Shown: one piece after another, positions 1 to 64,000 of the stretch
Numbering within the stretch: the first letter of the stretch is position 1
How the letters are laid out: the number at the start of each line of letters is the position of its first letter
NCBI GenBank assembly: GCA_037310415.1
Contig: CP147780.1
Span: forward strand, 192,001 to 256,000
Reading direction: 5' to 3'
DNA from: Candidatus Atabeyarchaeum deiterrae
GTDB taxonomy: Archaea > Asgardarchaeota > Atabeyarchaeia > Atabeyarchaeales > Atabeyarchaeaceae
Length of the DNA: 64,000 nucleotides
The notes under the pieces: model-generated
The model's database searches: none
The model's input: only the letters and a program-made list of their open reading frames with translations
Told to the model about the DNA's origin: nothing
Position numbers and translations under genes: made by a program

Positions 1-754
1 GGAACAGGCGTAGATCGGATGGGCGGCTCTTTGCAGGATGAACTATGGTTATCCCTACGTCGTCCCAGTACGTGTAAAAGGATCCGGTTCCACCGCTTTG
101 GGTGACGGCATTGTAGCGCATCGTAATTCTATATGTGCCGTTTCCACCTTGTGTGATGTAGTTATTCAAGTCAACAGATACAAGGATCCACTGGCTCGTG
201 GGTGTTGTGAAGTTCCTGGACCAGACTTGACAGATTGTATTGTTGGGCAGTTTCAACCTAGCACTAAGGTAGCTCCCAATTGCACGGGTCACAGTTGGGC
301 AGTAATAGCGGAAAGTCAGCGAAGTTGAATTGGGTGCTTCTCCTTTGAAAGTTCCATTGTAGAAGAAGTTCTGCCACAAATCAACTCTCCAGGATCCGCT
401 ACTGGAGGTGGAGAGGTAAATTTGGACAGCTGATGGGCCGGAAAAATAGGTAGAATTTTGGTTTCTGTACGTATATGATGCCCCCGAACCGCTCGGCACT
501 GTAGAGGAAAACGTCCAGTTTTTCGGTAGGTACCTGTTTGGGGTTAAGGTCGAGTTCCAGATGGAAGTGCTGAAGTTCCGATATGTGGGGAAAACGTCGG
601 TTACTTCATTTCCTGGGGAACGGTGCGCCGTGATTGTTGGCGTTGACGGTTCTGCCATATTTCCAGCTGTTGAATTGGGGAGAAAAACTAGATTCGTTCC
701 CATAATTGCCAATAAGGAGATAAGCAAAATCATTGTTGCCGGTCGTTTCCTCAA
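1..754 (-). CDS. Secreted/cell-surface protein, N-terminal part (runs off window start)
   Basis: Not in ORF track. Minus-strand frame from TTG 754 (ATG 733 alternative), purine-rich RBS upstream. Signal peptide MRKRPATMILLISLLAIMG, then Ser/Thr/Asn-rich sequence with N-x-S/T sequons; no stop in the parts translated. Confidence 0.7.
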   Translation of the reverse strand, partial: MRKRPATMILLISLLAIMGTNLVFLPNSTAGNMAEPSTPTITAHRSPGNEVTDVFPTYRNFSTSIWNSTLTPNRYLPKNWTFSSTVPSGSGASYTYRNQNSTYFSGPSAVQIYLSTSSSGSWRVDLWQNFFYNGTFKGEAPNSTSLTFRYYCPTVTRAIGSYLSARLKLPNNTICQVWSRNFTTPTSQWILVSVDLNNYITQGGNGTYRITMRYNAVTQSGGTGSFYTYWDDVGITIVHPAKSRPSDLRLF

Positions 755-1060
755 CTCGTCTCCACCACGTCTGAGATGTCGCTGTTGGTTCTTACTTATT
801 GGGACTTACATAAATGTCTTATTGCTGTTTTGCGATATTTTTGGAGATAAATGTCTCATCCTTCTAAAACGCTTCTCTCGATTGAGGAAAGGAGAGCGGA
901 CACCCCCTATGACTCTCCTAACTCACACCTAATGTCGCTATAATGCGCCTGTTGTAGAACGTAAAGAGCTGTGGATCAGACTTGTGAATGATTGAAGAAA
1001 CAAGTACAATCTCTTGCTAAACTACATCGTGAGGACAAGTGGTCCTCGGTCATGTCTTAT

Positions 1061-1543
1061 TCATACAGCTGTCTCTTCTCTCGGCAGGCCTGCGGTCATG
1101 CTGTCGAGAAGTTCTTCGAGTTTGTCCTTGGTTAGAGAATCTCTAGTTTTCATGATGGACGTGGCCTTTAATTCATTCCTCTCTATTGTTTCTATTGTTC
1201 CCTCAATTGCTTGTTTCTTGATTTCCTTGAGCCCTTTGACGTTGAACCGGTAGGTATCCTTTGTCTTTCTACATCTAGAGTACTTTGTCAAAGAGACATG
1301 CGTGCAAAGACCTTGCTCCTCCCATTTTCTGAGAATATCCTTCACAATGCGATGGACTATCGGGAACCCAGTTCTGCCAATCCGTGCCGCAGTCATTATG
1401 GTTTTTGCGAGTTGGGAGCTTGTAAATTCGTTTGCACGGTATTTAGAGTTTACCTTGGTAATATACTCCACAATTGTGGACCTGAACCCGCTAATCAGCG
1501 CCTCACGAGCAGCTTCTCTATCTTTGGTGTCTATTTCTGTCGT
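1061..1543 (-). CDS. Hypothetical winged-helix-like DNA-binding protein; probable ACG start
   Basis: ORF track gives 1061..1471. The frame stays open to ACG at 1543, 7 nt after AAGGAGGGGG. The segment FTSSQLAK...VKDILRKWEEQGLC resembles a wHTH. Confidence 0.6.
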   Translation of the reverse strand, partial: TTEIDTKDREAAREALISGFRSTIVEYITKVNSKYRANEFTSSQLAKTIMTAARIGRTGFPIVHRIVKDILRKWEEQGLCTHVSLTKYSRCRKTKDTYRFNVKGLKEIKKQAIEGTIETIERNELKATSIMKTRDSLTKDKLEELLDSMTAGLPREETAV

Positions 1544-1558
1544 CCTGAATCCCCCTCC

Positions 1559-2692
1559 TTAGCTTATCTTCTCAGGTTTTGCTTTCCGAGGAATCCCAGT
1601 AACCATGCTGAATTCTTCTTTCAAAATTTGTAGATATTTGATCGCCATCCCTTTAGAGAGTTCTCCCGAAGTCCACTTTTCTCTAATGTTGTCTATCATG
1701 TATTCAGGGAAGAATAGCAGGATTTGTGGGTCAGCTTTGAGCAAGTACTTGTTACCATCGTCTCCTCTGCCAGGCACCTCACTTACTATTCCGGATTTCA
1801 TTAGGCTTTTGATGAGTTTCTCAACTTCCTTCATCGACTTGTCAAAAGCTGTGGCAAGCTGTTCTTTCTTCGCCAAGTTATCTCTGAGCAGAGTCACTAA
1901 TTTGTAGAGATTCGTGTCACCAAGTATCTGAGCTACTTCGCCGACTGCGTCATCAGAGACCTTGTATTGCTTGAAGAAGTCGGCAATTTCACCCCTCACA
2001 GATTTTCCCAAGTTTCCCTTTATTTCGCCTTTCAGTATTCTCGTCATTACTGTCTCTGGTGGCGCGAATGTTGCAAACATATCTCTGATTAGAAAAATGC
2101 AGTCGCCTGTCACACCTTCAACAACTGCTTTTCTAATGAGATTAGTCCTTATCAATGGCACGAGGAGGAGGTCTATGTCAGATACCGAAGTTCCAAGTTC
2201 TTGTTCAAGCCATTCTTGCAGCTCGATCTTTGCCATACATCCTTCTGCCAATTTCTTGAAGATAAGTTTCCTTGCGGGATCGAGAAGTATCAAGGCAAGT
2301 CTTTGTTCGAGGGATAATTTCACATAGACTGAGAGTGACTCATAATTCTTCATGAGGAGGTCTTGGAAATCGTTCGCAGCTATTCTCTTAACGAGTTCCC
2401 TGGCGGATTCCGTTAATGGTTCCTCGAATATTCCTGCATCTTCCTCAGCGCTTAGAAGAAGTGCTATGTAGTATTGAGCTTCTCCTCTGGCTGCCAGACC
2501 AGTGTAGTAGCTTGCAACATTCATGGTTTCGAGCTTCATGGACATGAAGCCAGCTTTTCCCTCCCCCATGGCATGTGAGGTGAATATTCTCATCATCTCG
2601 TCAGGGGTCAGTTGGAGGTCCCCAGGGTGTTTCGCCCTTAGTACTGTGCCTTTGGTGTCGTCCCATTTGACGGCAATGATTCCTTTTGGCAT
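1559..2692 (-). CDS. Longin/uDENN-like domain plus tandem winged-helix protein (NPRL2/DENN-like architecture)
   Basis: N-terminal MPKGIIAVKWDDTKGTVLRAKHP...VASYYTG...YYIALLL pattern typical of Asgard longin/uDENN proteins; two wHTH-like segments follow. Confidence 0.65.
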   Translation of the reverse strand: MPKGIIAVKWDDTKGTVLRAKHPGDLQLTPDEMMRIFTSHAMGEGKAGFMSMKLETMNVASYYTGLAARGEAQYYIALLLSAEEDAGIFEEPLTESARELVKRIAANDFQDLLMKNYESLSVYVKLSLEQRLALILLDPARKLIFKKLAEGCMAKIELQEWLEQELGTSVSDIDLLLVPLIRTNLIRKAVVEGVTGDCIFLIRDMFATFAPPETVMTRILKGEIKGNLGKSVRGEIADFFKQYKVSDDAVGEVAQILGDTNLYKLVTLLRDNLAKKEQLATAFDKSMKEVEKLIKSLMKSGIVSEVPGRGDDGNKYLLKADPQILLFFPEYMIDNIREKWTSGELSKGMAIKYLQILKEEFSMVTGIPRKAKPEKIS

Positions 2693-2968
2693 TTGCTTTA
2701 GACCCCTTCCGACTTCGTGGATCATACTATTAGGTTAAATCTGCTTTCCGGTCTTATCGCTTCGGAACGCTTCGTTGACCCAGTCCTGCAGTCGTTTTTT
2801 CTACAGAAGTAATGTAGGGAAAGTAGAATATCAAGATTCCGTTTTGATTAGGGAAATCGCAACACGGCAAATCAGCGGGTTGCTATCAGTAGATCATAAG
2901 AACCTCGTTTCGGGACACAAGAGAGTAGAATCTTACCAGATTCTCTCATGCTACAGCAGTCTGGTCAA

Positions 2969-3415
2969 TCAAGCCAGTTCCCTTTCTAGTGTATCAAGCT
3001 GTTTCTTAGTTTCCCCTGTGTTCTTTACTTCTCCTGAGTCAATCCGTACGCGGAGGGATATCCATTTGAATGAATCAGTCAATAGCTTCGGGAAGCTTTC
3101 CTGAGTCCGACGCGCAATTAGTTTGCCCGATACCCTGTCAAGCGCGTCTCTATATTTCTCACCGTTTTCGTCTTGTCTAAGTACTATGGCGACCATGTAC
3201 TGTGGTCTTCCTCTCACAGCCATTCCTGTGTAGAAGCTTGCAATGTTAGAGTTTCCTATTCTTAGGGTTTGGAAACCCGTTGTCCCAGCCATTGCGGCGC
3301 TGCTGAAGGCTGTAATCAAGTTGCCTTCATTATAGAAACGTTCATTCGGATAGTGCTCTCCTACAACTGGCCCCGTGGCGTCATCCCAGTGCAGTATCAC
3401 CAATCCTTTAGGCAT
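2969..3415 (-). CDS. Stand-alone longin/uDENN-like protein, paralog of the neighbouring N-domain
   Basis: MPKGLVILHWDDATGPVVGEHYP...IASFYTGMAVRGRPQYMVAIVL aligns directly with the N-terminus of 1559..2692. Confidence 0.65.
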   Translation of the reverse strand: MPKGLVILHWDDATGPVVGEHYPNERFYNEGNLITAFSSAAMAGTTGFQTLRIGNSNIASFYTGMAVRGRPQYMVAIVLRQDENGEKYRDALDRVSGKLIARRTQESFPKLLTDSFKWISLRVRIDSGEVKNTGETKKQLDTLERELA

Positions 3416-3609
3416 GGATAGTTAGTTCCTCCCAACCATACGTTAAGGTATTAATAGCGCGAGAATCCATCTTGCGAATCTCACAAGTTGTGCGCAAACG
3501 CTGACAAGTGTAGTATTGTTTCCCGACTTTAAAATCTTTTACCGAAAGTCAAAGGAATTCGGGGTCTACTTGCGAACTCGGAGCAAGCCGTTGAGGACGC
3601 CAAGTTGGG

Positions 3610-4383
3610 CTATAGGAGGATGTAGGATGAGGAATTGGCCTTGATGAAGTCGAGTGTTCGTTTGTACTCACCTGTTAATTGACTAAATCCGTCCTCTGGC
3701 TCACTTCGTTCAGAGCTTTGTTCGATGATGCTCCACTCCGAAAGAGACTGCTTCGAAGGCGAAATTAGTTCCCGTTTGTCAACCCACAGAATTCTCACCT
3801 TGTTTGCGTCGTCATACCTGCCTTTCAATAGATCATCTGTAAAGGGTGCATAGATTTTCCTGTGAACTCCGCCCAATGTAAATCTCGCTTTGGCCAAACC
3901 ACTTGTGAATCTAATCTCAAGTTTCACTTTTGAGGTTGTTGTGTATTCGACTTTCGGGATTGTGGCCAGAGGTTTGACCTCTGCAATCTTCTTTTCGACG
4001 AGGGGGTTTCCTCGCGCCATCATGACTCTCTTTACGTAACTTTCTATTTCCGCCTTTGACGACTCTGTCAGGGGATCTATAACCTCAGGCGAGATTATGT
4101 TCACGAGAGGAAGAGGTTCCCAAGGTCTAAGCTCAGTTGGATCGAATATTACTCCAGAAATCGCTTGGTCGAAGTCAATTTCTCCTGTGGTCTTCTTGAT
4201 GGTTCCCTTGACGTAGCCTGGACCGATTAGTGCCGATCTTACTCGTTCTTCCAAGATCAGCGTCCAGAGTTGTCTGGAGGCAACCAAGAGCTTTCCATCG
4301 AGCCTATCTCGCCCAAATCGCGACGTGAAATTTGGAATAGTGAAGTCTACGAGCCAGTACACAACTTTCTGCTGACGGGACAA
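3610..4383 (-). CDS. Hypothetical protein (257 aa)
   Basis: Long ORF with AGGGGAG RBS; no family recognised. Confidence 0.6.
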   Translation of the reverse strand: MSRQQKVVYWLVDFTIPNFTSRFGRDRLDGKLLVASRQLWTLILEERVRSALIGPGYVKGTIKKTTGEIDFDQAISGVIFDPTELRPWEPLPLVNIISPEVIDPLTESSKAEIESYVKRVMMARGNPLVEKKIAEVKPLATIPKVEYTTTSKVKLEIRFTSGLAKARFTLGGVHRKIYAPFTDDLLKGRYDDANKVRILWVDKRELISPSKQSLSEWSIIEQSSERSEPEDGFSQLTGEYKRTLDFIKANSSSYILL

Positions 4384-4448
4384 CTTTAACTCCCCTGAAT
4401 AATATACTGTCCTTTTCCTATGGGTCTACTCGGATATAACATATGGCA

Positions 4449-5762
4449 CTAGTTTTGGTTCTGATCTTTTGTACTGATCTCCCCCACGACGGCACTCTTT
4501 GGTTTGAAGAAGTTATCAAGGAAGTAGTCTGTCATGAAGTCGCATAATGAGTCTAAGTCAACCCTCTCTGTTGATTTCGGGTCTTCCATTTGCTCCTTGT
4601 GCACGAAACGCTCTAACTTTGGGAGCAATTCCTCTACCCTTGGTTTTTTATTCATGGTGAAACGGTCATGCATTTGAAGTATCATATCAACAGCTACCTC
4701 GATAGGTTGCTTGGTTTCACCCGCCAATATCCTATGGACCTTCTGAACTGTCTTCTGAAGAAACTCATGCGAGTCTTCTCTTTGCTTAGCTAGTCTAATG
4801 TCCCGCTCCAAGAAATCATAGGGATTTCCCAGTAGTGGATGGAGTTCACCGTGACTTGGAATTGGTGACGTGACAACTAGATAACTCCCCTTCTCGATTG
4901 ATGCAGAAGAGGCTGCTTCCTTTACCATCAGTTGTACGATGAGTTCGGCTAGGCTCTCCTTGGACATTGACTCAAGCGGTAGTTCGATGTCAGATAGAGC
5001 TTTCTCCACTTCAAGCGCGATCTTTTTCACTGGTTCGACTTCTCTGCTGGACCAAGATTCTAAATTGACTGCGCCCAAAGCTGATTTCAACTTGCTCAGC
5101 ATTGATCGGACTTCTTCTACTTTCCTTGAAAGGAAAAGTTTTGCTTTTTCCAGTTTGTTGGGGCTTTTCAGAATTGCTTCGACTATCACCAACGACCCAA
5201 GAAGTGCGTTACCTTGTCTATGGGAGGTAATCCATCGGTGGATGACTGGTGTTATGAGACCTCGTGTGATCTTCCGTCTGTCATAAATGATTAAAGAGAC
5301 CTTTTCAAACGGGATCTCTTTTGAAGTAAGAAGCGATTCTAATGTACTGAGGGTTGCTGTCTGGTCACTTATCTGTCGGCTGAATCTTCTGTAAAGGTAT
5401 TCTATCCATTCTCCCTCTCTGATGGCGAAGTCAAGCTGGGATGATTCTATGGGTGGTACGGGGTAGTCTACAGAGTTTAGTCTTCCATACTCTCTTTTTA
5501 GAAGCTCACATACGGTTTCGGCGGAGAGTATTCCATCTTGGTCGATCTGGTATGAAACAAGTCCGAGGGCGAGAGGCACGCCATGGTTTTCAGCTATTTT
5601 CTTCGCGAATGATATGGGGACCTTCAGAACCTTCTGGCTGAGCTCACCATAAATTACTTTGAACTCTTCATTCAGGTCGTGAATATTTTTATCGACTTGG
5701 ACTTCGTCTCCCCCCGGATAATGCTTTCCGCCCTTCAGTTCCTTCTTAATCCAGCTACTCAA
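4449..5762 (-). CDS. Hypothetical alpha-helical protein (437 aa)
   Basis: Long ORF with GAGGGAG RBS; no family recognised. Confidence 0.65.
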   Translation of the reverse strand: MSSWIKKELKGGKHYPGGDEVQVDKNIHDLNEEFKVIYGELSQKVLKVPISFAKKIAENHGVPLALGLVSYQIDQDGILSAETVCELLKREYGRLNSVDYPVPPIESSQLDFAIREGEWIEYLYRRFSRQISDQTATLSTLESLLTSKEIPFEKVSLIIYDRRKITRGLITPVIHRWITSHRQGNALLGSLVIVEAILKSPNKLEKAKLFLSRKVEEVRSMLSKLKSALGAVNLESWSSREVEPVKKIALEVEKALSDIELPLESMSKESLAELIVQLMVKEAASSASIEKGSYLVVTSPIPSHGELHPLLGNPYDFLERDIRLAKQREDSHEFLQKTVQKVHRILAGETKQPIEVAVDMILQMHDRFTMNKKPRVEELLPKLERFVHKEQMEDPKSTERVDLDSLCDFMTDYFLDNFFKPKSAVVGEISTKDQNQN

Positions 5763-5900
5763 TGTTTCTCCCCTCTTCTTCTGAAACGATGATAAGAGTG
5801 ACCTAGTTTGTGTTCTGGCACAGAATTGAGTGATGATATGTGAGACGGCAAATAAGACTAGGATCGTTCCTTAGTATAAGTGTCATTTCCCCTTGTCGTG

Positions 5901-6107
5901 CTAGAAATATGAAGAAACCAGAATGAATTGAATGCCGAATCCTAGCAGTAGAGACATGATTGTGACTGTCGCGGATGTCTTGAACAAGGAGAATTTGACA
6001 GTGTACTCTACTTGCATTACTAGCCAAATCACCATGATTATGCCAAAGAATATGAATAACATGCCTAGACCTGATATTAGTGCGGACATTTTTGGTTCAC
6101 CAAGCAA
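5901..6107 (-). CDS. OST5/TMEM258-like two-TM small membrane protein
   Basis: Two TM helices; C-terminal SLLLGFGIQFIL resembles TMEM258 SLFMGFGVLFLL. Confidence 0.55.
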   Translation of the reverse strand: MLGEPKMSALISGLGMLFIFFGIIMVIWLVMQVEYTVKFSLFKTSATVTIMSLLLGFGIQFILVSSYF

Positions 6108-6208
6108 CCATGATAGGTTTGCGATCAGCAGATACTTCCCTAAAAGGTGATCCTTTGGTTCAATTTTAACTTTTTGTTCAAGTAAGTATTTAAAGGCTTG
6201 GAAGCTCG

Positions 6209-7177
6209 TTAGATTTTGAATCCGTATTCTTCCTCGAAGATCTTCCTCAGGAGGAAGTAGGCTCCTTGTGGAGGGATCACTCCTCGTTCAGTTATTATAG
6301 CATCGATGTATTCTGCAGGGCAGACGTCGAACTGAGGGTTCCTGATCGTAAGGTTCTCCTGTCGCTCCTCATCGTATATCTTAGAGGGGTCTTCTTCTTC
6401 TATCGTGATTCGCTGTCCAAGTATCGATTCGGGATAGAATTTGTAGGTCCCAGCTGCTACCAACGTTCTCACTCGGGCCTCATGTGCTACCGTGGCTATC
6501 ATTGATGTGCCGATCTTGTTGACTATTGCACCATTCACCGCGATGGCTTCAGCGCCCACAAGGACGTTATCTGCATCGTGCATGAATACCCTCGCCGCGA
6601 TGTCGATTATGAAAGTCACTGGGAAGCCGATTCTCAGGATCTCTTGAGTCATCTTCTTGCCTTCAAGTGCAGGTCGAGATTCAGTAACAATGGCCTTCAC
6701 TTCTTTTCCTTCCTCTTTGACTTTCTTCAGTATCGAAAGAACTGAGGTACTGTAACAATGAGTGAAGACAACGTCACCATTGCTTATTCTCTTCGAACCT
6801 ATTTCCCCTATCTTCGCTTTGGCCTCATCAATTCGAATTCGAAAGGTCTTGGCTGCATCTACCGCTGATTGTCTTACATCTTCCACCGTACCACTGTTTT
6901 TTGCCGCTAACGTAGCTCTATAGATGACGTACCGAGTTGAGTTCTGAAGAGAAGCAGAGGTTTGACGAGATTCTGAAAGTATCTTTGCCGTCTTCTTGAG
7001 CTCATCCAAGTATTCTTCGGGACTATTCTTGGTGATCGCCAGTGCTGACCTTTGCAGAGCATATGCTGCCGCATTGGCCGTATCGTCTGCCGTAGAGATC
7101 TCTCTACTTCTTATTCTTTTTACGATGTCACTTATTGTACTGGACGCCTCGTCTCGCACTTGCCTAGCCCCCTTCAA
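6209..7177 (-). CDS. eIF2B alpha/beta/delta / ribose-1,5-bisphosphate isomerase family protein, divergent paralog
   Basis: THCYS, VTESRP, VGAEAIAVNGAIVNKIGT and ITERG motifs. Confidence 0.85.
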   Translation of the reverse strand: MKGARQVRDEASSTISDIVKRIRSREISTADDTANAAAYALQRSALAITKNSPEEYLDELKKTAKILSESRQTSASLQNSTRYVIYRATLAAKNSGTVEDVRQSAVDAAKTFRIRIDEAKAKIGEIGSKRISNGDVVFTHCYSTSVLSILKKVKEEGKEVKAIVTESRPALEGKKMTQEILRIGFPVTFIIDIAARVFMHDADNVLVGAEAIAVNGAIVNKIGTSMIATVAHEARVRTLVAAGTYKFYPESILGQRITIEEEDPSKIYDEERQENLTIRNPQFDVCPAEYIDAIITERGVIPPQGAYFLLRKIFEEEYGFKI

Positions 7178-7340
7178 TCAAACAGGTGCATGCCACTCGA
7201 AAAAGTGGAGTGGGGATTACCTTGAAGAGTAATATATCTTTTGTATGTTGAGCATCTTTTAATAAGTTATCTGATGATCTTACACCTAGGAATCGCTAGA
7301 TTTTTGACCAGGGATATTTCGAGAAAGAAGAGGTGGCAGG

Positions 7341-8303
7341 TTGACTTTGGATGAAGAAGTTGAACGTATTGCCCGAGACATTGAGTCTATGAAAATAAGA
7401 GGTGCGGGTAGAATAGCGATGGCTGCCGCGAGTGCTCTTGCTATCACATCTTCGAAGTCGATTGCGACTAGCCGGGAGGAGTTTGTTGAAGAAATGCTAA
7501 TGGCTGCAAGAAGGTTGATAGCAACTCGACCTACTGCTGTTTCTCTTCCCAATAGCGTGAGGTTTGTCATGAAGAAACTAAGAGAAGGCGTTAATGCCAG
7601 CTATTCGCTTGAGGAGCTCAAGAGACACGTCATAAGCACTAGCAAGGAATTCATCAAGAACTCGGAAGAGGCTGTGACGAAGATAGGGGAGTATGGGAGC
7701 AAGCTCATAGAGAAAAATGAGACGATAATGACTCACTGTAATTCTGCGACTGCTATTGAGATCATTAAAACAGCCAATAGGCAAGGTAAGAGTATCAAGG
7801 TTTTCGCTACAGAGACTCGACCTTTGTTTCAGGGGCATATTACTTCTCAGATTCTTAGTAGAGAAGGTATCGATGTTACTTTGATATGTGACAATGCTGT
7901 GAGGCATTTCATTGACAAAATCGACAAGGTTATTGTGGGAGCTGACGCTATCGCCGCGAATGGCGCGCTCGTGAACAAGATCGGAACTTCACTAGTAGCT
8001 CTGGCAGCCAAGGAGGCCTCGATCCCATTTATTGTTGGAACTGAGACAATTAAGTTCAGTCCTGAGACGATCATAGGGGAGCTAATCAAGATAGAAGAGA
8101 GACCTTGGAGTGAAGTAATTAACGCAGACATCCTGAGCAATATTGGAAACATAAAAGTTCATAACCCAGCTTTCGACATAACCCCACCCGAATACGTTGA
8201 CATGATTGTCACCGAAAAAGGCGTGATTCCACCTCAAGGCGCGATTCAAGTTCTCTCAGAAGAATATGGATGGCTGACTCCAGAAGAGTTATACATCTTG
8301 TAG
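7341..8303 (+). CDS. Ribose-1,5-bisphosphate isomerase
   Basis: IRGAG, RPTAVSL, THCNS, GADAI..NKIGT and NPAFDITP motifs; directly upstream of RuBisCO. Confidence 0.9.
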   Translation: MTLDEEVERIARDIESMKIRGAGRIAMAAASALAITSSKSIATSREEFVEEMLMAARRLIATRPTAVSLPNSVRFVMKKLREGVNASYSLEELKRHVISTSKEFIKNSEEAVTKIGEYGSKLIEKNETIMTHCNSATAIEIIKTANRQGKSIKVFATETRPLFQGHITSQILSREGIDVTLICDNAVRHFIDKIDKVIVGADAIAANGALVNKIGTSLVALAAKEASIPFIVGTETIKFSPETIIGELIKIEERPWSEVINADILSNIGNIKVHNPAFDITPPEYVDMIVTEKGVIPPQGAIQVLSEEYGWLTPEELYIL

Positions 8304-8324
8304 AATACGAATGGTTGATGACAG

Positions 8325-9617
8325 GTGAACAGTGTTATGGGCAACATCGATAGTGTCGATCCAACCTTCGTGACAGAACCCTCTGACGTGGATCCAGACA
8401 ACAACGTGATAGCGACTTACTACGTTGATGCAGATTTCTCGACTCTGAAAGCGGGCGAACAAATCGCCATCGAGGAGAGCACAGGCACCTGGACCGAGGT
8501 CTCAACTTCTAAGGAAAATGTGAAGAGACTTTCAGGCAAGGTCTTTGAGTACCAAAAAGGAAACGAAGGTACAATCAAGCTAGCCTTCCCACTTGAGCTC
8601 TTTGACGTTGAGTCCGGTATCCCCAACCTGCTGAGCGTAATTGCTGGCAACCTATTCGGACTCGCACCACTGAGAAATGTCAGGTTACAGGATGTTGAGT
8701 TACCCAAAGACTACATAAAGAGCTTCTCTGGGCCAAGATTTGGAATTGATGGAATTAGAAAAATAATCGGAACGACTAAAGAAGGGAGACCGCATGTTGG
8801 AACCATAATCAAACCTAAAGTGGGCTTAAGTCCGCGGCAGACCGCTGAAGTTGCTTATCAAGCAGCTATGGGTGGAGTCGACCTGATCAAAGACGATGAG
8901 ACTCTCACGAACCAGTCTTTCTGCCCCCTTGAAAAAAGGGTGTCTTTTGTGATGGAGAAGCTTGACAGAGTTAAGGGAGAGACTGGCAGAAAAGTCCTCT
9001 ACGCTGTAAACGTGTCGGCATATCATGAAAGAATGATGAAGCTAGCTCAAGTGGCAATAGACAACGGAGCAAACTGCCTGATGATTGACTTCCTGACTGC
9101 AGGATTCTCGGCACTACAAGCATTGTCATCCGAGGACTCCTTCAATGTTCCAATACATGTTCACAGAACCATGCATGCAGCACTTGACAGAAACCCGAAA
9201 CATGGCATAGCCATGATGGTCTTAGCTAAGCTTGCTCGGTTAGCGGGAGGAGACCAACTGCACACTGGAACAGCAGCGGGAAAAATGGACAGGGGAGGCG
9301 AGGCGGTGAGAGAAACGAACGACTTCCTTCGCTCCGAATGGGTTGGAATCAAAACCACATTTCCCGTCGCGTCAGGTGGAGTGCACCCCGGCATAGTTCC
9401 TGACAATGTTGAAGCGTTAGGGAAGGACTTGGTTATCCAAGCAGGAGGAGGAATCCACGGACATCCGATGGGAACCAAGAGCGGGGCAATGGCAATGAGA
9501 CAAGCCATTGACGCAGTTATGAAAAATGTCTCCTTAGAGGATTACGGGAAGACTCATAGCGAGCTTGCTTTAGCCCTAGAAAAGTGGGATAAGAGATATG
9601 GAAAAGTAACAGACTGA
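8325..9617 (+). CDS. rbcL: RuBisCO large subunit, form III
   Basis: EESTGTW, GTIIKPKVGL, DLIKDDE, HVHRTMH, HTGTAAGKM, SGG and QAGGGIHGHP motifs all intact. Confidence 0.93.
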   Translation: MNSVMGNIDSVDPTFVTEPSDVDPDNNVIATYYVDADFSTLKAGEQIAIEESTGTWTEVSTSKENVKRLSGKVFEYQKGNEGTIKLAFPLELFDVESGIPNLLSVIAGNLFGLAPLRNVRLQDVELPKDYIKSFSGPRFGIDGIRKIIGTTKEGRPHVGTIIKPKVGLSPRQTAEVAYQAAMGGVDLIKDDETLTNQSFCPLEKRVSFVMEKLDRVKGETGRKVLYAVNVSAYHERMMKLAQVAIDNGANCLMIDFLTAGFSALQALSSEDSFNVPIHVHRTMHAALDRNPKHGIAMMVLAKLARLAGGDQLHTGTAAGKMDRGGEAVRETNDFLRSEWVGIKTTFPVASGGVHPGIVPDNVEALGKDLVIQAGGGIHGHPMGTKSGAMAMRQAIDAVMKNVSLEDYGKTHSELALALEKWDKRYGKVTD

Positions 9618-9713
9618 ATCTAATTAAGGAAAACACTAATACACATGTAATTCGTTGTCTGTCTGAATCCAGAAACCGATGCTGACCACTGCTACCAGAG
9701 GTGTTGAGACGAT

Positions 9714-10358
9714 TTGCCCAAGGTGAAGAAATCCCAAATGAAGGAAGCAGCCAAAATCATCTTGCTTTTTGTGATCATTGGTGGCGGGGTTTTCGGGGCG
9801 AATGTAGCACTACAAGTAGCGATGGGCACTCCGATTCCTGTTGTGGTAGTGGTTTCTACGAGTATGGTGCCAACACTTAACGTTGGAGATGTATGCGTAA
9901 TCCGGAACGTTTCCGCTGACCAATATGTCGTTGGAAATCATACTACACGAACGGGCGACATTATCGTAATCGATGTCCACGAATGGGAAATAGCTCATAA
10001 CCTTCCGACAGATCCAGTCATACATAGAATTATCGACCGGATATATGACAATGGCACCTACTGGTTCAGAACACAGGGGGACAATAATCAGCCGCCAGAT
10101 GGCTGGGACTACGGCAAAGGCTCGGGATGGGTCGACCAGGATAGGGTCTACGGCAAAGTAATTCTCACAATACCTTGGATTGGATACATATTCCTGTTCT
10201 TAAGGGATGGAGGAGTCTTGATAGTTATCCCAATACTAGCCTTGATCATAGTTCTGATCTTCAGGGAAGAAGCATCCAAGATGCGCGAAAAAGCAAAATC
10301 GGGTTCCAACCTGACGACATTAGTTACGGGTGGCTGCCTATTGTTGGAAGTCGCGTAG
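9714..10358 (+). CDS. sec11: Signal peptidase I (archaeal/Sec11 type)
   Basis: TM then VVSTSMVPTL.VGD, VIHRII and TQGDNN motifs; C-terminal TM. Confidence 0.9.
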   Translation: MPKVKKSQMKEAAKIILLFVIIGGGVFGANVALQVAMGTPIPVVVVVSTSMVPTLNVGDVCVIRNVSADQYVVGNHTTRTGDIIVIDVHEWEIAHNLPTDPVIHRIIDRIYDNGTYWFRTQGDNNQPPDGWDYGKGSGWVDQDRVYGKVILTIPWIGYIFLFLRDGGVLIVIPILALIIVLIFREEASKMREKAKSGSNLTTLVTGGCLLLEVA

Positions 10359-11481
10359 GCCAGACGAATTCCTCTTGAGGTTTCAGCTCGCCCGTTCCTA
10401 CTACAACCCTGTAGTGGCCGACTCTCCCTGTTTCAGTCTCCTCTACCGCCTCAAGTGACCCTGATACTTTCATTTTGTCTCCTATGGAGCCGATTCCCCT
10501 GAATTCTCCTATCATGGACACTACCTCAGAGGGTTTCTTGTTGTCTTCGATCTCTGACTGTTCATCAAGGGGTTCATATTGCGAGATCCTGTAAATTGCT
10601 GGGCGGAACACGGACTCCCAGTCTTCCGTCACTTCGCATAGAAATGAGAGATTAAGACCAGTTGACAGATAGGTGAACTGACCGAATTTTTCCCTTATTT
10701 CTTCATGTTTTCTGATGGCATTGAGTACGACTCTCTTCCCATTCCAGAGAAAACGATTTCTTCTCAATATATCGAACATGTTTTCCTCGAGTAAGACAAA
10801 CTGGTTTCCTTTTCCACGAACTTCGTGCAGATAGCTCATGACCTCACGGTAGTTACCAGCACCATACACTGCAATATCGATATCGCTCTGTGGATTATGC
10901 ATCCCTAGGGAAATCGAGCCATGTATGCCAAAGCTACTCATGAGTACTCCGGTCTGCTTTGAGAGATACTCGATCATCTCGATGGCGGCAGTCTCCAAGC
11001 TGTCGAGGGTCCCCTTGTTCTTCCTTTCAAGCAGTTTGGCGAGGCTTAAAGATGGTTCATACACTGCCTCAATCGAGGATTTCGGAGTCATTAAGATCGA
11101 TTTCTTGAGGTTTGGATCATAAACTACATATTCGGGGTGATAGTCTTCAAAGACTTTGATTATGCGTCCATAGTTGTCAGGTGTATAGAGCTTTTCTGGC
11201 CTGACCAGTTTTACGTTATCTAGGTTCCATTCGTAGGGGAGCCATCTTAATTTGAATTCCTTCGCCAGCTTCTTCGGAACATATTTCAGATATGAGACAA
11301 CCCGTTCTATTGGATGAAGATACCCTATCACGTAGAAAATGAATCCTTCTTCGGTCAGCATTGCGTCTCCATCACGAGGGATCCACTGTTGAATTCCTTC
11401 GGCGTGACTCTCGGTGGGTAGCAGGCTAGGTTCGCCCCCGGATAAGCTCGCTGACTCTCTTTCTGAATTCTTGCTCGGCAT
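10324..11481 (-). CDS. Predicted nucleotidyltransferase (COG1665-like, pol-beta superfamily)
   Basis: RDGD...GFIFYVIGYLHP..RVVSYLKY; GIHGSISLGMHNPQSDIDIAVYG. Confidence 0.8.
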   Translation of the reverse strand: MPSKNSERESASLSGGEPSLLPTESHAEGIQQWIPRDGDAMLTEEGFIFYVIGYLHPIERVVSYLKYVPKKLAKEFKLRWLPYEWNLDNVKLVRPEKLYTPDNYGRIIKVFEDYHPEYVVYDPNLKKSILMTPKSSIEAVYEPSLSLAKLLERKNKGTLDSLETAAIEMIEYLSKQTGVLMSSFGIHGSISLGMHNPQSDIDIAVYGAGNYREVMSYLHEVRGKGNQFVLLEENMFDILRRNRFLWNGKRVVLNAIRKHEEIREKFGQFTYLSTGLNLSFLCEVTEDWESVFRPAIYRISQYEPLDEQSEIEDNKKPSEVVSMIGEFRGIGSIGDKMKVSGSLEAVEETETGRVGHYRVVVGTGELKPQEEFVWPTRLPTIGSHP

Positions 11482-12241
11482 CTGCTATACTCATGGGTTC
11501 CTTGGATATCTCACTAATGAATGCTCTTCTAAGTTTGCTAGCTTCCTTGGAGAGTCTCACTTGGAGACTTCCAGCTGAGATCATGCCATTCAAGATCCTC
11601 CTTGTCGATTTGTCCAGATTCCTTTTGAAGGGGGATTTCTGAGCATGGCCTTCGTCATGAGTTGAACCGGAAATGTGCTCTGTTCCTTTTCGGCGAACTG
11701 ATTTCTCCTTAATCTTTGAGAGTACCATACGAATAACTTGCTCTACTGCGTCTTCTGCAGTGGATTTTTCGGAATCTATGACTAAAGCTGGTCTGTCCCA
11801 TTTGTACTTAGTGCCCGGTTGATCGAAGTTCTTCGCTGTCTCCGAGATTATTTCAATAGGTATAGGTTTGTCCCTTGCTGCATTACGTTCTTGTGCAACT
11901 TCGAGAGACACTGTCAGGTACACGATGATGTACTTCGCTCCATGTCTTGTAGCAACTTGTGCGAGTCTATGCCGAGTCGATTCATAGTAGTTCATATCAT
12001 CACTAATCACAATGTTGTCATGCTTCAAACCTTCCTCGATTAGAAGCAGATTGAGAGAGTATACAAAAGGCTCTCTTTTTGGGTCGTAGTGTTGCTCCAT
12101 GGCGGGAACCATTTCTCTAATTCTGTCTGGATCAACTACTAATGTGGGCAATCCGTAGTTAGACTCCAGTTTCCTTGCCAGTAGAGTAGCAACTTTAGTC
12201 TTGCCTGAACAAGGTAATCCACAGAGAATGATCATTAGCAT
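11426..12241 (-). CDS. pstK: O-phosphoseryl-tRNA(Sec) kinase (PSTK/Kti12 family)
   Basis: P-loop GLPCSGKT, DDMNYYESTR and RN..R...WDRP motifs, helical C-domain; Sec-cluster context. Confidence 0.82.
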   Translation of the reverse strand: MLMIILCGLPCSGKTKVATLLARKLESNYGLPTLVVDPDRIREMVPAMEQHYDPKREPFVYSLNLLLIEEGLKHDNIVISDDMNYYESTRHRLAQVATRHGAKYIIVYLTVSLEVAQERNAARDKPIPIEIISETAKNFDQPGTKYKWDRPALVIDSEKSTAEDAVEQVIRMVLSKIKEKSVRRKGTEHISGSTHDEGHAQKSPFKRNLDKSTRRILNGMISAGSLQVRLSKEASKLRRAFISEISKEPMSIADAEQEFRKRVSELIRGRT

Positions 12242-12413
12242 CTTTGATCCTCTGACCCAGAATGGGAATTATGAACGCGTGTACTACATTTTCAGGCGAT
12301 ATATTATCTTCTCTTGCAGAGGCACAAAAAAATCGCAACAAGCAGATAGCAGTCAAGAGGAGGGAAGGAAGAGATGTTAAGAATGAAAAAATGACACCTC
12401 TAGACGACAGCTC

Positions 12414-13409
12414 TCAGACCTCAACCTTCAGGTTGAGTTTCTGAACCATCTCTTTGTACCTGTTCCGCACGGTGACTTCAGTTATGTGAGCTGCTGCCGC
12501 CACTTCCTGTTGAGTTCTTCGTTCTCCCTCTATGAGGCCCGCTATGTAAAGCGCTGCAGCCGCCATGCCTGTTGGATCCTTTCCCGCAGTCAGACCCATG
12601 ATCTGAGCTTTGTCTATTACTTCCACAGCGCGTCGCTGAGAATTCACTGACATACGAAGATCCTCACCAAATCTCGGAATGAAATCCTGTGGCTTCGGTC
12701 TTGGAATCGCTATTCCTGACGTGTGGAGGATCAACCTTATGCTTCTACCCAACTCCTTGCGTCCTGCATGCGTATGGGTAGCTATCTCTTCAAGCGCTCT
12801 GGGAACATGGTGCAACCTGCAAGCCAGGTAAACTGCTGCCGCAGTGACACCATCAATGGTTCTTCCTCTCACAAGTCGTCTCTCAAGGGCTTTCCTGTAG
12901 ATGATTGCTGCAGTCTCCTTGATATCTCTGGGTATGCCGAGCTGACTTGTAAGTCTGTCAAGTTCGCTCATAGCGGTCGCCAAGTTCCTCTGAACTGAGT
13001 TGTGAACCATCGACCTAATTTGCCACTTTCTGAGCCTGTATATTTGCGCTCTTCTGCTCGGAACCAACTTGTTTCCGTAGACATCTATGTCTCTTCGATC
13101 TATGACAGTGCTGAGACCTTTGTCATGCATTGCAAATGTAGTTGGCGCTCCTACTCGACTTCGTCCTTCCTTCTCTTCGGATGAGAAGGCTCTCCACTCA
13201 GGACCTTGGTCTATATATCTCTCAGATATGACGATTCCACAATTTCCACAAATGATTTCTCCTCTAGTTGGGTCCCTGTAGATTACCGTGCTGCCGCATT
13301 CAGGGCAAGCCTCGATTGTTGTCGTCTGGTCCTTTTCCTCTGCTGCCTCTGGTTTACTGCCGATCACTTCGCCAGCCATCTCCTTTTCTACACCTCCTGT
13401 GTCTTTCAT
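12414..13409 (-). CDS. tfb: Transcription initiation factor IIB
   Basis: Zn ribbon CPECG..CGNCG, GPEWRAF, two cyclin repeats, TEVTVRNRYKE. Confidence 0.95.
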   Translation of the reverse strand: MKDTGGVEKEMAGEVIGSKPEAAEEKDQTTTIEACPECGSTVIYRDPTRGEIICGNCGIVISERYIDQGPEWRAFSSEEKEGRSRVGAPTTFAMHDKGLSTVIDRRDIDVYGNKLVPSRRAQIYRLRKWQIRSMVHNSVQRNLATAMSELDRLTSQLGIPRDIKETAAIIYRKALERRLVRGRTIDGVTAAAVYLACRLHHVPRALEEIATHTHAGRKELGRSIRLILHTSGIAIPRPKPQDFIPRFGEDLRMSVNSQRRAVEVIDKAQIMGLTAGKDPTGMAAAALYIAGLIEGERRTQQEVAAAAHITEVTVRNRYKEMVQKLNLKVEV

Positions 13410-13625
13410 GGGTTATCTCCTCTCTCAACAGGGGTTCAGCGATGCTCAAGTGTACTCGATGAAATACACTACCACCCGAGTTGCATCTCACTCTAAAAAC
13501 CTAGTCTTCGAGAGTATTGACCCTAATGATTCAAGTAACCTTTACCGCGGAGGGATAAGTATATAAAGCTTTCGGTTCTCGCATATAAATATATGAAATC
13601 CAACCCCAGATAGTATTCGTCGATA

Positions 13626-14195
13626 CTATTCGAAGATCTTTGATACCAGCCACTTCAATGGAGCTTCTATGTTCTGACCCAACCTTGCTGATGTCTCAAA
13701 GTACTGCAATCCCAATCTTGAGGCTCGCGCTTCTGCGGTTGAACGATCTGCCAACCTCTTGTCTTTCAAGTCGATCTTGTTTCCAATTAACACTGCCGGA
13801 ACACGGCTCATTACACTAAAACACTCTTTGACCCAGTCATCGATTTTCCCCAGCGTATGTGGTAGAGTAACATCGAACATGAAGACTACCCCTGCAGACC
13901 CCTTGTAGTAAGACGGGCGGACTATCTTGAACTGAGGTTGACCCGCGAGATCCCACATTAATAGCGTTGTCTGTGTTTTGCCAATATTCATCTTCTTTAC
14001 AGTTATCTCCACTCCCAGTGTAGGGATATACTCGTCATGCAACTGTTTTCCCGTGAAATTTCTCACCAGCGTGGTCTTTCCCACGGCGGGCTCACCAACG
14101 ACAGTTATCTTCAGCTGAGGGCCTTTCAAGAATGGATATTCAACCTTGTACTCTACTTCTTGCCGGCTCAAATCGCTGAACACCTTCACCAGCAT
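13626..14195 (-). CDS. Rab/Ras-superfamily small GTPase
   Basis: G1 GEPAVGKT, G2 PTLG, G3 WDLAGQ, G4 NKID, G5 ETSA. Confidence 0.9.
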   Translation of the reverse strand: MLVKVFSDLSRQEVEYKVEYPFLKGPQLKITVVGEPAVGKTTLVRNFTGKQLHDEYIPTLGVEITVKKMNIGKTQTTLLMWDLAGQPQFKIVRPSYYKGSAGVVFMFDVTLPHTLGKIDDWVKECFSVMSRVPAVLIGNKIDLKDKRLADRSTAEARASRLGLQYFETSARLGQNIEAPLKWLVSKIFE

Positions 14196-14237
14196 TTGAT
14201 TTGCGAAACGGATTCTGCGGACAGTTACAATTGAGAA

Positions 14238-14963
14238 TTAACCTATTCGTTCAATATCTGAATCCTTACCTACTGATTCTTCTTCAGGTTTGGATTCTTC
14301 TTCTTTGCCTAGATCTTGTTTCACTTCCGCCAATTCTGGTTTCTCGACGGACTCTTCTTGAGTCGCTCCAGTTTCCTCCTCTGGCACGGCTGGCGCTGGC
14401 TTCAGTTTCATTATTCCAAGATCCATAAGGGTCTTCCTAACGCTGTCGACAGCTCTGTACACATCTTCTTCCTTCTTTGCGCCTGTACAGACTAGCTTTC
14501 CTGACCCAAAGAGTAGAATGACAACTTTTGGCTCCTTCATCCTATAAATCAGACCAGGAAATTGCTCTGGTTCATACATGACATTTTCCAAGCTGTATGC
14601 GGCCAGCTCAAGGTTCAACTCGGCGCCTAAAGAAGCAGATGCTACAATATTCTGAACGGTAATAATGGGTTCGCCAGTTATCTGGATCCCAGCTTCGCGT
14701 AGATGCTCCACTATCCTATGTACGGCTCTTCCTGCCTCCGCCTCGCTCTTTGCCCCAGTGCAAACCATTTTGCCGGAACTGAAAATGAGAGTCGCCGTCT
14801 TTGGTTTCTTGAGACGATACACTAATCCTGGAAACTGCTCGGGGTCATATTCTACATTGAGTAGTGAACGGGCAACTTTGTCAAGATCAATTCTTTGATT
14901 AACAGCTACTGAAGCAACCACGTTTTCTATTCTTATCTTCGGTTTAGGAAGTGACTGTAACAA
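14238..14963 (-). CDS. tbp: TATA-box binding protein with acidic C-terminal tail
   Basis: Two repeats of ENVVAS..YDPEQFPGL.YR...FSSGK.VCTGAK; TTG start after AGGAGG. Confidence 0.95.
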   Translation of the reverse strand: MLQSLPKPKIRIENVVASVAVNQRIDLDKVARSLLNVEYDPEQFPGLVYRLKKPKTATLIFSSGKMVCTGAKSEAEAGRAVHRIVEHLREAGIQITGEPIITVQNIVASASLGAELNLELAAYSLENVMYEPEQFPGLIYRMKEPKVVILLFGSGKLVCTGAKKEEDVYRAVDSVRKTLMDLGIMKLKPAPAVPEEETGATQEESVEKPELAEVKQDLGKEEESKPEEESVGKDSDIERIG

Positions 14964-15245
14964 CAGATATTCCTCCTTTTGGCCCAAATGCAGGAATCTG
15001 CTCCTCAAATCAAGACGTCTTCGCTGCAATTGAAGCTCTTAAAACGATTTGTTTCTCCCTTATAAAGATCATTTATAAAGCATTAGAGAGCTTTATAAAG
15101 CTACTCCCTCAAATCCCCAAAATACGACACCGAGTCATGAAACACCCGACGAATAATGCTACCTCTGATGCAAAAAGGATTTGGAAGAAAGAGCGATCTT
15201 TCGCTTGTGTCGAAACATTAGCATGAATTAGGGATTGCTATTTCT

Positions 15246-15473
15246 CTAGAATGGTTTTTCGAACCTCAGCGACTCGACTTTCCTTGTCTTCTTCAACTTC
15301 TTCTTCAAGCGTTTGTAATGCCTGTCGCATATGAAAAAGCGATTTCCCGGACTTTTCACTTCAAGACCAGCGTCACTCAAAGAGCCGCCTGCAGATGACT
15401 TTGACAGCGATCTGACGGCAATCTCGTTACAGCCATCAACGTCGCAATGAGCGCCCTTCTTGACTTTTCCCAT
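15246..15473 (-). CDS. Small conserved archaeal Zn-binding hypothetical protein
   Basis: C-x4-C...C-x2-H pattern (CDVDGC...ICDRHYK) and basic C-terminus; ORF track start 15518. Confidence 0.65.
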   Translation of the reverse strand: MGKVKKGAHCDVDGCNEIAVRSLSKSSAGGSLSDAGLEVKSPGNRFFICDRHYKRLKKKLKKTRKVESLRFEKPF

Positions 15474-15599
15474 TTTCCCGAGCACCACATTCATGCAGTC
15501 GGTTTCGCCTTCAGACACAAGACACCTTCTGAGTTAAGACTTCTCCCTTTTTAAGGCTATCCTCATAAGCAGAGAAACCGCCGCGCCTATCTTCTATGG

Positions 15600-16595
15600 T
15601 CAGTCTGATGGCTTCCCTGAAAGTTTGTCTATATTGAAGTCGAAGACCTCGACTGAGGATTCACCATCCGAAATGAGAAGTTTTCTTGAATTAACGACCT
15701 TGCCTATAAGCTTGGAGACGACTCCGTGCTTTGAGAGAATAGAGACGCATTGATCTGCTTTCTTCGGGTCTGACGTCAATATCACCCCAAAACCAGGGTA
15801 CGCCTTCAACCATTGATCCATGTCAACGCCTGGTGGCTTTGGGATGTTGGTCAGGTCTATTTCTCCTCCGAGGTTGCTCGAATCTAGGAGCATCCCTAGC
15901 GTTCCAACGATACCCGGGTTGCTTATGTCTTTCGCGGCGGTCGCCAAATTGTCCTTCGCAATTTCGCGCATCGCTCTCAAACGATCTTCAACCTCTGCTT
16001 TCGATTTATGGGTGGTGGTGTCCCAGGCAGTCTTGAAGGCTTTATGAAAACGCCCATCTAGGTCAACAGCCGCTATTATCAGGTCATCTGGCTGCGCGGT
16101 ATTGCTTCTGATCAAAGACTTCTTGCGAACCATGCCTATTATTGAAACGCTGAGTCTATTTGCCGATGCTTCTGGGCTAAGGTGCCCCCCAACCATTGGG
16201 ACATTGAATTTCGAGCAGCCCTCCGTAATACCTTCAACAATTTTGTTTCTGATGTCACTGGATGTCGCAGCTAACGTGTTTACCATCGCAATTGGAGTGC
16301 CACCTTTGGCGGTAATGTCGTTGACGCTAACCAAGACCGAACAGTATCCAGCAAATGTTGGATCAGCATCTATCAGTCTGTCCCATATTTCTTCGGCTTT
16401 GAAAAGCAAGTAGTTATCTTTGTACCCGATATCTATCACGGCGCAGTCTTCACCAAACGATTCAATCACCTTTGCACCGAAAGGAATTGCGGCACTAATC
16501 GTGGATTTCATCCTTCTAGTGACTTCCACAATTGGCGTTTTCCTCTTCACGCCAACATAACTCTTGATAGACTCGGCTATGGGTTTCAAGTTCAT
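15600..16595 (-). CDS. PurM/SelD-superfamily protein (methanogenesis marker 2-like)
   Basis: N-terminal GVKRK, GEDCAVI, VNDITAKGG.P, VGGHL and KDISNPGIVG motifs; no N-terminal Cys/Sec motif of SelD. Confidence 0.8.
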   Translation of the reverse strand: MNLKPIAESIKSYVGVKRKTPIVEVTRRMKSTISAAIPFGAKVIESFGEDCAVIDIGYKDNYLLFKAEEIWDRLIDADPTFAGYCSVLVSVNDITAKGGTPIAMVNTLAATSSDIRNKIVEGITEGCSKFNVPMVGGHLSPEASANRLSVSIIGMVRKKSLIRSNTAQPDDLIIAAVDLDGRFHKAFKTAWDTTTHKSKAEVEDRLRAMREIAKDNLATAAKDISNPGIVGTLGMLLDSSNLGGEIDLTNIPKPPGVDMDQWLKAYPGFGVILTSDPKKADQCVSILSKHGVVSKLIGKVVNSRKLLISDGESSVEVFDFNIDKLSGKPSD

Positions 16596-16714
16596 TTTGT
16601 CATTTATCCTCCGATTTTTGGAAAGGACAAGAATTTGGACATGATGTTCAGATTCGAGATAAGTTTGCTACCTGTTTGTGAATATTCAAGTTTCTAGGAT
16701 AACGAGGAAACGAC

Positions 16715-16722
16715 TTTATATT
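16715..16722 (+). promoter_or_regulatory. Putative TATA box of the tRNA-Sec gene
   Basis: TTTATATT preceded by a purine-rich BRE-like stretch, about 35 nt upstream of the tRNA 5' end. Confidence 0.45.
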
Positions 16723-16756
16723 ACTATGGCATCTCACGTGTTGACTGAAAGCACTT

Positions 16757-16935
16757 GGCGCCCGACAGCGGGGGTGGAAGCATTCAATCCGGCATCGAGA
16801 TTGGATGTTGCCTATTCCCAAGCACTGGACTTCAAATCCGGTACACCAGAAAAACCTTGCGTATGATGGTTCTGATTGGTGTGGAGTTCGATTCGCCCGA
16901 CAATGCGGGAGCGAGAGTCTCCTCGGGCGCCGCCA
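16757..16935 (+). tRNA. selC: tRNA-Sec (anticodon UCA, 16832-16834) with three introns: 16778-16815, 16853-16876, 16893-16917
   Basis: 9-bp acceptor GGCGCCCGA/TCGGGCGCC + G + CCA; 6-bp anticodon stem ACTGGA-CTTCAAA-TCCGGT; 4-bp T-stem. Removing the three introns gives a 92-nt 9/4 tRNA-Sec. Confidence 0.92.
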
Positions 16936-16939
16936 ACCT

Positions 16940-17623
16940 TCAATTTGCGAGATGAGGCGTGCCATCCACTATCCTAGAGATTCTCCTCCTCCAGTCTAGC
17001 GCCTTGACTGCTACTACCCTGGATCTGTCATTGTCCAAAGGAATGCCCTGAGGGTGGGTGTGTAGCATCTCCATTACCTCGCACGTCTCAATGTGTATGG
17101 GGTCAAATCCTTCAAGCGTCCTGATCAGAGTCTCCCTGATAATGCCAATCGTCGGGTATATAATGCCAACGAGTGTTTTTGATAAGATACTGTCTATGGC
17201 TTTGTCCAACTTCATTTCGACTTTTATTATTTCGAATAGTCTTCCCTTTTCCGTTTCATCCATTTTCTTTACTTTCTCCGTCAGGGTCTTTATTCTCTCC
17301 TTGTACTCGGCGAGTTGGTGTTGCGGTTCTTCGGGTTCGTCTGAGCATACCATCAGCTCGATTCCACCGCTCGAAGTTGTGAAGAGCTTTACCAGAAGTT
17401 GCCGATCTGAGGCTGTTTTTGAGGATATGATCGCCTCGCCTACAAAAGAAGATCGATCACCAGTTACTGTCCCTACATTCTCATAGCACCTGCTTCTAAT
17501 CGACGTCACGGAATGATAGGTGATTGCGAAAATACATTGCGCACCAAGATCATCAATCGGGAAAACCTCAGTTTTGCAGGCGAACCCAGACGTGATCCTA
17601 TTCCAATCAGGAGCCTCCGACAC
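16940..17623 (-). CDS. Hypothetical protein (227 aa)
   Basis: GTG start after GAGGAGTGG; alpha/beta N-terminal part, coiled coil, helical C-terminal part. Confidence 0.6.
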   Translation of the reverse strand: MSEAPDWNRITSGFACKTEVFPIDDLGAQCIFAITYHSVTSIRSRCYENVGTVTGDRSSFVGEAIISSKTASDRQLLVKLFTTSSGGIELMVCSDEPEEPQHQLAEYKERIKTLTEKVKKMDETEKGRLFEIIKVEMKLDKAIDSILSKTLVGIIYPTIGIIRETLIRTLEGFDPIHIETCEVMEMLHTHPQGIPLDNDRSRVVAVKALDWRRRISRIVDGTPHLAN

Positions 17624-17690
17624 GATCTTCCACTCCTCTCTATTCCTGTTGAATGAGGAAATGCAATTCGCGTGAAATCAGTAATTGATG

Positions 17691-19082
17691 TCACGTGCTT
17701 TTTCCCTGGATCTTCTTCTTCAAAGTCTGATTTATCCCTTGCCTCAGCTTTTCTACTGCCAATGTTATGTCATTTTCTTGTGATCCTATGGCAGCATTCA
17801 TCACTACATACTGGCACGGGTAATTGTTGCAGCAGGAACCCCAATTCCCCGCTGGAACCACTCTTGGTCCGCTCAACCTCAAAGAGTATAAGATCCCTCC
17901 GAGAACACTCGGATCGACCCTGGAAATCGTCATCGCACTCGCGATGGGGTTATTAGTGTTAAGAAGGCGTTCTCCAAGAGAGTCAGCCATCTCTGCAAGG
18001 AGTTTCTGAAGAAGCTTCTTGTTTAACTGCTGAATATCACGGAGTTTCTCATATTTGTCGATTCCAAGCGAGAGGATGGCGGCTAAGAACTGGTAGATAG
18101 GAGCAGAAGAAGCCCGTCCCGCATAATGTGATGCCACTTTCTCAACAAATTTCTCATCTGGGGATGCCACAATTGCTCCTCCGACAGGTGTTAAGAAGTT
18201 CTTGTCCGTACTCTGTATTACCGCATCTACTCGTCCAGCATTCATTGCGAGATTGATTTCTCGCATGATTTCTCTGCTCTGCACTCCATATGCGTTGTTT
18301 ATAACGTGGAAGATATTCTTCTCCGAGGCAATCCTAGCGATCTCCTTGATGGAGTCCTGTTCTCTTGGCGGGAAGAAAGTTGTCGTAGAGAGAATTGCAC
18401 AGCACTGATCGTCGATGGCTTTAGTTACATCTTCTGGCGGGACGCGCACGGCGTCTCCATAAACTTTTCCTTCAACAGTTCTGGGTTTCATGTTCACAAG
18501 GCTCAAGGCTTTCAGAGGTGAGTCATGGTCTATTCTTGGATATACCACAACGTTTTGTCCTCCGTTGGTCGAGTCTCTCACCGTTGCCAAGGTAAGTGCT
18601 ATTGACATGCCAGTAGCCATGGGAATCACAATGGCTGACTTAAGATTAGGAGCACCAAACCTCTTCATTGCATCCAAGGCCAAGATATTCGACAACTCGT
18701 AGAGAACTGACGCACCAGGAGCCTTCGGCTGTGGAGCCAAGAGTGCACCACTTCGTCCAACGCCGTGACAGAACCCTGACGCCAACTCGGAGGTCAGGGG
18801 CGAAGCGACTCTCGCTTCTCGTTCGCCCACTCGCACATTCTCGAGATCCTTATCAACGTCCATCATTGATAGAAGCTTGAGAAAGAAGGCGATGATATCA
18901 TCGCCCCAGCCTGACTTCGGAATTCTCCTTTGTTGAAGAAGTTCTCTAACGAGGTCAAGTTGCGTATTAAGGGCCATGAATGAGCGTTTCAGCATGTTTT
19001 GAGGTATGAGCCCCTTAAGGTAATCCTCAAACTTGTCCAAATCAGGTACCTCAGTTGACCTTTCTATACTAATAGTTCCCAT
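17691..19082 (-). CDS. spcS: O-phosphoseryl-tRNA(Sec) selenium transferase (SepSecS)
   Basis: GEREARV, FCHGVGRSG...QPKA.G, PMATGMS, NNAYGVQ, QSTDKNF (PLP Lys) and YAGRAS motifs. Confidence 0.93.
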   Translation of the reverse strand: MGTISIERSTEVPDLDKFEDYLKGLIPQNMLKRSFMALNTQLDLVRELLQQRRIPKSGWGDDIIAFFLKLLSMMDVDKDLENVRVGEREARVASPLTSELASGFCHGVGRSGALLAPQPKAPGASVLYELSNILALDAMKRFGAPNLKSAIVIPMATGMSIALTLATVRDSTNGGQNVVVYPRIDHDSPLKALSLVNMKPRTVEGKVYGDAVRVPPEDVTKAIDDQCCAILSTTTFFPPREQDSIKEIARIASEKNIFHVINNAYGVQSREIMREINLAMNAGRVDAVIQSTDKNFLTPVGGAIVASPDEKFVEKVASHYAGRASSAPIYQFLAAILSLGIDKYEKLRDIQQLNKKLLQKLLAEMADSLGERLLNTNNPIASAMTISRVDPSVLGGILYSLRLSGPRVVPAGNWGSCCNNYPCQYVVMNAAIGSQENDITLAVEKLRQGINQTLKKKIQGKST

Positions 19083-19115
19083 CTAACTGAAAGTCAGTCT
19101 CTAAGATAATGATCT

Positions 19116-20504
19116 TCAACCTAAAATCAATTCCCGATAGCGCTTCAGTGACACTTTCTCTCCAAGGTTAGGCATCTCACCAAACTCAGCCACTACCAGC
19201 CCCCTCGTTCCGAAAGTTGAAGATACTATGCCTTTGACACCCCTTTCGGTGGTGATTCCCTCTCCTATGATCCTTTCTCCTCCGATCTTGCTCTTTGACA
19301 GACCTCCGATCAGTACGCTCCCCGCACGAAGGACCCTGGCAACGATACCAGTTTTCTCATCAAAGATACACAGTTGAGGCTGCGAGGGCAATCTTTCCAA
19401 GACAATGCCACTAGCGGCTATCCTTAGGGCTGTCGGCGACAAACTCAGCAATGAAAGCAGAATCTTATCTCCAGGCTCAGCGATTATTGGTTGCCGCGGT
19501 CTCAGATACATCTGGAACTCAACACCCCCCTGCGCAGACGTGATCATTTCCTTGTTCTCTTCAGACCGGTAAGGGTATACTTCTGCTTGAACCGATGACA
19601 TACCTACAGTCATATGCATGGCCAGTCCTGGTTTTACCTCGCGGTTGAAGAACCTGTTGATCTTAGCTTTGGCTATTATGTGACTAGTTGGCTTCAGGGA
19701 ACCAAGTAGACAAGCGTAGTATCCTCTGTGAACGGCTCTGTGATCAACGCCTTGCAGCGCCATGCCAACCCGATCACCAGCTTCAGCCATTTTCCTTGGT
19801 TCTTTAAATGTTTGAATCGATTTCACGCGGCTCCTGATGTTTGCAGGCGATATCTCAACCTCCTCATCCACCCTTATCGTTCCACGAACAATTGTACCTG
19901 TCACGACTGTTCCAACACCCTTTATTGGAAAAGCATGGTCTATGACCATTCTGAACTTGCCCAGAGGATCTCTTTTCGGAATAGTTAGTATCGACAAAAG
20001 AAGATCTTTCAGCTCTGAAATCCCTGAGCTTCTCAGAGACGAAACAGGCGCGATAGGTGCATTTCTGAACCTGGAATCAGATAGTATGTTTTGGATTGAT
20101 TCTTTGACTGCGGTCACCTTTGTTTCATTTACGAGGTCAATTTTAGTCAAAGCAACTAGTACACTCTGTATTTCCAAGCTCTCTAATAGGACCAAGTGTT
20201 CACCCGTCTGTGTCTGAGGGCCTTGCGTTGCAGACACAACAAGTATTGCAGAGTCGATTATACTCGCACCACTCACTGCGGTTCTTATCAGGTCTGCATG
20301 TCCCGGAACGTCCACTAGGGTTACCAAGTAATTGGCCAACGTGAATGCTGTGAAGCCTATGTCGATGCTCATTTGCCTTCTCTTTGCTTCTGGATGTCTA
20401 TCCAAACCGGCAGTCGAGACTTTCTCGCTTAGTGCTCTCGCTAGTTCGGTTTTACCATGATCAACGTGACCGAACAGTCCCACGTGTACGGAGGTTAATC
20501 CCAG
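19116..20504 (-). CDS. selB: Selenocysteine-specific elongation factor (archaeal/eEFSec type); probable CTG start
   Basis: GHVDHGKT, SIDIGF, DVPGHADL, QTGEH, TKID and IDHAF.IKG.GTV.TGT motifs; domain IV motif FGTRG. Confidence 0.92.
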   Translation of the reverse strand: MGLTSVHVGLFGHVDHGKTELARALSEKVSTAGLDRHPEAKRRQMSIDIGFTAFTLANYLVTLVDVPGHADLIRTAVSGASIIDSAILVVSATQGPQTQTGEHLVLLESLEIQSVLVALTKIDLVNETKVTAVKESIQNILSDSRFRNAPIAPVSSLRSSGISELKDLLLSILTIPKRDPLGKFRMVIDHAFPIKGVGTVVTGTIVRGTIRVDEEVEISPANIRSRVKSIQTFKEPRKMAEAGDRVGMALQGVDHRAVHRGYYACLLGSLKPTSHIIAKAKINRFFNREVKPGLAMHMTVGMSSVQAEVYPYRSEENKEMITSAQGGVEFQMYLRPRQPIIAEPGDKILLSLLSLSPTALRIAASGIVLERLPSQPQLCIFDEKTGIVARVLRAGSVLIGGLSKSKIGGERIIGEGITTERGVKGIVSSTFGTRGLVVAEFGEMPNLGEKVSLKRYRELILG

Positions 20505-20540
20505 ATTGTTTTCCCTCCTCGACTACGAGTTTGGTCTTGC

Positions 20541-21641
20541 TCAATGGAAATCGGAGGAAGATACTGACTTTAGAACTTGCTTATAGTAATTCGGTACCCT
20601 TGTCAGCGTTACCTGGTAAGTTTTGCCCCTAGCGTCATTGACTTCCTCCAAGTTACCTTCGACGAGTACTTTCTCTCCCACATCTGCTTGTCCTCTAAAC
20701 TCCTCAACAAACGAATTGATTTTTTCTATGGGACCATAGTGTGGTCCACTGATGAGTTTTATCACTTCAATAGTGTAGATTGATGGAATGAAAAATGAAT
20801 CTGAGTCATCCAGAATCTCAGCAATTGCTCTTACCCAACCTACACTCCTAATCCGAGCGCCTGAGCCATATTCTTCGTTGATTTCACTCCATCCCCTTAC
20901 AGGTTCAAATTCTACCTTAAAGTCTCTCCCAACGTTAGGTGGCTTGTATATCGAATATATCATCTTTTGTTTTGATCGTTCGCAGAACTCTTTCAGGGAA
21001 ATATCTCTGAAGAACCAGTGTCTACCTTCTGCCCATTCCGTCCAATAGTCAAATTCGTTAATAAGATTCAGGCTCTGGTCGCGGTATATTTCTCTTAACG
21101 TGTCTCTCAGAATCTTGGTGGCCTTTCTCCCATAGATTACGAGGTCGATGTCGCTAAAGTCAACGTGATAGAAGTCATGTAGCATTGATCCGAATACACC
21201 GAAATCTGATACATGGAGACTAGAGTGCTCAGTGAGGATGTCCAAGACATCTTGTAAGGAATGCAGCAACTTATCCCCGTGTATCTGGCTTCTTTCTAGA
21301 AGTGAGACGAGTTTTTCTTCGGGTTTTCGCAATTCTGTTATTTGGTCTGATGTTAGTCCAACCAGTCTTCTCTGAAGTGGTTCGTAGTTCAATTGATACT
21401 GAGGGTAGTTCTTCGCTACGAATCTGAGACCACCATCTACAAAAAACTTGTAGTAGTTCCCCGACGATGACTTGCGAATAGAACGAGGATCGTCCGTGCG
21501 ATAGATTTCCTCTGGGGCATATTCAACGTCACATACACATCCTTTTGGAGGATGTTGGTACCCATAAACTCGGAATATGAGCCCTTCTTTCGTAACAGGG
21601 GAGTCTCTATCTCTCACTCTAAAGTTTTTCCGTCTGACCAT
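20541..21641 (-). CDS. Predicted nucleotidyltransferase (COG1665-like), second paralog
   Basis: RDRD...EGLIFRVYGYQHP; GVFGSMLH...SDIDLVIYG. Confidence 0.8.
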   Translation of the reverse strand: MVRRKNFRVRDRDSPVTKEGLIFRVYGYQHPPKGCVCDVEYAPEEIYRTDDPRSIRKSSSGNYYKFFVDGGLRFVAKNYPQYQLNYEPLQRRLVGLTSDQITELRKPEEKLVSLLERSQIHGDKLLHSLQDVLDILTEHSSLHVSDFGVFGSMLHDFYHVDFSDIDLVIYGRKATKILRDTLREIYRDQSLNLINEFDYWTEWAEGRHWFFRDISLKEFCERSKQKMIYSIYKPPNVGRDFKVEFEPVRGWSEINEEYGSGARIRSVGWVRAIAEILDDSDSFFIPSIYTIEVIKLISGPHYGPIEKINSFVEEFRGQADVGEKVLVEGNLEEVNDARGKTYQVTLTRVPNYYKQVLKSVSSSDFH

Positions 21642-21664
21642 CTTCGATTGGATCTCGATAATTG

Positions 21665-22060
21665 CTACTCCCCTTCAAATCCATTTGATTCAATTCTTCT
21701 GAGGATCTTTGGTTTGGGAGCATTCATCGCGTCGATGACCATTCTCAGGTAGTTTTCCTGCTTACTCGTATTATACAATACTGTCGCAGATCTGGGGGCG
21801 ATTCTCTCTACTGGGACACCAGAGTTGTCTGGCTTCAGCTTACCCTTTGCATAAACAGCATAGACGCATCTCGATCCTTTGAATGAGTCGTCAACCCCCT
21901 CGTAAAGCATCTTCGATGGGTTGCGATTCCCCATGCTCTCAGGCATTTTTCTTTGACCGCATCGACAAAACCCGCAGAAAGGGACACATAACTCGTCTTT
22001 CTGATCCAAGTTCAACCCCACCTGGTTCCCTCGGCCCTTCAAGCTGGGGTCGCTTTCCAT
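21665..22060 (-). CDS. Hypothetical Cys-containing protein, possibly degenerate
   Basis: CVPFCGFCRCGQR N-terminal cluster; later positions look like eroded Cys motifs. Confidence 0.4.
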   Translation of the reverse strand: MESDPSLKGRGNQVGLNLDQKDELCVPFCGFCRCGQRKMPESMGNRNPSKMLYEGVDDSFKGSRCVYAVYAKGKLKPDNSGVPVERIAPRSATVLYNTSKQENYLRMVIDAMNAPKPKILRRIESNGFEGE

Positions 22061-22135
22061 GCAGATTCGAGGCTAGCTACTTTTCGCTAATAATATAGGT
22101 TTTTCTAACACCAGAAAAACACGCAACGACTGTGA

Positions 22136-22900
22136 TCATTTTGTCGGCAAGAGAAACTTCTTGAGAAAGTCAACCCCAAACTCTGTGACCATTAGTCTGT
22201 CTTCAAGTTTCTTTTTCTCTTCAGTGTAGTCCTTGTCAGGAAGTTCTCCAACTGCCTGCTTCGCTGACAGAATATCTAGTCGCTTCTTAACAGAGTTTCT
22301 TTCAATGCCTAGGAGATTGACCCACTCCTTGAGGTTGTTGGTGTCAGTAATTATCATGTTTTCAAGGTCCCGCTTTTTCAGCTGGTACTCTCTGCTTAGA
22401 GATTTGTAGGCTTCGTCAGTGATCTGCTTCGCTGATCGCAATTTCTCCAGTTTGCCGATTTTCTCTCTGAGTTCGTCTAGCTGTGTCTTGTCTTGTTCAA
22501 ATGGGAATGCCTTCTTCTTGTCTTCGAGCTGGGTTCTCTGCTCTTTGAGCGATGTGTTCTCATCTCTTATCTTCGTTATGCGTTCCTTGTATTCGCTTGG
22601 CGGAATGTCAGCATTTTTCAGTAGGGAATCCATCTCAGCAACTTCTTCCTTGAAAGCTTTCTGTTTACTTTCAATCGATCCAAGCTGAACTCGGATGTCG
22701 ATCTGCTCAAGCACATCCTCTGGAACTGCTGATTGCGCAGAAGTCTCTTCCTCAAATCCGGGTGCTGAGGATTTTCCTTTAATCAAACGACCACAGTACC
22801 TACAGAAGTTCTCATTTCCCTTGACCGGAGTCCCGCAGTACGGGCAAGAAAGTCTAGTCTCCAATTGGCAACACCAAGTCCGAACTCTCCTAAGTTCCAT
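22136..22900 (-). CDS. Zinc-ribbon plus coiled-coil protein
   Basis: CPYCG..FCRYCG, then coiled coil with three short repeats (IPPSEYKE, ITDEAYKS, LPDKDYTE). Confidence 0.7.
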   Translation of the reverse strand: MELRRVRTWCCQLETRLSCPYCGTPVKGNENFCRYCGRLIKGKSSAPGFEEETSAQSAVPEDVLEQIDIRVQLGSIESKQKAFKEEVAEMDSLLKNADIPPSEYKERITKIRDENTSLKEQRTQLEDKKKAFPFEQDKTQLDELREKIGKLEKLRSAKQITDEAYKSLSREYQLKKRDLENMIITDTNNLKEWVNLLGIERNSVKKRLDILSAKQAVGELPDKDYTEEKKKLEDRLMVTEFGVDFLKKFLLPTK

Positions 22901-23027
22901 ATTAGTCCAAATCTGTGAATAAGGATAACGGTGTTCTCAACACTCAAGACAACTATAAGTAAAATTTTTGATCCATCTTAGTAAACGGACTTACTTCACG
23001 TATCTCAAGTAGGTCGATCAGTATAAG

Positions 23028-23354
23028 CTACTTCATAACGCTCCTGACCTGCGAAATGGCCTTCTCAAACGAATCTTTGTCTTTCACTATAGGCAAGTCG
23101 AAGTACGATGCTAATCCTTCCACGATCTCTTTAATCAAGTACATTATGGCATCTTTTGAGCTCAGTTCCTTTTTGTCGATTGTCCCATCAGGAGTTATGA
23201 AGGACACTTCTAACCACTTGTCTCCCGAAGGGTTAGTCGGAAACATTGTGTAGACGTAGTCCTCTGTGAACGTTATTATACTTGGAGGAGATCCGTATGC
23301 CTTCTGTAGAATGTTCAACATCTCTTGAGCGTTCTTGGATTTGTCTGTCGGCAT
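23028..23354 (-). CDS. Hypothetical protein (108 aa)
   Basis: ORF with GGGGAG RBS and plausible composition. Confidence 0.6.
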   Translation of the reverse strand: MPTDKSKNAQEMLNILQKAYGSPPSIITFTEDYVYTMFPTNPSGDKWLEVSFITPDGTIDKKELSSKDAIMYLIKEIVEGLASYFDLPIVKDKDSFEKAISQVRSVMK

Positions 23355-23529
23355 TTCAACAACACTCCCCGATTATGCAGCTGTCATATCCTCTTTGGCG
23401 TTTCATTCTTACCTTGCACTATGATTTCCTAGTAGCACAGATGCTATTTATAAATAGTCATAAAGAAGGCGCTCGGCGAAATGGAGCTTGAGAGATTCGT
23501 AAACCAACTAATCCGTTTCGAAGGTAAGT

Positions 23530-24162
23530 CTACATTTTCCTCCACTCAAAAATCAGATAGTTCACAATGCCTGAGGGAGGAATCGTTGCTATTATGAACT
23601 TCTTTCTCACCGTGGTTGCCAGTCTTCCTGCTCTCACTGTTTCTATTGGGTTGATTGTCGTGCCTTTTGGTAGAGCATGGACTATGAAGGGTGCGTGATC
23701 TATTCCTGGACCGTGCTGGTAGACTCCAAAGTCTGCACCGAACTTCAGTCCCGGTCTAACCACATAGCCTCTTTCCCTAAGATCTTTGTAGACAACGTAT
23801 TTATCATCAAATTCGAAGTAGACTTTTGTTGCATAATCCTGCAGCTCTCGGGCAGTCATCTGATTCTTTGTCTTGCTGTTTATCAGTTTTATTCTCTCTT
23901 TCTCGAGCAGGTAGAGAGCTTCAAGAAGTGAGAGCTCGACTGGGCACGTAAAGTCGAATGTCTTCGGCTTTCTTATTGAGATCGGCTGTCCGTAATAACC
24001 TTCCTTGTAGAGTTTTGATCCTTCTTTTGGATTCCACACTACGATGTGTGCCCCAATCAATTCGGCGGTAACCGGCTCGGTAAGCGCTTTCTCCTTCGAG
24101 ACTTTCTGCGCATCTTCCTTGGACAAATCACCGTGCCAAGATGTTTCGGTTGATCCTGTCAT
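23530..24162 (-). CDS. endA: tRNA-intron endonuclease, catalytic subunit
   Basis: VYKDLRERGY.VRPGLKFGADFGVY..GPGIDHA...TVRKK contains the Tyr/His/Lys triad. Confidence 0.92.
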   Translation of the reverse strand: MTGSTETSWHGDLSKEDAQKVSKEKALTEPVTAELIGAHIVVWNPKEGSKLYKEGYYGQPISIRKPKTFDFTCPVELSLLEALYLLEKERIKLINSKTKNQMTARELQDYATKVYFEFDDKYVVYKDLRERGYVVRPGLKFGADFGVYQHGPGIDHAPFIVHALPKGTTINPIETVRAGRLATTVRKKFIIATIPPSGIVNYLIFEWRKM

Positions 24163-24242
24163 TAGACTGTCACCAATATATTGGCTAGTGTAGATACCCT
24201 GATCTGCCATATGCCCTGAGATAGTTGGAGTGGGATTTCGCC

Positions 24243-24920
24243 TCATTTGCTTCTTGACATCGCAACTATTCGTATCGCGTCTGCTGCCCGTTCAGCCGTA
24301 TCTGCCATCTCTTCAAAATGAGCTATTAATTCTTTCAGCATTATGAGGGTTCTCGGTTCCATCTTCGACATGTAAGAGGAACGACCTATTCGTCTCTGTA
24401 CTATGTCCGCCTCTTTTTCAAGAGCATCAACTTCATCTGCCAGTTCTATAGCCTTGCTGGGGTTCTGTGTTAACATGAATATTGAAAGCCGAAGTTTATC
24501 CGTAGCCATGATGAGTTTCTCCACGAGCAATTGCATCTCTTTTCTCAAGTTTATGTCTGGCTTCCAATCTTGAATGGCTAGAATGCGAAATCCGGTGCCT
24601 TCAGCCACGTCGGCTATTTCATCAACCACAAGCGCTAGCCGCATTAGGTCTTCTCGGTTAACCATAGTGGTTGCCTTTGATAGTTGGTCAAGCAATTCAT
24701 GCTTCAGTTCGTTGGCATCACTCTCAATTCTTGATATTCTGTCAAGCCTCTCTTCAGCCTCCTTGTAGTCGCCCTCAACCCAGTCATCGTATAGGAGGCT
24801 GAGCTCTTTGACAACCGAAACAATTTTGCGGCAGTGATCCTGAGCAATGTCAATAGCTTTTTGCTCTGCTGAAGCATCATAAGGATCAATTGTCGACGTA
24901 GCTAGCTCCACCTCAATCAA
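24243..24920 (-). CDS. DUF47/PhoU-like phosphate transport regulator
   Basis: IESDAN..REDL..VDEIAD and LEKEAD..EEMADTAERAAD repeats. Confidence 0.85.
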   Translation of the reverse strand: MIEVELATSTIDPYDASAEQKAIDIAQDHCRKIVSVVKELSLLYDDWVEGDYKEAEERLDRISRIESDANELKHELLDQLSKATTMVNREDLMRLALVVDEIADVAEGTGFRILAIQDWKPDINLRKEMQLLVEKLIMATDKLRLSIFMLTQNPSKAIELADEVDALEKEADIVQRRIGRSSYMSKMEPRTLIMLKELIAHFEEMADTAERAADAIRIVAMSRSK

Positions 24921-24997
24921 TCTAAGTTAAAATAACAGCATAACATGGACACTTAATAATTTGTCGCTCACCGAGACGTGTTCATTGAATCAGCTAT

Positions 24998-25762
24998 TCA
25001 CGTTTTCCAGAGATATTCAAAGTAGTTGTTTGCGATGACTGCTAGTCCGATATGCTTAGCCCAGATCCCTATGTTAATCACGTTATCTCCTTTTGTAGTC
25101 TGCTCAGTGAGTATAATCATGGCTTCACGCCCATCAATGATCGCTCCACCTCCATATAGAGATTCTCGAACCCGCGTTTCTGCAAGTTCGCTTAGTCTTG
25201 AAATGGTTCTTGAATCAATCTTTGACGTGAGCAACCTTACTTTCACATTTGATGATCTCAATCTGCCCAAAACTGGGAAAAACACTGAGAATTCCCTATT
25301 TCCAAAGTTCGGCAGTGCTAGCAAAATGTACTTCTCAGCTTTCTGAATACTTTCCTCTATCTTCTTCAGCACGTTATCTTCGCCGTAAAGAATATAAACC
25401 TCAGGTCTCTCAGACTTGCCGCCCCGCTCATAGACGGGTTGAAGATCAGCTATCACTTCCTTTTCCAACTCTTCGATTCGTCCCTGAATTTCGAGTTTTG
25501 CAGCGCGAACGGCTCCAAGAGGTGGTTTGGGCGCATACTTGGTTGGTTTGGATTTCTGGGATTCTATCCAGCCTTTCCTCTCAAGTCTGCCTAGAACATC
25601 GTAAATCCTGCTGTATGGAACTTCAGTTAGTTGACTCAACTCGATCGCTGTTGTAGTTCCTTTGCTAACCAAGGCTATGTAGATTCTTGACTCGTACTCC
25701 GTTAAGCCAAGCTCATGCAGAGCACCGTAGACTCTTGAGTCAAAGCTGAATTCGATCCCCAT
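24998..25762 (-). CDS. TrmB-family transcriptional regulator
   Basis: LGLTEYESRIY...VPYSRIYDVL..LERKGWI. Confidence 0.9.
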   Translation of the reverse strand: MGIEFSFDSRVYGALHELGLTEYESRIYIALVSKGTTTAIELSQLTEVPYSRIYDVLGRLERKGWIESQKSKPTKYAPKPPLGAVRAAKLEIQGRIEELEKEVIADLQPVYERGGKSERPEVYILYGEDNVLKKIEESIQKAEKYILLALPNFGNREFSVFFPVLGRLRSSNVKVRLLTSKIDSRTISRLSELAETRVRESLYGGGAIIDGREAMIILTEQTTKGDNVINIGIWAKHIGLAVIANNYFEYLWKT

Positions 25763-25837
25763 CTAATCAACTCCTACCATCCTTCAGATCAATTAAGATC
25801 TAGTATAATATGTTGCACACTAATTAATAGTAGCGTT

Positions 25838-26326
25838 TCAGGGATACTTCGAGCGATCCAATGGTTTCAGCCCTGCTTTCAGGTGAGCTTCAATAATGGT
25901 TCGGACTGCTCTATTCAAGTTAGTCCCCAAATAGGCTAAGTGACTTGAGCATGAGCAGTCGCTTGAGCCAAACCAGTCTATGCGATGAAGAACCTCGGCC
26001 GATTCGTTTAGCAACATTGCGACTTCACACTCCTTGCGCTTTTCCAGAGTCGCTGATGTTACTACGCGCTTTACCTCAACGTCAGGACGGTCAAGAAGGT
26101 AGTCAATGTGCCACCTGATCTTCTTCTGCTCTGATCTTAGGTGGCGGGAGATCCTGTTTCTCAGGTTGGTACTACCCTTGCCCATAGCCGAACCGGTATA
26201 TCCACAGAGACCCGAGAACTTGAGTTCGCCTAGCCTGCCGACTTTCACTTGAATTAGCGCACATATTTTGATTAGTAGGGTATAGATTCCTTTGTCGTCG
26301 GATAGGCAATTCGACTCGACAGACAT
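25838..26326 (-). CDS. GIY-YIG/DUF123 family nuclease
   Basis: GIYTL..YTGSA..RISRH..WHIDYL..FGSSDC.C.SHL. Confidence 0.85.
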   Translation of the reverse strand: MSVESNCLSDDKGIYTLLIKICALIQVKVGRLGELKFSGLCGYTGSAMGKGSTNLRNRISRHLRSEQKKIRWHIDYLLDRPDVEVKRVVTSATLEKRKECEVAMLLNESAEVLHRIDWFGSSDCSCSSHLAYLGTNLNRAVRTIIEAHLKAGLKPLDRSKYP

Positions 26327-26510
26327 ATTCTCTCTCCCCTTGAAGACAGGTCTTTTTATCTTAGAAAGATGCTCATAAACCTGATATAAAGGATAACTGG
26401 CTTCAGTAGTGCTAACGACGAGAATTTGATCGAAAGGTTATTCTGCGAGTGGCCATATTTCTTACAATTGGACGTTTCATGATCTTGCGCTATTAGGGGA
26501 CACGCGAGAA

Positions 26511-26996
26511 ATGGCATGCACATATTCCAGTGTAGAGATCCAAAGAAGCCCTGAACTCAGAGTTCTGAAGAAATGCATGTTCTTTGATAAACCATGCGCA
26601 GAGATCCGAGCAGCTAAAAAGTGTCCGTTGATAAATCGAGCAACACGTCCTGCAGAGAGACCTACACCAACCTCCGGTCGTCAGACAGGTTACAGTGATG
26701 TTTTAAACGAAGAGCTTCAGAAGTTTGAGTCAATTCCTGCTGTCGGCGGAGAATTCAAGTCAGGCGAAGAAGCTGCAGCAAGAGCTGGTCGAGCAGCTGA
26801 AAAGCCACAAGTCACAAGGGGACCAAGTGACGCTGAATTGCTGGAAGCAGAACTATCAGACTTCATGGACAAGTTTGGAGCCAAGTCAGAGAAAATGGCC
26901 GAGGAAGCAGCAGGAAGACCACCAGTCACAGAAACAAAGCGAAGCAGCACAAAGACCCAAACTGCGGCAAGGAGAAAGCAAGCAGAAGGGGTATAG
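26511..26996 (+). CDS. Hypothetical protein: 4-Cys N-domain plus low-complexity tail
   Basis: Four Cys in the first ~40 aa, then a disordered region with two acidic helical motifs. Confidence 0.6.
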   Translation: MACTYSSVEIQRSPELRVLKKCMFFDKPCAEIRAAKKCPLINRATRPAERPTPTSGRQTGYSDVLNEELQKFESIPAVGGEFKSGEEAAARAGRAAEKPQVTRGPSDAELLEAELSDFMDKFGAKSEKMAEEAAGRPPVTETKRSSTKTQTAARRKQAEGV

Positions 26997-27164
26997 AGCC
27001 ATAAACTGATGGCAGCCCTACATCAATGGTCGATATCAATTTGCTCGGTTATCCGCCAGCTGACTGTGAAATAGTGTTACTTGAACTGTCGCATAGGGGG
27101 TTTATGTCGATTGAGACGTGAGTCCAAACAAACTGCCGAGTATGAAGGATCACATGAAGAAACC

Positions 27165-28829
27165 ATGAGAACGCATGGTCCGCGAGTCATTAGAGCAAAT
27201 AGAGGAAACAGATTGGAGTGCAAAGGATGGCAACAGGAAGCTGCCCTCAGAATGCTTCAGAACAACCTAGATCCAGATGTGGCGAAGGATCCAGACAACC
27301 TGGTTGTCTACGGAGGAGCGGGAAAAGCAGCCAGAAACTGGGAGTGTTTTGACAATATTGTCGAGTCTCTTAAGCTACTGGAAAATGATGAGACCTTACT
27401 GATCCAGTCTGGCAAGCCTGTCGGAATACTTGAAACGCATGAGGATGCTCCGCGAGTTCTCATATCGAACGCAATGTTGGTTCCAAAGTGGGCAACCCTG
27501 GATGAGTTCAGAAGACTGGAGCAACTTGGATTGACAATGTACGGGCAGATGACTGCTGGAAGCTGGATATATATTGGGACTCAGGGAATACTCCAAGGAA
27601 CCTACGAAACGTTTGCAGCCTTAGGTAAGAAGCATTTCGGTGGAAGTCTGAAGGGTAAGCTAGTGCTCTCCGCGGGTCTGGGTGAGATGGGTGGAGCACA
27701 ACCACTCGCAGTCACAATGAATGAAGGAGTGGCTCTCGTAGTTGAGGTTGACAAGAACCATATTGAAAGAAGAATTAAGAAACAGTACTGCGACACGATG
27801 GTAGAGGGCATTGATGAAGCCATCTCAATTGCAGAGGAAGCTCTTGAGAAGAAAGAAGCGAGATCAATAGGGTTGCTCGGCAATGCAGCAGAAGTTCACC
27901 CAAAACTACTTGAAATGGGCATCAGGCCCGATGTGGTGACTGATCAGACAGCAGCACATGACCCACTGAACGGATACATACCAATGGAGATGAATCTTGA
28001 ACAAGCGACCGAACTAAGACGAGAAAACCCCGAAGAGTACATTAGGAAAGCTAAGATGTCGATGGCGACACAGGTCAAAGCCATGCTGGAGTTTCAGCGG
28101 AGGGGAAGTATAGTTTTCGATTACGGCAACAACATTCGGCAGCAAGCCCGCGATGAAGGCATCGAAGATGCATTCAAGATACCCGGATTTGTGCAGGCGT
28201 ACGTGCGCCCATTATTCTGTGAGGGCAGAGGTCCCTTCAGATGGGTCGCGCTTTCGGGTGATCCTGGAGACATCCACAGGCTCGACGACGTAGTTGCCAA
28301 GGAGTTTGCTTACAATGAAGGACTCGTGAGGTGGATCAAACTCGCAAGAGAGAAGGTCCAATTCCAAGGTCTGCCTGCCAGGGTATGCTGGCTGGGACTT
28401 GGTGAAAGAGCTAGATTCGGAAAGATAATCAATGACATGGTCAGAAAGAAGCAGCTCAGAGGTCCAATCGTGATAGGCAGAGACCACCTAGACTCAGGTT
28501 CAGTAGCATCACCTAACCGTGAGACGGAAGGAATGATTGACGGCAGTGACGCGATCGCTGATTGGCCGATCCTTAACGCGTTACTTAATGCTGTCAGTGG
28601 CGCTACATGGGTGTCAGTTCACCACGGTGGCGGAGTCGGTATAGGTTATTCTATTCATGCTGGCATGGTTATTGTGGCTGATGGAACCAAGGAAGCGGAA
28701 AAGAGACTAGAGAGAGTATTGACGGCTGACCCGTGGACTGGAGTAATACGACACGCCGATGCAGGATACCAAGACGCAATAAAAACGGCGCGGAGATTCA
28801 AACTCAAAGTTCCGATGCTTAAGGAATAA
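27165..28829 (+). CDS. hutU: Urocanate hydratase
   Basis: [36 protein letters not shown] and HHGGGVG motifs. Confidence 0.97.
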
Positions 28830-28853
28830 GCTGGTACAAGGGAAAATTGGACC

Positions 28854-29162
28854 CTAGATCTTGCTCAGTACAGAGTCCACTTTCCCTCTCATTCTTTCAC
28901 CAGACACGTCTCTTCTATCATCTATCTTGATGATGGTGCTCACTCGCTTGGCACCAGCCTTGAACAGGGCTTCGTGGGCTTCCTTAACCAAGCTCAGAAG
29001 TTTGTCGAGCGAATCAGTCTCAATTATCGTCCCCATGGGCGTTAGTTGCCACTTCACTCCCTTTGTTTGTTTGATCACTTTTAGAGCCTCAGCGATATAG
29101 GTAGACAACTCCGTGGAACTTGTTCCGAGCGGAGCAACTGACAACTCAGCCATGACTGTCAA
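28854..29162 (-). CDS. MTH1187-family thiamine-binding protein
   Basis: AELSVAPLG...LTPMGTIIE...RVSTIIKIDDRRD. Confidence 0.9.
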   Translation of the reverse strand: MTVMAELSVAPLGTSSTELSTYIAEALKVIKQTKGVKWQLTPMGTIIETDSLDKLLSLVKEAHEALFKAGAKRVSTIIKIDDRRDVSGERMRGKVDSVLSKI

Positions 29163-29262
29163 GGTTCATCTTATCCTCCAATCTGAGCACAAGTCGATTT
29201 CTCTTCTCTCAGAGAGTTATTTAAGCTGTTTCAACCCTTTTTATGATTTTGGTGTCCAACCA

Positions 29263-30228
29263 TTGAGACCTCCATGCGAACTAGTCGTCAAGCACTACCT
29301 ACCAGTGATACGCTCACTCATAGCGAGGGAGCTAATGAATACTCACAAGCTGAATCAGACGCAGATCGCTAAGCTTCTCGGGATAACCCAGCCAGCCGTG
29401 AGCAACTACCTTTCCTTGATCAGAGGCGAAGCCGACAAGACCTTCGATCGAAGGGAAGTCAGGGAAGTAGCACAAGAAATGGCTGGAGACTTGGTGAAAG
29501 GCAAGCTCTCGCTATCAGACTCAATCTACACGGTCTGCAAGCTATGCGTGAAGCTAAGGAGCGCTGGAGTCACTTGCAGCCTTCACAAGGAATCAGTGCC
29601 TGAACTGTCGGAAGAAGAATGCAAAGTGTGCTTGAGACTCTTCACCGAGGAGACCGAACCAGTTTCTGAAAGAATGAATGTAGTCAACAACATAAGGGCT
29701 GCCGTCTCAAAGCTAAGCGAGTCAAAGGAATTCTTATCGGTCATTCCTGAAGTCAGAACTAATCTGGTGATGGCAACAAAGAATGCCAAGTCAGAGATAG
29801 AAGTCGCCGGCATACCTGGTAGAATCCTATTAGCCAGAGAGAAGCTGAAAACCATAAGTGATCCTGAATTTGGAGCATCATTTCACCTTGCAAGGGTGAT
29901 CCTAGCCGCCATGGAAAGAAGGAAGGAGATACGTGGAGCCATCAATATAGCATTCAATAAGAAGATAGAACAAGCGATGCGCGACCTTAACATGGACGTT
30001 TACAGATTTGGCAGAGCAGACCTACCTTCTGAAACAGTTGAGAAAGACCCTATTGCATGGGCTGTCAAAAAAGCGACAAGCGAACTGGGCAAGACACCAG
30101 ATGCCCTAGTTGACGAAGGGGGTTACGGGGTTGAACCCGCCACATACATTTTCGGTTCATCAGCGCTAGATGTCGCGGAGACAGCCATAAACATCGCGAA
30201 AATCGTGACTCAGAAGAGACAAGAATAG
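29263..30228 (+). CDS. HTH-ThiN fusion (ThiR-like thiamine regulator)
   Basis: RPPCE..HTH (TQPAVSNYL), C-x2-C motifs, ThiN domain IPEVRTN..GIPGRI..FGASFHLAR..GGYGVEP. Confidence 0.85.
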   Translation: MRPPCELVVKHYLPVIRSLIARELMNTHKLNQTQIAKLLGITQPAVSNYLSLIRGEADKTFDRREVREVAQEMAGDLVKGKLSLSDSIYTVCKLCVKLRSAGVTCSLHKESVPELSEEECKVCLRLFTEETEPVSERMNVVNNIRAAVSKLSESKEFLSVIPEVRTNLVMATKNAKSEIEVAGIPGRILLAREKLKTISDPEFGASFHLARVILAAMERRKEIRGAINIAFNKKIEQAMRDLNMDVYRFGRADLPSETVEKDPIAWAVKKATSELGKTPDALVDEGGYGVEPATYIFGSSALDVAETAINIAKIVTQKRQE

Positions 30229-30319
30229 AAAGAGATCTCACAGCAAGTGTGACTCTTCTTATATCATCAATGTTAACATATGTTTCCTCGGATACAAGAA
30301 ACCAAAGAGGAGACCAGTT

Positions 30320-31321
30320 ATGGGCAAAGCGGCACTCTTACCGAAAGGGAAACTCAGAGGAGAAGAGCTCAAGAGAATTGTTCTTCAGCATCTTCCAATG
30401 CTTACTGAGTCAGCAACTCTAAACTTAGATTTCTCAAGGTTCTCAGCTGGAGGCAGAGATCTCATCGTATCATGCGATCCTATCATAGGTATTCCATCAG
30501 ACTACTATGGGTTCTCCGCTGTTCACGTACCAGGAGCAGATATAGCCGTTGCAGGAGTCAAGCCAAGATTCCTAGAACTGGGAGTATACTATCCACCTGA
30601 CTATCCTGCTGATTGGCTGGATCGGAACATGCGAGACTTAGGAGACGAAGCCAGAAGACTCGGGATCAAGATAGTTGGCGGACATACTGGTGGCTATGAT
30701 GGACTTTCTCTTCCACTAATATCATCAACCTGCATTGGCATCGTTGAGGATAGGTTATTGTCTCCCTCGCAGATAATGGCCGACGATAGACTATTGGTAT
30801 CTGGTCCCACAACACTCGAGTTGGCAGTATTCCTCTCATTTGTCGAATCCACAAAAATGGAGAAGCTTCTTGGAACCAAGAAAGTAGGCGAACTAAGAAA
30901 GGATATGAGAAAGATGACTGTCATCGAGCCAGCCCTTGCAGCAGCTGATGCTGGCGCTCGAGCAATGCATGACGTAGCCGAAGGAGGAACGTCACAGGCA
31001 TTAAAGGAGTTGTCAGAAGCCTCCAAGCTTGGCATCAAGTTGGACTACAGCAAGATACCGTGGAGCGCAGAAGGGCTTGCCGCTGCCGAAGCATATGGCG
31101 CCGATCCCCTTTCGACCTCATCTTTCGGAACCCTTCTAATAGCTGCTTCTAAAGAGAACGTTGACAGAATAATCAAAGCATTAAGTGAATATGGGAGACC
31201 TGTCAAGGAGGTGGGTCATTTCCTGGAAGGCAGCAGCATCACTGTGAAGAAGGGTGGAAAGGAATCTCGACTAGAGGTCAAAGAGGATATCTATGGGAAG
31301 TTTACGGCAAAACTCTCATGA
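30320..31321 (+). CDS. AIR-synthase (PurM/HypE/ThiL) superfamily protein
   Basis: SCDPI, IVGGHT and AMHDVAEGG motifs. Confidence 0.8.
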   Translation: MGKAALLPKGKLRGEELKRIVLQHLPMLTESATLNLDFSRFSAGGRDLIVSCDPIIGIPSDYYGFSAVHVPGADIAVAGVKPRFLELGVYYPPDYPADWLDRNMRDLGDEARRLGIKIVGGHTGGYDGLSLPLISSTCIGIVEDRLLSPSQIMADDRLLVSGPTTLELAVFLSFVESTKMEKLLGTKKVGELRKDMRKMTVIEPALAAADAGARAMHDVAEGGTSQALKELSEASKLGIKLDYSKIPWSAEGLAAAEAYGADPLSTSSFGTLLIAASKENVDRIIKALSEYGRPVKEVGHFLEGSSITVKKGGKESRLEVKEDIYGKFTAKLS

Positions 31322-31448
31322 TTGACATGCCCAATGAATACTGAGCGCTGAGCCTGCGAAGAGACCCTCCTCTTTTCCAAATCAGAACATTGCGAAAGGC
31401 ATAAATATATGCGACTTATATAACACCCAAATATCCCAGTCTTCGGCG

Positions 31449-32183
31449 GTGAAAAGTCTGATGAATAGAAGCACTAAGATTTCTTCGACTTCGGAAGGGG
31501 CAAGATCCAAGATAGTTGCACTGTCAGGAATCCTTTCAGCAGTCGTGGCTCTACTAACATTCTTGTTTGTTCCTGCAGCCATTCCTCTGGGAGGATTCGA
31601 TTCCTCTTCGATACTAATCCTTTCATTGCCAATTCTATTAGGACCAGAACTCGGAACAATAATAATATGCACGGGAGAATTCATTGGGACAGCATTTCTT
31701 CTGGCAGTGATGGGCGGACCATTATTCTTCCTTCCCGGGATAGTCGCAGTCAGGGGACCGGAGGCTTACTTTGTAGGCAAGATTGCTCGTGGCAAGTTCC
31801 TCGGCGGTTCTGGAGGCAAGGGAAGAGAGACGTTAGCCGCAATCATGGGTCCGATCTGGGAGACAGTTGGGTTTATCGCTGCAGATTACTACGTCTACTA
31901 CTTGATGTTTGGACTTCAAGTGGCGATCATTAATACCTTGATTGTCGCGTGGACGATTATTGACTTGATCTGGGTTGTGCCTTCCATAGCAGTCATATCA
32001 TCGGTAAGGAAATGGCTGAACGCAAACTACATGGACAAGCAGATGGGACTGGAAGGAGAAGTCGAGACAAAGAAGAAACTATTTAGAATTTCAGTAATAT
32101 TCATAATACTCACTTGGATATTGTTGTTCTTAGTGCCTTTCGTTTTTGCGTCTTGGGGTCCTCCGCCGCCCTCTAGCCCTTAG
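31449..32183 (+). CDS. Membrane protein, ECF S-component-like
   Basis: About 6-7 TMs; ALSGILSAVVALLT...LLGP..G pattern. Confidence 0.55.
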   Translation: MKSLMNRSTKISSTSEGARSKIVALSGILSAVVALLTFLFVPAAIPLGGFDSSSILILSLPILLGPELGTIIICTGEFIGTAFLLAVMGGPLFFLPGIVAVRGPEAYFVGKIARGKFLGGSGGKGRETLAAIMGPIWETVGFIAADYYVYYLMFGLQVAIINTLIVAWTIIDLIWVVPSIAVISSVRKWLNANYMDKQMGLEGEVETKKKLFRISVIFIILTWILLFLVPFVFASWGPPPPSSP

Positions 32184-32349
32184 TAGTAGTCGACTAACCG
32201 GCTAGCTTTTTAGTATTTATACTCCTTTTCCCAGAATAGCTATCTATCCGTATGCTTTGTAAGGACTCCATTGGCTAATGCGGGGACTTCATGAGATAGC
32301 CAGCTACCTTTAAGAGGCTGTGACTAGTAATGAAGGAGGAACAATCCGA

Positions 32350-33888
32350 ATGAGTGACGTGAGACTCACAACTCAAAAACTATCAATCAGAGATGTTGTC
32401 AGTGTTGCTCGTGGATTTGCCAAAGTGGAACTTTCCACCGAAGCCACAGAGAACGTCCAGAAAGCCCAGGCTACAGTTGAGAAAGCAGTTTCAGAAGGAA
32501 GAATTGTCTATGGCGTTACCACTGGATTCGGAGCTCTGAGCGACAAGATCATTTCCAAGAAAGATGTGGAGAAACTACAGAGAAATCTCCTGCGCAGTCA
32601 CGCTGCCGGTGTTGGCGAACCACTCGACACAGAGACAACTAGAGCGCTCATGATTCTCCGCGCCAATACGTTGGCAAGGGGCTACTCCGGCATTTCTTGT
32701 GATACTCTTCAACTTCTTATCAGAATGCTGAACGCGCATATTCATCCAGTAGTTCCCGGAAAAGGTTCTGTTGGCGCAAGCGGTGATCTCGCTCCGCTAG
32801 CACATATGGCGCTTGCCATGATTGGCGAGGGAAAAGTTGAGTACAAAGGTAGAATCATGCAATCTAATTGTGCTTTGAAGAAAGCTAGTTTAGATACTGC
32901 CGCGCTCGGTCCTAAGGAAGGCTTAGCACTGATCAATGGATCGCAATTGATCACTGCGATAGGAGCGCTTACTGTCCATGATTCTGAGAATCTGCTAAAG
33001 ACCTCTCAGGTAGCGACAGCGATGTCGTTGGAAGCGATGAACGGAAGAGTTGAACCTTTCGATAAGAGGATCCATATGGTCAGGCCTCATGCCGGGCAGA
33101 TCGCTGTCGCGGAAAACATCTTGAAAATAGTTGAAGGTAGCTTAATACTCCATGAACCCAGCAACAAGAGAGTTCAAGATGCTTATTCATTGAGATGTTC
33201 GCCTCAGGTTATTGGCGCATCCAAAGATGCCATAGAATATGTTCGGCGGGTTGTCGAAGTTGAGATCAACTCTGCAACAGATAACCCGTTGGTCTTTGCA
33301 GAAGATGGTGAGATATTATCTGGTGGCAACTTCCATGGCCAACCCTTGGCAATCGCAATGGACCTTCTAGCTATTTCACTCTGTAACATTGGTAACATAT
33401 GCGAGCGGAGAATCGCCAGGCTAACCGACGAAAAACTAAGTGGAGGATTGCCTCCATTCTTGCTGAAGAAGAGCAGTGAGGAGGGAGTAAGTAGCGGATT
33501 CATGATAGCTCAGTGCACAGCTGCATCCCTCGCTGCCGAAAACAGGTGTTTATCCAATCCTTCGAGCGTAAACTCGATTCCGACTAGCGCCAACCAAGAG
33601 GATCATGTAAGTATGGGGGTCACAGCTGCAAGAAAAGCGAAGGAGATTCTGAAGAACACTGAACACGTCGTTGCTATTGAACTACTATGTGCAGCACAAG
33701 GACTTGAGTTTAGAGGCGTGAATAATGCCGGGATAGGAACACTAGAGGCATATCGACTGATTAGAAAAGTCGCGCCAAGCTTGGAAGAGGATACTGAATT
33801 GTCTCCACTAATAGAAGCCGTGGCTAGCTTGGTTCACAAGGCGGAACTTGTAGACGCCATTGAGAAAAAAGTAGGCAAGTTCAACTAA
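32350..33888 (+). CDS. hutH: Histidine ammonia-lyase
   Basis: YGVTTGFG, MIO-forming GASGDLAPL, QDAYSLRC, GGNFHG and NQEDHVSMG motifs. Confidence 0.96.
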   Translation: MSDVRLTTQKLSIRDVVSVARGFAKVELSTEATENVQKAQATVEKAVSEGRIVYGVTTGFGALSDKIISKKDVEKLQRNLLRSHAAGVGEPLDTETTRALMILRANTLARGYSGISCDTLQLLIRMLNAHIHPVVPGKGSVGASGDLAPLAHMALAMIGEGKVEYKGRIMQSNCALKKASLDTAALGPKEGLALINGSQLITAIGALTVHDSENLLKTSQVATAMSLEAMNGRVEPFDKRIHMVRPHAGQIAVAENILKIVEGSLILHEPSNKRVQDAYSLRCSPQVIGASKDAIEYVRRVVEVEINSATDNPLVFAEDGEILSGGNFHGQPLAIAMDLLAISLCNIGNICERRIARLTDEKLSGGLPPFLLKKSSEEGVSSGFMIAQCTAASLAAENRCLSNPSSVNSIPTSANQEDHVSMGVTAARKAKEILKNTEHVVAIELLCAAQGLEFRGVNNAGIGTLEAYRLIRKVAPSLEEDTELSPLIEAVASLVHKAELVDAIEKKVGKFN

Positions 33889-33919
33889 CAGATCCTGCCT
33901 GTTTCATCCGAAAGAATAC

Positions 33920-35215
33920 TTATTCCACGATTCTCCCCTTTTCTGCCACCAACCTTCCTTTCTTGAAGACTTTTTCCGCCAAGTTAATGCCGTAGTGGTA
34001 CGGGAAATACCTGTGGTTGGGAGCGTCAAAAATGACTATATCCGCCATTTTTCCTTCTTCCAAAGTCCCCACCTCATGAGCTCGTTCTATTGAGTGAGCG
34101 GCATTGATTGTTGATGCCACAAGGGCCTCTTCTGTGGTCATTTTCATCTGCAGAACTGCAATGGTCATCATCATTTGCATCGATTCGCACATATCTGCTG
34201 CGCTTAGGTCAGTTCCCAATGCGACGGGCAATCCTGCGTTCATGATTTCTCTCGCCCTTGCATATGTGCCCAAATAGCAGAATGGAGTGGTCGGCAAGAA
34301 AGTGCCAATTATGCCCTTTTTTCTAAGGACTTCGATTTCCTCTGGGGGTGTAAAGATTAGATGGTCAGCTGAGATAACTCCCAACTCTGCCCCTAGTTTT
34401 GCTCCCCCGCTGTGGATAAGCCAGTCGGCATGAATTCTCAGCTTCATGCCATATTTCTTGCCAGTCTCAAGTATCCGCCTCGACTGTTCCACGTTGAAGT
34501 ATCCTTTCTCGCAGAAAACATCACAGTATTCGGCAAGTTTTCTCTTCGCGACTTCTGGGATCCATTTTCTGGCTATTTCATCTGTTAGCTGATCAACTTT
34601 GCCTTCGTACTCGAATGGAATTCCTTGGGCCATAAAAGTGGGGACAATGTCGATTGGATGCGCCTTATTGAGGGTCTTGATCATTTCCATCTGTCTGATT
34701 TCGCCTTGAAATGTCATTTCGTATCCGCTTTTCGCTTCTATCGTTGTCGTGCCGTGAATCAGCATCGTGTCAAGTATATGCGTAGTTCGTCTCAGCAGTT
34801 CCTCGGTGGAGGCCGCTCCTGTCTTCCTGAGAGTTGTTGGCATACCTCCTCCTTTGGCTTTGATTTCTAGGTACGGAATGCCTTTCACAGCCATTGCCTC
34901 AAGTTCTTCTTCTCTTGAGCCGGCGAAAACTAGGTGAACATGCGGGTCGATCAGCCCAGGTGTGACGAGTTTGCCGCTTGCATCTATGACTTCATATCCT
35001 TTCTCAAGTTTGTCTAAAACTTCCTTCGTAGTCCCAACAGCCATTATTTTTCCATCTTTGACTGCGACTGCTCCGTCTCTTATAATGCCAAGGTCGTTCA
35101 TTTCTTCTTTGATTTGGGGTCTGTCACTTTTCCCCTTCAGAGTGGTCAACTCATTTGCGTTGATTATTGTGAAATCAGCTTTCATTGCTTTGTCTTTCCC
35201 CTTTCTTGTTGACAA
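33920..35215 (-). CDS. hutI: Imidazolonepropionase
   Basis: PGLIDPHVHLVFAGSR..E, GTTTIEAKSGY, DVFCEKG and SADHL motifs. Confidence 0.92.
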   Translation of the reverse strand: MSTRKGKDKAMKADFTIINANELTTLKGKSDRPQIKEEMNDLGIIRDGAVAVKDGKIMAVGTTKEVLDKLEKGYEVIDASGKLVTPGLIDPHVHLVFAGSREEELEAMAVKGIPYLEIKAKGGGMPTTLRKTGAASTEELLRRTTHILDTMLIHGTTTIEAKSGYEMTFQGEIRQMEMIKTLNKAHPIDIVPTFMAQGIPFEYEGKVDQLTDEIARKWIPEVAKRKLAEYCDVFCEKGYFNVEQSRRILETGKKYGMKLRIHADWLIHSGGAKLGAELGVISADHLIFTPPEEIEVLRKKGIIGTFLPTTPFCYLGTYARAREIMNAGLPVALGTDLSAADMCESMQMMMTIAVLQMKMTTEEALVASTINAAHSIERAHEVGTLEEGKMADIVIFDAPNHRYFPYHYGINLAEKVFKKGRLVAEKGRIVE

Positions 35216-36544
35216 CTAGACGTCTAGATACTTCTTTCTCTCCCACTCATGCACGGTGAAGCTGAATTCTTTCCACTCTTTGGTCTTGAGTTGCAGGAAT
35301 TTCTCGCTGAATGCCTCACCTAAGGCATCCTGCAGGTACTTGTCTTCAGAGAACTCACTTAACGCCTCCCCTAGATTTCCCGGAAGTACCTCTATACCTC
35401 TCTCAGTCCTTTGTTTTTCACTCATCTCATAGATGTCTTCCTCTACGGGCTCCGGAAGCGCGATTTTTCTTTTGATGCCATCCAATCCAGCGGCCAGAAT
35501 GCCAGCAAATGCAGTGTAGAAATTGCATGATCCATCCGTGGGTCTGTACTCCACCCTAGTTCTCATTTCTTTTCCAGGTGGGACCCTGATAAGAACTGAC
35601 CGATTATACTTTGCCCATGAAAGATATACTGGGGCTTCCCAGCCTGGTACGAGCCTCTTGTACGAGTTAACTGACGAGCTAGTCAGCGCTACCAGAGCCT
35701 TTGCATGACTCAAAATACCTGCTATGAAGTCCAAGGCTGTCTTGCTTAGACCATAGCTTCCTTTCGGGTCATAGAATAGGTTCTCAGACTTTTCGTCATC
35801 TGTGAGGCTAACATGAGTGTGGAGTCCACATCCATATCCATCATGGAAGGGTTTCGGCATGAAAGAAGCGACAAGACCCTTTCTGGCCGCAGTCATTTTC
35901 ACAACAAACTTAACCAAATAATTGATGTCAGCCATTCTCAATGCATCAGTGTAGACCAAGTTCAGCTCGTACTTTCCAGGAGGCACTTCGTGGTGATGTT
36001 TTTCAACCGTGATACCGCTGTTCCTAAGATTTTCAGTAATTTCAAGTCTTACATCAATGCCGAGGTCTGCTGGGGGACTGGCTAGAAATCCCCCTTCGTC
36101 ATATCGTTTGATGCTGCCGTCCTCGCCTTTCTTGAATAGGAAGTATTCTATCTCGCTGCACGCGTTATACTTGACAGTGCTCCCTAAGCTTTCCTTAGAA
36201 TCTTCCATAACTTTCTTAAGAACAAACCTCGGGTCAACCTCAAAAGGCCTATCTGATTCTGGCTCGTAAATGTCACATATTACTCTTGCCATTTTCTGAG
36301 CGAAGAGATTTGGCGGCAATATGACAAATGTGTCTACAACTGGCATCAGCTTCAAGTCGCTTTCGCTTATGTCCACCATATCGACAGATGAGCCGTCCAT
36401 GTGTATACCCTCTTCAGCCACCTTCGGAAAAAGGTCAGAAGGCACCCAAAGAGAGTGCAGGATACCAGATATGTCCGTAAACTGTAACGCAATCTCTTTC
36501 ACGTTCTCCTTCTTGACAATCTTTGCAATTTCTGATTCGCTCAT
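35216..36544 (-). CDS. glnA: Glutamine synthetase type I
   Basis: DGSS..ESD, HHEV..KYE, FMPKP..HTHVS, NSYKRLVPGWEAP, NRS..IRVP and EYR motifs. Confidence 0.88.
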   Translation of the reverse strand: MSESEIAKIVKKENVKEIALQFTDISGILHSLWVPSDLFPKVAEEGIHMDGSSVDMVDISESDLKLMPVVDTFVILPPNLFAQKMARVICDIYEPESDRPFEVDPRFVLKKVMEDSKESLGSTVKYNACSEIEYFLFKKGEDGSIKRYDEGGFLASPPADLGIDVRLEITENLRNSGITVEKHHHEVPPGKYELNLVYTDALRMADINYLVKFVVKMTAARKGLVASFMPKPFHDGYGCGLHTHVSLTDDEKSENLFYDPKGSYGLSKTALDFIAGILSHAKALVALTSSSVNSYKRLVPGWEAPVYLSWAKYNRSVLIRVPPGKEMRTRVEYRPTDGSCNFYTAFAGILAAGLDGIKRKIALPEPVEEDIYEMSEKQRTERGIEVLPGNLGEALSEFSEDKYLQDALGEAFSEKFLQLKTKEWKEFSFTVHEWERKKYLDV

Positions 36545-36693
36545 TCTAGTCCCTCTGAGAACATCGCCTCTCCTTCATCTTATATTACTTTCTTAGACGC
36601 GCGCAAATATCTAAGAGTAAGTTGTATAAATGCTTGGCAACGAGACTCATATTTAGTGAGAACTGATGATTCCGAGGATTGTGAGATTTCAAG

Positions 36694-37608
36694 ATGGAGT
36701 TTAAGGTTAATGGGGTACCGGTTGACGATACTTTCTGCGAGACCTTTACAGTACGCGTTGCTAGGATACTTGTGACGTCTGTCAATAGGAAGTGGGCCTT
36801 AGAATCAGCATTGGAAGCCAAAGGTCTTGGGAGATCGGCTACTATTCCACCTTGCGAAGCATCTATAGAGGCTGAGGCTAGAACTGAAGAGACTCCTGAC
36901 GGTAGACCAGGTTTCATAATTCAATTCATCGACAGGAAGATCGAGCAACTAAAAGAATGGTTCATAGTTCGAGTGAGAAAGGGTGTAGTGCCATACCCTA
37001 AGACCAACGTGTTTGATGCTCTGCCAGGGGAGACAGCCGAGGAGTTCTTGGATATCAGAGGCACAATCATACAGACCTTCGGAGATGGATTTGAAGAGGA
37101 AGTCGAAGCTTTTGGAAAACAGGTTTACAGAATACCAAGGATGGACGGGTATTTTCATATTCAGAATAGATTCGGAATTGCGAAAGGCGTGGCTGGCGGC
37201 ATGTTCATGATTCTTGCAGAGACGGATGAAGCAGCACTGAAAGCCGCCGAGCGAGCAACTGAAGGCGTGAAATCCATTCCATATGTTGTCGGTAAGTTTG
37301 CTGCCTCTGGAACCAAGGTTGGAGGAAAGAAGTACAAGGATGCTGTCGCTACCACCAACGACGCATACTGCCCGAGCCTAGCGGGAAGCGAAGGTAGCAT
37401 GATTTCTAAGGACGTGAAATGTGTATACGAAGTCATAGTAAGTGGATTGATGCTAGAGAATGTGACCAGGGCAATGAAAGTTGGCATACAAAACGCCACA
37501 AAGATACGAGGAGTGCTAAGAATAACCGCGTCCAACTACGGTGGAACACTCGGAAAAGGAAAAATCTTGCTTCGCGACCTATTCAACTCTGAGAATCAAG
37601 GGGCTTAA
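36694..37608 (+). CDS. Formylmethanofuran:H4MPT formyltransferase (Ftr) family protein, divergent
   Basis: NGVPVDDTFCE.F, ETPDGRPG, FGDGFE, GVAGG, SGTKVG, ATTN..YCP and ITASNYGG.LG motifs. Confidence 0.85.
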   Translation: MEFKVNGVPVDDTFCETFTVRVARILVTSVNRKWALESALEAKGLGRSATIPPCEASIEAEARTEETPDGRPGFIIQFIDRKIEQLKEWFIVRVRKGVVPYPKTNVFDALPGETAEEFLDIRGTIIQTFGDGFEEEVEAFGKQVYRIPRMDGYFHIQNRFGIAKGVAGGMFMILAETDEAALKAAERATEGVKSIPYVVGKFAASGTKVGGKKYKDAVATTNDAYCPSLAGSEGSMISKDVKCVYEVIVSGLMLENVTRAMKVGIQNATKIRGVLRITASNYGGTLGKGKILLRDLFNSENQGA

Positions 37609-37769
37609 AGCAGGTTGCTATTGAAGCTCTTTCGCCTCCCTTCAGAAAAACAAATGAAAAACGGTGGAAGAACAGTGCACCACATGGTGGCTTTAAATAC
37701 GAACATTGGAATAGACTTGCAGTCTTAAACAAACGAAGAGAAAAAGCAACCTGAAGGTGAAGGCATCAT

Positions 37770-38039
37770 TTGAGTGAAACCATATCGTGTGAAGAAAATC
37801 AAAAGAAAATGTCCAATGAGCAATCCTTATTGATGCATGTTGATCCCCTTAACGCCGAAGACCGGATGAGAGCCGCTAGAGAGGTATTCACTTCTGTCAC
37901 ATGTGATTGCCCTTTTTTTGATCAGAAGCTCAGATCAAAATGTGTGGTTGACCCACATGTGATATTCATACCTGAATGCACTGGCAAAAGCTTTTCCAAC
38001 GGAATCTGCTGCCCAAAGATACTCCAGTCGTCTACCTGA
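37770..38039 (+). CDS. Small Cys-rich hypothetical protein
   Basis: AGGTGA RBS; CDCPFF..C..C..CC pattern. Confidence 0.5.
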   Translation: MSETISCEENQKKMSNEQSLLMHVDPLNAEDRMRAAREVFTSVTCDCPFFDQKLRSKCVVDPHVIFIPECTGKSFSNGICCPKILQSST

Positions 38040-38347
38040 AGGCGACACTGGAGCGGGTAATACGGAACTCGTCGACGCATCCTCGCTGGTGAATTGCTGT
38101 AGTTTTCCGACTGCCGAGTTTTGGCACCTCTTTCTTTTGCTCACTCACTACAATGCTCTGCAAGAACACAGAGATCCATTCTCTTATTTTTTGATGTAAG
38201 GCTGAGAGCCACGCACTAATGCATTGCGTAGTTCACTATTGCTATTCTCGATTCGGGCGCATTCAAGGAAAACCTAAAATGTGTCGTACATCCACTGTCA
38301 ATATGGCTTCCCGATTGAATTCAAGTTCTTACGGAGAGGTAGGTAAC

Positions 38348-39490
38348 TTGCCAGCACCCCGCCCCCCTGTTTCGCATGCTCTGCTTGACGATTTGAACTA
38401 TATAGCCAAGGTCGACACTTCCAAGATGCGCAATATAATGCTTTGCTACCCTGAATCTTGCCTCGAGGCATTTGAGTTGGCAGACGACTTGGATCTTCCC
38501 GAAATAATCTCTCCAATGCCTAAGAACATAGTATTCCTAGGCATGGGAGGTTCATCCATTGGAGGAAGTTTGATCAAAGCTTGGGCTACTGAACACTCCA
38601 AGATCCCAATTGTGTTAAGCCAAGATTATCATTTGCCCAGTTTTGTCGACAGGTATTCATTTGTTGTTGCAGTGAGCTACTCTGGAGACACGGAAGAAAC
38701 CTTGTCTGCCTTCGTTGAAGCCGTAGAGAGAGGATCTACAGTCGTATCTGTTGCTTCCGGGGGAAAGTTGGCGGAGTTCTCTGATGAGCTAAAGATCCCA
38801 TGTGTGAGGCTTCCGCCAGGGTTGCCCCCGAGAGGCGCTCTACCATATCTCTTCATGCCACTTTTGTCGCTCATCAGTAGAGCCGGAATAAACGTAGACC
38901 CTGAAGAAAGAGATGAGATGATAGAAGTAGGTAGAACACTAAGGAACGAATTGAGACCTGAGAGCAAGTTTAGTAACAACAGGGCGAAACAGATTGCCTT
39001 CGGGCTACATGGTTTTATTCCAGTGATCTACGGCTGGGGAAGATACGTTCCCGTAGCTCAGAGAATGAAAACTCAGTTGAACGAGAACTCAAAGATGCTC
39101 GCATTCTGGTCGACCTTACCAGAAGCAGATCACAACGATGTTGTAGGCTGGGAAGGAGATAAAGAGAACTCAAAGAAGTTCTGTGCACTAGTGATAAGAG
39201 ATTCTCAGGAACCCGAAGAAATCTGGAATAGGATAGAATCCACTAAGAGAATAGTTCTGGAAAGCAACCTTGGCAAGGTTATTGAAATAAGAGCGATTGG
39301 AGAGACACCGTTAGCAAGAATGTTCTCCGTAATATCCATGGGCGACTTAGTAAGTCTGTATGCGGCAATATTGAGAGGAGTTGACCCTACGCCAGTAAAA
39401 GTGATCGAGAGACTAAAAATCGACATGACTGGCAATCTTGGTGTAACTAGCCTTTTGGAGAAAAAAGTGAAGAACATGAAGTTCGGGTAG
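38348..39490 (+). CDS. Bifunctional phosphoglucose/phosphomannose isomerase
   Basis: GMGGSSIGG, SYSGDTEET, PPRGA, QLNENSK and PEADHN motifs. Confidence 0.92.
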   Translation: MPAPRPPVSHALLDDLNYIAKVDTSKMRNIMLCYPESCLEAFELADDLDLPEIISPMPKNIVFLGMGGSSIGGSLIKAWATEHSKIPIVLSQDYHLPSFVDRYSFVVAVSYSGDTEETLSAFVEAVERGSTVVSVASGGKLAEFSDELKIPCVRLPPGLPPRGALPYLFMPLLSLISRAGINVDPEERDEMIEVGRTLRNELRPESKFSNNRAKQIAFGLHGFIPVIYGWGRYVPVAQRMKTQLNENSKMLAFWSTLPEADHNDVVGWEGDKENSKKFCALVIRDSQEPEEIWNRIESTKRIVLESNLGKVIEIRAIGETPLARMFSVISMGDLVSLYAAILRGVDPTPVKVIERLKIDMTGNLGVTSLLEKKVKNMKFG

Positions 39491-39495
39491 CCAAG

Positions 39496-40455
39496 TCAAA
39501 TTGGACACTTAATTCCCGACTTTGGATCCGTCATCTTCTTGTTTTTCAGAGCCCATACAAGGTTCTTGGTGTTGTGTGCCAAGCCGTAATTGTAGTTCTT
39601 GTCAATTGTTATTATTCCCATGTCAAGTCCCTGTTGTCTGCTATTCACTAGATCGATGCAGCGTCTTGCAGAGTCCTGGGCGTTTGATCCTTCTTCAATG
39701 TACTGGCACGCAGTTTTGGCTAGGCAGAGTCTAACCGCAACTTCCCCTATTCCCGTGCAGCTAGCTGCTGAGTTCATGTCAGCGTAATTCCCGCCGCCGA
39801 TTATTGGAGTGTCTCCAATTCTGCCTGGTAGCTTGAGCATCAATCCGCCAGTCGAGGTAGCAGCGGCAGTGTTTCCATCGGAATCAATGGCTAGAGCTCC
39901 AACGGTTTCGCCGAGGTCGGGAAACAACTTCATGAGATCCATCGTTTTTGGAAGATAATCTAGTCTCCCCTCATGGAATTTCTTCTTAGCTTCCTTCCAC
40001 ATCTCGACACGTTCAGCTGTTCTTGGGTCACAGCGTTCGAGTCCGAATTTCTCGGCTATTCTCTCCGCAGAGGTACCAGCGACGAACACATGGTCCGTCT
40101 TCTCCATGATGGCTCTAGCCAGAGAAACTGGGTGGCGGACATTTGAAATCATGGCAACAGCCCCTGCGTCAAGAGACTTGCCATCAGAAATAGATGCGTC
40201 CATCTCAATGGTACCTTTGATTGTCAAGACGGATCCTGTACCTGCGTTGAAGCTAGGGTTATCCTCCATGATTCCCACGCATTCTTCAACAGCATCTAGT
40301 GCGCTTCCTTGCCGCTCTAGTATTGAAGAGGCTCCGTTGACAGCTTCGCTTACGCCTTTCTCCACAATCTTCTCCCTTCCGGATCTAACTTCGCCAGCTC
40401 CGCCGTGAGCAACGATCAGATAGTTGTGCAATAGCATAAACTTCACCAAACACAT
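39496..40455 (-). CDS. Isoaspartyl peptidase/L-asparaginase (Ntn hydrolase)
   Basis: HGGAG, FNAG.GS, ETVGA, TSTGG, GRIGDTP and TGIGE motifs. Confidence 0.92.
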   Translation of the reverse strand: MCLVKFMLLHNYLIVAHGGAGEVRSGREKIVEKGVSEAVNGASSILERQGSALDAVEECVGIMEDNPSFNAGTGSVLTIKGTIEMDASISDGKSLDAGAVAMISNVRHPVSLARAIMEKTDHVFVAGTSAERIAEKFGLERCDPRTAERVEMWKEAKKKFHEGRLDYLPKTMDLMKLFPDLGETVGALAIDSDGNTAAATSTGGLMLKLPGRIGDTPIIGGGNYADMNSAASCTGIGEVAVRLCLAKTACQYIEEGSNAQDSARRCIDLVNSRQQGLDMGIITIDKNYNYGLAHNTKNLVWALKNKKMTDPKSGIKCPI

Positions 40456-40778
40456 ATTGATTACGATTAGTTGGAACTGGGAACTTCCTCCCTTTAATCT
40501 TTTTACGAGGGGAAAACCTCAGACAAGAATCATTGGACCCGCCAACATAACGGCAAGAAAGAGATTGTAGAAAGATGCGACTCTAGCATATTCTGAACCT
40601 GGTATGTGCTATTTATTTACGGGTTTTTGTGATTTGCATTCGATTAGCAAGAGAAAAAACGTAAAAAGAGAACCCTCAAAGTATGATAATGTGATGACCC
40701 AAAAGATACTATCATCACTCGTTAATTCAAAGCAGTACACGTCGTTTTGAACTATACCTTGACTTATGGTGTACAACC

Positions 40779-42566
40779 ATGCCGCGAGTTGTCATATTGA
40801 ATAGGGACAGATGCAAGTCGAAGGACTGCGGAAGACCTTGTATCAAGTACTGCCCCAGAGTCAGAGCAGGAGATGAAACAATAGTCATCAATCCTGGCGA
40901 GGAGTATCCCTATATCGCCGAGAACCTCTGCTCGGGAGAAGGTATCTGCGTCAAGAAATGTCCTTTTGGAGCCCTCAGAGTAGTGAATACACCCGAAACG
41001 GTGGAAGGGGAGCTGATCCACCGCTATGGACCCAATATGTTTGAGCTTTATCGGCTTCCGATTCCACGGGCTGGAAAAGTCACGGGATTGGTCGGTCCGA
41101 ATGGGGCAGGGAAGACTACAGCGCTAAGGATCCTAGCAGGTGAAATCAAGCCGAATCTGGGTAAATACAACAATCCGCCAGATTGGTCGGAGATAATAAG
41201 GTTCTATCGCGGCTCCGAATTGCAGGGATACTTTGAGAAAATGGAAGCGGGAAAACTCAAAGTCATACATAAACCTCAGTATATCACGAAGTTGCCCAAT
41301 GTTGTGAAAGGCGAAGTTAAGCAACTCCTTCAGAAAGCAGACGAGAGAGGAGTATCCAAGGAGTTGATGAAAGAGCTGGGATTAACAAACGTCGCGGACA
41401 GAGATATTAGCGTCTTGTCTGGGGGAGAACTCCAACGAGTGGCCGTTGCCGCAACTCTGGAAAGAGATTTTGACGTATATCTTCTTGATGAGCCCAGCAG
41501 CTACCTTGACGTTAAGGAACGCATAATCGTAGCAAAGACAATTCGAAGCGTAGCGGAATTAGGGAAAACGGTTGTTACCGTCGAACATGATCTTGCCATG
41601 CTTGATCTTCTCTCCGACTACGTGTGCATGTTCTATGGAGAACCAGGTGCTTTCGGAGTGATCTCGCATCCATATGGGGTGCGTGAAGGAATCAACGCCT
41701 ATCTTGATGGATTCATCACAGATGAAAACGTAAGATTCAGAACCGAGTCCGTGAGGTTCGATGTCCGACCTGCTCCAGTTGGGACAACCAACGTCGAAGA
41801 CATCATTCTGAAATTCGAACCCATGACTAAGAAACTGGGAGATTTTACGCTTTCAACACAGGCGGGAGATGTAAGAAAGGGAGAAACTATAGGAATCCTT
41901 GGACCAAATGGAATAGGCAAAACAACTTTCGTAAAGTTGCTGGCGTGCATGGTGGAGCCAGACGAGGGTATTTCGCCGCCTGCAAAGATCAAAGTCTCCT
42001 ACAAGCCTCAGTATCTAAGCGCAGACTTCGATGGGACAGTGATGGATCTGCTGAAAAGCGCAGCTGGGAAAAACTTCTCAGCAGGAGCATACGATTCAGA
42101 GGTAATTCAACCCCTTGAACTCAGACCACTGCTTGATCGAATGATCAAAGAACTCTCAGGCGGAGAACTTCAAAAAGTAGCAATAGCAGCGTGTCTATCA
42201 AGAGAGGCAGATCTATATCTCCTTGACGAACCAAGCGCTTACATCGATGCCGAATCAAGACTCGCAGTTGCCAAGATGATTAGAAGAAATGTAGAGAAGC
42301 GGGGCAATGCCGCATTCGTAGTTGAACATGACATCATGATCGTTGATTGGATCAGTGATCGTCTGATGGTTTTTGCCGGTGAGCCTAGTATAAGGGGGGT
42401 AGCCTCCGCTCCTATGGATTTGAGAACAGGGATGAACATGTTCCTTCGTGAGCTTGGCATAACTTATCGACGTGACATCCATTCAGGTAGACCAAGAGTA
42501 AACAAAGAGAATTCGCGACTTGATACGGAACAGAAAGCGAAAGGAGAATACTACTACGTTGCTTGA
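40779..42566 (+). CDS. rli1: ABCE1/Rli1 ribosome recycling ATPase
   Basis: N-terminal FeS Cys domain, two ABC NBDs with LSGGELQ, C-terminal GRPRVNK..GEYYY. Confidence 0.96.
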   Translation: MPRVVILNRDRCKSKDCGRPCIKYCPRVRAGDETIVINPGEEYPYIAENLCSGEGICVKKCPFGALRVVNTPETVEGELIHRYGPNMFELYRLPIPRAGKVTGLVGPNGAGKTTALRILAGEIKPNLGKYNNPPDWSEIIRFYRGSELQGYFEKMEAGKLKVIHKPQYITKLPNVVKGEVKQLLQKADERGVSKELMKELGLTNVADRDISVLSGGELQRVAVAATLERDFDVYLLDEPSSYLDVKERIIVAKTIRSVAELGKTVVTVEHDLAMLDLLSDYVCMFYGEPGAFGVISHPYGVREGINAYLDGFITDENVRFRTESVRFDVRPAPVGTTNVEDIILKFEPMTKKLGDFTLSTQAGDVRKGETIGILGPNGIGKTTFVKLLACMVEPDEGISPPAKIKVSYKPQYLSADFDGTVMDLLKSAAGKNFSAGAYDSEVIQPLELRPLLDRMIKELSGGELQKVAIAACLSREADLYLLDEPSAYIDAESRLAVAKMIRRNVEKRGNAAFVVEHDIMIVDWISDRLMVFAGEPSIRGVASAPMDLRTGMNMFLRELGITYRRDIHSGRPRVNKENSRLDTEQKAKGEYYYVA

Positions 42567-42771
42567 CTCCAGAATCAAATAACGGGCAGGGCAACCAAAA
42601 GATAATACCTCAATGTCTCGTTTTCCTGCTATGTTTGCCCATGGTGATTCATTGATCGAAATTCCCTTCCCTATTTTCAGATGAGGGTGTTTTACAGCTA
42701 GAAAACATTATATAAACCTTGAATCTACCGAGTAAATTGAGGTTGACAAGAGTCGGAGGAGAAGTAAAAAT

Positions 42772-43875
42772 TTGGCTGATAAAACAACAGTTTCAATAAT
42801 TAAGGCTGACATCGGCTCCTTAGCTGGACATCACATCGTGCATCAAGATTGTATGGATATGGCTTCAGAGGCCTTGGAGAAAGCTAAGAAAGATGAAGTC
42901 ATCGTTGATTATCGCGTAACACATTGCGGTGATGACCTTGAGCTAATCATGTCGCATAAGAAGGGAGAGGATAGCACAGAGATTCATGAACTTGCATGGA
43001 ACACCTTCAAAGGAGCAGCGGAGGTAGCAAAAGAACTCAAACTCTATGCTGCTGGACAGGATCTCCTCAAAGACACATTCTCAGGCAATGTGAAGGGAAT
43101 GGGTCCGGGGGTTGCAGAAATGGAATTCGAGGAGAGAATAAGTGAGCCTGTTGTAGCGCTGCTTGCCGACAAAACCGCTCCTGGAGCTTTCAACTTGCCG
43201 CTTTTCAGGATATTTGCCGATCCGTTTTGCACAGCGGGCTTGATAATCGATCCAGAAATGCATGGAGGATTCAGCTTCGAAATAATGGATGTGAGGGAAA
43301 ACAAGGTGATCACCCTCAAGACTCCAGATGAGAATTATGACCTGTTGGCTTTGATTGGAACAACCGGACGATATATAATAAGGAGGATTCTCAGAACTAG
43401 TGACAACTTCTTCGCAGCTGCAGTAAGCACAACACGGTTATCGCTTATCGCAGGCAAATATGTTGGAAAGGATGACCCTGTCGCGCTTGTTAGAGCACAA
43501 CATGGACTTCCAGCGGTGGGTGAGATACTTGAAGCTTTTGCGTTCCCACATTTGGTGACAGGTTGGATGAGAGGAAGTCACTATGGCCCCTTAATGCCAG
43601 TCGGACTGAACAACGCTAAGTGCACAAGATTTGATGGACCGCCACGCATGGTAGCACTGGGGTTCCAAGTCAACAATGCTAGTCTGGTCGGTCCAGCAGA
43701 TCTCTTCGACGACTGTGCCTTTGACAGAGCAAGATCGATGGCAAATGAAATAGCGGATTACATGAAGCGACATGGACCATTTGAGCCAGGGAGACTTGAG
43801 ATGGAGGAAGTTGAGTACACTGGGATACAGAAAGTTCTCCAAGACCTCAAACCAAGATTCAAGCCAGTAGAGTGA
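42772..43875 (+). CDS. fbp: Fructose-1,6-bisphosphate aldolase/phosphatase
   Basis: KADIGS..GH, GDDL, QDLL..FSGNVKG.GPG, YVGKDDP and GWMRGSH motifs. Confidence 0.95.
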   Translation: MADKTTVSIIKADIGSLAGHHIVHQDCMDMASEALEKAKKDEVIVDYRVTHCGDDLELIMSHKKGEDSTEIHELAWNTFKGAAEVAKELKLYAAGQDLLKDTFSGNVKGMGPGVAEMEFEERISEPVVALLADKTAPGAFNLPLFRIFADPFCTAGLIIDPEMHGGFSFEIMDVRENKVITLKTPDENYDLLALIGTTGRYIIRRILRTSDNFFAAAVSTTRLSLIAGKYVGKDDPVALVRAQHGLPAVGEILEAFAFPHLVTGWMRGSHYGPLMPVGLNNAKCTRFDGPPRMVALGFQVNNASLVGPADLFDDCAFDRARSMANEIADYMKRHGPFEPGRLEMEEVEYTGIQKVLQDLKPRFKPVE

Positions 43876-43988
43876 AAGCCAACGAGTCGATAGCCTCAAA
43901 GTAGTCGACCATCATTCATATATAACAATTCATTCATCTGATAAGACAATACCCTGCAACGCCACGAATAAGGAGGAACTGATAATCC

Positions 43989-44462
43989 GTGTGTCCTCTA
44001 AGAGGTAAGAAGAAGAAGGCAAAGAAGGAGGAAGAAGAAGAGGAGCAGCTGGAAGAAGAGAAGATTGAACTCCCACCACCACCTCTGCCAACGCCTGTAG
44101 AATGGCTAAGCGGGTTGACTAGCTCAAGCGAAGTGCAAAGCGACCTTCCGTTACTACCAGATGTTGACATGCAGTTCCAAGTGGGCAGCCACCTGGTCAG
44201 GTTCGTGAAGAAGGGACTCGAGAAACCCATGATAAGTGAAGAGAGAAGTCTCAGACCAGATGCTATCATTATGGTCTCAGAAAAAGCTTGGAGACAACTG
44301 CTCAAAGCGCACGACCTTGACGACTTCCTAAATCAGTATAGAAAGTATTCTAGAAACCCTGCACCCGAGGAATACATAAAGGTTCAGATCAATAAGGAGA
44401 AATTGCTTTCAGATCGAGGAATTCTGCGGTCGAGGCTCTTCAAAGGTCTCTTGGCAAGCTGA
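43989..44462 (+). CDS. Hypothetical protein (charged/Pro-rich N-terminus, possible SCP2-like domain)
   Basis: K/E runs, poly-Pro, then a globular alpha/beta segment. Confidence 0.5.
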   Translation: MCPLRGKKKKAKKEEEEEEQLEEEKIELPPPPLPTPVEWLSGLTSSSEVQSDLPLLPDVDMQFQVGSHLVRFVKKGLEKPMISEERSLRPDAIIMVSEKAWRQLLKAHDLDDFLNQYRKYSRNPAPEEYIKVQINKEKLLSDRGILRSRLFKGLLAS

Positions 44463-44533
44463 GTGAATACCAGTTGATATGTATTCAACTTCTTTTTCTT
44501 GCACTATAAGCGCAGTTAGGGGGATCAACTTTT

Positions 44534-45220
44534 TTGACGCGAATTGAGAAGCCAATGATTATACTGAATTTCAAGTGCTATGGTGAGTCGATCGGATCAA
44601 ATGCCGTGAAGCTCGCGAAGATCAGCAAGAAAGTGAGTGAGGATACTGGAATGACCATCATCGTTGCCCCGACATTCATCGACATCGAGAGAGTTGTCTC
44701 GGAGGTTTCGATACCCGTTTTCTCTCAACACATTGATTCAGTTGAGTTAGGTAGTCATACTGGGTATATCCCTCCTGAAGCTGTGAAGGAAGCCGGAGCG
44801 GTGGGTTCGTTAGTGAATCATTCGGAGAGGAGGCTCCTCCTTGCTGATGTAGACGCTTGCATTTCCAGGGCGAAAAGCGTGGGCCTTCAGACTTGTATTT
44901 GCTCAAATAACGCTTCTGTGAGCGCGGCAGCGGCCACTTTGAATCCAACAATAGTTGCTGTTGAGCCGCCAGAGTTAATCGGCTCTGGCAGATCTGTGTC
45001 GAAAACCAAACCTGAGGTTGTCACCAGTACGGTTGACTTGATCCGCAAGGTCAATGATGAGGTCATAATACTGTGTGGCGCTGGGATAGCTACGGCTGAA
45101 GATGCCCGCGCAGCGATCAAGTTGGGTACAGAAGGGATTCTTCTGGCTTCAGCCTTCACGAAAGCTGCAGATCCGCAGAAGGTTCTTTACGAACTTGTCG
45201 ACGGCCTGAACAAACGATAG
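44534..45220 (+). CDS. tpiA: Triosephosphate isomerase (archaeal type)
   Basis: NFK, QHID, NHSE, AVEPPELIG and CGAGI motifs. Confidence 0.95.
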   Translation: MTRIEKPMIILNFKCYGESIGSNAVKLAKISKKVSEDTGMTIIVAPTFIDIERVVSEVSIPVFSQHIDSVELGSHTGYIPPEAVKEAGAVGSLVNHSERRLLLADVDACISRAKSVGLQTCICSNNASVSAAAATLNPTIVAVEPPELIGSGRSVSKTKPEVVTSTVDLIRKVNDEVIILCGAGIATAEDARAAIKLGTEGILLASAFTKAADPQKVLYELVDGLNKR

Positions 45221-45252
45221 AGACAGCGAAATGGGGAACGAGTGACTTTCAA

Positions 45253-46143
45253 TTGAAAGTTAAAAGGATATGCGCTGCCTGTATGTTGCACCGTGGAATC
45301 AAGGAAATTGAACTTGCAACTTCGGATCCCGAGATCGGGATACGCACCATTAGAAAACTACTCGGTTTTCTTTCAGAGAACTTTTCATCTGACGCTGTTT
45401 CTGCAATCCTTGGGACTAAGAGAGATCGTCTAATAAGAAAGGAAACATGCTGCGATGACCCTTACGAAGAGAAGAAAAAAATCTCAAATGATTACGCTCT
45501 GGAATTGCTTCCGAGCATAAGGAGAATTCTGAAAGGGGAGCAAGAGGGCTACAGTAGGTTCAGAAAGGCTTGCCTAGTGGCTATAGTTGCAAACTCCATC
45601 GAGTTTGACATGCTTGAACATGACCAGAAGTTTGAGAACTTTCCAGATCTAATTGCCAAAGCTGAGCAAGATCTGGAAATCGATGACATTCAGAGCATCT
45701 ACTCAATGGTCAAGGACGCGAAGAGGATACTCTACCTCACTGACAATGCCGGAGAGATTGTAATAGACGGTCTTCTTATTGAAGAGATAAAGAAACTCGG
45801 GCCAAACATTGTAGCGGCTGTGAAAGAAGGACCCGTCCTGAACGATGCCCTGATGAAGGATGCAGTCATAGCCAAAATACCACAGATAGCAGATCGAGTG
45901 ATCACAACTGGTACTGACTCAGTTGGACTCATAATCTCCGAGTCATCAAAGGAGCTAAAAAGATATCTTGAAGAATCAGATCTGATAATATCCAAAGGAA
46001 TGGGGAACTACGAAACAATAAGCGAAGAGAACTTATCCAGCAAGTGCATCGCCTATCTTCTTAGAGCAAAGTGTAGCGCAGTTGCAGAAGATCTAGGTGT
46101 CAAGCACGGTTCCAACGTAGCAAAACTGCACTGCTGGAAATAG
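45253..46143 (+). CDS. ARMT1/DUF89 damage-control phosphatase
   Basis: C..C, DPY..KK..N, N.I(E)F, DNAGE, NDA and KGMGNYE motifs. Confidence 0.9.
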   Translation: MKVKRICAACMLHRGIKEIELATSDPEIGIRTIRKLLGFLSENFSSDAVSAILGTKRDRLIRKETCCDDPYEEKKKISNDYALELLPSIRRILKGEQEGYSRFRKACLVAIVANSIEFDMLEHDQKFENFPDLIAKAEQDLEIDDIQSIYSMVKDAKRILYLTDNAGEIVIDGLLIEEIKKLGPNIVAAVKEGPVLNDALMKDAVIAKIPQIADRVITTGTDSVGLIISESSKELKRYLEESDLIISKGMGNYETISEENLSSKCIAYLLRAKCSAVAEDLGVKHGSNVAKLHCWK

Positions 46144-46180
46144 AGAACAGGATGACCTTTTCTTGAGCCATAGGGAATCC

Positions 46181-49100
46181 TCAATACTCTGGCGGGGCAC
46201 CCTCTGTCAATCTGACCCTTGTTCTGCGCTGAATGATTAGTATGATCATCACGGGAACAGCGACAGAAATTAACAGCACTGTGAAAATCATCAACACCGG
46301 GGTTTCCACTCGCGGCACAACCCAGACGTAGGCATAGTCTAATGAGTACGCTCCATCTGAATCCACGAGCAGAAGGAAAAGAGCATAAAGACTAGATGGA
46401 AAAGCCAGTTCCGTATTCGAAGCCAGAGTATAGACGTAAGTAGAAGACGGAATCGTCAACGTTCCCCTAAAGCCCTGCGAAGTATTATCATACTGCAGTG
46501 CAGATAGGACGACCTCCGAGTATAGGAAACCAGGTGCATAGTAAAGGTAAGGATCTATCAATATTGCATACGCTTTCATCGTACTCCTGGCTCCTGCGCC
46601 ATCATCTTCAACATCAGTACCGTTAACAACGACTGATATAGTGTCTCCCAGTCTGACAGACAGGATACTCGAGGGAGGCAGCGCCGTGAGCGGCTGTGAA
46701 TTAATCGTTGAGGTCACATTACTAAGTTGTGGGTCTATGCTCGCAACCATGATCATATTCACTTCGTTGAAGATCGATGAATGATTCCCGCTGGTTGCTG
46801 AAATCCAGTACATGTAAACGTCGGTGCTGTTGTTCGGGGTGGGCATGTATTTTGCATAGTAAGTTGTCGCGCTTGTTGGTGTCGTCTTCAGAGTAACGTA
46901 TGTGATGGTCTTGCTGTTTGGCAAGTAGAAGTTTGGATATCGCGTCAAGTATATGGTCACGTTTGAAATGCTTGATGTTGTGACAGTGAAGTTCACATAG
47001 TCCCCTCCATATCTCGTTATCATCGGCGCGCCACTTGGCAGAAGGCCTTGCAGGTATTGAGGGAGTGGATACGCGGGATTATGATAAGTTGCGAGAGCGA
47101 CATTCTGGATTTCCGGCGGGGAATTGACAACCTCGATCTCAAGAGTTCTTGCGATTTGTTGCCCGAGGTAGGTCATGTTGAAGTGGAAGGAGTAGAATCC
47201 TTCAGACTGAAGTGTTATGGACACGTTGTAATAGATCCCGCTAATATTCGTCAAACCAATGGGTATCCATGTTCCGTTGTAGGAAGTGCCTTCAACTTGT
47301 ATTGAATGGAGTAGCTGCCCAGAAGTTCTGTTGATTACCATTGCTCCGATCCCGAATGTCTCGCCACTCTTAACACGTGTTTTGGAGACAATGGTCTCAA
47401 TTGTCGCATTCTTCTTACTCAGCAGCCAGTTAACAATGTTCTCTATCAACTTTTTGTTGCCAGGAAATGAAGCGTCGTTCAACTGATCGTCCAGAGTGAA
47501 TTGGATGCTTCCAGAAGCAACTATTCTCCCACCATTTGGAACGTCGCATGCTGCCAACATGGGAGAGTAGTTCCATTCTTGAGGTGAAAATGCAAGCGAG
47601 TTCGCTTTGGATGTGTTAACTGAAAGACTTGAACCAAAATCGAAGAGGTAGCTGCCTACACCTGAGGTGATTGGATGAGTTGACAGATTTGATATAACAA
47701 CATCTGATGTTATTTGTTTCTCAATTGCCAGATCAATGTAATTTGCCACGTAGTCCGACATGTATCGAATGCCATAACGGGCTATTATCCCGTTCACGGC
47801 TTCTGTGACCATGTTAGGATAATGATCGCCCAGGATGAGCAGGGAACCATTGCCTTCAACAAACCTCTGGATTGCAGCTAATTCTTCTGAACCGAACATT
47901 ATTCTGGGATCTGGTAAAACCAGTATGTCATATTGACTTATCTTCGGGTAAGTTATCGGGCTATTGTCTTCGTAGACGCTATACCCGTGGGCAGTCAAGT
48001 CCGAGGCGAGTTTGTAGAGTGTGGATTTTGTAGAGTATGTAGAATCAGTATGAAATAGATCAAAGTACATGCGCCCCTTGGGGGCCGCAACGGTGAAACT
48101 CGTAGAGACGCTGCCAACCAATGCTCCAGAAGTTGTGTTTCTGAACAGAATCTGACCCATATACCGACCCAGACTTGCATTAACAGGTATTGAGACGTTT
48201 ACGTGTAGAGTTGAAAGACCTACTATGTTTGTGAAGCTTGAATTGCCAAGTCTAGTGAATTGTGTCGCATTTCCACCATTTAGAGAGACAGTCAGGTTTG
48301 TGGTGGAGGCGGCTAGCACGGACACCGCTACCTCAATCGAGTCGCCCAAGTACCCAACGAAGTAAGGCGGGTTTATCAACTGCGATGGGTAAAACATCAT
48401 GATCGGATAATGAGATCTAGAACCGAAGCGACTCAAATACTGGTAAGCGTTACCAACGTTGATCAGCCCTGAGCCAAAAGTGTTGACGTCAGAGCCAAGG
48501 CTCGTAGATGTATTCATCAACGCTATTCTGATTGTGGCGGCTATCTCAGCTTTGGTGGTTGTTGAATTGAGTGTGCTCAGAAGTGGAGAACTCAGTAGCA
48601 GAGCAACTGATCCTGAGACCAGTGGAGCTGCTGCACTTGTTCCACTTAGCGATACATAATCCCCAGTTGTTAAGCCGACGCGAGTCGCATAATAGAAGAT
48701 TGCTGAATCCGTTGATAACGTAGACACTATGTTAACGCCGGGCGCAAGAACATCGGGGTACGCTCGTCCATCTATCGTTGGTCCCCTACTGCTGAAGGAC
48801 GCTATGGAACTTGTTCCATCAGACGCTCCAACTGATATCGCAAGTCTCGCCGCCGCTGGAACGCCTCCAGTCGAGTAGCTTGGTCCTTCATTGCCTGCGG
48901 AGACCACAACGACTACCCCTTTTCTCACGGCGTTGTCAACTGCCAGACTTAAGGGGTCATCCGGGTCCGGTGATCCTCCGCCGAGCGATAGGTTGATCAC
49001 GTTGGCACTTTGATTAACAGACCATTCTACTGCTTTGATTATTCCAGCCGTAAATCCTTGACCGAACATATCGATGCATTTGGCGCTGATTAGACTTGCA

Positions 49101-49822
49101 CGCGGGGCAACCCCCTGATAATCTGGGGATATAACTCCAGCCCCCGCAACGATTCCAGCTACATAGGTTCCATGGCCAAAGTTGTCGGTAGTATCTTCGT
49201 CTTGGGTGTAGTTGTAGGCTGTCCGTACGAATGAAGCACTATCGATGACCTTGCCACTCAGATCAAGGTGACTTGAGTCGATACCGCTATCTGCAATCGC
49301 CACCTTTATACCCATTCCCCCGAACATGCTCCTTAGTGATGAAGCATTAATCGCGTCAATCCAGGGGGACCCAGGGGATCTCAAGTTCACAATGCCAGTG
49401 CTCTGGTACACTGGCTCGATTTTGATTTCCCTATTCAAGTAAATTGACTTGATTTCACCAACGGAGAAGAGCTCGCTGACTTTGTTTAGTGGAAGCTCAA
49501 CCAAAGCTGCCGGAATAATACTGAAAGTTGTGATTAGTTTACAGCCTGTGAGTCGCCTGATGCTCTCAAATGGCCTCGGATCAGATCCATCCTTGAGTAA
49601 AACTATTACCTGCACATTACTGCTTGTCGGATTGTTCAACAGTTCTTCCAGCTTGGGATCTATGCTGGGGAGTTGTTGCGGAATGTCAGCTGCGGGCACT
49701 ATATGCTGGCTAGGTCTTGCATTGAGTGGCGATATCAACATTGGCGGGGCGACGAAGATCGAGACCAAGAGTATAACAGCGGTTAAACGAACACAATATC
49801 TTATGTTGGCTCTACCTCTCAA
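46181..49822 (-). CDS. Membrane-anchored S8 subtilase with C-terminal GATase-like (DUF4350/GIFT) and Ig-like domains
   Basis: Signal peptide, I9-like propeptide, triad DSG/HGT/GTS, segment RMYFDLFH..YDILVLPDP..GSLLILGD, C-terminal TM. Confidence 0.88.
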   Translation of the reverse strand: MRGRANIRYCVRLTAVILLVSIFVAPPMLISPLNARPSQHIVPAADIPQQLPSIDPKLEELLNNPTSSNVQVIVLLKDGSDPRPFESIRRLTGCKLITTFSIIPAALVELPLNKVSELFSVGEIKSIYLNREIKIEPVYQSTGIVNLRSPGSPWIDAINASSLRSMFGGMGIKVAIADSGIDSSHLDLSGKVIDSASFVRTAYNYTQDEDTTDNFGHGTYVAGIVAGAGVISPDYQGVAPRASLISAKCIDMFGQGFTAGIIKAVEWSVNQSANVINLSLGGGSPDPDDPLSLAVDNAVRKGVVVVVSAGNEGPSYSTGGVPAAARLAISVGASDGTSSIASFSSRGPTIDGRAYPDVLAPGVNIVSTLSTDSAIFYYATRVGLTTGDYVSLSGTSAAAPLVSGSVALLLSSPLLSTLNSTTTKAEIAATIRIALMNTSTSLGSDVNTFGSGLINVGNAYQYLSRFGSRSHYPIMMFYPSQLINPPYFVGYLGDSIEVAVSVLAASTTNLTVSLNGGNATQFTRLGNSSFTNIVGLSTLHVNVSIPVNASLGRYMGQILFRNTTSGALVGSVSTSFTVAAPKGRMYFDLFHTDSTYSTKSTLYKLASDLTAHGYSVYEDNSPITYPKISQYDILVLPDPRIMFGSEELAAIQRFVEGNGSLLILGDHYPNMVTEAVNGIIARYGIRYMSDYVANYIDLAIEKQITSDVVISNLSTHPITSGVGSYLFDFGSSLSVNTSKANSLAFSPQEWNYSPMLAACDVPNGGRIVASGSIQFTLDDQLNDASFPGNKKLIENIVNWLLSKKNATIETIVSKTRVKSGETFGIGAMVINRTSGQLLHSIQVEGTSYNGTWIPIGLTNISGIYYNVSITLQSEGFYSFHFNMTYLGQQIARTLEIEVVNSPPEIQNVALATYHNPAYPLPQYLQGLLPSGAPMITRYGGDYVNFTVTTSSISNVTIYLTRYPNFYLPNSKTITYVTLKTTPTSATTYYAKYMPTPNNSTDVYMYWISATSGNHSSIFNEVNMIMVASIDPQLSNVTSTINSQPLTALPPSSILSVRLGDTISVVVNGTDVEDDGAGARSTMKAYAILIDPYLYYAPGFLYSEVVLSALQYDNTSQGFRGTLTIPSSTYVYTLASNTELAFPSSLYALFLLLVDSDGAYSLDYAYVWVVPRVETPVLMIFTVLLISVAVPVMIILIIQRRTRVRLTEGAPPEY

Positions 49823-50006
49823 AGTGCTCTCCCCGAGCCCTTACTCTTTGCTCCACAATTCGTTTATACAATCGGTACTATTCCTAATTAAGAGTTTCGT
49901 GTCGCTGAGACGCACAGCAGAGATCAAGACAAGACAGAATGAGACCGAGCGCAGCCAGATAGATCCAAAGGGTGGCACTCAGAGATCTTCAAGACATGCT
50001 GGCGTT

Positions 50007-51146
50007 CTAGACTGTTTCCAGTGGGAGTTTGTTAAGCACCTCTAAGCCATCCTCTGTGACGACCACTGTCTCCTCCATTCTCAGTCCTCCAACTTCCAGA
50101 ATTGATGTTTCAACTTTCACGCAGATGACCATGCCAGGTTTGATGAGATGTACTTCGTCTTCGGATATCCTTGGGTATTCGTAGAGCTCTAGACCAATCC
50201 CATGACCTGAAATGCCAATGATGTCTTCGACTGGTGTGCTCTTCAGGAATGCTCTGACTGAGGCAGTTACGTCGTCAGACGTAGTTCCAGGCTTGATTTC
50301 CTCAATCGCTTTCGCTAGAGCTTTTTTTGAGACTTCAAAAACCTTCTTGTGTTTCTCTCCTGGCTTTCCAGTGTAAATTGTTCTAGCGACATCTGAGCAG
50401 TATCCATTGTAAATAGCCGAAACATTTAGCACGACGAATTCATTCGTATTGATTCTCTTCTGTTTAGCTGAAGCCAGTTTGTGTCCACTTCTCAATCCCG
50501 ACGCAATTACGCTCTCAAAAGCTGTGCGGTTGGACCCAGCTTTCCTCATTATCCGCTCAACTTCGGCAGCAACCTCAACCTCGGTCATTCCTGGCTGAAC
50601 CAACTCAATTGCCGCCCGGATTCCTCTCTCGCTTATCTCCAGCGAGTCACGCAGTATTTCAACTTCTTCAAGATCTTTCACTGAACGGATTTCGAGAAGG
50701 TCCTGTGAGGCATCCTTGAACCCTGTTTTCTCAAGACCACCTTTGAGTATCTCAAACATGTTAACTGTTACATAAGAGAATTCTGTTCCCATTGTAGCAG
50801 AAGAGAGACCATGTGACCTGACTAGGTTCTGAATTTCTTCTATGAAAGTCTTGGACGCAACTGATCGATCCTTGACTGTCTTGCGGGAAGATAGGTGTGA
50901 AGAGTAATACTTTATGTTAGTGAGCCATGACGAATCACGGGACCTTTCAAGTTCTATCTCCGGTAGAACCAGACATGGCTCACCTTGGTTTGACAAGAGA
51001 ATTGCGATTGGCAGTCCTTCGACCATGGGAGAGAATCCTGACACATAGTAGACGTTTTTGGGGTTCATGAGGAGCAGCGCATCCAGTTCTTTGCGCTCCA
51101 TGACTTTACGTAACCGTTCTATTCGGTTGGAGAACTCGCGAATCAT
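50007..51146 (-). CDS. M24B (Xaa-Pro peptidase/creatinase) fold protein with altered metal ligands
   Basis: Creatinase-N domain, RSVK..E, YCSDVART and GHGIGL motifs. Confidence 0.8.
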   Translation of the reverse strand: MIREFSNRIERLRKVMERKELDALLLMNPKNVYYVSGFSPMVEGLPIAILLSNQGEPCLVLPEIELERSRDSSWLTNIKYYSSHLSSRKTVKDRSVASKTFIEEIQNLVRSHGLSSATMGTEFSYVTVNMFEILKGGLEKTGFKDASQDLLEIRSVKDLEEVEILRDSLEISERGIRAAIELVQPGMTEVEVAAEVERIMRKAGSNRTAFESVIASGLRSGHKLASAKQKRINTNEFVVLNVSAIYNGYCSDVARTIYTGKPGEKHKKVFEVSKKALAKAIEEIKPGTTSDDVTASVRAFLKSTPVEDIIGISGHGIGLELYEYPRISEDEVHLIKPGMVICVKVETSILEVGGLRMEETVVVTEDGLEVLNKLPLETV

Positions 51147-51315
51147 ATTGATGTCAACTCATTAGGGGTGTAAGAGAATTTCTGGCATTGAAAAACTTTG
51201 TGGGAGGAAGACTATTGGCATGAGTGCTCCTCTTTGCCATGTAGAATGAGAATAACGTATTATATTGTGGTGGTACATCTAGTTAGGGGGCACATTTGCA
51301 GAGGTCTGACCGTGT

Positions 51316-51804
51316 ATGAGTGAACCAATAACGGTGACTGTGAGAATTTCCAAAGAATTGCTTAAAGAACTAGATAGCAAGGTTGAGCCGAGGAACAGAT
51401 CTGAATATATAAGGCAGGCAATCATCGACAAATTGAAAGGCGAGTCCTTCCCAAGCCAAATGCAAAGCTCAACAGGTGAAATAAAGCAACTCAAAGAAAG
51501 GCTAGACGTTCTGGAAGAAGTCGTGAAGAGAATAAACAATCAAAGTGTAGAGATCCAAATCCCTGCCCTGTTGGAAATCATCGCCTCAGATGAAACAGAT
51601 AAGAAGATAATCAATTACATCATCGAAAAGAAAAGTGCCACAACAAAAGATCTAGAAAAAGTGGTGGAACTGAGAAGAAGAATGATTCTGGAGCGCATCA
51701 AAGCACTAGATATCAAACACAAAGACAAGTTTGGCAGGCCCTTTCTGAAGTTCATCAGAGGTAAGAAGGACGGAAAAAGGCAATCGTGGTGGCTAGCGAA
51801 CTAG
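51316..51804 (+). CDS. Ribbon-helix-helix plus wHTH transcriptional regulator
   Basis: VTVRISKELLKELD..NRSEYIRQAI, coiled coil, C-terminal HTH-like part. Confidence 0.75.
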   Translation: MSEPITVTVRISKELLKELDSKVEPRNRSEYIRQAIIDKLKGESFPSQMQSSTGEIKQLKERLDVLEEVVKRINNQSVEIQIPALLEIIASDETDKKIINYIIEKKSATTKDLEKVVELRRRMILERIKALDIKHKDKFGRPFLKFIRGKKDGKRQSWWLAN

Positions 51805-51847
51805 AAACGTTACACCACAAATCAGCGTTGTGACACATTCATGCCGT

Positions 51848-51938
51848 GGGCCCGTGGCCTAGTCAGGATAGGGCGTCGGCCTCCGAACTTATGGGGGAAA
51901 GCCGATGGTCGTGGGTTCAAATCCCTCCGGGCCCGCCA
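51848..51938 (+). tRNA. tRNA-Arg(CCG) with 13-nt intron 51887-51899 at position 37/38
   Basis: GGGCCCG/CGGGCCC acceptor, GTTCAAATC T-loop, encoded CCA, BHB-type intron. Confidence 0.93.
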
Positions 51939-52179
51939 CCAAACTTCTTGAGTGGCGAGCGATACGAGAGAGTATTCATTCGTGCCCCTGCTCAACCAAC
52001 CCACAGACTATTTCTTCAGTTCAAGAGTCTAACAATAGAGTTTTATGGCTAGACATTTTAGTTTGATCCACAGGAAAAAGAGTATTGCCAATAAGCTGAA
52101 TGCAAAACAAGAACTTCGCCTCAATGTTGTTCGCATTGTTGAATCAGGCTTTCACAATTCCTTTCAGTAGGTGTATAGG

Positions 52180-54081
52180 TTGGCATCTAAGTTAAGTGAT
52201 GAAGTCAAGTCAGCGCTGGAAAGAGCGCTCTCAAAAATGAAAGTCAAAGTAAGTTTTTCCTTGGAGGAGACTCTTGAGAAGCCACCGGATACGAAGCTAG
52301 GTGACTTCGCGTCAACGGTTGCCTTGAGACTTGCAAAACAACTCAAGTTGAAACCCTTTGAAATAGCCAGAAAGATCAAAGAGAATATTCAGGTTCCAAG
52401 CCAAGGACTGATTGAAAGGGTCGAGGTGCAACCACCAGGTTACGTCAACTTCTTTGTAAGAACGGCAAACCTAGCGAAAGGCACCATTGACGAGGTGGCA
52501 AAGGGACAGAACAAATACGGGTGGAACAACTCTGGCAAAGGAAGAAAGGTTCTTGTCGAGCACACTTCGATCAACCCTACCAAACCTTTACATATCGGTC
52601 ATTTGAGGAACGCGATTATAGGCGATATCATTGCAAAGACCTACACCGCGTGTGGATGGAGTGTTGAGGTCGAGAACTTAATCGATGACATGGGCAGACA
52701 AGTCGCCATATTGGTCTGGGCTTTCGACAACAATATTCACCTGGAGGTTCCCAAGGATGACGATATGAAACTTGATTTATGGTATGGGCTTGTCTACTCC
52801 AGAGGGGACTCGAAACTAACTGAAAGACCTGATCTCGAGGGCGAAATCGAGAAGGTAATGCACGCGATGCACGATCATAATCATGAGATATCGAGATTTG
52901 CGAGAATCATATCTGAAAAGTGTCTCGAGTCCAACCTTGAGACGACCTCAAGATTAGGTGTCTTCTATGATATACTTGTATGGGAGAGTGACATAGGTCA
53001 GGCCGAGGTATGGAGCGAGGCCTTCGAGAAGTTAAAGAGCACACCTGAGCATTTTGGATTAGAAACGGAAGGAGAGCACAAAGGTTGCTTCGTTGCCAAG
53101 CTGGGTCATTTGGACGAATTCAGAGATTTGAAAAGCAGCGATAAGGTAATCGTGCGGTCCAATGGTGTTCCAACATATATTGCGAGTGACATTGCATACC
53201 AAATGTGGAAATTCGGTTTGCTGAAAACGGATATGAAATACAGAGCGCATCATGTTCAATCTGACGGAAGAGTGATTTGGACAACATCACCAATCCTCGC
53301 TAGTGAACAACGCGAGAAGTTCGCACATGCTGATAGAGTGATAAACGTGATTGGCTACGAACAGACATACCTTCAGCAGATCGTAAGGCTGTGCTTGAAA
53401 TTGCTGGGATACGAAAGTGAATTCAAGAACTCGATTCACTTATCATACAAGCACGTTGAGATTGCTGAGGGAAGATTCTCGGGAAGATCAGGGAATTGGT
53501 TTGGTTTCCATGCCGACGCTGTCGTTAATAGAACCATACTTCAAGCATACGAGCAAGTAAGTAAGAATCACCCCGATCTTCCAGAGCTCAAGAAGAGAGA
53601 AATCAGTGAAATCATAGGCGTTGGATCTGTAAGGTATTGGTTAGCAAAGTTCAGTCTTGATCAGACAATTATATTCGATTACGACAAAGTGACGGACTTC
53701 AACGGGGAAACTGGACCGTACATCCAGTACGCAACGGTAAGAGCAAACAGCATCATAGATAAGGCTGGATCAGGAGCTCTGACAAATCTGCCTAGAGTGA
53801 ACCTCGACGTGCTCTCTGACGAATCAGAAGTTGACTTGATCAAAAGTATTGCGTCCTTCCCAGATACAGTGACAAATTCTGCTGAAAGCCATTCACCCAG
53901 CTTTCTGGCAAATTACGCGCATGAATTGGCTCTGAAGTTCAACAAGTTCTACGAGAAACGACCAGTGCTGACAGCGCCGGAGAACGAAAAACAAGCTCGC
54001 CTTGCACTCGTACTCGCTGCGAGGCAAACACTATTCAATGCGCTAAACCTGCTTGGAATAAAAGTGCCGGAACAAATGTAG
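52180..54081 (+). CDS. argS: Arginine--tRNA ligase
   Basis: GDFAS, EHTSINPTKPLHIGHLRN, RSNG..TY..SDIAY, FSGRSG and GPYIQY motifs. Confidence 0.96.
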   Translation: MASKLSDEVKSALERALSKMKVKVSFSLEETLEKPPDTKLGDFASTVALRLAKQLKLKPFEIARKIKENIQVPSQGLIERVEVQPPGYVNFFVRTANLAKGTIDEVAKGQNKYGWNNSGKGRKVLVEHTSINPTKPLHIGHLRNAIIGDIIAKTYTACGWSVEVENLIDDMGRQVAILVWAFDNNIHLEVPKDDDMKLDLWYGLVYSRGDSKLTERPDLEGEIEKVMHAMHDHNHEISRFARIISEKCLESNLETTSRLGVFYDILVWESDIGQAEVWSEAFEKLKSTPEHFGLETEGEHKGCFVAKLGHLDEFRDLKSSDKVIVRSNGVPTYIASDIAYQMWKFGLLKTDMKYRAHHVQSDGRVIWTTSPILASEQREKFAHADRVINVIGYEQTYLQQIVRLCLKLLGYESEFKNSIHLSYKHVEIAEGRFSGRSGNWFGFHADAVVNRTILQAYEQVSKNHPDLPELKKREISEIIGVGSVRYWLAKFSLDQTIIFDYDKVTDFNGETGPYIQYATVRANSIIDKAGSGALTNLPRVNLDVLSDESEVDLIKSIASFPDTVTNSAESHSPSFLANYAHELALKFNKFYEKRPVLTAPENEKQARLALVLAARQTLFNALNLLGIKVPEQM

Positions 54082-54124
54082 GTCACTGTTAAATTAGTTG
54101 TTCGATACCATAGTAGAATGAGTA

Positions 54125-54215
54125 GGGCCCGTGGCCTAGTCAGGATAGGGCGTCGGCCTTCGAACTTATGGGGGAAAGCCGATGGTCGTGGGTTCAAATC
54201 CCTCCGGGCCCGCCA
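54125..54215 (+). tRNA. tRNA-Arg(TCG) with 13-nt intron 54164-54176
   Basis: Identical to the 51848 gene except the first anticodon base. Confidence 0.93.
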
Positions 54216-54474
54216 ATCCCGTTGCTGAGATCTTTTGTAGGTTCCTTCGCCTCACCCTTGGATATCCATCCGAATTTTCGTTTCTGTTCCGATATTCCAG
54301 CGGAGTATTACGTCCTGTAATAGCCCTTACTGACTAGATTACCTCGTGTAATCAAGGCAAAATCATTCTGTGTACGCTTGAAAAGAATTAAATATGATTA
54401 CGAATCATGAGTGAACTTGAGACTAGACAAATTGTTGTCTCTTCTTTTCGGTCCTTCGAGGAGGTATTCATCGC

Positions 54475-55692
54475 GTGCCAAAGTTGTCCAAACAATTGTC
54501 AAAGATTAAGACTTCAGCCATTCGAAGAACAGCAGCATGGCTGGCATTAGCCAAGGACAAGAGGGAGATCATAAGTTTCGGAGGAGGTGCACCAAGCCTT
54601 CCGCCACCTCCTGAACTTGTCCAGAAATTGAGGGATGCGCTGAATGATCCCTGGAAAGCGGTTGCCTATGGTGGAACCCGCGGCTCATTAGATCTACGTG
54701 AAGCAATAGTTAGGGATCTAGCCAAGTATGGAAATGTTAAACTAGATGGCGCTGACAACGTCATAGTCACCCATGGTGGAACTGAAGGGATTTTCGCTTG
54801 TCTAGGCTCTATTGTCGACCCAGGTGACGAAGTGATAATCGCAGATCCAACCTACCTGGGGTATCCTGAAGTCATGAAGATAATGAATGCCAAAGCTGTG
54901 CCTTTGCCAGTTTACGTCGACGAAGGGTTCCAACCAGATACCGAGGCTCTGAAGAAGAAAATAAGCAGACACACCAAGGCCTTCGTCTTACTTTCACCTG
55001 ATAACCCTACTGGTCGGGTGATCAAACCTGAAATCGCGAAGGCGATCGTAGACCTTGCGTGCGACCATGACTTCTGGGTAGTCTGTGATGACGCATACAA
55101 GCACACAGTATTCGAGGGACGCCACAGCTGGGTTAGCACCTTCCCAGGTGCCGAGGAACGCACAATTACAATCTGTAGTTTCTCAAAGGAGGCCTCTATA
55201 CCAGGACTAAGACTAGGATACACCTACGGACCCATCGAAGCAATTGACGGCATGGAAAAGTATGCCCAGTACATTTCGCTCTGCCCTGAGACCCTCATCT
55301 CAATGGCTGTAGCAGCTTATTTGAATGACCCGAAGGCGAAAGATCGGTACCTCAATGAGCAGGTCATACCAACCTACAAAGAAAGATGCGACGCTATGTA
55401 CAAGTACATTCGACAACATTTGCCAGAAGCCAGAATCACAAAACCCCAAGGCGCATTCTACTATTTTGTGAATCTTGAGAGCTACTTAGAGAAGTTGAAG
55501 ATGAATGATGAGGAGTTTGCCGACGAGTTAAGGGTGAAGAAAAACACAATAGTGATACCGGGCGACGTGTTTGGCGAAAATGGAAAAAGCCATGCGCGAA
55601 TGACTTTTGTGTCCGAACCAGACAATAGGATCGAGCAAGGAGTCAAGCGAATAGAAGAGTACTTGAATGAGAAACTCAGTGGTAGACCATAG
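54475..55692 (+). CDS. Class I/II PLP-dependent aminotransferase
   Basis: SPDNPTG, DDAY, SFSK...PGLRLG and PQGAFY motifs. Confidence 0.9.
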   Translation: MPKLSKQLSKIKTSAIRRTAAWLALAKDKREIISFGGGAPSLPPPPELVQKLRDALNDPWKAVAYGGTRGSLDLREAIVRDLAKYGNVKLDGADNVIVTHGGTEGIFACLGSIVDPGDEVIIADPTYLGYPEVMKIMNAKAVPLPVYVDEGFQPDTEALKKKISRHTKAFVLLSPDNPTGRVIKPEIAKAIVDLACDHDFWVVCDDAYKHTVFEGRHSWVSTFPGAEERTITICSFSKEASIPGLRLGYTYGPIEAIDGMEKYAQYISLCPETLISMAVAAYLNDPKAKDRYLNEQVIPTYKERCDAMYKYIRQHLPEARITKPQGAFYYFVNLESYLEKLKMNDEEFADELRVKKNTIVIPGDVFGENGKSHARMTFVSEPDNRIEQGVKRIEEYLNEKLSGRP

Positions 55693-55720
55693 TACCAGAC
55701 TTTGAGAAAAGCTAAAGACT

Positions 55721-56956
55721 TTAGAATCTGACTGGAGCAAAGAACAAGATCATAGGACCGAGTTTGAGTTTTCTTCTTTTCGATTTGACTTCACTCGTTA
55801 TTGCCAACAGAGTGTTTAGATGCTCATCCAGGCTGGAGACGGTTGCGTCTCTGTAAAGTGCGATTGTGTTTATCTTCTCTTCTCGTACGAGAAACTGTAT
55901 TATGATCGGGTTAATTGAATAGTCATGTTTCCAAGGGTTATTTGGTGTTAACACAATCCTTCTGCTTTCCGGGATTAGCTCTACTTTTGTTCTTGCCATG
56001 GCGACTTGATCGACTGTTTCTGCTGAGCCTTTGTCGTCTTTTCCCTCGAAGTGTTCTAGTGTTCTGCCAAGTATTCCCAGATTCTCAAGGTTCCCCGAAA
56101 TAGATTGGTTTGCCTTGGCTTCCTGTTCCTTGCTGGGCAATACTTTCAGGCACATGTATAGAGGCACGTTGTCTTCCTCTAGCCTTCTTGAATACACCTC
56201 GAGAGTCTTGCGGGCAACTTCAGAACATTTCTCGTTACTACTGACGACCCTTAGTGCTGGGCCGAATATTGTTGACGTGTTCTCTGGAGGTTTTGAATTA
56301 GATGCTGAATATGATGGTTGGAATCGTTCTTTTATCTCCTCGAGAGCCGTCTCATATACGTGCGCTGATCCCATCACGGTGAGCAAGTCTCCACGTGAAG
56401 AAGTGCCACCGAAATGCGCAGCGACTTCTGTCAGGAATACAGCATAACTTCCTGAGACATCTTCAGACCATGCCCTTGCAATATCGTTGCTTCGGATATA
56501 TTCGACTAGGTTCACCTTCCCTTTTATCCGCTCAAACATCACTATGTTTATGCAGGGCGGATCTGGACTCTTTATATCCTCAACTGGATTCCAGAACTGT
56601 GCGAAAGCGGATGAAGCAGTGTTCTTCAACGCATCACTTATTTGTTGTATTTGGTTGAACCCGAATCTTTTCCTCATGCACCAACCATAAGTGTATGTGT
56701 GCTCACCTCTCTCCGCCGTAGAGTACTGAGGCCAGTATTGCTGTTCGATAACTTGGGGAGATAAGCCAATGTAATCTTGTGGAGTGATGCTCCCCGTTCT
56801 CCAGTCAGTTAGATGAGCAATTCCACAGAGACATTCAAGCGTTCTTTGTCCCTTTCTTTCAGTGTATGCGATTGTTCCTTTCTCAACGACGGTGTTGACG
56901 ATCGAACGCCATGCCGTATCGACGTTTCTGTTTCTGGTTAAGAATGGTCCATACAT
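55721..56956 (-). CDS. Tandem two-domain thymidylate synthase/dCMP hydroxymethylase-family protein
   Basis: Domain 1 has YTYG, PPC135, R155SND and SAH199VY201. Domain 2 has DQV..PESRR333..NP..QFLVR but no catalytic Cys. Confidence 0.8.
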   Translation of the reverse strand: MYGPFLTRNRNVDTAWRSIVNTVVEKGTIAYTERKGQRTLECLCGIAHLTDWRTGSITPQDYIGLSPQVIEQQYWPQYSTAERGEHTYTYGWCMRKRFGFNQIQQISDALKNTASSAFAQFWNPVEDIKSPDPPCINIVMFERIKGKVNLVEYIRSNDIARAWSEDVSGSYAVFLTEVAAHFGGTSSRGDLLTVMGSAHVYETALEEIKERFQPSYSASNSKPPENTSTIFGPALRVVSSNEKCSEVARKTLEVYSRRLEEDNVPLYMCLKVLPSKEQEAKANQSISGNLENLGILGRTLEHFEGKDDKGSAETVDQVAMARTKVELIPESRRIVLTPNNPWKHDYSINPIIIQFLVREEKINTIALYRDATVSSLDEHLNTLLAITSEVKSKRRKLKLGPMILFFAPVRF

Positions 56957-56971
56957 CTTCTACTACCTCAT

Positions 56972-58504
56972 TTATTGAACCGTCTCTTCGCCAAGCAGAC
57001 GATAGTAAGGATGTGGTGGACGCGGCAAGACACCCATAGTCTTAAGAGCCTCGTCTGCAATGGCAGCTTCCGCTCCAGCCACATCGGGGAAGATGTTTTC
57101 CGCGTTCTTAATAGGTCCATATAGGTTCAAGTCAATTCCGAAGATTGTAGGAAGGGTGTAATCAAAGTCGAATCTGATGTCGTCGTGGTTTTTCACTGAA
57201 GAGTGAAGGTTGTGAATGCCTATGGCTGTGGGAAAACCGAATTGATTTTTCAAGATCCATGCCTGCTCAAGTGCAGACAGCGCACCTCCTCCGAGTCTTG
57301 GCACTCCTGGATCGATTATTGGCTTCTCAACGATATTCTTGAAAAAGCTCAAAGTCTCGCTTGTCTTCTTGTCTGACTCCTCAGCGGATTCCGCGTAGGA
57401 CAAGCAAATGGCATACTTTACTCCTCCGATCTCTTTGAGACTGCCGCGTTCCTTGTCGCTTTTAGTGATTATTGAGTTGTAGATTGTTCTATCCTCGATT
57501 CCAATGTCTTTGGCGAGTCTCAAACCGTGAATCCGAGCTTCAGCAAAGCTGGAGTCAACTATAATCGGTGAATCAGTCTGATCAACCGCGAATAGGAGGT
57601 ACTGTTCGATTGCCTCGACGGTTTGTCCGACGATGTGAACCATAACCGGAATGCTATAGTGTAATGAAAGTTCGTCTTGCTTGTGGATTAGCTCGGCTGC
57701 AACTCTCCTGTCAAAAGTCCCAGTCTTCACGTCTGAGACTATCTTGTCTTTTGTGTAGAAAATCGTACCAGCCATGACAGTTGGGTACTGTCCTCTATAT
57801 CCACCGAGCTTAACCCCGCATAGGTCATAGACTTGAAGCTCTGTCCCAGTAAACGTGAACATAGAGCCCAGCGCGTTTCTGAGTCTCCTCTTGTCTACCT
57901 CGGTCCTCTTCACGAACGCAGAAATCGCCCTTTTCCAGTCGTAGATTTCTTTCCGCTCAGGGGGATAAATCGGTTCCATTTCAAGAGGCTTCAGGTCCGA
58001 ACGGGCGAATAGTTCGTCTATCTTCACTCCAATTTTTTCGAGCGAAGTTTCATCGCTAAGATCTTCAACAGAGGCTATTTGCTGTTGGAAGCGCTTGACA
58101 TATTCTGATGGATTAGCCCCTCTAAAATACGTTGGAAGAAGTGTGGGAATAGTCCCTTGGCTACCTATCACCGTGTATTTGTCGTCTATCCCATTTGAGT
58201 GAAGCGCTTTGAATGTCTGCCCAGGCTCGTGACCTTTAACGCGTTGACCGCAGACCACGACATACCTGATCTCCGGGTTTGATATTATGTTTTGAATTAT
58301 CTTAGCAAGACCCTCGTTTTCAGTTTCGCAGAATCCAGCTATGGCCACGCGATCCGCTCTAGTTTTGATGACTTTGCCCGGAAGGTCGTAGGATCCGCAA
58401 GTCATCACTGCTATCTTGGCTCCTGGGTTACTGACGACATAGTCGCCGGGCAGCGGGGGCCACCTTGTTGCTTTCTTTGTATTATGAACCTGCTTTTCTT
58501 TCAT
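56972..58504 (-). CDS. Soluble MtrA-MtrH fusion (corrinoid protein plus methyl-pterin methyltransferase)
   Basis: MtrA: WPPLPGDY, TENEG..NIISNP.IRY, CG..VKGH92EPGQ. MtrH: GG..GQYPTV.AGTIFY, DSS, IYNSI, IDPGV, GIHN, YGPIKNA, HPY. No TM segment. Confidence 0.88.
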   Translation of the reverse strand: MKEKQVHNTKKATRWPPLPGDYVVSNPGAKIAVMTCGSYDLPGKVIKTRADRVAIAGFCETENEGLAKIIQNIISNPEIRYVVVCGQRVKGHEPGQTFKALHSNGIDDKYTVIGSQGTIPTLLPTYFRGANPSEYVKRFQQQIASVEDLSDETSLEKIGVKIDELFARSDLKPLEMEPIYPPERKEIYDWKRAISAFVKRTEVDKRRLRNALGSMFTFTGTELQVYDLCGVKLGGYRGQYPTVMAGTIFYTKDKIVSDVKTGTFDRRVAAELIHKQDELSLHYSIPVMVHIVGQTVEAIEQYLLFAVDQTDSPIIVDSSFAEARIHGLRLAKDIGIEDRTIYNSIITKSDKERGSLKEIGGVKYAICLSYAESAEESDKKTSETLSFFKNIVEKPIIDPGVPRLGGGALSALEQAWILKNQFGFPTAIGIHNLHSSVKNHDDIRFDFDYTLPTIFGIDLNLYGPIKNAENIFPDVAGAEAAIADEALKTMGVLPRPPHPYYRLLGEETVQ

Positions 58505-58668
58505 GGTTTGATGAGGTCCTCAAGGGAGATAGGAGACTATTTAAGAAATTCCATTTCATTAGATATATACATAGCTCCGTTGTGATGGAGCAATAATGAT
58601 GACAAAAGAAGTATCTGATTCTGCATAATGGCCTGCTTATGGAAGAAAACTAGGAGGAGGACTACAAG

Positions 58669-58824
58669 ATGGTTGATAGGCGGCTCAAGGCAGCCACGAG
58701 GGAACTGGCGAGCTTGAGGCGAAGAGCTAATTTTCACGTGCATGATAAGAAGGCAATCGACAGAAAAAGACGAATCATACATAGGTTAAGGCTTTTGAAA
58801 GCAAAGTCGGCGATAGAAGCCTAG
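58669..58824 (+). CDS. Small basic protein (51 aa), below ORF-track cutoff
   Basis: AGGAGGAGG RBS then ATG; MVDRRLKAATRELASLRRRANFHVHDKKAIDRKRRIIHRLRLLKAKSAIEA. Confidence 0.5.
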   Translation: MVDRRLKAATRELASLRRRANFHVHDKKAIDRKRRIIHRLRLLKAKSAIEA

Positions 58825-58851
58825 AGGCTCCCTTTTCTGTCTGTCTGATTC

Positions 58852-59583
58852 TCAGTCTTCACTTTTAACTTTCGAGTTCTTGGTTATCCTCTTGCTTGGA
58901 AGACCGATGGCCCGCTCATATTCGTAGATAGCTCTGGCAGCAACGACCCAAGACTCAAGCATGGAGGAGTCTATCGAAACTCTCTCATCTGCTAGCTTGA
59001 AAGTGGTCTCGGACACATGCCCATGGGGAAATCCTCCGATCATTATTGCTGGCTTGCTTTGTTGGGACAAGTTTCGCATCGTTTCTTCCATGGTACCAGG
59101 TTTTCCCATTCTTGTGAAGAGGAGTACTCTAGTAGGATTTAGCCTTTTCAGCAAATCACTGATGGTTTCCTTTCTGATTCTCAGAAGAGGTCTGTCTGAT
59201 GAAGGAGGCACCTGACCAGCTTCAAACAACTGGCTCATCAGACCAGTAAAACGGTTGTAAATTCTTGGTAAACGTGTAGACGGATCAACTTCTATCACAT
59301 AGTTGTCTCTGGCATGAATGTAGACCTGTGCCAAGTTCTCTTTGCAGAGAGGAGATCCCAGGACCGAGAGCAAAGTTGTGTGAATTATGTCGGGTCGCCC
59401 GCGTCGTTTCTGGTCAAGAACAGTATGCATTATCTGGTGATGGATTGAAACATCAAGCAGCATACTGCTGGGTTTCACACCTCTCTTTCGAGCCTGCTTG
59501 ACTACGGTCGGGTCGGAAAGGAGTGTTTGAGGTATTGTCTCAAGCGCTGATTCGACTAGAATGAAAATAATCGTGTCAACCAC
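58852..59583 (-). CDS. nep1: 16S rRNA pseudouridine N1-methyltransferase Nep1/Emg1
   Basis: LLD.SIH, RGRPDIIH, RLPR.YNRF and IGGFPHG motifs. Confidence 0.93.
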   Translation of the reverse strand: MVDTIIFILVESALETIPQTLLSDPTVVKQARKRGVKPSSMLLDVSIHHQIMHTVLDQKRRGRPDIIHTTLLSVLGSPLCKENLAQVYIHARDNYVIEVDPSTRLPRIYNRFTGLMSQLFEAGQVPPSSDRPLLRIRKETISDLLKRLNPTRVLLFTRMGKPGTMEETMRNLSQQSKPAIMIGGFPHGHVSETTFKLADERVSIDSSMLESWVVAARAIYEYERAIGLPSKRITKNSKVKSED

Positions 59584-59666
59584 CTCTTGGCCAAACTTCA
59601 GGACCTCGTGTTCAAAATCATCCTTATAGGGGGAAAACAGATTAATTTAGGTTAGGGTTTAGATCG

Positions 59667-60002
59667 ATGAGAAAAGGTAGTAGATCGCATTACTTCAGAA
59701 GGGTTAACCTCCTTTTCAAGGATATTGCGAGAGAGAGAATCAGACGCCTGCTCTCGTTAGCCGAGAATTCTCTCGCCAACGATCCTGATTTGGCAAGGGA
59801 ATACGTTGACATTGCTTCTAGGATAGGAATGAGATGCAAAGTCAGACTCCCCAGAAGCTGGAAGTGGAGAATATGTAGGGGATGTAATACGTTGCTGTAC
59901 CCAGGGCTGAATTGCACGGTCAGAGTTAGATCAAGACGTGAGCGCCATCTTGTTATCCGTTGCCTTAGCTGCGGAAGAATATCACGCAGAAATGTTAATT
60001 AG
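59667..60002 (+). CDS. rnp4: RNase P protein Rpp21
   Basis: IARERI..L, CRGC..L.PG..VR, CLSCG..R. Confidence 0.93.
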   Translation: MRKGSRSHYFRRVNLLFKDIARERIRRLLSLAENSLANDPDLAREYVDIASRIGMRCKVRLPRSWKWRICRGCNTLLYPGLNCTVRVRSRRERHLVIRCLSCGRISRRNVN

Positions 60003-60157
60003 CATATCTTCCTTTTTGTGCTCATTCGGCAGATTTATAAATCTCCCTTGATACACCTTTCGTTAAACTTCAGTGTGACGAATTGTCAGTAGGCTATCCA
60101 AGCTCAAGCAATTCGATCTATGAATCTGCCTGATGGGTCGCTTAACAGAAGATAACT

Positions 60158-60634
60158 TTGGGTGATGGTCAAGTGTCAACAGTCTATCTCGTGCCAGCTG
60201 CTGATTTCATAAAGGCATTATCAGAGGAGCTAAAGAAGACTTATACAGAGGCTATTCACGCTCCTCCTTGGGGAGAGTTTGTCAAGACAGGAGCACATCG
60301 AACTAGACCTCCTACTCAGCGTGACTGGTGGTACACAAGATGCGCTTCCTTACTCAGGAAACTCTATGTGAAGAATCCAATCGGTGTCTCACGGTTGAGA
60401 TTCGAATATGGAGGACCAAGCCAGAAGGATGTCACTCCTAACCGGCATACTAAGGGAAGCGGATCGATAATCAGAAAGCTTCTCCAGCAACTTGAGGGCG
60501 CTGGTCTCGTTGAGAAAAAGGAGACAGATGGAAGGAAGCTTACCACCAAAGGAACTTCATTGCTAGACAGGGTTGCCCATAAGGTTAGGTTGTCTCTTCA
60601 AAAGGAGGCAGTCCCAGACCTGCGGAAATACTAG
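60158..60634 (+). CDS. rps19e: 30S ribosomal protein eS19
   Basis: VKTG.H..RPP..DWWY.R.ASLLRKLY; GSGSIIRK.LQQLE. Confidence 0.96.
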   Translation: MGDGQVSTVYLVPAADFIKALSEELKKTYTEAIHAPPWGEFVKTGAHRTRPPTQRDWWYTRCASLLRKLYVKNPIGVSRLRFEYGGPSQKDVTPNRHTKGSGSIIRKLLQQLEGAGLVEKKETDGRKLTTKGTSLLDRVAHKVRLSLQKEAVPDLRKY

Positions 60635-60843
60635 GATAATTGAATCATCACTCTTTGAGAACAAGCTTTCAGTGGACGGAAGACCTACATTTCAACAACC
60701 AATTGGTCTGAAACTGTACCCTGGATGTTGACTGCTTAGAGTAGATCTAACAAAAGATGCCTTTGGATTGAATAATCTAAAAGATATAGAAATTGGGAAA
60801 ACCAGACTTGTCCCTGGTATTTCGGTACGTGGAAGGTGATAGA

Positions 60844-61176
60844 TTGGCTGAAGACGAGGAGATTGAGGATCTGAAGAAAAAGAGGATGCTTCAACTTCAA
60901 CAACAAATCGCTGATGCTCAGAGGCAAGAGGAAAACCGCCGAGAATTTGAGGCTAAGAAGCAAGGTGCGCTCAGACAGATTCTCACAGACGAGGCTAGGA
61001 GCCGCCTCATGAACATCAAGATGGTCAAACCGGAATTCGCAGAGCAGCTAGAACTTCAGCTGATTCAACTGGCACAGAGCGGCAAGATAGCTATTCCTAT
61101 AACCGACGAACAGATGAAAGAGATCCTCCTGAAACTGCAAAGCAAGAAGAGAGAATCAAAGATATCATTCAAATAG
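60844..61176 (+). CDS. PDCD5-like DNA-binding protein
   Basis: LRQILTDEARSRL.NIKMVKPEFA..LE.QLIQLAQSG. Confidence 0.92.
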   Translation: MAEDEEIEDLKKKRMLQLQQQIADAQRQEENRREFEAKKQGALRQILTDEARSRLMNIKMVKPEFAEQLELQLIQLAQSGKIAIPITDEQMKEILLKLQSKKRESKISFK

Positions 61177-61352
61177 AGACTGACAAAAGAAACTAGACAA
61201 ATGAAGCGCCTGCTTTCCGTACGCATGAACTTCCGTCAAGCTGCTGAAGACGAGCGGGAGGAATTTGTGAAAAGCCAAAGGGTTAAGAAGCAGAAGAGCA
61301 TCTCTTAGCCAGAGAAGAATTGGGATCAGAAAAGCCAAGGAGATTAGCAGAT

Positions 61353-61508
61353 ATGGCGCGCAACAAACCACTTGGCAAGAAACTGAGACTTGCACATGCC
61401 TTGAAAGAAAATAGATCTACCCCTACTTGGATAGTCATGAAGACTAATAGAAAGGTCAGAACGCACCCTGGAAGGAGGAACTGGCGTTCTAGCAGCGTGA
61501 AACCATAG
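61353..61508 (+). CDS. rpl39e: 50S ribosomal protein eL39
   Basis: [26 protein letters not shown]. Confidence 0.95.
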
Positions 61509-61529
61509 GTATAGAGGATGTGATAGAAC

Positions 61530-61925
61530 ATGGCATCAGAGCGCGTAAACCGCGGGGGAAAAGCAGAGTCATCTAAGAAAGAAACCAAGGTCAAGCCAGA
61601 GCCAGCTGAGAAGGAGATCAAAGCCAAGACAGAGCTGGCAGAGGAGGAAAGGAAAAAGCCTACTGAGGCAGCACCTCTAGAAGAGAGAGTTTACACGGTT
61701 CCATTATCAAAGACTCGCTATGTGCCATACTACAAGAGGGCATCCAAGGCAATTCTCTTGCTAAGAGGTTTCTTCACGCGACACATGAAGGCTGAGAGGG
61801 TTATATTCTCGAAGGAGTTAAACGAGGCTATTTGGGTTAACGGGATTAGAAACCCACCTAGGAAAGTTAGAGTTCGTGCCACAAAAGACGATGAAGGAAA
61901 TGTAACTCTCTATATTGCTGAGTGA
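61530..61925 (+). CDS. rpl31e: 50S ribosomal protein eL31 with charged N-terminal extension
   Basis: ERVYTVPL..KRA..RHMK..LNEAIW..G..PP.KVRV. Confidence 0.93.
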   Translation: MASERVNRGGKAESSKKETKVKPEPAEKEIKAKTELAEEERKKPTEAAPLEERVYTVPLSKTRYVPYYKRASKAILLLRGFFTRHMKAERVIFSKELNEAIWVNGIRNPPRKVRVRATKDDEGNVTLYIAE

Positions 61926-61987
61926 CTTCCTTCGCTGATTCCGATTTCTATTGGTGATCAAATTCTGATTCGTGTTGCTTTCTTATT

Positions 61988-62674
61988 TTGGCGGTGAGAC
62001 AAGGTTTGTCTGCTATCCGTGTTGCCTTCTTAGGCAACCCCTACATTGGAGTCTATGCTCTGTCGACTGACAGATATTCGTTGGTTCCGATCGGGCTTCC
62101 CGCGAAAATTAAGAGAGTTATCGAGGAGACGCTCAGAGTCAGAGCCATTGAGACGAAAATCTGTCAGACCACTATGCTTGGTATATTGATTGCCGGTAAC
62201 TCCAATGCAATGGTTGTTCCTTGGACCGCTTCAGATGAGGAGATCGAAACCATACAAAGCGCTCTTGGCGTTAAAGTGTCTAGATTAAACACAAGTCTAA
62301 CCGCACTAGGCAACATAATACTGGCAAACGATCATGGCGCCATAGTCCACCCAAATCTCAGAGAGGCTACAATAGCGTCCATCAAAGCAACTCTAGGCGT
62401 CAAGGTTGTTTCGGGCAAGGTTGCAGGATCAGGTCTCGTAGGGTCATCAGCTCTAACAACAAACAAGGGAGCTTTGGTTTCTCCACGCGCAACGGAAGAG
62501 GAACTTGACCAGTTGTCAAATACCTTGGATGTCCCCACTAGTGTGGGGTCCGTTAATCGAGGCGTGGCATACGTCAGATCTGGACTCATGGCCAACTCGA
62601 GCGGAGCGATTGCAGGAAACGACACCACTGGACCCGAGCTTAACAGAATAGAGGAAGCTTTCGATCTAGTTTGA
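61988..62674 (+). CDS. eif6: Translation initiation factor 6
   Basis: IGVY, GNSN, ALGNIILAND.GA, GSVNRG and TTGPEL motifs. Confidence 0.95.
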   Translation: MAVRQGLSAIRVAFLGNPYIGVYALSTDRYSLVPIGLPAKIKRVIEETLRVRAIETKICQTTMLGILIAGNSNAMVVPWTASDEEIETIQSALGVKVSRLNTSLTALGNIILANDHGAIVHPNLREATIASIKATLGVKVVSGKVAGSGLVGSSALTTNKGALVSPRATEEELDQLSNTLDVPTSVGSVNRGVAYVRSGLMANSSGAIAGNDTTGPELNRIEEAFDLV

Positions 62675-62788
62675 AGCGCGTTAACTTGACAAGACTTAAA
62701 AGGGATTGCACTACTCACATCTGTAACCTTCAATTGAAGTAACGCTGCGCTGTCAATGACTGTGACGGTGTGTTCAGGTGGAAGTGAC

Positions 62789-62983
62789 ATGGAAGTAAAA
62801 ACATATCTTATCTCTGGAATCTTCACAAAGGGCAAAACACACCAAAAATTCTCGACTCACGTTCGAGGTATCAAGAAGGAAGACGCGATCGAGAAAGTGG
62901 TTTCAGAGATCGGTGGAAGATTCAAGGTGCAGAGACGAATGATCAAGATCGAAAAAGCAGAAGAAACCACACCTGAAGAGTGA
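62789..62983 (+). CDS. rpl18a: 50S ribosomal protein eL20 (LX/L18a)
   Basis: K.Y.I.G...F...R...EDAIEKV.SEIG..FKV.R..I.I; conserved position between eif6 and pfdA. Confidence 0.88.
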   Translation: MEVKTYLISGIFTKGKTHQKFSTHVRGIKKEDAIEKVVSEIGGRFKVQRRMIKIEKAEETTPEE

Positions 62984-63037
62984 ACTGACATACTTGCGAC
63001 CTGCAATTCGTCTGGTAGTGTTGGAGGTTCATGACAC

Positions 63038-63469
63038 TTGTCTGAGTCTGAGTCGAAGTATAGACAGCTATTGGCTGAATTGAGGCTGAATGAAGAGCAG
63101 TTCAACGATCTGCAATCTCGCATGGAAATGATCTCAGCACAAATACAAGAGCATATAAGTGCTGGGGTGACCATGAACAACTTGAAAGGGGAGCAAGGAC
63201 GAGAGATCCTAATACCCATTGGGGCCCAGATCTATGTCCGCGGGACTCTAATCGATGCAAGCAAAGTGTTGATAGGTCTCGGAGCCGGAATATCGGCTGA
63301 GAAGACCGTTGAGCAAGCAAGCACCGATCTTGAGACAAGAGTCTCAAATCTGCAGAAGATACTCGCGAGCCTCCGCGATGAGTATGTTAAAACTGCTGAC
63401 AGAGTTAACAAACTTCGGTCTCAGCTTGGAGACACTGCCCAGCAGATACTCAGGACAAAACAGGGATAG
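63038..63469 (+). CDS. pfdA: Prefoldin alpha subunit
   Basis: Coiled coils around EILIPIGA..YV...VLIGLGAG. Confidence 0.93.
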   Translation: MSESESKYRQLLAELRLNEEQFNDLQSRMEMISAQIQEHISAGVTMNNLKGEQGREILIPIGAQIYVRGTLIDASKVLIGLGAGISAEKTVEQASTDLETRVSNLQKILASLRDEYVKTADRVNKLRSQLGDTAQQILRTKQG

Positions 63470-63653
63470 AAGCGCGGAGCACACAGGTAGAGCGAGTTGT
63501 AGTAGAAGGGTTTGCATCTCATTGGCAGATGACTGAACCAGTTACTGAAACCTATAAACCGGTTAATATGCTGTTGCTCATTCTACGGGAGATATTGTCG
63601 AATGATTCGTAACTCTGACCAGATGGTTTCAGATTTAATGGTGTGTGGAAGAC

Positions 63654-64000
63654 ATGTTCGAGAAACTGAAGGATGCCTTGGGCAAGTTTGTCTCTTCAGT
63701 AGCAAAGAAAGAACTAAGTGAGAAAAGGCTTGATGATGCATTTCAAGACTTGAAAGTTCTACTAGCTGGAAACGATGTCTCGTACAAAGTGGCGGAAGCA
63801 ATATGTGATGAAGTGAAACGGAGACTGCTTGGTATTAAGGTTGGGCTCACAAGAAACATTAAGAAACTCGTATTCGACGCTTTGAAGGAGTCAGTTTCAG
63901 CAATTCTGGAGCAAGGCGGGGAAGTCGATATCTTGAAGCTCTCAGACGAAAAGAAAAAGGCTGGTTCTCCGCTCGTTCTGATGGCTGTCGGGATCAACGG
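63654..64000 (+). CDS. ftsY: SRP receptor FtsY, N-terminal part (runs off window)
   Basis: MFEKLK..NDVSYKVAE..PLVLMAVGING (start of G1); conserved position after pfdA. Confidence 0.9.
   Translation, partial: MFEKLKDALGKFVSSVAKKELSEKRLDDAFQDLKVLLAGNDVSYKVAEAICDEVKRRLLGIKVGLTRNIKKLVFDALKESVSAILEQGGEVDILKLSDEKKKAGSPLVLMAVGIN

Follow-up and report, generated by a model that had tools for sequence, protein, structure and literature searches.

Split tRNA-Sec genes have a precedent among Asgard archaea. Mariotti et al. 2016 (PMC4989117) reported a Lokiarchaeota tRNA-Sec whose T-loop contains one intron, of 31 nt, and a 2022 review (PMC9499178) treated this intron as the only archaeal tRNA-Sec case. 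The gene described below resembles it in its Asgard host, 9/4 fold, 7-bp D-stem and non-canonical intron in the loop of the T-arm, and differs in having three introns rather than one. A parallel in intron number comes from Thermoproteales and other Crenarchaeota, whose tRNAs contain up to three short introns with BHB or relaxed-BHB motifs in the D-, variable- and T-regions, as here (Sugahara 2008, as cited in PMC11291895). Crenarchaea process such introns with an (alpha-beta)2 EndA, in which a Crenarchaea-specific loop confers cleavage of non-canonical introns and the variant K44A cannot excise a D-loop intron (Hirata et al. 2011, PMC3241643). An EndA encoded close to the present gene aligns best to the crenarchaeal catalytic subunits and keeps their lysine-bearing loop. 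In our case, by contrast, the host belongs to the Asgard archaea and the interrupted gene is that for tRNA-Sec; Sec is not known from Crenarchaeota.

The genome is that of Atabeyarchaeota_2 (Atabeyarchaeia-2), published by Valentin-Alvarado et al. 2024 (Nat Commun 15:6384; PMC11291895). Supplementary Data 4 of that paper lists, as tRNA #43, a SeC UCA gene at 208757-208932 with 3 introns observed and the remark 'Identified with Secmarker only'; the same row gives an Infernal score of 36.3 and 0 introns predicted by tRNAscan-SE. The publication gives 36.3 as the Secmarker score, set against a threshold of 35. The table also has an Atabeyarchaeia-1 SeC entry at 196286-196460, again with 3 introns and found with Secmarker only; this is the orthologue from genome G001 that we compare below. 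Because the gene is listed there at the same coordinates with three introns, the core finding is already public: the gene and its intron count are published. The published start coordinate, anticodon and intron count are the same as ours, and the published gene stops at the discriminator base, 208932, leaving out the encoded CCA that comes next. The first-pass annotation of this DNA had mentioned earlier notice of intron-bearing tRNA-Sec in Asgard archaea, which is right as far as Lokiarchaeota are concerned, and had underestimated what was known of the gene itself.

The SeC rows of the published table hold no intron coordinates, and the main-text passages of PMC11291895 that we examined do not mention the split tRNA-Sec and give neither a BHB analysis nor a comparison. 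Here we add the splice map, the BHB analysis, support from other genomes, a link to the endonuclease and intron sites shared with Freyarchaeia. The paper reports Sec machinery and selenoproteins in these genomes and states that 92-95% of their tRNA genes carry introns, over half of them several; a split tRNA-Sec is for this reason expected here, not exceptional. The value that remains lies in the exact splice map, the sites shared with Freyarchaeia and a proposed correction of the published Freyarchaeia count.

Results

Anatomy of the gene and its three introns

We analysed a window of 64,000 nt, bases 192001-256000 of a single-contig genome of 2.76 Mb (G000:C1:192001-256000), in which window base 16757 is genome base 208757. 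The tRNA-Sec gene occupies 16757-16935 on the plus strand, 179 nt of genomic DNA, and its sequence matches the transcription given in the first-pass annotation. A brute-force search over deletions traced the 92-nt product of the first-pass annotation to removal of 38, 24 and 25 nt (Table 1); the third deletion can slide by up to 2 nt with the product unchanged.

Table 1. Predicted exons and introns of the tRNA-Sec gene, and other features discussed (window positions unless another locus is named)
Feature	Coordinates	Strand	Description
Exon 1	16757..16777	+	9-nt acceptor 5' strand, CA, 7-nt D-stem 5' strand, D-loop bases 1-3 (UGG)
Intron 1	16778..16815	+	38 nt, D-loop between loop bases 3 and 4
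Exon 2	16816..16852	+	last D-loop base, D-stem 3' strand, anticodon arm, variable-stem 5' strand, GAAA loop
Intron 2	16853..16876	+	24 nt, boundary of variable-arm loop and its 3' stem
Exon 3	16877..16892	+	variable-stem 3' strand, T-stem 5' strand (GGAG), T-loop bases 1-6 (UUCGAU)
Intron 3	16893..16917	+	25 nt, T-loop between loop bases 6 and 7, standard position 59/60
Exon 4	16918..16935	+	last T-loop base, T-stem 3' strand, acceptor 3' strand, discriminator G, genomically encoded CCA
PSTK homologue	11426..12241	-	TIGR03574, E 2.7e-49, 167.9 bits; best family match, below curated cut-off 290.5
Asgard putative selenocysteine system protein	16940..17623	-	227 aa; NF045535 Sel_Asgard, 134 bits vs cut-off 132
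SepSecS	17691..19082	-	PF05889, E 1e-118; TIGR03531, 487 bits
SelB/EFsec	19116..20483	-	TIGR00475, 285.9 bits vs cut-off 242; PF21440 aSelB_III
EndA catalytic subunit	23530..24246	-	PF01974 and PF02778; crenarchaeal-type specificity loop
Second EndA paralogue	L048:1192-1788 (G000:C1, ~625.3-625.9 kb)		198 aa
Freyarchaeia tRNA-Sec loci	L080 (G037:C1:810100-810850); also L081, L082, L110	- (L080)	

Each insert is flanked by a BHB motif, at 16772/16810, 16847/16871 and 16887/16912, respectively. The two 3-nt bulges on opposite strands and the 4-bp helix between them are present in 3/3 introns and in 3/3 Atabeyarchaeia genomes. The inserts, bulges and helices that the first-pass annotation had proposed agree with both the sequence and our motif scan. 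The BHB literature (Marck and Grosjean 2003, cited in PMC11291895) places the cuts behind the second base of both bulges, and removing the inserts in this way restores the tRNA described below. The same loose motif scan returns dozens of BHB-like sites per 300 nt, for which reason the motif by itself is weak evidence.

The three motifs differ in the helices around the bulges. Intron 1 has the central helix GGGT/GCCT with bulges GGA and ATT, an inner hairpin of 11 bp and an outer helix of 2 bp. The central helix of intron 2, CAGA/UCUG, consists of 4 Watson-Crick pairs between bulges AAA and AUU; its outer helix, described as relaxed in the first-pass annotation, is only 1 bp, and the inner helix is 3 bp in this genome. 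The motif is thus HBh'-like, and by the strict hBHBh' definition its outer and inner helices make a weak substrate. Intron 3 combines the central helix UUCG/CGAG and bulges AUU and AGU with an outer helix that is the 4-bp T-stem, and with an inner helix in which a G-A mismatch separates 1 bp from 4 bp.

Upstream of the gene, at window positions 16715-16722 (35-42 nt before the tRNA-Sec 5' end), we noted a TTTATATT box. The related genomes G001 and G002 have TTTAAGAA at a similar distance upstream of tRNA-Sec. The TTTATATT box may be the TATA box of the gene, which would imply a short 5' leader.

The predicted spliced RNA and its identity as tRNA-Sec

The minimum-free-energy fold of the spliced 92-mer is an exact 9/4 cloverleaf at -47.4 kcal/mol, with the UGGU, GAAA and UUCGAUU loops that had been predicted. 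Nine Watson-Crick pairs form the acceptor stem, and the T-arm has a 4-bp stem, GGAG/CUCC. The D-arm has a 7-bp stem, GCGGGGG/CCCAAGC, in line with the 7-bp D-stem rule for archaeal tRNA-Sec (PMC5330540); 5 of these pairs are Watson-Crick and 2 are adjacent G-A oppositions, so that the tandem G-A mismatch described earlier is real in this genome. The anticodon UCA lies in a 7-nt CUUCAAA loop on a 6-bp stem, ACUGGA/UCCGGU, and the spliced structure bears out the earlier reading that this arm has no intron. Once intron 2 is removed, the variable arm is a 6-bp stem closed by the GAAA loop. The acceptor stem is followed by the discriminator G73 and then by the encoded CCA.

ARAGORN called the spliced form tRNA-SeC(tca) and made no call on the genomic, unspliced form of the locus. 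On genomic sequence, Rfam at gathering score also gave no match there. At a relaxed threshold, RF01852 scored 25.9 bits against a gathering score of 47 on the genomic form, in which the introns are penalised; the alignment was partial and mis-registered and still placed a 24-nt insert exactly at the intron 2 site. Together with the absence of introns from the published tRNAscan-SE prediction, these results bear out the expectation that standard scanners would miss the gene, and the three-intron gene makes plain why the Sec trait of Asgard genomes escapes automated annotation. In a search of the whole complete genome, no other locus reached the tRNA-Sec cut-off, and 16757-16935 is the genome's only recognisable tRNA-Sec gene.

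Comparison with related genomes

Two genomes of the same family and another genus, G001 (Atabeyarchaeia-1) and G002, contain the orthologous gene, of 178 and 177 nt, respectively, with inserts at the same three sites (39/22/25 nt in G001 and 37/23/25 nt in G002). Across these two and our genome (G000), exons are 96-98% identical and introns 62-70%. Exon 1 shares 20 of its 21 bases in each pair of genomes, exon 2 shares 35-37 of 37, exon 3 15-16 of 16 and exon 4 all 18, and both G73 and the encoded CCA are conserved in all three. One base of the anticodon stem varies in G001 and G002. Their D-stems have 6 Watson-Crick pairs plus a single G-A, versus two G-A in G000.

Despite base changes in the introns of G001 and G002, the central 4-bp helices and the inner hairpins are kept. 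The intron 1 strand that faces exon GGGU reads GCCU, GCCC or ACCC, turning a G-U pair into G-C and a U-G pair into U-A. For intron 3, UUCG pairs with CGAG or UGAA across the three Atabeyarchaeia genomes, and the G-A mismatch in the inner helix of G000 is a U-A pair in both relatives.

Because the spliced fold, the contrast between ARAGORN calls on the spliced and unspliced forms, and the pattern of exon and intron conservation in three genomes point the same way, the tRNA-Sec reading is beyond chance. We are highly confident that 16757-16935 (+) is a real tRNA-Sec gene (UCA), interrupted by three short BHB-type introns. From its anatomy, its conservation and the enzyme set of the genome we infer transcription, the actual cleavage sites, ligation and function. 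A search of sequencing runs listed no RNA dataset containing the stretch; four metatranscriptome runs from the same studies contained no contig on the locus and are uninformative either way on expression and splicing.

As a wider reference we aligned 16 intronless Asgard tRNA-Sec genes from four other families. All have a 7-bp D-stem, a 4-nt D-loop and G73; the D-loop is UGGU in 15 and UGGA in one, and 14 of the genes have the T-loop UUCGAUU, the other two UCCGAUU. An Asgard-specific covariance model (R1), built only from intronless Asgard tRNA-Sec and searched on genomic loci, matched all six split genes with E values from 7e-8 to 4e-5. The alignments are local and partial, because three long inserts cannot be bridged in a single alignment. 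The exon 2 part of our gene was aligned by this model as well as by the Rfam tRNA-Sec model, and the R1 model placed inserts in the D-loop in Freyarchaeia and in the variable loop in G002 (23 nt, at the intron 2 site).

We also surveyed Asgard genomes with the pattern GGRCTTCAAAYCC and obtained matches in 271 out of 400. Inspection of 66 loci showed that roughly half were coincidental hits within other sequence, and for this reason the tally cannot be read as a number of tRNA-Sec genes. A simple search for 9-bp acceptor pairs proved too noisy and was replaced by spliced alignment. In the Lokiarchaeial genomes sampled (family f30) the tRNA-Sec genes are intronless, and the intron-bearing Lokiarchaeota tRNA-Sec sequence was not recovered among the genomes sampled. 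In another family (f9), the tRNA-Sec at locus L114 (G183:C157:4300-5050) has one insert, of 29 nt, within the 5' strand of its D-stem.

In nearly every Asgard tRNA-Sec gene that we saw, CCA comes directly after the discriminator G. Besides window positions 16933-16935, the loci with encoded CCA are L009-L018, L080-L086, L093-L094, L101-L102, L107, L110 and L114; the exceptions are L092 (G168) and L106 (G170). This is contrary to the general statement of the 2022 review (PMC9499178) that archaeal tRNA-Sec genes do not encode CCA.

Alternative readings of the locus

The intron 1 motif offers more than one register. Two alternative BHB motifs would remove 36 nt (16779-16814; GGTG/TGCC, bulges GAA and TAT) or 34 nt (16780-16813; GTGG/TTGC, bulges AAG and CTA) from a gene that is still real and spliced, leaving a D-loop of 6 or 8 nt. 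With 3-4 bp, their outer helices are longer than the 2 bp of the 38-nt register, and by our own reading of the printed sequences the ambiguity extends to G001 and to Freyarchaeia. The 38-nt register, however, retains a central helix with 2-4 Watson-Crick pairs in 6/6 genomes, and we prefer it because it is the only one to give the 4-nt D-loop found in 16/16 of the intronless Asgard tRNA-Sec aligned. We regard a cut of 36 or 34 nt as unlikely; our placement of the intron 1 junction draws on comparison and not just on the motif.

A more radical reading takes the locus for a tRNA-Sec pseudogene, decaying or inactive, from which the inserts, or some of them, are not removed. Rejection of the locus by standard scanners, the tandem G-A mismatches in the D-stem of G000 and the poor outer helix of intron 2 would all fit decay. 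Yet this is the sole tRNA-Sec candidate of a complete genome that has SepSecS, SelB, PSTK and reported selenoproteins; its exons have stayed nearly constant over two genera while the introns drift; compensating changes maintain the intron helices; and G73 and the encoded CCA are conserved, all of which makes a pseudogene very improbable. Still less credible, to the point of being negligible, is that the region codes for protein and that its tRNA-like features are incidental. A 105-aa minus-strand ORF (16648-16965) does overlap the whole tRNA-Sec locus, but the open stretches there in G001 and G002 run to only 45-57 codons, the 105-codon ORF is not conserved, and conservation tracks the exon and intron blocks of the tRNA rather than codon positions.

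Splicing enzymes and a proposed pathway

The first-pass annotation had proposed that Sec decoding here depends on a broad-specificity EndA. The window encodes an EndA 6.6 kb from the tRNA-Sec gene (Table 1). Its closest solved relatives are the 186-aa chain B of Aeropyrum pernix EndA (3p1z and 3ajv, E 2e-46), followed by the enzymes of Sulfolobus tokodaii (2cv8) and Pyrobaculum aerophilum (2zyz_B). Residues 61-236 align to chain B of 3p1z, and the His for which the variant 3ajv has Ala is conserved. The Tyr and Lys that we take to be catalytic, from our own reading of the 3p1z alignment, are conserved too. The loop ...QPISIRKPKTFDF... aligns without gaps to ...QPLDVEKPRGADF..., in which the K of 'KP' is chain position 44. 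In line with the proposal, the enzyme carries the loop and the lysine that are associated with broad specificity (PMC3241643).

A second EndA paralogue of 198 aa lacks the loop, where it has a 7-residue gap, and shows Thr/Ser in place of the aligned catalytic His. Its matches are to the N-terminal (structural) repeat of alpha'2 models and, weakly, to models of the beta subunit; in this it is closer to the alpha'2 repeat than to the crenarchaeal beta subunits. The two chains would fit a heteromeric enzyme of the catalytic subunit encoded in the window and the His-less paralogue. This suggests that the Asgard EndA could be a split alpha'2 enzyme that acts like an (alpha-beta)2 one, with a crenarchaeal-type loop on its catalytic chain. 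The genome also encodes the ligase RtcB, at 983 kb.

A pathway can be proposed from these components. The 179-nt precursor would be transcribed, and each intron would fold with adjacent exon bases into the arrangement of 3-nt bulge, 4-bp helix and 3-nt bulge. The splicing endonuclease, probably a heteromer of the product of 23530-24246 and the 625-kb paralogue, would cut after the second base of each bulge, and RtcB would ligate the four exons. The resulting 9/4-fold tRNA with its encoded CCA would then be serylated; PSTK would phosphorylate it, SepSecS would convert it and SelB would deliver it. With three splicing events on the way to the mature tRNA, all selenoprotein synthesis in this organism would depend on a broad-specificity endonuclease and a ligase.

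Intron sites shared with Freyarchaeia

In four Freyarchaeia genomes (G037, G153, G046 and G155) the tRNA-Sec gene has D-loop and T-loop intron sites identical to those of Atabeyarchaeia, the D-loop intron being 28 nt and the T-loop intron 32-33 nt long. The central helices of these introns use the same exon strands, GGGU and UUCG. The variable-arm intron is absent from the tRNA-Sec of all four genomes. G037 is the published complete SRVP Freyarchaeia genome, for which Supplementary Data 4 of PMC11291895 lists a tRNA-Sec at 810415-810536, 122 nt long with one intron. Our two-intron model spans 150 nt plus CCA. On this comparison, the published entry would undercount the introns, as two appear to be present where one is listed.

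Because the same sites and the same exon bases are used in two Asgard classes (3 and 4 genomes), the D- and T-loop introns are maybe ancestral. It is possible, although we put it forward tentatively and lean slightly against it, that these two introns are of old origin and have been passed on vertically, as opposed to having been inserted recently at random, and that Atabeyarchaeia later gained the third, in the variable arm. If true, split tRNA-Sec would be commoner among Asgard archaea than the single archaeal case of the review suggests. Intron-bearing tRNA-Sec seems, in any event, to be distributed more widely in Asgard archaea than the 'only archaeal case' of the 2022 review (PMC9499178).

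The Sec gene neighbourhood

The genes for PSTK, SepSecS and SelB all lie within 6 kb of the tRNA-Sec gene, and genes for TFB, a small GTPase and TBP are interleaved among those of the Sec cluster. The ORF for the putative selenocysteine system protein begins 5 nt past the end of the tRNA-Sec gene; a Pfam search of this ORF gave no match. We considered the AIR-synthase-like gene at 15600-16595 (-) as a SelD with an upstream UGA and rejected it: real stop codons precede the ORF, and the gene is a better match to 'methanogenesis marker 2' (TIGR03267), over the cut-off, than to SelD. This match occurs in an organism described as non-methanogenic.

Elsewhere in the window, at 51848-51938 and 54125-54215 (+), two 91-nt tRNAs score 54-56 bits with Rfam, and ARAGORN left their anticodons undetermined. 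By their coordinates they correspond to two intron-containing entries in the published table, tRNA-Arg(CCG) and tRNA-Arg(UCG).

Follow-up and report, generated by a model that had tools for sequence, protein, structure and literature searches.

A divergent Ftr-family paralogue as candidate terminal enzyme of urocanate and histidine degradation in an Asgard archaeon

Gene content of the hut locus

The window analysed here is a stretch of 64,000 nucleotides from Candidatus Atabeyarchaeum deiterrae. Open reading frames and family scores confirmed hutU, hutH, hutI, glnA and an Ftr homologue (FtrL) where the initial annotation had placed them, and the following features were assigned.

27081..28829, + strand: hutU, urocanate hydratase (TIGR01228, 949 bits, cut-off 375; three urocanase Pfam domains)
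29113..32183, + strand: three inserted genes between hutU and hutH, without assignment to the pathway (Pfam and NCBIfam matches)
32320..33888, + strand: hutH, histidine ammonia-lyase (TIGR01225, 658 bits, cut-off 539)
33920..35215, − strand: HutI-A, module-type imidazolonepropionase paralogue (TIGR01224, 399.5 bits, cut-off 298)
35216..36544, − strand: GS-A (glnA), type I glutamine synthetase (TIGR00653, 454 bits, cut-off 429)
36545..36693, no strand: divergent intergenic region between glnA and FtrL, with separate TATA-like boxes for each gene
36694..37608, + strand: FtrL, divergent Ftr-family paralogue (PF01913 and PF02741; NF002554, 294.7 bits, just below the cut-off of 297)

Both hutU and hutH are single-copy in the genome, and the true start of hutU is probably 27165, as annotated initially, rather than 27081. 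The insert between them consists of an HTH-ThiN (ThiR-like) regulator, an AIR-synthase-family (ThiL/HypE-like) gene and an uncharacterised 244-aa ORF; it recurs in a sister genome (locus L026) and is missing from the hut operons of Bathyarchaeia (L009 and L019). The head-to-head arrangement of glnA and the Ftr homologue was borne out, with 149 bp between the two genes. AT-rich TATA-like boxes are kept on both sides of this region in orthologous loci, while a local 7-bp inverted repeat within it shows no conservation among them. The reported absence of any gap between glnA and hutI holds for the longest ORF, which begins with TTG, but not for the Met six codons further in that the consensus of orthologues suggests, which would leave a gap of ~18 nt. 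Very few transcripts of these genes have been reported in situ (hutI 10, hutH 3, hutU 0 and ftr 1, the last with three genes lumped).

The lack of hutG, hutF and FTCD, first noted for the window, extends to the complete single-contig genome of 2,756,679 bp, in which no FTCD_N, FTCD_C, HutF, FGase or cyclodeaminase was found and no HutG scored over the cut-off. The genome encodes a single protein of the arginase fold, an agmatinase whose gene neighbours that of deoxyhypusine synthase, and it has neither Fhs nor a PF00551 formyltransferase. FtrL is not the sole Ftr of the genome, a point that the initial annotation had singled out for checking: the genome also encodes a canonical Ftr (NF002554, 415.6 bits), beside mtd at G000:C1:834 kb, and, beside purD, a third paralogue.

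FtrL and its partners

The motifs KGLGRSATIPPC and RVRKGVVPYP, quoted initially as distinctive, are indeed both found in FtrL, where they align with TGFGTSVIMCP and R(L/I)GQCV(L/M)TAP in Ftr proteins of solved structure (1M5H and 1FTR; 240 bits). FtrL is 40% identical to the canonical Ftr of its own genome. It has the two-lobe fold of Ftr/FhcD (EC 2.3.1.101; PF01913 and PF02741; PDB 1FTR, 2FHJ, 1M5H, 1M5S, 6S6Y), as the AF2 model (pLDDT 94) aligned by VIA-align to 1M5S with Z 38 and an rmsd of 1.6 Å over 292 residues at 40% identity. Several invariant segments of the family are retained, STNDAYCP among them, as is the catalytic glutamate (Glu245 of the M. kandleri enzyme, E246 in FtrL); the transfer chemistry from an N-formyl amine to N5 of a pterin is presumably shared. 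Nevertheless, FtrL departs from Ftr/FhcD in its NCBIfam score below the cut-off and in forming a separate monophyletic clade (SH-aLRT 97-98) with 15-plus fixed differences beside family-invariant residues. The basic residues whose gain was pointed out in the initial annotation are not specific to hut-linked proteins: K43, R47, R81, K82, R95, K96 and K201 are found in the wider clade, including planctomycete-type relatives in H4MPT gene clusters, and by themselves are thus no evidence for glutamate binding. The suggested fold kinship with the transferase domain of FTCD was not upheld, since the fold search with the FtrL model revealed no special similarity to that domain and no FTCD chain among the top 50 structural matches.

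HutI-A is the sole HutI homologue of this genome. Its annotation as hutI stands as far as the TIGR01224 score is concerned, but the protein is a paralogue in its own right whose active site is altered: the metal ligands and R89, Y102, Y152 and H272 (B. subtilis 2BB0 numbering) are kept, while E252 is replaced by W, H185 by Q and TDFNPG by TDLSAA. Orthologues are 75-88% identical and invariably adjoin GS-A, and many genomes carry, in addition to HutI-A, a more canonical HutI-B adjoining hutU. GS-A retains all glutamine synthetase catalytic motifs. It is the only GS-family gene here, while most other FtrL genomes have it in addition to a higher-scoring GS. It is co-inherited with HutI-A.

Linkage and distribution among archaea

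The neighbourhood survey proposed at the outset for a hut-linked clade was carried out by tblastn of window proteins. HutI-A, GS-A and FtrL occur together in 19/19 informative loci, defined as those whose FtrL orthologue reaches 67% identity or more; these lie in Bathyarchaeia and Asgard archaea, so the linkage is kept in two phyla. The unit is found in both divergent and co-directional layouts; L009 and L019 are one-strand operons in the order FtrL-GS-HutI-HutU-HutH. FtrL was never beside fwd, mch or mtd at the examined loci, and apart from housekeeping genes (Sua5, CBS, UbiD and Cgi121) no additional gene is conserved next to hutU or the module. High cross-phylum identity suggests that the HutI–GS–FtrL unit has been passed on by lateral transfer. 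This inflates the locus counts, and genomes within one clade do not count as independent.

In the 17 FtrL genomes surveyed for the pathway, hutU is present in 14, FTCD_N in none and HutG over the cut-off in none. The initial reading of the locus as histidine catabolism fits its own genome, which has hutH, but has to be narrowed, as the module is tied to the urocanate-to-glutamate steps: hutH is present in 5/17 of these genomes and absent from 12/17, where the entry substrate is therefore probably urocanate. Mch is present in 23/26 FtrL genomes.

FtrL and FTCD are mutually exclusive in the 168 genomes examined. In a sample of 151 Asgard genomes, hutU was detected in 101, FTCD_N in 78 and FtrL orthologues in 11, and FTCD_N was found in 0/11 of the latter. 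These orthologues are 68-100% identical and separated by a clean gap from the next homologues (≤48%). Two sister genera of one Asgard family illustrate the pattern: hutU and a neighbouring FTCD are present in 15/15 genomes of g13, which lack FtrL, whereas FtrL is present in 4/4 genomes of g20 and FTCD in 0/4. In the class-wide Bathyarchaeia sample FtrL is rare (2/121).

Five Asgard genomes of a single genus (family f21) have neither an Ftr-family gene nor FTCD, yet possess HutI-A (67-74% identity) and GS-A. Exactly in FtrL's slot at GS–HutI they carry, in divergent orientation, an M20 N-acyl-amino-acid amidohydrolase (TIGR01891, 345-347 bits), a homologue of which was not found in the genome of the window. 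That a dedicated hydrolase takes the place of a missing FtrL speaks against HutI-A completing the pathway by itself.

Among bacteria, members of a subclade with 43-49% identity to FtrL stand head-to-head with an N-formylglutamate deformylase gene at three loci (L037, L054 and L055; TIGR02017, 335-346 bits, cut-off 278.75), and a fragment of such a deformylase gene lies at L057. One planctomycete-type relative, which may be an ordinary FhcD, adjoins genes for methylene-H4MPT dehydrogenase and Mch.

A candidate route to tetrahydromethanopterin and its alternatives

Taken together, the comparative genomics supports the hut variant put forward initially, in which the one-carbon unit of histidine is handed to H4MPT, and we regard it as probable that FtrL is the terminal C1-removing enzyme of a urocanate/histidine-to-glutamate module in H4MPT-using archaea. 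Imidazolonepropionate would be produced by HutH and HutU and opened by the dedicated paralogue HutI-A, which possibly also deiminates the product. By the conserved Ftr chemistry, N5 of H4MPT would then attack the N-linked C1 carbon, the conserved glutamate would stabilise the intermediate, and FtrL would move the group from the α-amino nitrogen of glutamate to H4MPT. The remaining glutamate and ammonia would be consumed by GS-A. The donor is proposed to be an N-substituted glutamate, in contrast to the formylmethanofuran of Ftr/FhcD. It had been left as formimino- or formyl-glutamate; formyl-glutamate now appears more likely and formimino-glutamate less so, the lack of a cyclodeaminase in the genome counting against the latter. 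A formyl-glutamate donor requires a formiminoglutamate deiminase, and none is recognisable, so this version rests on the putative second activity of HutI-A. Also weighing against the proposed role of FtrL are the lack of hutH in most FtrL genomes, the rarity of FtrL among Bathyarchaeia and the very low transcript counts.

The proposed reaction would occupy the same position as the FTCD route (EC 2.1.2.5, 4.3.1.4; PF07837, PF04961), which likewise retains on a pterin the C1 unit from the product of HutI and frees glutamate; in Prometheoarchaeum MK-D1, FTCD occurs together with hutUHI and fhs (supplement of PMC7015854). FtrL has no sequence relationship to FTCD, its presumed acceptor is H4MPT instead of folate, and its system lacks the cyclodeaminase. 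With the five-step route of the Pseudomonas type (HutF and HutG/FGase, TIGR02017) it would likely share N-formylglutamate, a likeness echoed by the bacterial deformylase pairing and by the amidohydrolase of the Ftr-less genus. That route releases the formyl group as formate, whereas FtrL would pass it to the pterin, and homologues of HutF and FGase were not found in the archaeal genomes examined. The Fhc complex of methylotrophs (FhcD and the amidohydrolase FhcA; PMC6926001) likewise joins an Ftr-family transferase to a member of the amidohydrolase superfamily whose substrate is an N-formyl amine; however, HutI-A belongs to the imidazolonepropionase family and not to FwdA/FhcA, the scaffolds FhcB and FhcC are missing, and no methylofuran carrier is implied.

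It is very unlikely that FtrL is a second formylmethanofuran:H4MPT formyltransferase isoenzyme, left beside glnA-hutI as a historical accident of lateral block transfer. Its score barely below the NF002554 cut-off, the identical fold and catalytic glutamate, the published annotation, in which all three copies are listed as ftr of the Wood-Ljungdahl pathway, and the high cross-phylum identity would agree with this. Nevertheless, a canonical Ftr is already present beside mtd, FtrL forms its own well-supported clade with fixed differences, and the linkage survives rearrangement; neither the anticorrelation with FTCD nor the replacement by M20 would find an explanation.

Quite unlikely too is a reaction in the opposite direction, independent of histidine, in which formyl-H4MPT would formylate glutamate, N-formylglutamate would serve as a small formyl carrier as in a methanofuran-free FhcD analogue, and the hut and GS neighbours would reflect only shared nitrogen/glutamate regulation. 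In its favour, the nearest relatives are bacterial, one of them in an H4MPT C1 cluster; the bacterial subclade and its deformylase would yield formate from formyl-H4MPT, and the Ftr reaction is near equilibrium (+4.4 kJ/mol when the formyl group of formyl-H4MPT passes to the furan carrier; PMC6926001). Against this stand the absence of FGase from the archaeal genomes to free formate, the one-strand operons with hutI, hutU and hutH, the mutual exclusion with FTCD and the hydrolase in FtrL's slot, which makes sense only if C1 is removed from glutamate. Unlikely, finally, is completion of the pathway by something else, be it an unrecognised hydrolase, HutI-A proceeding to glutamate and formate or formamide, or non-enzymatic decay, with FtrL in an accessory role such as formyl scavenging or regulation. 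The remodelled pocket of HutI-A (E252W, TDFNPG to TDLSAA) makes its product uncertain, many genomes have HutI-B besides, and a HutI-A–FtrL complex found no support; yet only housekeeping genes are conserved around the module, and genomes devoid of FtrL bring in the amidohydrolase in its place. If the proposed role of FtrL is correct, it would constitute an undescribed route from the one-carbon unit of histidine to tetrahydromethanopterin, in an Asgard archaeon without the known last-step enzymes.

Histidine utilization genes and the absence of known last-step enzymes

The genes of the hut region of Candidatus Atabeyarchaeum deiterrae have been assigned by family searches and are listed below together with the divergent Ftr homologue linked to them (FtrL).

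Genes of the hut region (window coordinates, strand, assignment)
27081–28829 (+): hutU; TIGR01228, 949 bits, above cut-off
29113–32183: inserted trio of an HTH-ThiN (ThiR-like) regulator, an AIR-synthase-family (ThiL/HypE-like) gene and an unknown 244-aa ORF, by Pfam/NCBIfam
32320–33888 (+): hutH; TIGR01225, 658 bits, above cut-off
33920–35215 (−): hutI (HutI-A); TIGR01224, 399.5 bits, above cut-off
35216–36544 (−): glnA (GS-A), type I glutamine synthetase; TIGR00653, 454 bits, cut-off 429
36694–37608 (+): FtrL, 304 aa; PF01913 and PF02741, divergent from glnA across 149 bp

All four of HutH, HutU, HutI and GS pass their NCBIfam equivalog cut-offs, and a genome-wide search revealed a single copy of each of the four genes. 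The initial annotation had remarked that hutG, hutF and FTCD are missing from the window. This was borne out and the absence extends to the complete genome, a single contig of 2.76 Mb (97% complete): family searches of the whole genome gave no match to FTCD_N (PF07837/PF02971) and detected no FTCD_C cyclodeaminase, FGase or HutF. The sole arginase-fold gene, adjacent to that for deoxyhypusine synthase, encodes an agmatinase (262.5 bits); its HutG score of 157 bits lies below the cut-off of 229.

The trio between hutU and hutH is also present in the sister genome and missing from the Bathyarchaeia hut operons. A plant-type asparaginase/isoaspartyl peptidase (PF01112; window 39496–40455, −), a further ammonia-releasing enzyme, lies close to the FtrL module or hutU in many genomes. 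It recurs within a few kb in the loci L005, L015, L017, L023, L026 (the sister genome), L039, L040, L045 and L046, with 46–50% identity across these genomes and 75% in the sister genome. A 7-bp inverted repeat in the glnA/FtrL intergenic region (TCTTAGA-N12-TCTAAGA) was considered as a shared operator and rejected, as it is not kept in 15 orthologous intergenic regions.

FtrL within the Ftr family

Both Ftr lobes are found in FtrL (PF01913, 130.5 bits; PF02741, 144.2 bits), and the Ftr families are its only matches in the domain search. FtrL scores below the cut-offs of NF002554 (294.7 bits, cut-off 297) and TIGR03119 (286 bits, cut-off 292.6), for which the canonical Ftr of the same genome gives 415.6 and 394.2 bits, respectively. 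The AF2 model (pLDDT 94) forms the two-lobe α/β-sandwich fold and was aligned with M. barkeri Ftr (1M5S) by VIA-align with Z 38 and an rmsd of 1.6 Å over 292 residues. Below Ftr, the fold search returned only generic ferredoxin-like matches (Z ≤ 7.6), and no FTCD chain was among the best 50 of 48,161 representative chains, so that this search did not confirm the structural analogy drawn in the initial annotation. By sequence, FtrL is a member of neither PF07837 nor PF02971.

The catalytic glutamate of Ftr/FhcD, Glu245 in M. kandleri Ftr, stabilizes the oxyanion. Its counterpart in FtrL is E246 of the motif VKCVYEVIV, a residue invariant (100%) in 115 FtrL orthologues. In FhcD, the catalytic residue is Glu252 (PMC6926001). 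The divergent motifs quoted for FtrL in the initial annotation are present and align as described there to the solved Ftr structures. The fixed differences from canonical Ftr adjoin residues invariant in the family, at positions 15, 29, 50, 52, 96, 103, 170, 201–220, 247–248 and 285.

The genome harbors three Ftr-family genes. A separate canonical ftr was sought and is indeed present, adjoining the gene for F420-dependent methylene-H4MPT dehydrogenase; FtrL, 40% identical to it, is thus not the sole Ftr of the organism. The third paralogue (L003:1042–2070, −; G000:C1:156553–157581; 342 aa, NF002554 259 bits) is located between purD and an ArgE/DapE-type deacylase gene, with purF next in the sister genome, and forms its own clade of 12 rows (SH-aLRT 99). 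As neither a PurN-type (PF00551) formyltransferase nor a PurT above cut-off was found in this genome, the third paralogue could be a candidate H4MPT-dependent GAR formyltransferase.

Maximum likelihood trees of 81 and 105 rows (IQ-TREE quick search, LG+G4) both recovered FtrL as a monophyletic group (SH-aLRT 97–98), separate from the canonical clade, which holds the organism's own Ftr along with Archaeoglobaceae and Methanobrevibacter/methanogen sequences, and likewise apart from the purD-linked third clade. The sister of FtrL is a bacterial, planctomycete-type clade (support of the union, 99), of which one member is encoded close to the genes for methylene-H4MPT dehydrogenase and Mch. Longer Ftr representatives were considered as informative cases and set aside, being Fwd/Fhc-type fusions of canonical Ftr. 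On one contig of another Asgard genome (G139:C8:8147–20487), a stretch of 12 kb holds FTCD_N, HutI, hutU and an open frame of 658 aa that includes an Ftr domain; this frame resembles the Ftr-FwdC/FhcC-type fusion P0149.

Nested inside the planctomycete-type clade is a long-branched bacterial subclade (P0123 and P0271–P0275), the genes of which are divergently paired with N-formylglutamate deformylase (TIGR02017, 335–346 bits, cut-off 278.75). The pairing is seen on three different contigs, and a fourth carries a fragment. The Ftr-like gene of the pair scores ~203 bits on NF002554, and a gene for a VTT-domain membrane protein comes next after the pair.

Ftr-like genes paired with N-formylglutamate deformylase on bacterial contigs
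L037:4786–6688
L054:4879–6921
L055:5037–6996

Irrespective of the archaeal data, this gene pairing connects the wider clade containing FtrL with N-formylglutamate. The pair itself may constitute a methanofuran-free route between formyl-H4MPT and formate.

The basic residues K43, R47, R95 and K96, pointed out earlier as a gain of FtrL, are present but not specific to the hut-linked enzymes, since they are just as invariant in the planctomycete-type and FGase-paired clades, as are R81, K82 and K201. They mark the wider clade. Y101, G211 and V247 are common to FtrL and the FGase-paired subclade only, while T285 (Lys elsewhere), C15 and W89 occur only in FtrL.

Conserved linkage, distribution and partners of FtrL

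A large protein collection contains more than 1,300 FtrL homologues, of which the best 120 are all 72–99% identical and carry Bathyarchaeia and Asgard source labels. Window proteins were placed by tblastn on 23 loci fetched around FtrL orthologues of at least 67% identity. The phylogeny and this neighborhood survey yielded the hut-linked clade that was looked for: HutI-GS adjoins the monophyletic FtrL in 19/19 loci with enough flanking DNA (two further loci run into the end of a contig), a count inflated by lateral transfer of the three genes. The layout is usually divergent. In two Bathyarchaeia loci (L009 and L019), the genes lie on one strand as an operon, FtrL-GS-HutI-HutU-HutH, spaced by 15–140 nt. 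Identities between Ca. A. deiterrae and Bathyarchaeia for FtrL (72–82%), HutI (75–88%) and GS (63–87%) are as high as those between the two Atabeyarchaeia genera, unlike those for HutU (66–68%) and HutH (54–55%). Therefore, the triad of FtrL, GS-A and HutI-A behaves as one laterally mobile unit.

Of 17 other FtrL genomes, 14 carry hutU, whereas neither FTCD_N nor HutG above cut-off was found in any (0/17 each). As hutH was observed in only 5 of the 17, urocanate is probably the starting substrate in many of these organisms. Mch is encoded in 23 of 26 FtrL genomes, the three without a match being incomplete assemblies. Of 151 evenly sampled Asgard genomes, 101 carry hutU and 78 FTCD_N. FtrL orthologues, set off by a clean gap (at least 68% identity, other Ftr homologues at most 48%), occur in 11, none of which contains FTCD_N. 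In one Asgard family, FTCD is directly adjacent to hutU in all 15 genomes of genus g13, none of which contains FtrL; all four genomes of its sister genus g20 carry FtrL, and none carries FTCD (0/4). Non-orthologous displacement would be expected to leave such a pattern. Since related genomes are not independent of one another, counts are given without statistics. A class-wide sample of Bathyarchaeia contained FtrL in 2 of 121 genomes.

The FtrL-linked imidazolonepropionase is itself remodelled. By alignment with the B. subtilis enzyme (2BB0 numbering), HutI-A keeps the metal ligands H80, H82, H249 and D324 and the carboxylate-binding R89, Y102 and Y152, with HADW in place of HAD(E/Q) (E252 to W), TDLSAA in place of TDFNPG, and H185 changed to Q. 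A second HutI (HutI-B), 45–49% identical to HutI of Ca. A. deiterrae, is encoded in 7 of the 17 other FtrL genomes, directly upstream of hutU in all six loci showing that region. HutI-B retains HADE and TDFNP and scores 430–477 bits on TIGR01224, versus 387–409 bits for HutI-A.

Examples of HutI-B in Bathyarchaeia FtrL genomes (TIGR01224, 430–471 bits)
L038:5599–6924
L040:6504–7910
L017:11035–12279

At least eight genomes with hutU, two of them complete, have no HutI other than HutI-A, which must therefore have kept the ability to open the imidazolone ring. An additional deiminase activity would be consistent with its altered pocket. Most Bathyarchaeia FtrL genomes with HutI-B are devoid of hutH, which suggests urocanate, not histidine, as the entry substrate. 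The GS motifs DGSS, ExE, HHEV..E, H.H, KRLVPG.EAP, IRVP and E.R are all present in 17 GS-A sequences. GS-A is the sole GS of Ca. A. deiterrae, and most other FtrL genomes contain 2–4 GS-family genes; in G001, G007 and G011, the three non-Atabeyarchaeia genomes compared, a second GS scores 482–509 bits on TIGR00653 versus 444–459 for GS-A. Other candidates for the last step were sought among the hutU neighbors in FtrL genomes and discarded, the conserved neighbors being housekeeping genes. The predicted complex of HutI-A and FtrL scored 0.00, which speaks neither for nor against binding.

Module-type HutI (67–85% identity) was observed in 10 of the 11 FtrL genomes of the Asgard sample and was not found in the remaining one (G039, 81% complete). 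It also occurs in five genomes of another Asgard family (f21), which lack any Ftr-family gene and FTCD. In all five, an M20 N-acyl-amino-acid amidohydrolase (CpsA-like; TIGR01891, 345–347 bits) divergently flanks GS-HutI at the very position of FtrL, with hutH on its far side. In L058, the M20 gene occupies 8637–9818.

Units of HutH and M20 aminoacylase, divergent from GS-A and HutI-A, in f21
L058:8637–12561
L059:5944–10038
L060:7126–11128
L061:4645–8715
L062:424–4493

No homologue of this M20 protein was found in the genome of Ca. A. deiterrae. The two f21 genomes with FTCD have a different HutI type (37–39% identity), and module-type HutI and FTCD were never found together across the 151 Asgard genomes. 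By its gene order, the f21 unit is a putative hydrolytic version of the FtrL module. The occupation of FtrL's slot by an enzyme that removes N-acyl groups is the strongest argument that FtrL would take the N-linked C1 unit off the HutI product, and it makes that product more likely N-formylglutamate than the amidine formiminoglutamate.

Proposed route, donor and acceptor

In the proposed route, the support for which is comparative throughout, HutU would convert urocanate, or histidine by way of HutH, to imidazolonepropionate. HutI-A would then give formiminoglutamate and possibly, further on, N-formylglutamate and NH3. By the chemistry of Ftr, FtrL would pass the C1 unit on to N5 of H4MPT and release glutamate, and the resulting formyl- or methenyl-H4MPT would feed the Mch/Mtd branch while GS-A consumes glutamate and NH3.

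Provided that FtrL is the terminal enzyme, we lean, in a rough apportioning, towards a formyl donor. The M20 and FGase associations, the conserved formyl-transfer chemistry and a release of NH3 that matches the presence of GS all favor it. A formimino donor, to which we give somewhat less than an even chance, is favored by the fact that no recognizable deiminase is present. As for the acceptor, we infer H4MPT, not folate, from the family membership of FtrL, the occurrence of Mch in almost every genome with FtrL, and the finding of neither Fhs nor PF00551 enzymes in the genome of Ca. A. deiterrae. One may speculate further, at considerable odds against, that free glutamate and not methanofuran is the partner amine of the whole clade, i.e., FtrL, the FGase-paired subclade and perhaps the planctomycete-type "FhcD". 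In that case, N-formylglutamate would carry formyl groups as a small molecule, connecting the C1 pool on H4MPT both with formate, through FGase or an M20 aminoacylase, and with the breakdown of histidine/urocanate, and HutI-A would be a bifunctional imidazolonepropionase/formiminoglutamate deiminase producing N-formylglutamate and ammonia, the latter being fixed at once by GS-A.

No description of an Ftr-linked hut route was found in the literature searched. The text of the Atabeyarchaeia genome paper mentions neither histidine nor Ftr paralogues, its table counts all three paralogues as Wood-Ljungdahl ftr, and the in situ transcript counts for hut/ftr genes are very low (PMC11291895). By contrast, Prometheoarchaeum MK-D1 has hutUHI next to fhs, plus FTCD (PMC7015854). 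If the proposal is true, the annotation of the three Atabeyarchaeia paralogues as Wood-Ljungdahl ftr (PMC11291895) needs correcting. FtrL would then be the first member of the Ftr family with a donor derived from an amino acid, and its reaction a fourth ending of histidine/urocanate degradation beside HutG, HutF with FGase, and FTCD. [quoted passage not shown]

What the first reader, a model, noticed from the sequence alone, without database searches (positions are those of the whole stretch)
55721..56956. Single-chain asymmetric thymidylate-synthase pseudo-dimer with a dCMP-type specificity residue
Seen: an internal duplication (halves begin MYGPFL and IFGPAL). Domain 1 has catalytic C135, R155-S-N-D158 and H199/Y201 but lacks the RR pair (TASSA). 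Domain 2 has lost Cys, RSxD and HxY but keeps S-R332-R333. Known: in ThyA dimers the RR pair (E. coli R126/R127) binds the nucleotide phosphate in the partner subunit's site, so these losses are exactly complementary and leave one composite active site. Residue 166 (E. coli N177 by spacing) is Asp, as in T4 dCMP hydroxymethylase, and the Asn-to-Asp change is known to shift ThyA toward dCMP. Inference: a cellular (d)CMP C5-modifying enzyme.
Basis: partly seen in the sequence, partly recalled or inferred. Interest (0 to 1): 0.85.

Follow-up and report, generated by a model that had tools for sequence, protein, structure and literature searches.

The report
Single-chain thymidylate synthase with corrinoid partner
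This Asgard archaeon's only thymidylate-synthase gene encodes two fused, complementary half-enzymes that appear to form one active site, carries a cytosine-type specificity residue, and is always paired with a vitamin-B12-type methyltransferase gene, which hints at a new route to the DNA base thymine.

Summary
The 411-aa ORF (55721-56956, minus strand) has two thymidylate-synthase (TS) fold domains. Domain 1 keeps Cys135, R155-S-N-D158 and H199/Y201 but has no Arg-Arg pair. Domain 2 has lost those residues but keeps S331-R332-R333. Asp166 sits where dUMP-specific TS has Asn177. All of these residues are invariant in 32 homologues from five Asgard families; 133 of the 135 nearest other TS domains that could be scored have Asn.

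The "(d)CMP modifier" reading is only partly supported. This is the only TS-family gene in a closed 2.76-Mb genome, which has no ThyX and no thymidine kinase but does have dCTP deaminases and thymidylate kinase. None of the 18 genomes carrying the fused gene has ThyX. It is therefore most likely the cell's thymidylate-forming enzyme.

A MtrA-MtrH fusion gene lies directly upstream on the same strand in 18 of 18 genomes. It keeps the cobalt-ligand His, and its full-length form was found only in those genomes.

My best reading is that MtrH loads a methyl group onto the MtrA corrinoid, and the TS domain passes it to C5 of a Cys-activated pyrimidine. I put that relay at about 40%. It is inferred, not shown. 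The substrate (dUMP or dCMP) and the three-dimensional geometry are also untested. Other first-stage notes on this same stretch proposed the same relay idea.

The parts
55721..56956 (-). Gene for the 411-aa single-chain TS pseudo-dimer (stop codon at 55721-55723)
   Evidence: ORF and translation; PF00303 E 5e-15; 32 full-length homologues
56315..56956 (-). Domain 1 (residues 1-214): catalytic archaeal-type TS domain
   Evidence: TIGR03283 residues 7-207, 97 bits; structural Z 17-20.5 to TS-family chains; monophyletic clade (100/100) nested among single-domain archaeal TS
56552..56554 (-). Cys135 codon, the catalytic nucleophile (PPC motif)
   Evidence: Aligned to the TS catalytic Cys; invariant 32/32
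56606..56620 (-). T113-A-S-S-A117, where a normal TS has its Arg-Arg pair (lost in domain 1)
   Evidence: HMMER alignment to ...SRR... of TS; columns variable and never RR in 32 sequences
56483..56494 (-). R155-S-N-D158 (the RSxD motif: phosphate-binding Arg and Ser, pterin-contacting Asp)
   Evidence: Aligned to RSGD/RSAD of TS; R, S and D invariant
56459..56464 (-). E165-D166; D166 occupies the Asn177 (E. coli) / Asn229 (L. casei) specificity column
   Evidence: alignment, including to the N229D mutant 1njc; D166 is 32/32 and residue 165 is always E or D; 133 of 135 scorable nearest other TS have Asn
56354..56362 (-). H199-V-Y201 (equivalent to H207/Y209, the deoxyribose 3'-OH contacts)
56273..56314 (-). 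Inter-domain linker (residues 215-228), low model confidence
   Evidence: pLDDT 55-59 for residues 211-230; the only stretch below 50 is 216-220
55724..56272 (-). Domain 2 (residues 229-411): degenerate TS fold lacking Cys, RSxD and HxY
   Evidence: hhalign 97.4%, E 9.6e-12; PDB profile hits are TS only; fold search finds only the TS family at Z>=5
55958..55966 (-). S331-R332-R333, the retained Arg-Arg pair, expected to complete the phosphate site of domain 1
   Evidence: Aligned to SRR (E. coli R126/R127); invariant 32/32. Reaching the C135 site is inferred, not measured
56957..56971 (-). 15-nt gap between the mtrAH stop (TAA) and the TS start, containing GAGGT
   Evidence: Sequence read; gaps of -1 to about 55 nt in 17 other genomes
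56972..58504 (-). mtrA-mtrH fusion gene (510 aa), directly upstream and co-oriented
   Evidence: PF04208 E 5e-39 plus PF02007 E 5e-56; adjacent in 18/18 genomes, and the full-length fusion was found only there (also 27-29)
58001..58483 (-). MtrA corrinoid-binding domain (residues 8-168); His92 codon at 58229-58231, Glu62 codon at 58319-58321
   Evidence: E 9e-33 to 5laa; the GH(E/A)PGQ His and ExEN Glu are invariant in 17 orthologues. Roles of His84/Glu54 are from PMC4915002
56990..57859 (-). MtrH-type methyl-pterin:corrinoid methyltransferase domain (residues 216-505)
   Evidence: E 2e-39 to MtrH 8z9u and 1.6e-36 to MtgA 6sj8. The Asp and Asn replaced by Ala in chains 6sjo and 6sjp are kept here (alignments)

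Best explanation
The gene encodes this archaeon's only thymidylate-synthase-family enzyme, built as one chain with two TS folds.

Domain 1 carries the chemistry: the Cys135 nucleophile, R8, R155/S156, D158 and H199/Y201. Domain 2 is a catalytically dead copy. Its retained job is to pack against domain 1 as the second subunit of a TS dimer would, and to donate R332/R333 to the nucleotide phosphate. That leaves one composite active site.

The gene is co-transcribed and probably translationally coupled with a MtrA-MtrH fusion. The proposed mechanism has four steps.
1. MtrH takes the methyl group of methyl-H4F or methyl-H4MPT and puts it on Co(I) of the cobamide held by MtrA.
2. Cys135 adds to C6 of the bound pyrimidine nucleotide.
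3. The resulting C5 enolate or enamine attacks CH3-Co(III), regenerating Co(I).
4. Beta-elimination releases the 5-methyl nucleotide.

The product feeds dTMP. The substrate is most likely dUMP, with Asp166 (kept protonated by the acidic residue at 165) acting as hydrogen-bond donor or acid at O4. The alternative is dCMP, followed by deamination.

What is shown: the two TS domains, the complementary residue pattern and its conservation, the sole-TS status, and the strict gene pairing.

What is inferred: the dimer-like packing, dTMP as the end product (about 75%), the corrinoid relay (about 40%), and dUMP rather than dCMP (about 60:35).
For: Architecture and residues.

Sole TS. There is one PF00303 hit, no ThyX and no TK in a one-contig, 97%-complete genome. 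Thymidylate kinase is present. Two dCTP deaminase equivalogs are present.

Phyletic complementarity. The fused gene is in 18 of 20 genomes of five families, and ThyX is in 0 of those 20. Families with no TS-family hit carry ThyX (f4 21/21, f13 7/7, f16 5/5). Every pseudo-dimer family keeps a dC-nucleotide deaminase: a dCTP deaminase in four families and a ComEB-like protein in the fifth.

Partner gene. MtrAH lies immediately upstream on the same strand in 18/18 genomes and in three further metagenome contigs whose other neighbours differ. Full-length MtrAH matches occur only in those genomes. The MtrA His/Glu cobalt-ligand dyad is invariant. The MtrH domain keeps the MtgA residues that the deposited mutant chains replace.

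Genome supply. MTHFR and a RACo-type corrinoid activase are present.

Missing piece. The MtrAH fusion provides the methyl-loading enzyme and the corrinoid carrier, but no known second methyltransferase is in the operon. The published Asgard study states that the methyl acceptor of this fusion is unknown (PMC11291895).

Independent link. MtrA-like domains are fused to archaeal-type TS in many DPANN proteins. On the tree these are a separate TS lineage from domain 1, so the association arose at least twice.
Against: No experiment or structure bears on the relay.
- D158, the counterpart of the pterin-contacting Asp169 that folate-independent 5-hydroxy-dCMP synthases replace by Asn (PMC13326640), is invariant. 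This fits a pterin still binding in the TS site, that is, classical chemistry.
- Most DPANN MtrA-like domains lack the cobalt-ligand His and have no MtrH neighbour, so the MtrA-TS association need not involve a corrinoid.
- Asp at the Asn177 column is the experimentally established dCMP determinant, and the closest structural matches are dCMP/CMP enzymes.
- CobS was not found, so the cobamide would have to be imported.
- A weak dNK-like ORF means nucleoside salvage is not strictly excluded.
Confidence: 0.45

Rival explanations
1. Ordinary ThyA chemistry in an unusual body. The pseudo-dimer methylates dUMP with methylene-H4F or methylene-H4MPT and releases dihydropterin. MtrAH is a separate C1-pool enzyme that merely shares an operon.
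For: D158 (Asp169 equivalent), E41 (Glu58 equivalent by eye), Y90 and the RSxD and HxY motifs are all kept. Domain 1 nests among single-domain archaeal ThyA that have no MtrA neighbour. Databases call it thymidylate synthase. dCTP deaminases supply dUMP.
Against: This does not explain why the full-length MtrAH fusion occurs only with this gene, always directly upstream (18/18). It also does not explain the invariant Asn-to-Asp change against 133/135 Asn in relatives. No DHFR is present, although none was found in any of 201 Asgard genomes, so that point is weak.
Confidence: 0.3
2. dCMP-first route to thymidylate. The enzyme methylates dCMP to 5-methyl-dCMP, from either C1 donor. A deaminase then yields a thymine nucleotide: a dCTP-deaminase paralogue acting after phosphorylation, the ComEB-like enzyme, or hydrolytic deamination of the 5,6-dihydro-cytosine adduct on the enzyme itself.
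For: D166 is invariant and residue 165 is always acidic. Asp at this column confers dCMP preference in E. coli and L. casei TS, and it is the native residue of T4 dCMP hydroxymethylase and MilA (PMC13326640). The top structural matches are a phage dCMP hydroxylase (Z 20.5) and MilA (Z 19.0), against about 17.5 for classical TS. CDA-type deaminases are depleted in pseudo-dimer families: 6/20 genomes against 157/181 elsewhere.
Against: No CDA-type deaminase is present in this genome. The number of DCD paralogues does not track the fused gene. No 5-methyl-dC-nucleotide deaminase of the DCD family is known (my own knowledge). The dUMP route is complete without extra assumptions.
Confidence: 0.15
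3. This is a dedicated (d)CMP or CMP C5-methylase or hydroxymethylase that makes a modified cytosine nucleotide for DNA, RNA or a metabolite, and is not part of dTMP synthesis.
For: The same residue evidence as above. The position equivalent by spacing to E. coli L143 is Asp or Asn, as in hydroxymethylases.
Against: It would leave 18 genomes, three of them single-contig, with no thymidylate synthase of any known kind and no TK. The whole archaeal short-TS clade has a polar residue at the L143 position, so that signature does not discriminate here. There is no phage, defence or antibiotic-cluster context; the neighbours are housekeeping genes.
Confidence: 0.08

Closest known systems
Archaeal short thymidylate synthase (NCBIfam TIGR03283 thy_syn_methano; single-domain ThyA of about 200-220 aa from methanogens and many Asgard archaea)
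   Same: This is the best-scoring family for domain 1 (97 bits, residues 7-207). It has the same compact fold, without the C-terminal part of bacterial ThyA. The motifs YTYG, SRR, PPC, RSND and AHxY are shared, and domain 1 nests in this clade.
   Different: The score is below the equivalog cut-off (174.55). Those proteins are single-domain, keep their own RR pair and have Asn at the specificity column. Twelve Asgard examples had no MtrA-like ORF within 6 kb. Here two domains are fused, with complementary losses, Asp166 and an obligatory MtrAH partner.
Classical homodimeric ThyA (E. coli, L. casei) and its engineered one-site heterodimers (Arg-mutant plus Cys-mutant subunit complementation; recalled from the literature, not checked here)
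   Same: Each active site is completed by the Arg-Arg pair of the other subunit. A dimer with only one intact composite site is catalytically competent, and this protein is the natural single-chain counterpart of that arrangement.
   Different: The natural protein is one polypeptide. Domain 2 is shortened and strongly diverged (12-16% identity to TS chains). It has Asp at Asn177, and the C-terminal lid region is absent.
dCMP/CMP-acting TS homologues: T4 dCMP hydroxymethylase, MilA CMP hydroxymethylase, phage 5-hydroxy-dCMP synthases (AfhB, 9iqu/9iqc)
   Same: They have Asp at the Asn177 column and a polar or acidic residue at the L143 position. They are also the best structural matches to domain 1 (Z 20.5 and 19.0; residue rules from PMC13326640).
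   Different: Those are homodimers from phages or an antibiotic gene cluster, in organisms that have a separate TS. Here the protein is the only TS homologue of a cellular genome and sits among housekeeping genes. D158 is Asp, not the Asn diagnostic of the hydroxylases.
Corrinoid methyltransferase relays (MtrA-H of methanogens; MtgA/MtgC; MetH)
   Same: The upstream gene supplies a MtrH/MtgA-type methyl-pterin:corrinoid methyltransferase and a MtrA cobamide carrier with the His/Glu ligand dyad. A RACo-type activase is in the genome.
   Different: No known methyl-accepting second methyltransferase (MtrE, MtaA/UroD type, or the MetH homocysteine domain) accompanies it. The only constant partner is a TS-fold protein. 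A carbon nucleophile on a nucleotide as acceptor has no precedent known to me in this enzyme class.
DPANN MtrA-like / TS / DUF4346 (PF14251) fusion proteins of about 460-510 aa
   Same: A MtrA-fold domain is physically joined to an archaeal-type TS domain.
   Different: Those have one TS domain with Asn and its own RR pair. Most of their MtrA-like domains lack the cobalt-ligand His. They carry an extra DUF4346 domain and have no MtrH nearby. Their TS domains form a separate lineage on the tree.

Membership tests
Thymidylate synthase ThyA superfamily (Pfam PF00303) | Significant match to the family HMM above the gathering score | tested here: met
   55.8 bits against a cut-off of 24.3, residues 73-213. 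Domain 2 is recognised only by profile and fold comparison.
Thymidylate synthase ThyA superfamily (Pfam PF00303) | Catalytic Cys in a P-C motif, followed by RSxD and HxY | tested here: met
   C135, R155-S-N-D158 and H199/Y201 align to the TS motifs and are invariant 32/32.
Thymidylate synthase (EC 2.1.1.45), dUMP-specific equivalog | Score above an NCBIfam equivalog cut-off | tested here: not met
   The best is TIGR03283 at 97.3 bits against a cut-off of 174.55. All other TS equivalogs fall far below their cut-offs.
Thymidylate synthase (EC 2.1.1.45), dUMP-specific equivalog | Asn at the E. coli 177 / L. casei 229 position | tested here: not met
   Asp166 in 32/32 sequences. Asn in 133 of 135 scorable nearest other TS.
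Thymidylate synthase (EC 2.1.1.45), dUMP-specific equivalog | Homodimer of identical subunits, each donating an Arg-Arg pair to the other's site | tested here: not met
   A single chain with two unequal TS domains. The RR pair is present only in domain 2, and the catalytic residues only in domain 1.
Thymidylate synthase (EC 2.1.1.45), dUMP-specific equivalog | Four-arginine phosphate site assembled across the subunit interface | tested here: inconclusive
   All four Arg are present at sequence level (R8 and R155 from domain 1; R332 and R333 from domain 2). The whole-chain model has pTM 0.88. No coordinates were available to measure distances.
Thymidylate synthase (EC 2.1.1.45), dUMP-specific equivalog | Converts dUMP to dTMP with methylene-tetrahydrofolate | not testable with these tools
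   This needs an enzyme assay. The genomic argument is that it is the only candidate dTMP synthase.
dCMP/CMP hydroxymethylase-type TS homologues (T4 gp42, MilA) | Asp at the Asn177 position | tested here: met
   D166. The rule is as stated in PMC13326640.
dCMP/CMP hydroxymethylase-type TS homologues (T4 gp42, MilA) | Acidic residue at the L143 position (admits water, giving a hydroxymethyl product) | tested here: inconclusive
   Residue 132 (Cys minus 3) is Asp in 14 and Asn in 18 of 32 sequences. The whole archaeal short-TS clade is polar here, so the rule does not discriminate.
dCMP/CMP hydroxymethylase-type TS homologues (T4 gp42, MilA) | The host or virus has a separate route to dTMP; the gene sits in a phage or secondary-metabolite context | tested here: not met
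   No other TS, ThyX or TK is in the genome. The neighbours are argS, an aminotransferase, Nep1 and ribosomal genes.
5-hydroxy-dCMP synthases (AfhB-type, flavin-dependent TS homologues) | Asn replacing Asp169 | tested here: not met
   D158 is Asp in 32/32. The diagnostic is from PMC13326640.
Corrinoid-dependent methyltransferase system (methyl-loading enzyme + corrinoid protein + methyl-accepting enzyme) | Methyl-pterin:corrinoid methyltransferase of the MtrH/MtgA type | tested here: met
   PF02007 E 5e-56. 8z9u E 2e-39 and 6sj8 E 1.6e-36, with the Asp and Asn positions mutated in 6sjo/6sjp conserved.
Corrinoid-dependent methyltransferase system (methyl-loading enzyme + corrinoid protein + methyl-accepting enzyme) | Corrinoid carrier with the cobalt-ligand His and its Glu partner | tested here: met
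   The MtrA domain matches 5laa at E 9e-33. His92 and Glu62 are invariant in 17 orthologues. Their roles are from PMC4915002.
Corrinoid-dependent methyltransferase system (methyl-loading enzyme + corrinoid protein + methyl-accepting enzyme) | A second methyltransferase that takes the methyl from Co(III) to the final acceptor | not testable with these tools
   No known methyl-accepting family is in the operon. That the TS pseudo-dimer fills this role is inferred from strict co-occurrence.

The most novel reading that the evidence does not exclude
A third kind of thymidylate synthesis besides ThyA and ThyX. It would be a corrinoid-dependent, redox-neutral pathway in which MtrH and MtrA hand a methyl group from methyl-tetrahydropterin, via CH3-Co(III), to C5 of a Cys-activated pyrimidine nucleotide held in the single composite site of a TS pseudo-dimer. 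The substrate could be dCMP, with deamination on or after the enzyme. This would also name the long-sought methyl acceptor of the Asgard MtrAH fusion.
Probability: 0.35. Interest if true: 0.95.

Novelty: new variant of a known kind. Interest (0 to 1): 0.8.

Why it matters
Thymidylate synthesis is essential, and only two enzyme classes (ThyA and ThyX) are known.

This is a natural single-chain TS with one composite site. It is the natural counterpart of the engineered one-site heterodimers used to study half-of-the-sites reactivity.

It is also the sole TS of several Asgard lineages, yet it carries the residue that turns ThyA into a dCMP enzyme. [quoted passage not shown]

Its strict pairing with a MtrA-MtrH corrinoid methyltransferase gives a concrete, testable acceptor for an enzyme whose methyl acceptor the literature calls uncertain (PMC11291895). 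If the relay is real, it would be a new B12-dependent C-methylation of a nucleotide that does not oxidise the pterin. It would also show that current annotation ('thymidylate synthase', 'Mtr subunits') hides a new pathway.

Tried and rejected
1. A complex prediction of the TS pseudo-dimer with the MtrA domain, both given as alignments, gave no verdict (score 0.08, mark 0.32). I do not use it either way.

2. Direct comparison of the two halves was not significant (BLASTP E 4.2; hhalign global and local, E 0.31 and 0.06). Homology of domain 2 rests on comparison with other TS.

3. The tree of both domains with relatives could not place the long-branched domain 2. Internal duplication and fusion of two paralogues remain equally open.

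4. The search for related loci with a broad archaeal-TS alignment failed because no stretch was conserved enough. Named methanogen loci were therefore not examined.

5. Absence of DHFR as support for a redox-neutral route was dropped: PF00186 was found in none of 201 Asgard genomes, including those with classical ThyA.

6. The idea of an extra dCTP-deaminase paralogue as a 5-methyl-dCTP deaminase was dropped. DCD copy number does not follow the fused gene: one pseudo-dimer family (f15) has a single copy, while two ThyX families (f16, f19) have two or three.

7. The L143 'methyl versus hydroxymethyl' rule does not discriminate, because the whole archaeal short-TS clade is polar at that position.

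8. A MtrA-like ORF next to single-domain TS was sought in 12 Asgard loci (11 of family f6, one of f3). None lay within 6 kb.

9. MtrH was sought next to DPANN MtrA-TS-DUF4346 fusions. None was found in two contexts.

10. Literature searches for DUF4346, for MtrA with thymidylate synthase, for TS pseudo-dimers and for MJ0757 found nothing relevant. The Asgard thyA/thyX survey (PMC9931769) does not mention a fused or tandem form.

11. Model coordinates are not exposed to the script box. The R332/R333-to-C135 distance and the superposition of D166 on N177 in three dimensions were therefore not measured.
Full report
**What is there**

The minus-strand ORF at 55721-56956 encodes 411 residues.

Pfam finds one TS domain, at residues 73-213 (PF00303, E 5e-15). 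The best NCBIfam model is the archaeal short TS, TIGR03283 (97 bits over residues 7-207), which is below its equivalog cut-off of 174.55. HMMER alignments to solved TS place:
- C135 on the catalytic Cys,
- RSND on RSxD,
- H199/Y201 on H207/Y209,
- TASSA where TS has SRR,
- D166 on the Asn177/Asn229 column, matched letter for letter to the Asp of the L. casei N229D mutant 1njc.

**The second half is a degenerate TS domain**

Compared directly, the two halves show no significant similarity (BLASTP E 4.2; hhalign E 0.06). The evidence for domain 2 comes from comparison with other TS:
- Residues 225-411 alone give weak hits to TS models (E 2.5e-4).
- A profile of domain 2 against 22 single-domain archaeal TS gives hhalign probability 97.4%, E 9.6e-12 over 160 columns.
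- The same profile hits only TS chains in the PDB, centred on dQI...SRRivv..NP.
- Domain 2 folded alone has pLDDT 87.9 and pTM 0.85. A search of 48,161 representative chains finds exactly seven with Z>=5. All are TS family: ThyA 12.5, dCMP hydroxylase 11.8, MilA 10.5, T4 dCMP hydroxymethylase 9.9. The next chain has Z 4.9. Foldseek agrees.

The full-length model has pLDDT 84.7 and pTM 0.88, with a low-confidence linker at residues 211-230. That argues for a fixed arrangement of the two domains.

**Conservation**

I collected 32 full-length homologues with 37-100% identity. Source names include Njordarchaeota, Atabeyarchaeia and a 'Lokiarchaeota' MAG.
- Invariant residues: R8, E33, E41, C135, R155, S156, D158, D166, H199, Y201, S331, R332 and R333.
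- Residue 165 is always Glu or Asp.
- The positions in domain 1 that would hold the RR pair vary and are never RR.

Among the 147 other nearest TS representatives, 135 could be scored at the specificity column. Of these, 133 have Asn and two have Asp, and one of those two is a fragment of this family.

In a tree, domain 1 and domain 2 each form a 100/100 clade, and their internal branching is congruent. This points to one origin of the fused gene. Domain 1 nests with single-domain archaeal TS (98/96 support). Domain 2 sits on a long branch and cannot be placed.

**Is it the cell's thymidylate synthase?**

The window lies in a single-contig genome of 2.76 Mb that is 97% complete. In that genome:
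- This gene is the only PF00303 match.
- There is no ThyX, no thymidine kinase and no CDA-type deaminase.
- There are two dCTP deaminase equivalogs and a dUTPase-like protein, and a thymidylate kinase.
- One weak dNK-like ORF is the only hint of nucleoside salvage.

Across 201 sampled Asgard genomes, the full-length fused gene occurs in 18 of 20 genomes of five families. The two genomes without it are 69% and 83% complete. ThyX occurs in none of those 20, but in 21/21, 14/19, 7/7, 5/5 and 8/10 genomes of families that have no TS-family match. Other families carry a single-domain archaeal ThyA or a long classical ThyA. This is the usual pattern for alternative, mutually replacing thymidylate synthases.

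Every pseudo-dimer family also keeps a deoxycytidine-nucleotide deaminase. Four families have a dCTP deaminase above the equivalog cut-off. The fifth has a ComEB-like deaminase plus an ambiguous DCD/dUTPase protein. That is what one expects if dUMP is still being made for this enzyme.

I therefore put about 75% on dTMP being the physiological end product, and about 60:35 on dUMP rather than dCMP as the direct substrate.

**The Asp problem**

By the residue rules compiled in PMC13326640, Asp at the Asn177 column means a preference for dCMP, and it is the native residue in T4 dCMP hydroxymethylase and MilA. The best structural matches to domain 1 are a phage dCMP hydroxylase (Z 20.5, rmsd 2.2, 198 residues aligned) and MilA (Z 19.0). 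Classical TS scores about 17.5.

CDA-type deaminases are depleted in the pseudo-dimer families: 6/20 genomes against 157/181 elsewhere. A dCMP-first route to thymidylate therefore stays open.

The 'L143' rule for hydroxymethylation does not help, because the whole archaeal short-TS clade is polar at that position. D158 is Asp, so the protein is not of the 5-hydroxy-dCMP synthase type.

**The partner gene**

Fifteen nucleotides upstream (TAA, a gap containing GAGGT, then ATG) ends a 510-aa MtrA-MtrH fusion (PF04208 E 5e-39, PF02007 E 5e-56).
- Its MtrA domain matches the cobalamin-bound MtrA structure 5laa (E 9e-33).
- It keeps the cobalt-ligand His and its Glu partner. Both are invariant in 17 orthologues.
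- Its MtrH domain matches MtrH and the methylcorrinoid:tetrahydrofolate methyltransferase MtgA, and keeps the Asp and Asn that the deposited mutant chains replace.

In all 18 genomes with the pseudo-dimer, this fusion lies directly upstream on the same strand, with gaps of -1 to about 55 nt. The same holds in three metagenome contigs whose other neighbours differ. Matches covering both halves of the fusion occur only in those genomes.

The genome also has MTHFR and a RACo-type corrinoid activase. CobS was not found.

The paper that described this Asgard MtrAH fusion says that the fate of its methyl group is uncertain, and it never mentions thymidylate (PMC11291895). The Asgard thyA/thyX survey does not mention a fused TS (PMC9931769).

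**Mechanism proposed**

MtrAH supplies the methyl-loading enzyme and the corrinoid carrier, but the operon contains no known methyl-accepting methyltransferase. The one constant partner is an enzyme whose chemistry generates a carbon nucleophile at C5 of a pyrimidine.

I therefore propose this chain: methyl-pterin, to Co(I)-MtrA, to CH3-Co(III), to C5 of the Cys135 adduct, followed by elimination. The reaction would be redox-neutral, like that of MetH. I give it about 40%.

Arguments against:
- D158, the pterin-contacting Asp, is invariant.
- Most MtrA-like domains fused to TS in DPANN archaea lack the ligand His and have no MtrH nearby.
- There is no experimental evidence.

The main rival is classical methylene-pterin chemistry with MtrAH merely co-regulated, at about 30%.

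**Comparison and novelty**

The protein works like a ThyA dimer that has been reduced to one site. It fails three tests for membership as an ordinary dUMP-specific ThyA equivalog: the score cut-off, Asn177 and the homodimer. I found no description of a natural TS pseudo-dimer or of a TS-MtrAH pairing in the searchable literature.

As shown, this is a new variant of a known kind. If the corrinoid relay is real, it would be a new class of thymidylate synthesis.

Earlier first-stage notes on this same stretch proposed the relay and the Asp reading independently. They are unchecked notes, not evidence.

Noticed in passing
P0027, P0028, P0029, P0031, P0033, P0100 (loci L061-L064): Most of the nearest non-family relatives are DPANN (Woesearchaeota, Nanoarchaeota) proteins of about 460-510 aa with the architecture MtrA-like / TS / PterinBD-DUF4346. 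Their TS domain keeps Asn and SRR, and most of their MtrA-like domains lack the cobalt-ligand His. They are stand-alone genes without MtrH nearby. What the MtrA-like and DUF4346 parts do for a TS is unexplained.
   Followed up: partly
Asgard genome survey: CDA-type deaminases (PF00383) are nearly universal in other Asgard families (157/181 genomes) but rare in the families with the TS pseudo-dimer (6/20). Those families use dCTP deaminase instead, except one family that keeps a ComEB-like deaminase.
   Followed up: partly
G000:C1:577937-578404 and 1215571-1216032 (L002, L003): The genome carries two dCTP deaminase equivalogs (227 and 149 bits) plus a third, dUTPase-like paralogue (L004). The reason for two is unknown.
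   Followed up: partly
P0130 (244 aa): This is the only other TS homologue among the 147 nearest representatives with Asp at the specificity column (RSNDMLEAWACDVWG). It is not a member of the pseudo-dimer family, and its origin was not examined.
   Followed up: no
L009:10798-11427: In one distant relative's contig, a thymidylate kinase gene lies about 3.5 kb downstream of the mtrAH-TS pair.
   Followed up: no
L038:1459-2682 (G020): The MtrAH orthologue here is only 408 aa, and the genome search matched only residues 11-300 of the query. It is possibly an internal deletion, a frameshift or an assembly error in a 77%-complete MAG.
   Followed up: no
L005:8900-10095 compared with window 54081-54475: In Atabeyarchaeia-1, a MJ0013-like gene and a TnpB/Cas12f-like gene are inserted between the aminotransferase and argS. 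The window has no such insertion at the syntenic place.
   Followed up: no
P0073, P0075: These are two MtrA-TS fusions of 391 and 426 aa whose MtrA-like domain does keep the His (GHKSG/GHRSG), though not the Glu. Their TS part ends right at the AHVY motif, so they may be truncated at contig ends.
   Followed up: no

What the first reader, a model, noticed from the sequence alone, without database searches (positions are those of the whole stretch)
55721..58504. Candidate new system: corrinoid-relay pyrimidine methylation (MtrA-MtrH fusion plus ThyA-like enzyme)
Seen: a soluble MtrA-MtrH fusion with the cobalt-ligand His intact (GH92EPGQ), no TM anchor and no mtrBCDEFG in the window. It is followed 15 nt later, with an SD, by the atypical TS-fold gene. 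Known: MtrH moves methyl from CH3-H4MPT to the MtrA cobamide, and TS-fold enzymes activate pyrimidine C5 through a Cys-C6 adduct. Inference: the TS-fold protein replaces MtrE as acceptor module, giving CH3-pterin to Co to C5 of (d)CMP or dUMP. That would be a B12-dependent route to m5dCMP/dTMP, distinct from ThyA and ThyX and needing no dihydropterin reductase; it could also run in reverse as a demethylation/salvage path. MtrA-H fusions alone may already be reported in Asgards; the proposed novelty is the coupling.
Basis: partly seen in the sequence, partly recalled or inferred. Interest (0 to 1): 0.9.

Follow-up and report, generated by a model that had tools for sequence, protein, structure and literature searches.

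The report
B12 carrier paired with thymidylate synthase
In this Asgard archaeon and four related families, the only recognisable enzyme for making the DNA base thymine is an odd single-chain thymidylate-synthase relative that always sits behind, and is predicted to bind, a vitamin-B12-type methyl-carrier protein, which points to an untested, possibly B12-dependent, way of making thymidylate.

Summary
Window 56972-58504(-) encodes a soluble MtrA-MtrH fusion with the cobalt-ligand His92. Fifteen bases downstream, 55721-56956(-) encodes a thymidylate-synthase (TS)-fold protein.

New here:
- The TS-like protein is a tandem of two TS folds with one active site. Cys135 lies in the N half and the Arg-Arg pair in the C half. 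Asp166 replaces the uracil-specifying Asn.
- Among 400 Asgard genomes, the tandem form occurs in 18 genomes of five families. The MtrA-MtrH gene lies directly upstream in 18/18, in at least four different flanking contexts.
- It is the only ThyA homologue, and no ThyX was found, in the closed genome and in representatives of all five families.
- A co-fold scores 0.86 against 0.00 for the best control.
- Relatives in DPANN and two Asgard families fuse an MtrA-like domain to TS, but that domain has lost the His.

Best reading (about 40%): methyl-pterin to cobalt to C5 of dCMP or dUMP. Main rival: an ordinary methylene-pterin enzyme docked to the fusion protein. The chemistry is untested. The substrate base and the fate of a 5-methyl-dCMP product are unresolved.

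This scan reached the same reading on other Asgard genomes (e1-5396361, e1-5425240). I found no paper that makes the link.

The parts
56972..58504 (-). mtrAH gene: 510-aa soluble fusion of a corrinoid-binding MtrA domain and a methyl-pterin:corrinoid methyltransferase MtrH domain
   Evidence: ORF and translation; Pfam MtrA plus MtrH; no TM segment
57974..58477 (-). MtrA domain (aa 10-177). The His92 codon is at 58229-58231.
   Evidence: PF04208 E 4.9e-39. Aligns to PDB 5LAA/5L8X at E about 1e-32 with the GH..GQ motif conserved. His92 is invariant in 20 homologues.
57032..57838 (-). MtrH domain (aa 223-491), a pterin-binding TIM barrel
   Evidence: PF02007 E 5.3e-56. Best solved relatives are MtrH 8Z9U (E 6.6e-40) and the methylcorrinoid:tetrahydrofolate methyltransferase MtgA 6SJ8/6SK4 (E 4.7e-37).
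56957..56971 (-). 15-nt intergenic spacer with a GAGGT ribosome-binding word
   Evidence: Sequence read directly
56318..56956 (-). TS-like N domain (aa 1-213), the catalytic half. It carries Cys135 (56552-56554), R155-S156-x-D158, Asp166 (56459-56461) and H199-x-Y201. It lacks the Arg-Arg pair.
   Evidence: PF00303 55.8 bits and TIGR03283 E 8.4e-28. Invariant columns. HMMER alignment to solved TS puts D166 on Asn177 (E. coli) / Asn229 (L. casei). VIA-align Z 21.9 to dCMP hydroxylase 9IQU, 20 to MilA, 19 to TS.
56267..56317 (-). Interdomain linker (aa 214-230) with a conserved S-Y-S-x-S-N word. It is the main predicted contact with the MtrH domain.
   Evidence: Conservation. Lowest-error contacts are TS 214-219 with MtrH 229-232, 277-286 and 310-312.
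55724..56266 (-). TS-like C domain (aa 231-411), a degenerate second TS fold. It has no catalytic Cys but an invariant S331-R332-R333 (55958-55963) and P338-N-x-P341.
   Evidence: Folded alone: pLDDT 88. An exhaustive search of 48,161 PDB chains gives seven TS-fold hits at Z 10-12.4, with the next hit at 4.9. Foldseek gives the same. hhalign puts SRR on the RR site of the N half.
58505..58570 (-). Upstream A/T-rich stretch (cttaaata about 35 nt before the ATG), a possible archaeal TATA box for the two-gene unit
   Evidence: Sequence read directly. Not tested further.

Best explanation
The two genes form one operon that encodes a soluble complex.

Shown or strongly supported:
- MtrAH is a His-on corrinoid carrier fused to a methyl-pterin:corrinoid methyltransferase.
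- The partner is a single-chain pseudo-dimer of the TS fold with one active site. Cys135 and the base and sugar contacts come from the N half. The phosphate-binding Arg-Arg comes from the C half.
- The pair is inherited together and is the only TS homologue in these genomes.

Inferred:
- The MtrH domain methylates Co(I) on the MtrA domain from methyl-H4F or methyl-H4MPT.
- The tethered MtrA domain then swings to the TS active site.
- There, C5 of a pyrimidine deoxynucleotide, made nucleophilic by Cys135 adding at C6, takes the methyl from methyl-Co(III). This regenerates Co(I) and releases the product without oxidising the pterin.
- Asp166 argues that the base is cytosine (dCMP to 5-methyl-dCMP, later deaminated to a thymine nucleotide). 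dUMP to dTMP is the alternative.

The module logic is that of MetH or MtaABC (pterin module, corrinoid module, acceptor module), with a TS fold as the acceptor module.
For: 1. The MtrA and MtrH domains are close relatives of the solved proteins. The cobalt His and its surrounding loops are invariant.
2. Linkage: MtrAH lies directly upstream of the tandem TS in 18/18 genomes of five families among 400 Asgard genomes. At least four unrelated flanking contexts are seen, sometimes with a 4-nt gene overlap.
3. Predicted complex: ipSAE 0.86 (runs 0.84-0.89), best of three controls 0.00. That mark was reached by 58 of 80 solved complexes and 2 of 110 mismatched pairs. The runs share at least 85% of contacts and the partner pLDDT is at least 87. 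I know of no solved complex of this kind. Besides the MtrH contact, residues of the conserved MtrA loops (39, 64, 118-125) touch the TS protein.
4. This is the only ThyA homologue, with no ThyX and no thymidine kinase, in the closed genome. No ThyX was found in representatives of all five families.
5. The TS protein changed exactly where a change of chemistry would show. Asn became Asp166 in all tandem forms, against Asn in 126 of 127 other archaeal-type TS. The Arg-Arg pair was lost from the catalytic half, and the protein became a single chain with one site.
6. The MtrA fold and TS are fused in many DPANN proteins and in two Asgard families.
7. MTHFR is present to supply methyl-H4F.
8. Precedents. 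MtrA is predicted to donate methyl to the methionine synthase MesA (PMC7857596). TS-fold enzymes have switched cofactor before, from folate to flavin (PMC13326640).
9. The published description of this fusion clade leaves the fate of its methyl group open (PMC11291895).
Against: - No biochemical data exist.
- D158, the counterpart of the pterin-contacting Asp169 of ThyA, and E41 (Glu58) are invariant. This fits a pterin still entering the TS site.
- None of 99 TS-fused MtrA-like domains keeps the cobalt His or the neighbouring loops, and the Asgard fusions carry Phe there. The MtrA-fold/TS association therefore does not need a corrinoid.
- The lowest-error predicted contacts join TS to the side of the MtrH domain, not to the corrinoid face. 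No coordinates were available to measure the distance between Cys135 and His92.
- If dCMP is the substrate, a deaminase is needed. CDA-fold deaminases are absent from both closed Atabeyarchaeia genomes and were found in only 4 of 9 tandem-TS genomes.
- dCTP deaminase is present in these lineages, and its usual role is to supply dUMP.
- No corrinoid reactivation gene lies in the operon.
- Methyl-Co(III) transfer to a carbon nucleophile in a TS fold has no precedent.
Confidence: 0.4

Rival explanations
1. Ordinary chemistry in unusual packaging. The tandem TS is a methylene-pterin-dependent dUMP or dCMP methylase that yields dihydropterin as ThyA does. MtrAH docks to it only to share or channel the pterin pool, to regulate it, or for a second unrelated methyl transfer.
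For: D158 (Asp169 of ThyA), E41, Y90, H199 and Y201 are all kept. The predicted interface is mainly MtrH domain to TS linker. Archaeal-type TS and MtrA/MtrH co-occur in the Thor-like family without adjacency, which would fit shared H4MPT dependence. TS-fused MtrA-like domains lack the cobalt ligand.
Against: It gives no role to an invariant His-on corrinoid domain that is kept with the TS in 18/18 genomes. It does not explain why the switch to Asp166 and to a single active site coincides with the pairing. MtrH-family enzymes handle N5-methyl, not methylene, pterins (established knowledge of MtrH and MtgA; nearest solved relatives).
Confidence: 0.3
2. The TS-like enzyme is not a thymidylate route. 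It is a cytosine-nucleotide C5-modifying enzyme of the dCMP hydroxymethylase/MilA kind, making for example 5-hydroxymethyl-dCMP or another C5 derivative, with MtrAH acting on that product or intermediate.
For: Asp166 sits at the Asn177 position and Asp132 at the Leu143 position. This is the pair of changes seen in T4 dCMP hydroxymethylase and MilA (PMC13326640). The best structural matches are dCMP hydroxylase 9IQU (Z 21.9) and MilA (Z 20), ahead of TS (Z 19). The only other Asp variant found lies on a virus-like contig.
Against: It would leave closed genomes of five families with no thymidylate synthase and no thymidine kinase. A polar residue at the Leu143 position is also seen in the four Asn-type fusion proteins I read (D, S, D, N before P-P-C), so it does not discriminate here. 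The housekeeping gene neighbourhoods differ from DNA-modification islands.
Confidence: 0.1
3. Reverse flow. The TS-like protein is the substrate-specific methyltransferase (MT1) of a methylotrophic system. It strips the C5 methyl from scavenged dTMP or 5-methyl-dCMP onto Co(I), and MtrH passes it to the pterin pool.
For: The gene set matches the MT1 / corrinoid protein / MT2 layout of methylotrophic systems. MtrH's close relative MtgA runs from methyl-corrinoid to H4F. These archaea are proposed non-methanogenic methylotrophs (PMC11291895).
Against: It requires heterolytic cleavage of a C-C bond, which I judge strongly uphill. It leaves the cell without thymidylate synthesis. The neighbourhoods are housekeeping genes, not catabolic ones.
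Confidence: 0.05
4. No functional tie. The adjacency is inherited synteny, and the predicted interface is a model artefact.
For: Within Atabeyarchaeia and Njordarchaeia the whole neighbourhood is syntenic. Kin are not independent. A co-fold score is not a measurement.
Against: The pair persists while the flanks change completely in four contexts and at 38-50% protein identity. No tandem TS was found without MtrAH (18/18). All three controls scored 0.00.
Confidence: 0.05

Closest known systems
MtrA and MtrH of the methanogen N5-methyl-H4MPT:coenzyme M methyltransferase (PDB 5LAA, 5L8X, 8Q3V, 9QTP, 8Z9U)
   Same: Both domains are clear homologues. The His cobalt ligand and the pterin-barrel motifs are kept.
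   Different: They are fused into one soluble chain with no membrane helix. MtrE is absent from the genome. Scores lie below the equivalog cut-offs. The partner is a TS-fold protein, not MtrE/coenzyme M.
Cobalamin-dependent methionine synthase MetH, and three-part corrinoid methyltransferase systems (MtaABC; MtgA/B/C of Desulfitobacterium hafniense)
   Same: The proposed logic is the same: a pterin-binding barrel loads a His-on corrinoid, which moves to an acceptor-activating module. MtgA is the second-best solved relative of the MtrH domain.
   Different: The acceptor module would be a TS fold presenting a carbon nucleophile, not a zinc thiolate. The corrinoid domain has the MtrA fold, not the B12-binding Rossmann domain of MetH. 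No reactivation module has been identified.
Short archaeal / methanogen-type thymidylate synthase (NCBIfam TIGR03283, MJ0757 type)
   Same: The N half aligns over the whole 201-position model and keeps Cys, R-S-x-D, H-x-Y and Glu.
   Different: The score is below the cut-off. Asn is replaced by Asp166 and the Arg-Arg pair is lost. A degenerate second TS fold is added, so a homodimer with two sites becomes one chain with one site.
Cytosine-specific TS-fold enzymes: T4 dCMP hydroxymethylase, MilA, the L. casei TS N229D dCMP methylase, and the flavin-dependent dCMP hydroxylase (9IQU/9IQC)
   Same: Asp sits at the base-specificity position. These are the best structural matches. They show that the TS fold tolerates changes of base and of cofactor.
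   Different: Those enzymes are viral or belong to secondary metabolism, and they are homodimers. Here the gene is the sole TS homologue of a cellular genome. D158 is Asp, not the Asn of the flavin branch.
MtrA-like / TS / DUF4346 fusion proteins of DPANN, CPR and two Asgard families (annotated only as 'thymidylate synthase')
   Same: An MtrA-fold domain is joined to an archaeal-type TS. After the Asgard tandem proteins themselves, these are the closest sequence relatives of the TS half.
   Different: In the fusions the MtrA-like domain has lost the His and the corrinoid loops. Their TS keeps Asn, and many keep a recognisable Arg-Arg word. They carry DUF4346. They have no MtrH domain, and no MtrH gene lies nearby in the two loci examined.
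MesA core methionine synthase with MtrA as predicted methyl donor (Price et al. 2021, PMC7857596)
   Same: A biosynthetic enzyme is proposed to draw methyl directly from the MtrA corrinoid.
   Different: The acceptor enzyme and substrate differ. That link is also only predicted.

Membership tests
MtrA (PF04208; corrinoid subunit) | Match to the family model above the curated cut-off | tested here: met
   134.2 bits against a cut-off of 25, residues 10-177
MtrA (PF04208; corrinoid subunit) | Histidine lower ligand to cobalt in the G-H-x-x-G-Q loop | tested here: met
   H92 aligns with the His of 5LAA/5L8X and is invariant in 20 homologues. Cobamide binding itself is not testable here.
MtrA equivalog of the membrane Mtr complex (TIGR01111) | Equivalog score, C-terminal membrane helix, and mtrE in the genome | tested here: not met
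   135.8 bits against a cut-off of 249.15. No hydrophobic segment. MtrE is absent.
MtrH (PF02007; methyl-pterin:corrinoid methyltransferase) | Family model above the cut-off and homology to solved MtrH/MtgA barrels | tested here: met
   190.4 bits against a cut-off of 22.8. 8Z9U E 6.6e-40 and MtgA E 4.7e-37. The equivalog TIGR01114 is not reached (180.5 against 271.4).
ThyA thymidylate synthase (PF00303) | Family model above the cut-off, with the catalytic Cys in the P-C motif | tested here: met
   55.8 bits against a cut-off of 24.3. P134-C135 is invariant.
ThyA thymidylate synthase (PF00303) | Asn (E. coli 177) that selects uracil | tested here: not met
   Asp166 occupies that column. It is Asp in all tandem forms, and Asn in 126 of 127 other archaeal-type TS.
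ThyA thymidylate synthase (PF00303) | Symmetric homodimer in which each subunit gives Arg-Arg to the other's site | tested here: not met
   The catalytic half has no Arg-Arg. The pair sits in a Cys-less second TS fold of the same chain. The geometry of the two halves was not measured, because no coordinates were available.
Methanogen-type TS (TIGR03283) | Equivalog cut-off | tested here: not met
   97.3 bits against 174.55. DPANN fusions do pass (189.7 and 181.9 bits).
dCMP hydroxymethylase / MilA branch | Asp at the Asn177 position and an acidic residue at the Leu143 position | tested here: inconclusive
   D166 and D132 are present in the window protein. However, residue 132 is Asn in several relatives. 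That position is also polar (D, S, D, N) in the four Asn-type fusion proteins read. The diagnostic rule comes from PMC13326640.
Flavin-dependent 5-hydroxy-dCMP synthases | Asn in place of Asp169 | tested here: not met
   D158 is invariant. The rule comes from PMC13326640.
MtrA-like/TS/DUF4346 fusion family | One chain with a His-less MtrA-like domain, TS and DUF4346 | tested here: not met
   There are two separate genes. P0002 has no DUF4346 hit even at E 10. The MtrA domain here keeps the His.
Corrinoid-dependent three-module methyltransferase systems (MetH-like logic) | Methyl passes from donor to Co to acceptor | not testable with these tools
   This needs anaerobic reconstitution with labelled methyl donors.

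The most novel reading that the evidence does not exclude
These Asgard archaea make their thymine nucleotide with a third class of thymidylate synthase. A cobamide-dependent enzyme takes an intact methyl group from methyl-pterin via MtrA-bound cobalt onto C5 of dCMP or dUMP held in a TS fold, and no dihydropterin is formed. If the base is cytosine, thymine nucleotides would arise by deamination of 5-methyl-dC nucleotides, possibly by a dCTP-deaminase paralogue, without a dUMP intermediate.
Probability: 0.35. Interest if true: 0.95.

Novelty: new variant of a known kind. Interest (0 to 1): 0.8.

Why it matters
Only two ways of making thymidylate de novo are known, ThyA and ThyX. A cobamide-dependent third route, in the archaeal lineage closest to eukaryotes, would change textbook nucleotide metabolism.

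It would also give a function to the 'orphan' MtrA-MtrH fusion, whose methyl acceptor the literature leaves open.

It could bear on an old puzzle as well. The C1 donor of archaeal-type thymidylate synthases has never been pinned down biochemically. From my own recollection of Krone et al. 1994, which is listed in the references of PMC9931769 but which I did not read here, the purified Methanobacterium enzyme made no dTMP with methylene-pterins.

Even under the conservative reading, the single-chain, one-site TS pseudo-dimer bound to a corrinoid protein is a new architecture. The proposal is directly testable with two recombinant proteins and labelled methyl donors.

Tried and rejected
- **DHFR absence as support.** PF00186 is missing from the genome but also from 397 of 400 Asgards, including 134 of 135 in the family that carries canonical ThyA. 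It is uninformative.
- **Deaminase for 5-methyl-dCMP.** PF00383 is absent from the own genome and patchy elsewhere, 4 of 9 genomes. It cannot be the general partner.
- **Copy number of dCTP deaminase as a marker.** There are two copies in the own family, but also in the fusion-type families, and one copy in other tandem-TS families. There is no specific link.
- **Transcript evidence.** One 198-nt contig inside mtrAH in a single wetland metatranscriptome, and nothing across the gene junction. It says nothing on co-transcription.
- **Sequence self-comparison of the two TS halves.** BLASTP found nothing. Pfam on the C half gave E 0.12. hhalign gave E 0.033 in the right register. Only the structure search settled it.
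- **Neighbourhoods of DPANN fusions.** No MtrH or B12 genes lie nearby.
- **Thor-like family.** The standalone TS and an MtrH-MtrA-MtrH-DUF2114 operon lie about 20 kb apart. I read this as family synteny, not as linkage.
- **Literature.** No paper in the held library joins thymidylate synthase with MtrH, or with MtrA and corrinoid, and none mentions DUF4346.
Full report
**What is there**

On the minus strand, 56972-58504 encodes a 510-aa protein (P0001) and 55721-56956 a 411-aa protein (P0002). They are separated by 15 nt that contain GAGGT.

The genes on either side do not belong to the unit. The EMG1/Nep1 gene lies 347 nt upstream, and a convergent aminotransferase gene follows downstream. 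An A/T-rich box lies about 35 nt before the first ATG, and a T-rich tract follows the second stop codon. So this is a two-gene unit.

The window is bases 192001-256000 of a closed 2.76-Mb Asgard genome with 97% marker completeness. Homologues of P0002 at 62-69% identity are labelled Njordarchaeota and Atabeyarchaeia.

**Gene 1, MtrAH**

- Pfam finds MtrA (residues 10-177) and MtrH (223-491). Both score far above the family cut-offs but below the NCBIfam equivalog cut-offs.
- The MtrA part aligns to the solved cobalamin-binding MtrA domains at E about 1e-32, with the G-H-x-x-G-Q loop conserved.
- In an alignment of 20 fusion proteins down to 39% identity, G91-H92-x-x-G95-Q96-T97 and the neighbouring loop motifs are invariant.
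- The MtrH part is closest to solved MtrH. Next comes MtgA, a methylcorrinoid:tetrahydrofolate methyltransferase.
- There is no hydrophobic segment.
- The genome has no other MtrA, no MtrE and three standalone MtrH genes.
- The published description of the sister genomes names this 'phylogenetically distinct' fusion. It says its activity is unclear and that the fate of the methyl group is uncertain. It does not mention thymidylate (PMC11291895).

**Gene 2, the TS-like protein**

The N half (about residues 1-213) matches the whole methanogen-type TS model but stays below its cut-off. It keeps E41, Y90, P134-C135, R155-S156-x-D158 and H199-x-Y201.

Two things set it apart.

1. HMMER alignments to solved TS put Asp166 on Asn177 (E. 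coli) / Asn229 (L. casei). The L. casei N229D mutant even outscores the wild type. Every tandem-type protein has Asp here, while 126 of 127 other archaeal-type TS domains have Asn. The single exception lies on a virus-like contig. By the mutational literature cited in PMC13326640, Asp at this position selects cytosine.
2. The catalytic half has no Arg-Arg pair. An invariant S331-R332-R333 sits in the C half instead.

The full-length AlphaFold model is confident (pLDDT 86, pTM 0.89). The C half was folded alone (pLDDT 88) and aligned to all 48,161 PDB representatives. It hits seven TS-fold chains at Z 10.0-12.4 (149-159 residues aligned), and the next hit is at Z 4.9.

The protein is therefore a tandem of two TS folds with reciprocal losses, which leaves one complete active site. 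That the C-half arginines reach the N-half site is inferred from the canonical TS dimer. I could not measure it.

The N half's best structural matches are cytosine-nucleotide enzymes: dCMP hydroxylase 9IQU at Z 21.9 and MilA at Z 20. TS scores Z 19.

**Linkage**

Close relatives share the whole neighbourhood, so they do not count as independent evidence. More distant loci keep only the pair:

- after a VTT-domain gene, with a 4-nt overlap;
- after cofE;
- between a hexapeptide-transferase gene and the proteasome/exosome cluster, in records labelled Lokiarchaeia and Freyarchaeota.

In a search of 400 genomes of the phylum, full-length matches to P0002 occur in 18 genomes of five families. In all 18, tblastn finds MtrAH immediately upstream on the same strand.

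Other Asgards carry different forms:

- a roughly 210-aa standalone archaeal-type TS with Asn (a Thor-like family);
- canonical ThyA;
- no ThyA homologue found with this query;
- in two families, an MtrA-like/TS fusion.

**Only route**

The closed genome has one PF00303 hit, which is this gene. It has no ThyX and no thymidine kinase. Representatives of all five families, three of them at 95-100% completeness, also lack ThyX.

**Predicted complex**

Full-length MtrAH and the TS-like protein, each supplied with its alignment, gave an ipSAE of 0.86 (runs 0.84, 0.86, 0.89). The best of three controls scored 0.00. The runs share at least 85% of their contacts, and the partner pLDDT is at least 87. 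That mark was reached by 58 of 80 solved complexes and by 2 of 110 mismatched pairs. I know of no solved complex of this kind, so recall from memory is unlikely.

The lowest-error contacts join the TS N-terminal strand and the conserved interdomain linker (residues 214-219) to the N-terminal hairpin and first helices of the MtrH domain. By my reading of the barrel topology, this is its side, not its active-site face. Residues of the conserved MtrA loops (39, 64, 118-125) also touch the TS protein. This supports a standing complex in which the tethered MtrA domain could shuttle between sites. It does not show that shuttling.

**Relatives with fusions**

After the Asgard tandem proteins and their fragments, the closest sequence relatives of P0002 are 420-530-aa proteins from DPANN archaea. 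Their architecture is MtrA-like / TS / DUF4346. Notes of this scan report the same architecture in CPR bacteria.

This is a Rosetta-stone hint, but it comes with a caveat. In 99 such proteins the His position is Ser, Ala, Thr or Asn, and the flanking loops are changed. The Asgard fusion I inspected has Phe at that position. The TS domains of the fusions keep Asn, and many keep an Arg-Arg word. No MtrH gene lies nearby in the two loci examined. DUF4346 also ends the archaeal DHPS-like protein of this genome.

**Weighing the mechanisms**

For the methyl relay:
- the intact corrinoid and methyl-pterin modules;
- the strict pairing and the predicted complex;
- the sole-TS status;
- the fact that the TS changed base-specificity residue and oligomeric logic exactly where it gained this partner.

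Against the relay:
- the invariant D158 and E41;
- the His-less fused relatives;
- the missing deaminase if dCMP is the substrate;
- the presence of dCTP deaminase, which normally feeds dUMP;
- the absence of any biochemistry.

DHFR absence carries no weight.

I put the relay at about 0.4. An ordinary methylene-pterin enzyme docked to MtrAH gets 0.3, a non-thymidylate cytosine modification 0.1, and reverse flow and chance 0.05 each.

**Comparison with what is known, and novelty**

Each domain belongs to a known superfamily, but none passes its equivalog test. The combination matches no described system. The held literature does not link TS with MtrH or MtrA. The survey of Asgard thymidylate synthases does not mention MtrA or fusions (PMC9931769).

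The nearest functional analogy is MetH and other modular corrinoid methyltransferases. I therefore file it as a new variant of that kind, with a TS fold as the acceptor module. If the chemistry holds, it would be a third class of thymidylate synthase.

Other agents of this scan reached the same reading on other Asgard genomes (e1-5396361 and e1-5425240). I re-derived the linkage, the fold and the complex independently here.

Noticed in passing
L007:1486-3084 (own genome, outside the window): The only DUF4346 domain of this genome ends a 532-aa archaeal DHPS-like protein (TIGR00284) built as DUF6513 + Pterin_bind + DUF4346. The layout (N-terminal domain, pterin enzyme, DUF4346) parallels the MtrA-like/TS/DUF4346 fusions. 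This suggests DUF4346 is a general accessory of pterin enzymes.
   Followed up: partly
L056:1449-2882 and L057:1348-2685: Two other Asgard families carry single-chain MtrA-like/TS fusions (477 aa with DUF4346, and 445 aa). The first has Phe where the cobalt-ligand His should be.
   Followed up: partly
L060:772-5640: A Thor-like Asgard genome has an MtrH-MtrA-MtrH-DUF2114 gene row next to cofE. It lies about 20 kb from its standalone 209-aa Asn-type TS (L059:3144-3773). That spacing recurs in many genomes of the family.
   Followed up: partly
L061:4743-5477: The only other archaeal-type TS with Asp at the base-specificity position (244 aa) lies on a contig of many small co-directional ORFs, together with Dam-like and N6/N4 DNA methyltransferase genes. 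This looks like an archaeal virus with a cytosine-modifying TS homologue.
   Followed up: no
L022, L023, L024 (own genome): There are two full-length dCTP-deaminase paralogues (227 and 148 bits) and a weaker dUTPase-like third copy, but no CDA-fold deaminase and no thymidine kinase. Two copies recur in the fusion-type Asgard families as well.
   Followed up: partly
L002:8900-10095: In the sister genome (SRVP18 Atabeyarchaeia-1), an MJ0013-like gene and a Cas12f1/TnpB-like gene are inserted between the aminotransferase gene and argS. They are absent from the same place in this window.
   Followed up: no
window 58537-58782 (-): An 81-aa ORF lies between the EMG1 gene and mtrAH. It has no family match, and no equivalent gene is called in related loci, so it is probably not a gene.
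   Followed up: partly
L016:5184-5717 and L059:4518-5117: A hexapeptide-repeat transferase gene lies next to the TS locus both in the Loki/Frey-type pair and in the Thor-like standalone-TS locus. This hints that mtrAH was inserted at an older TS locus.
   Followed up: no
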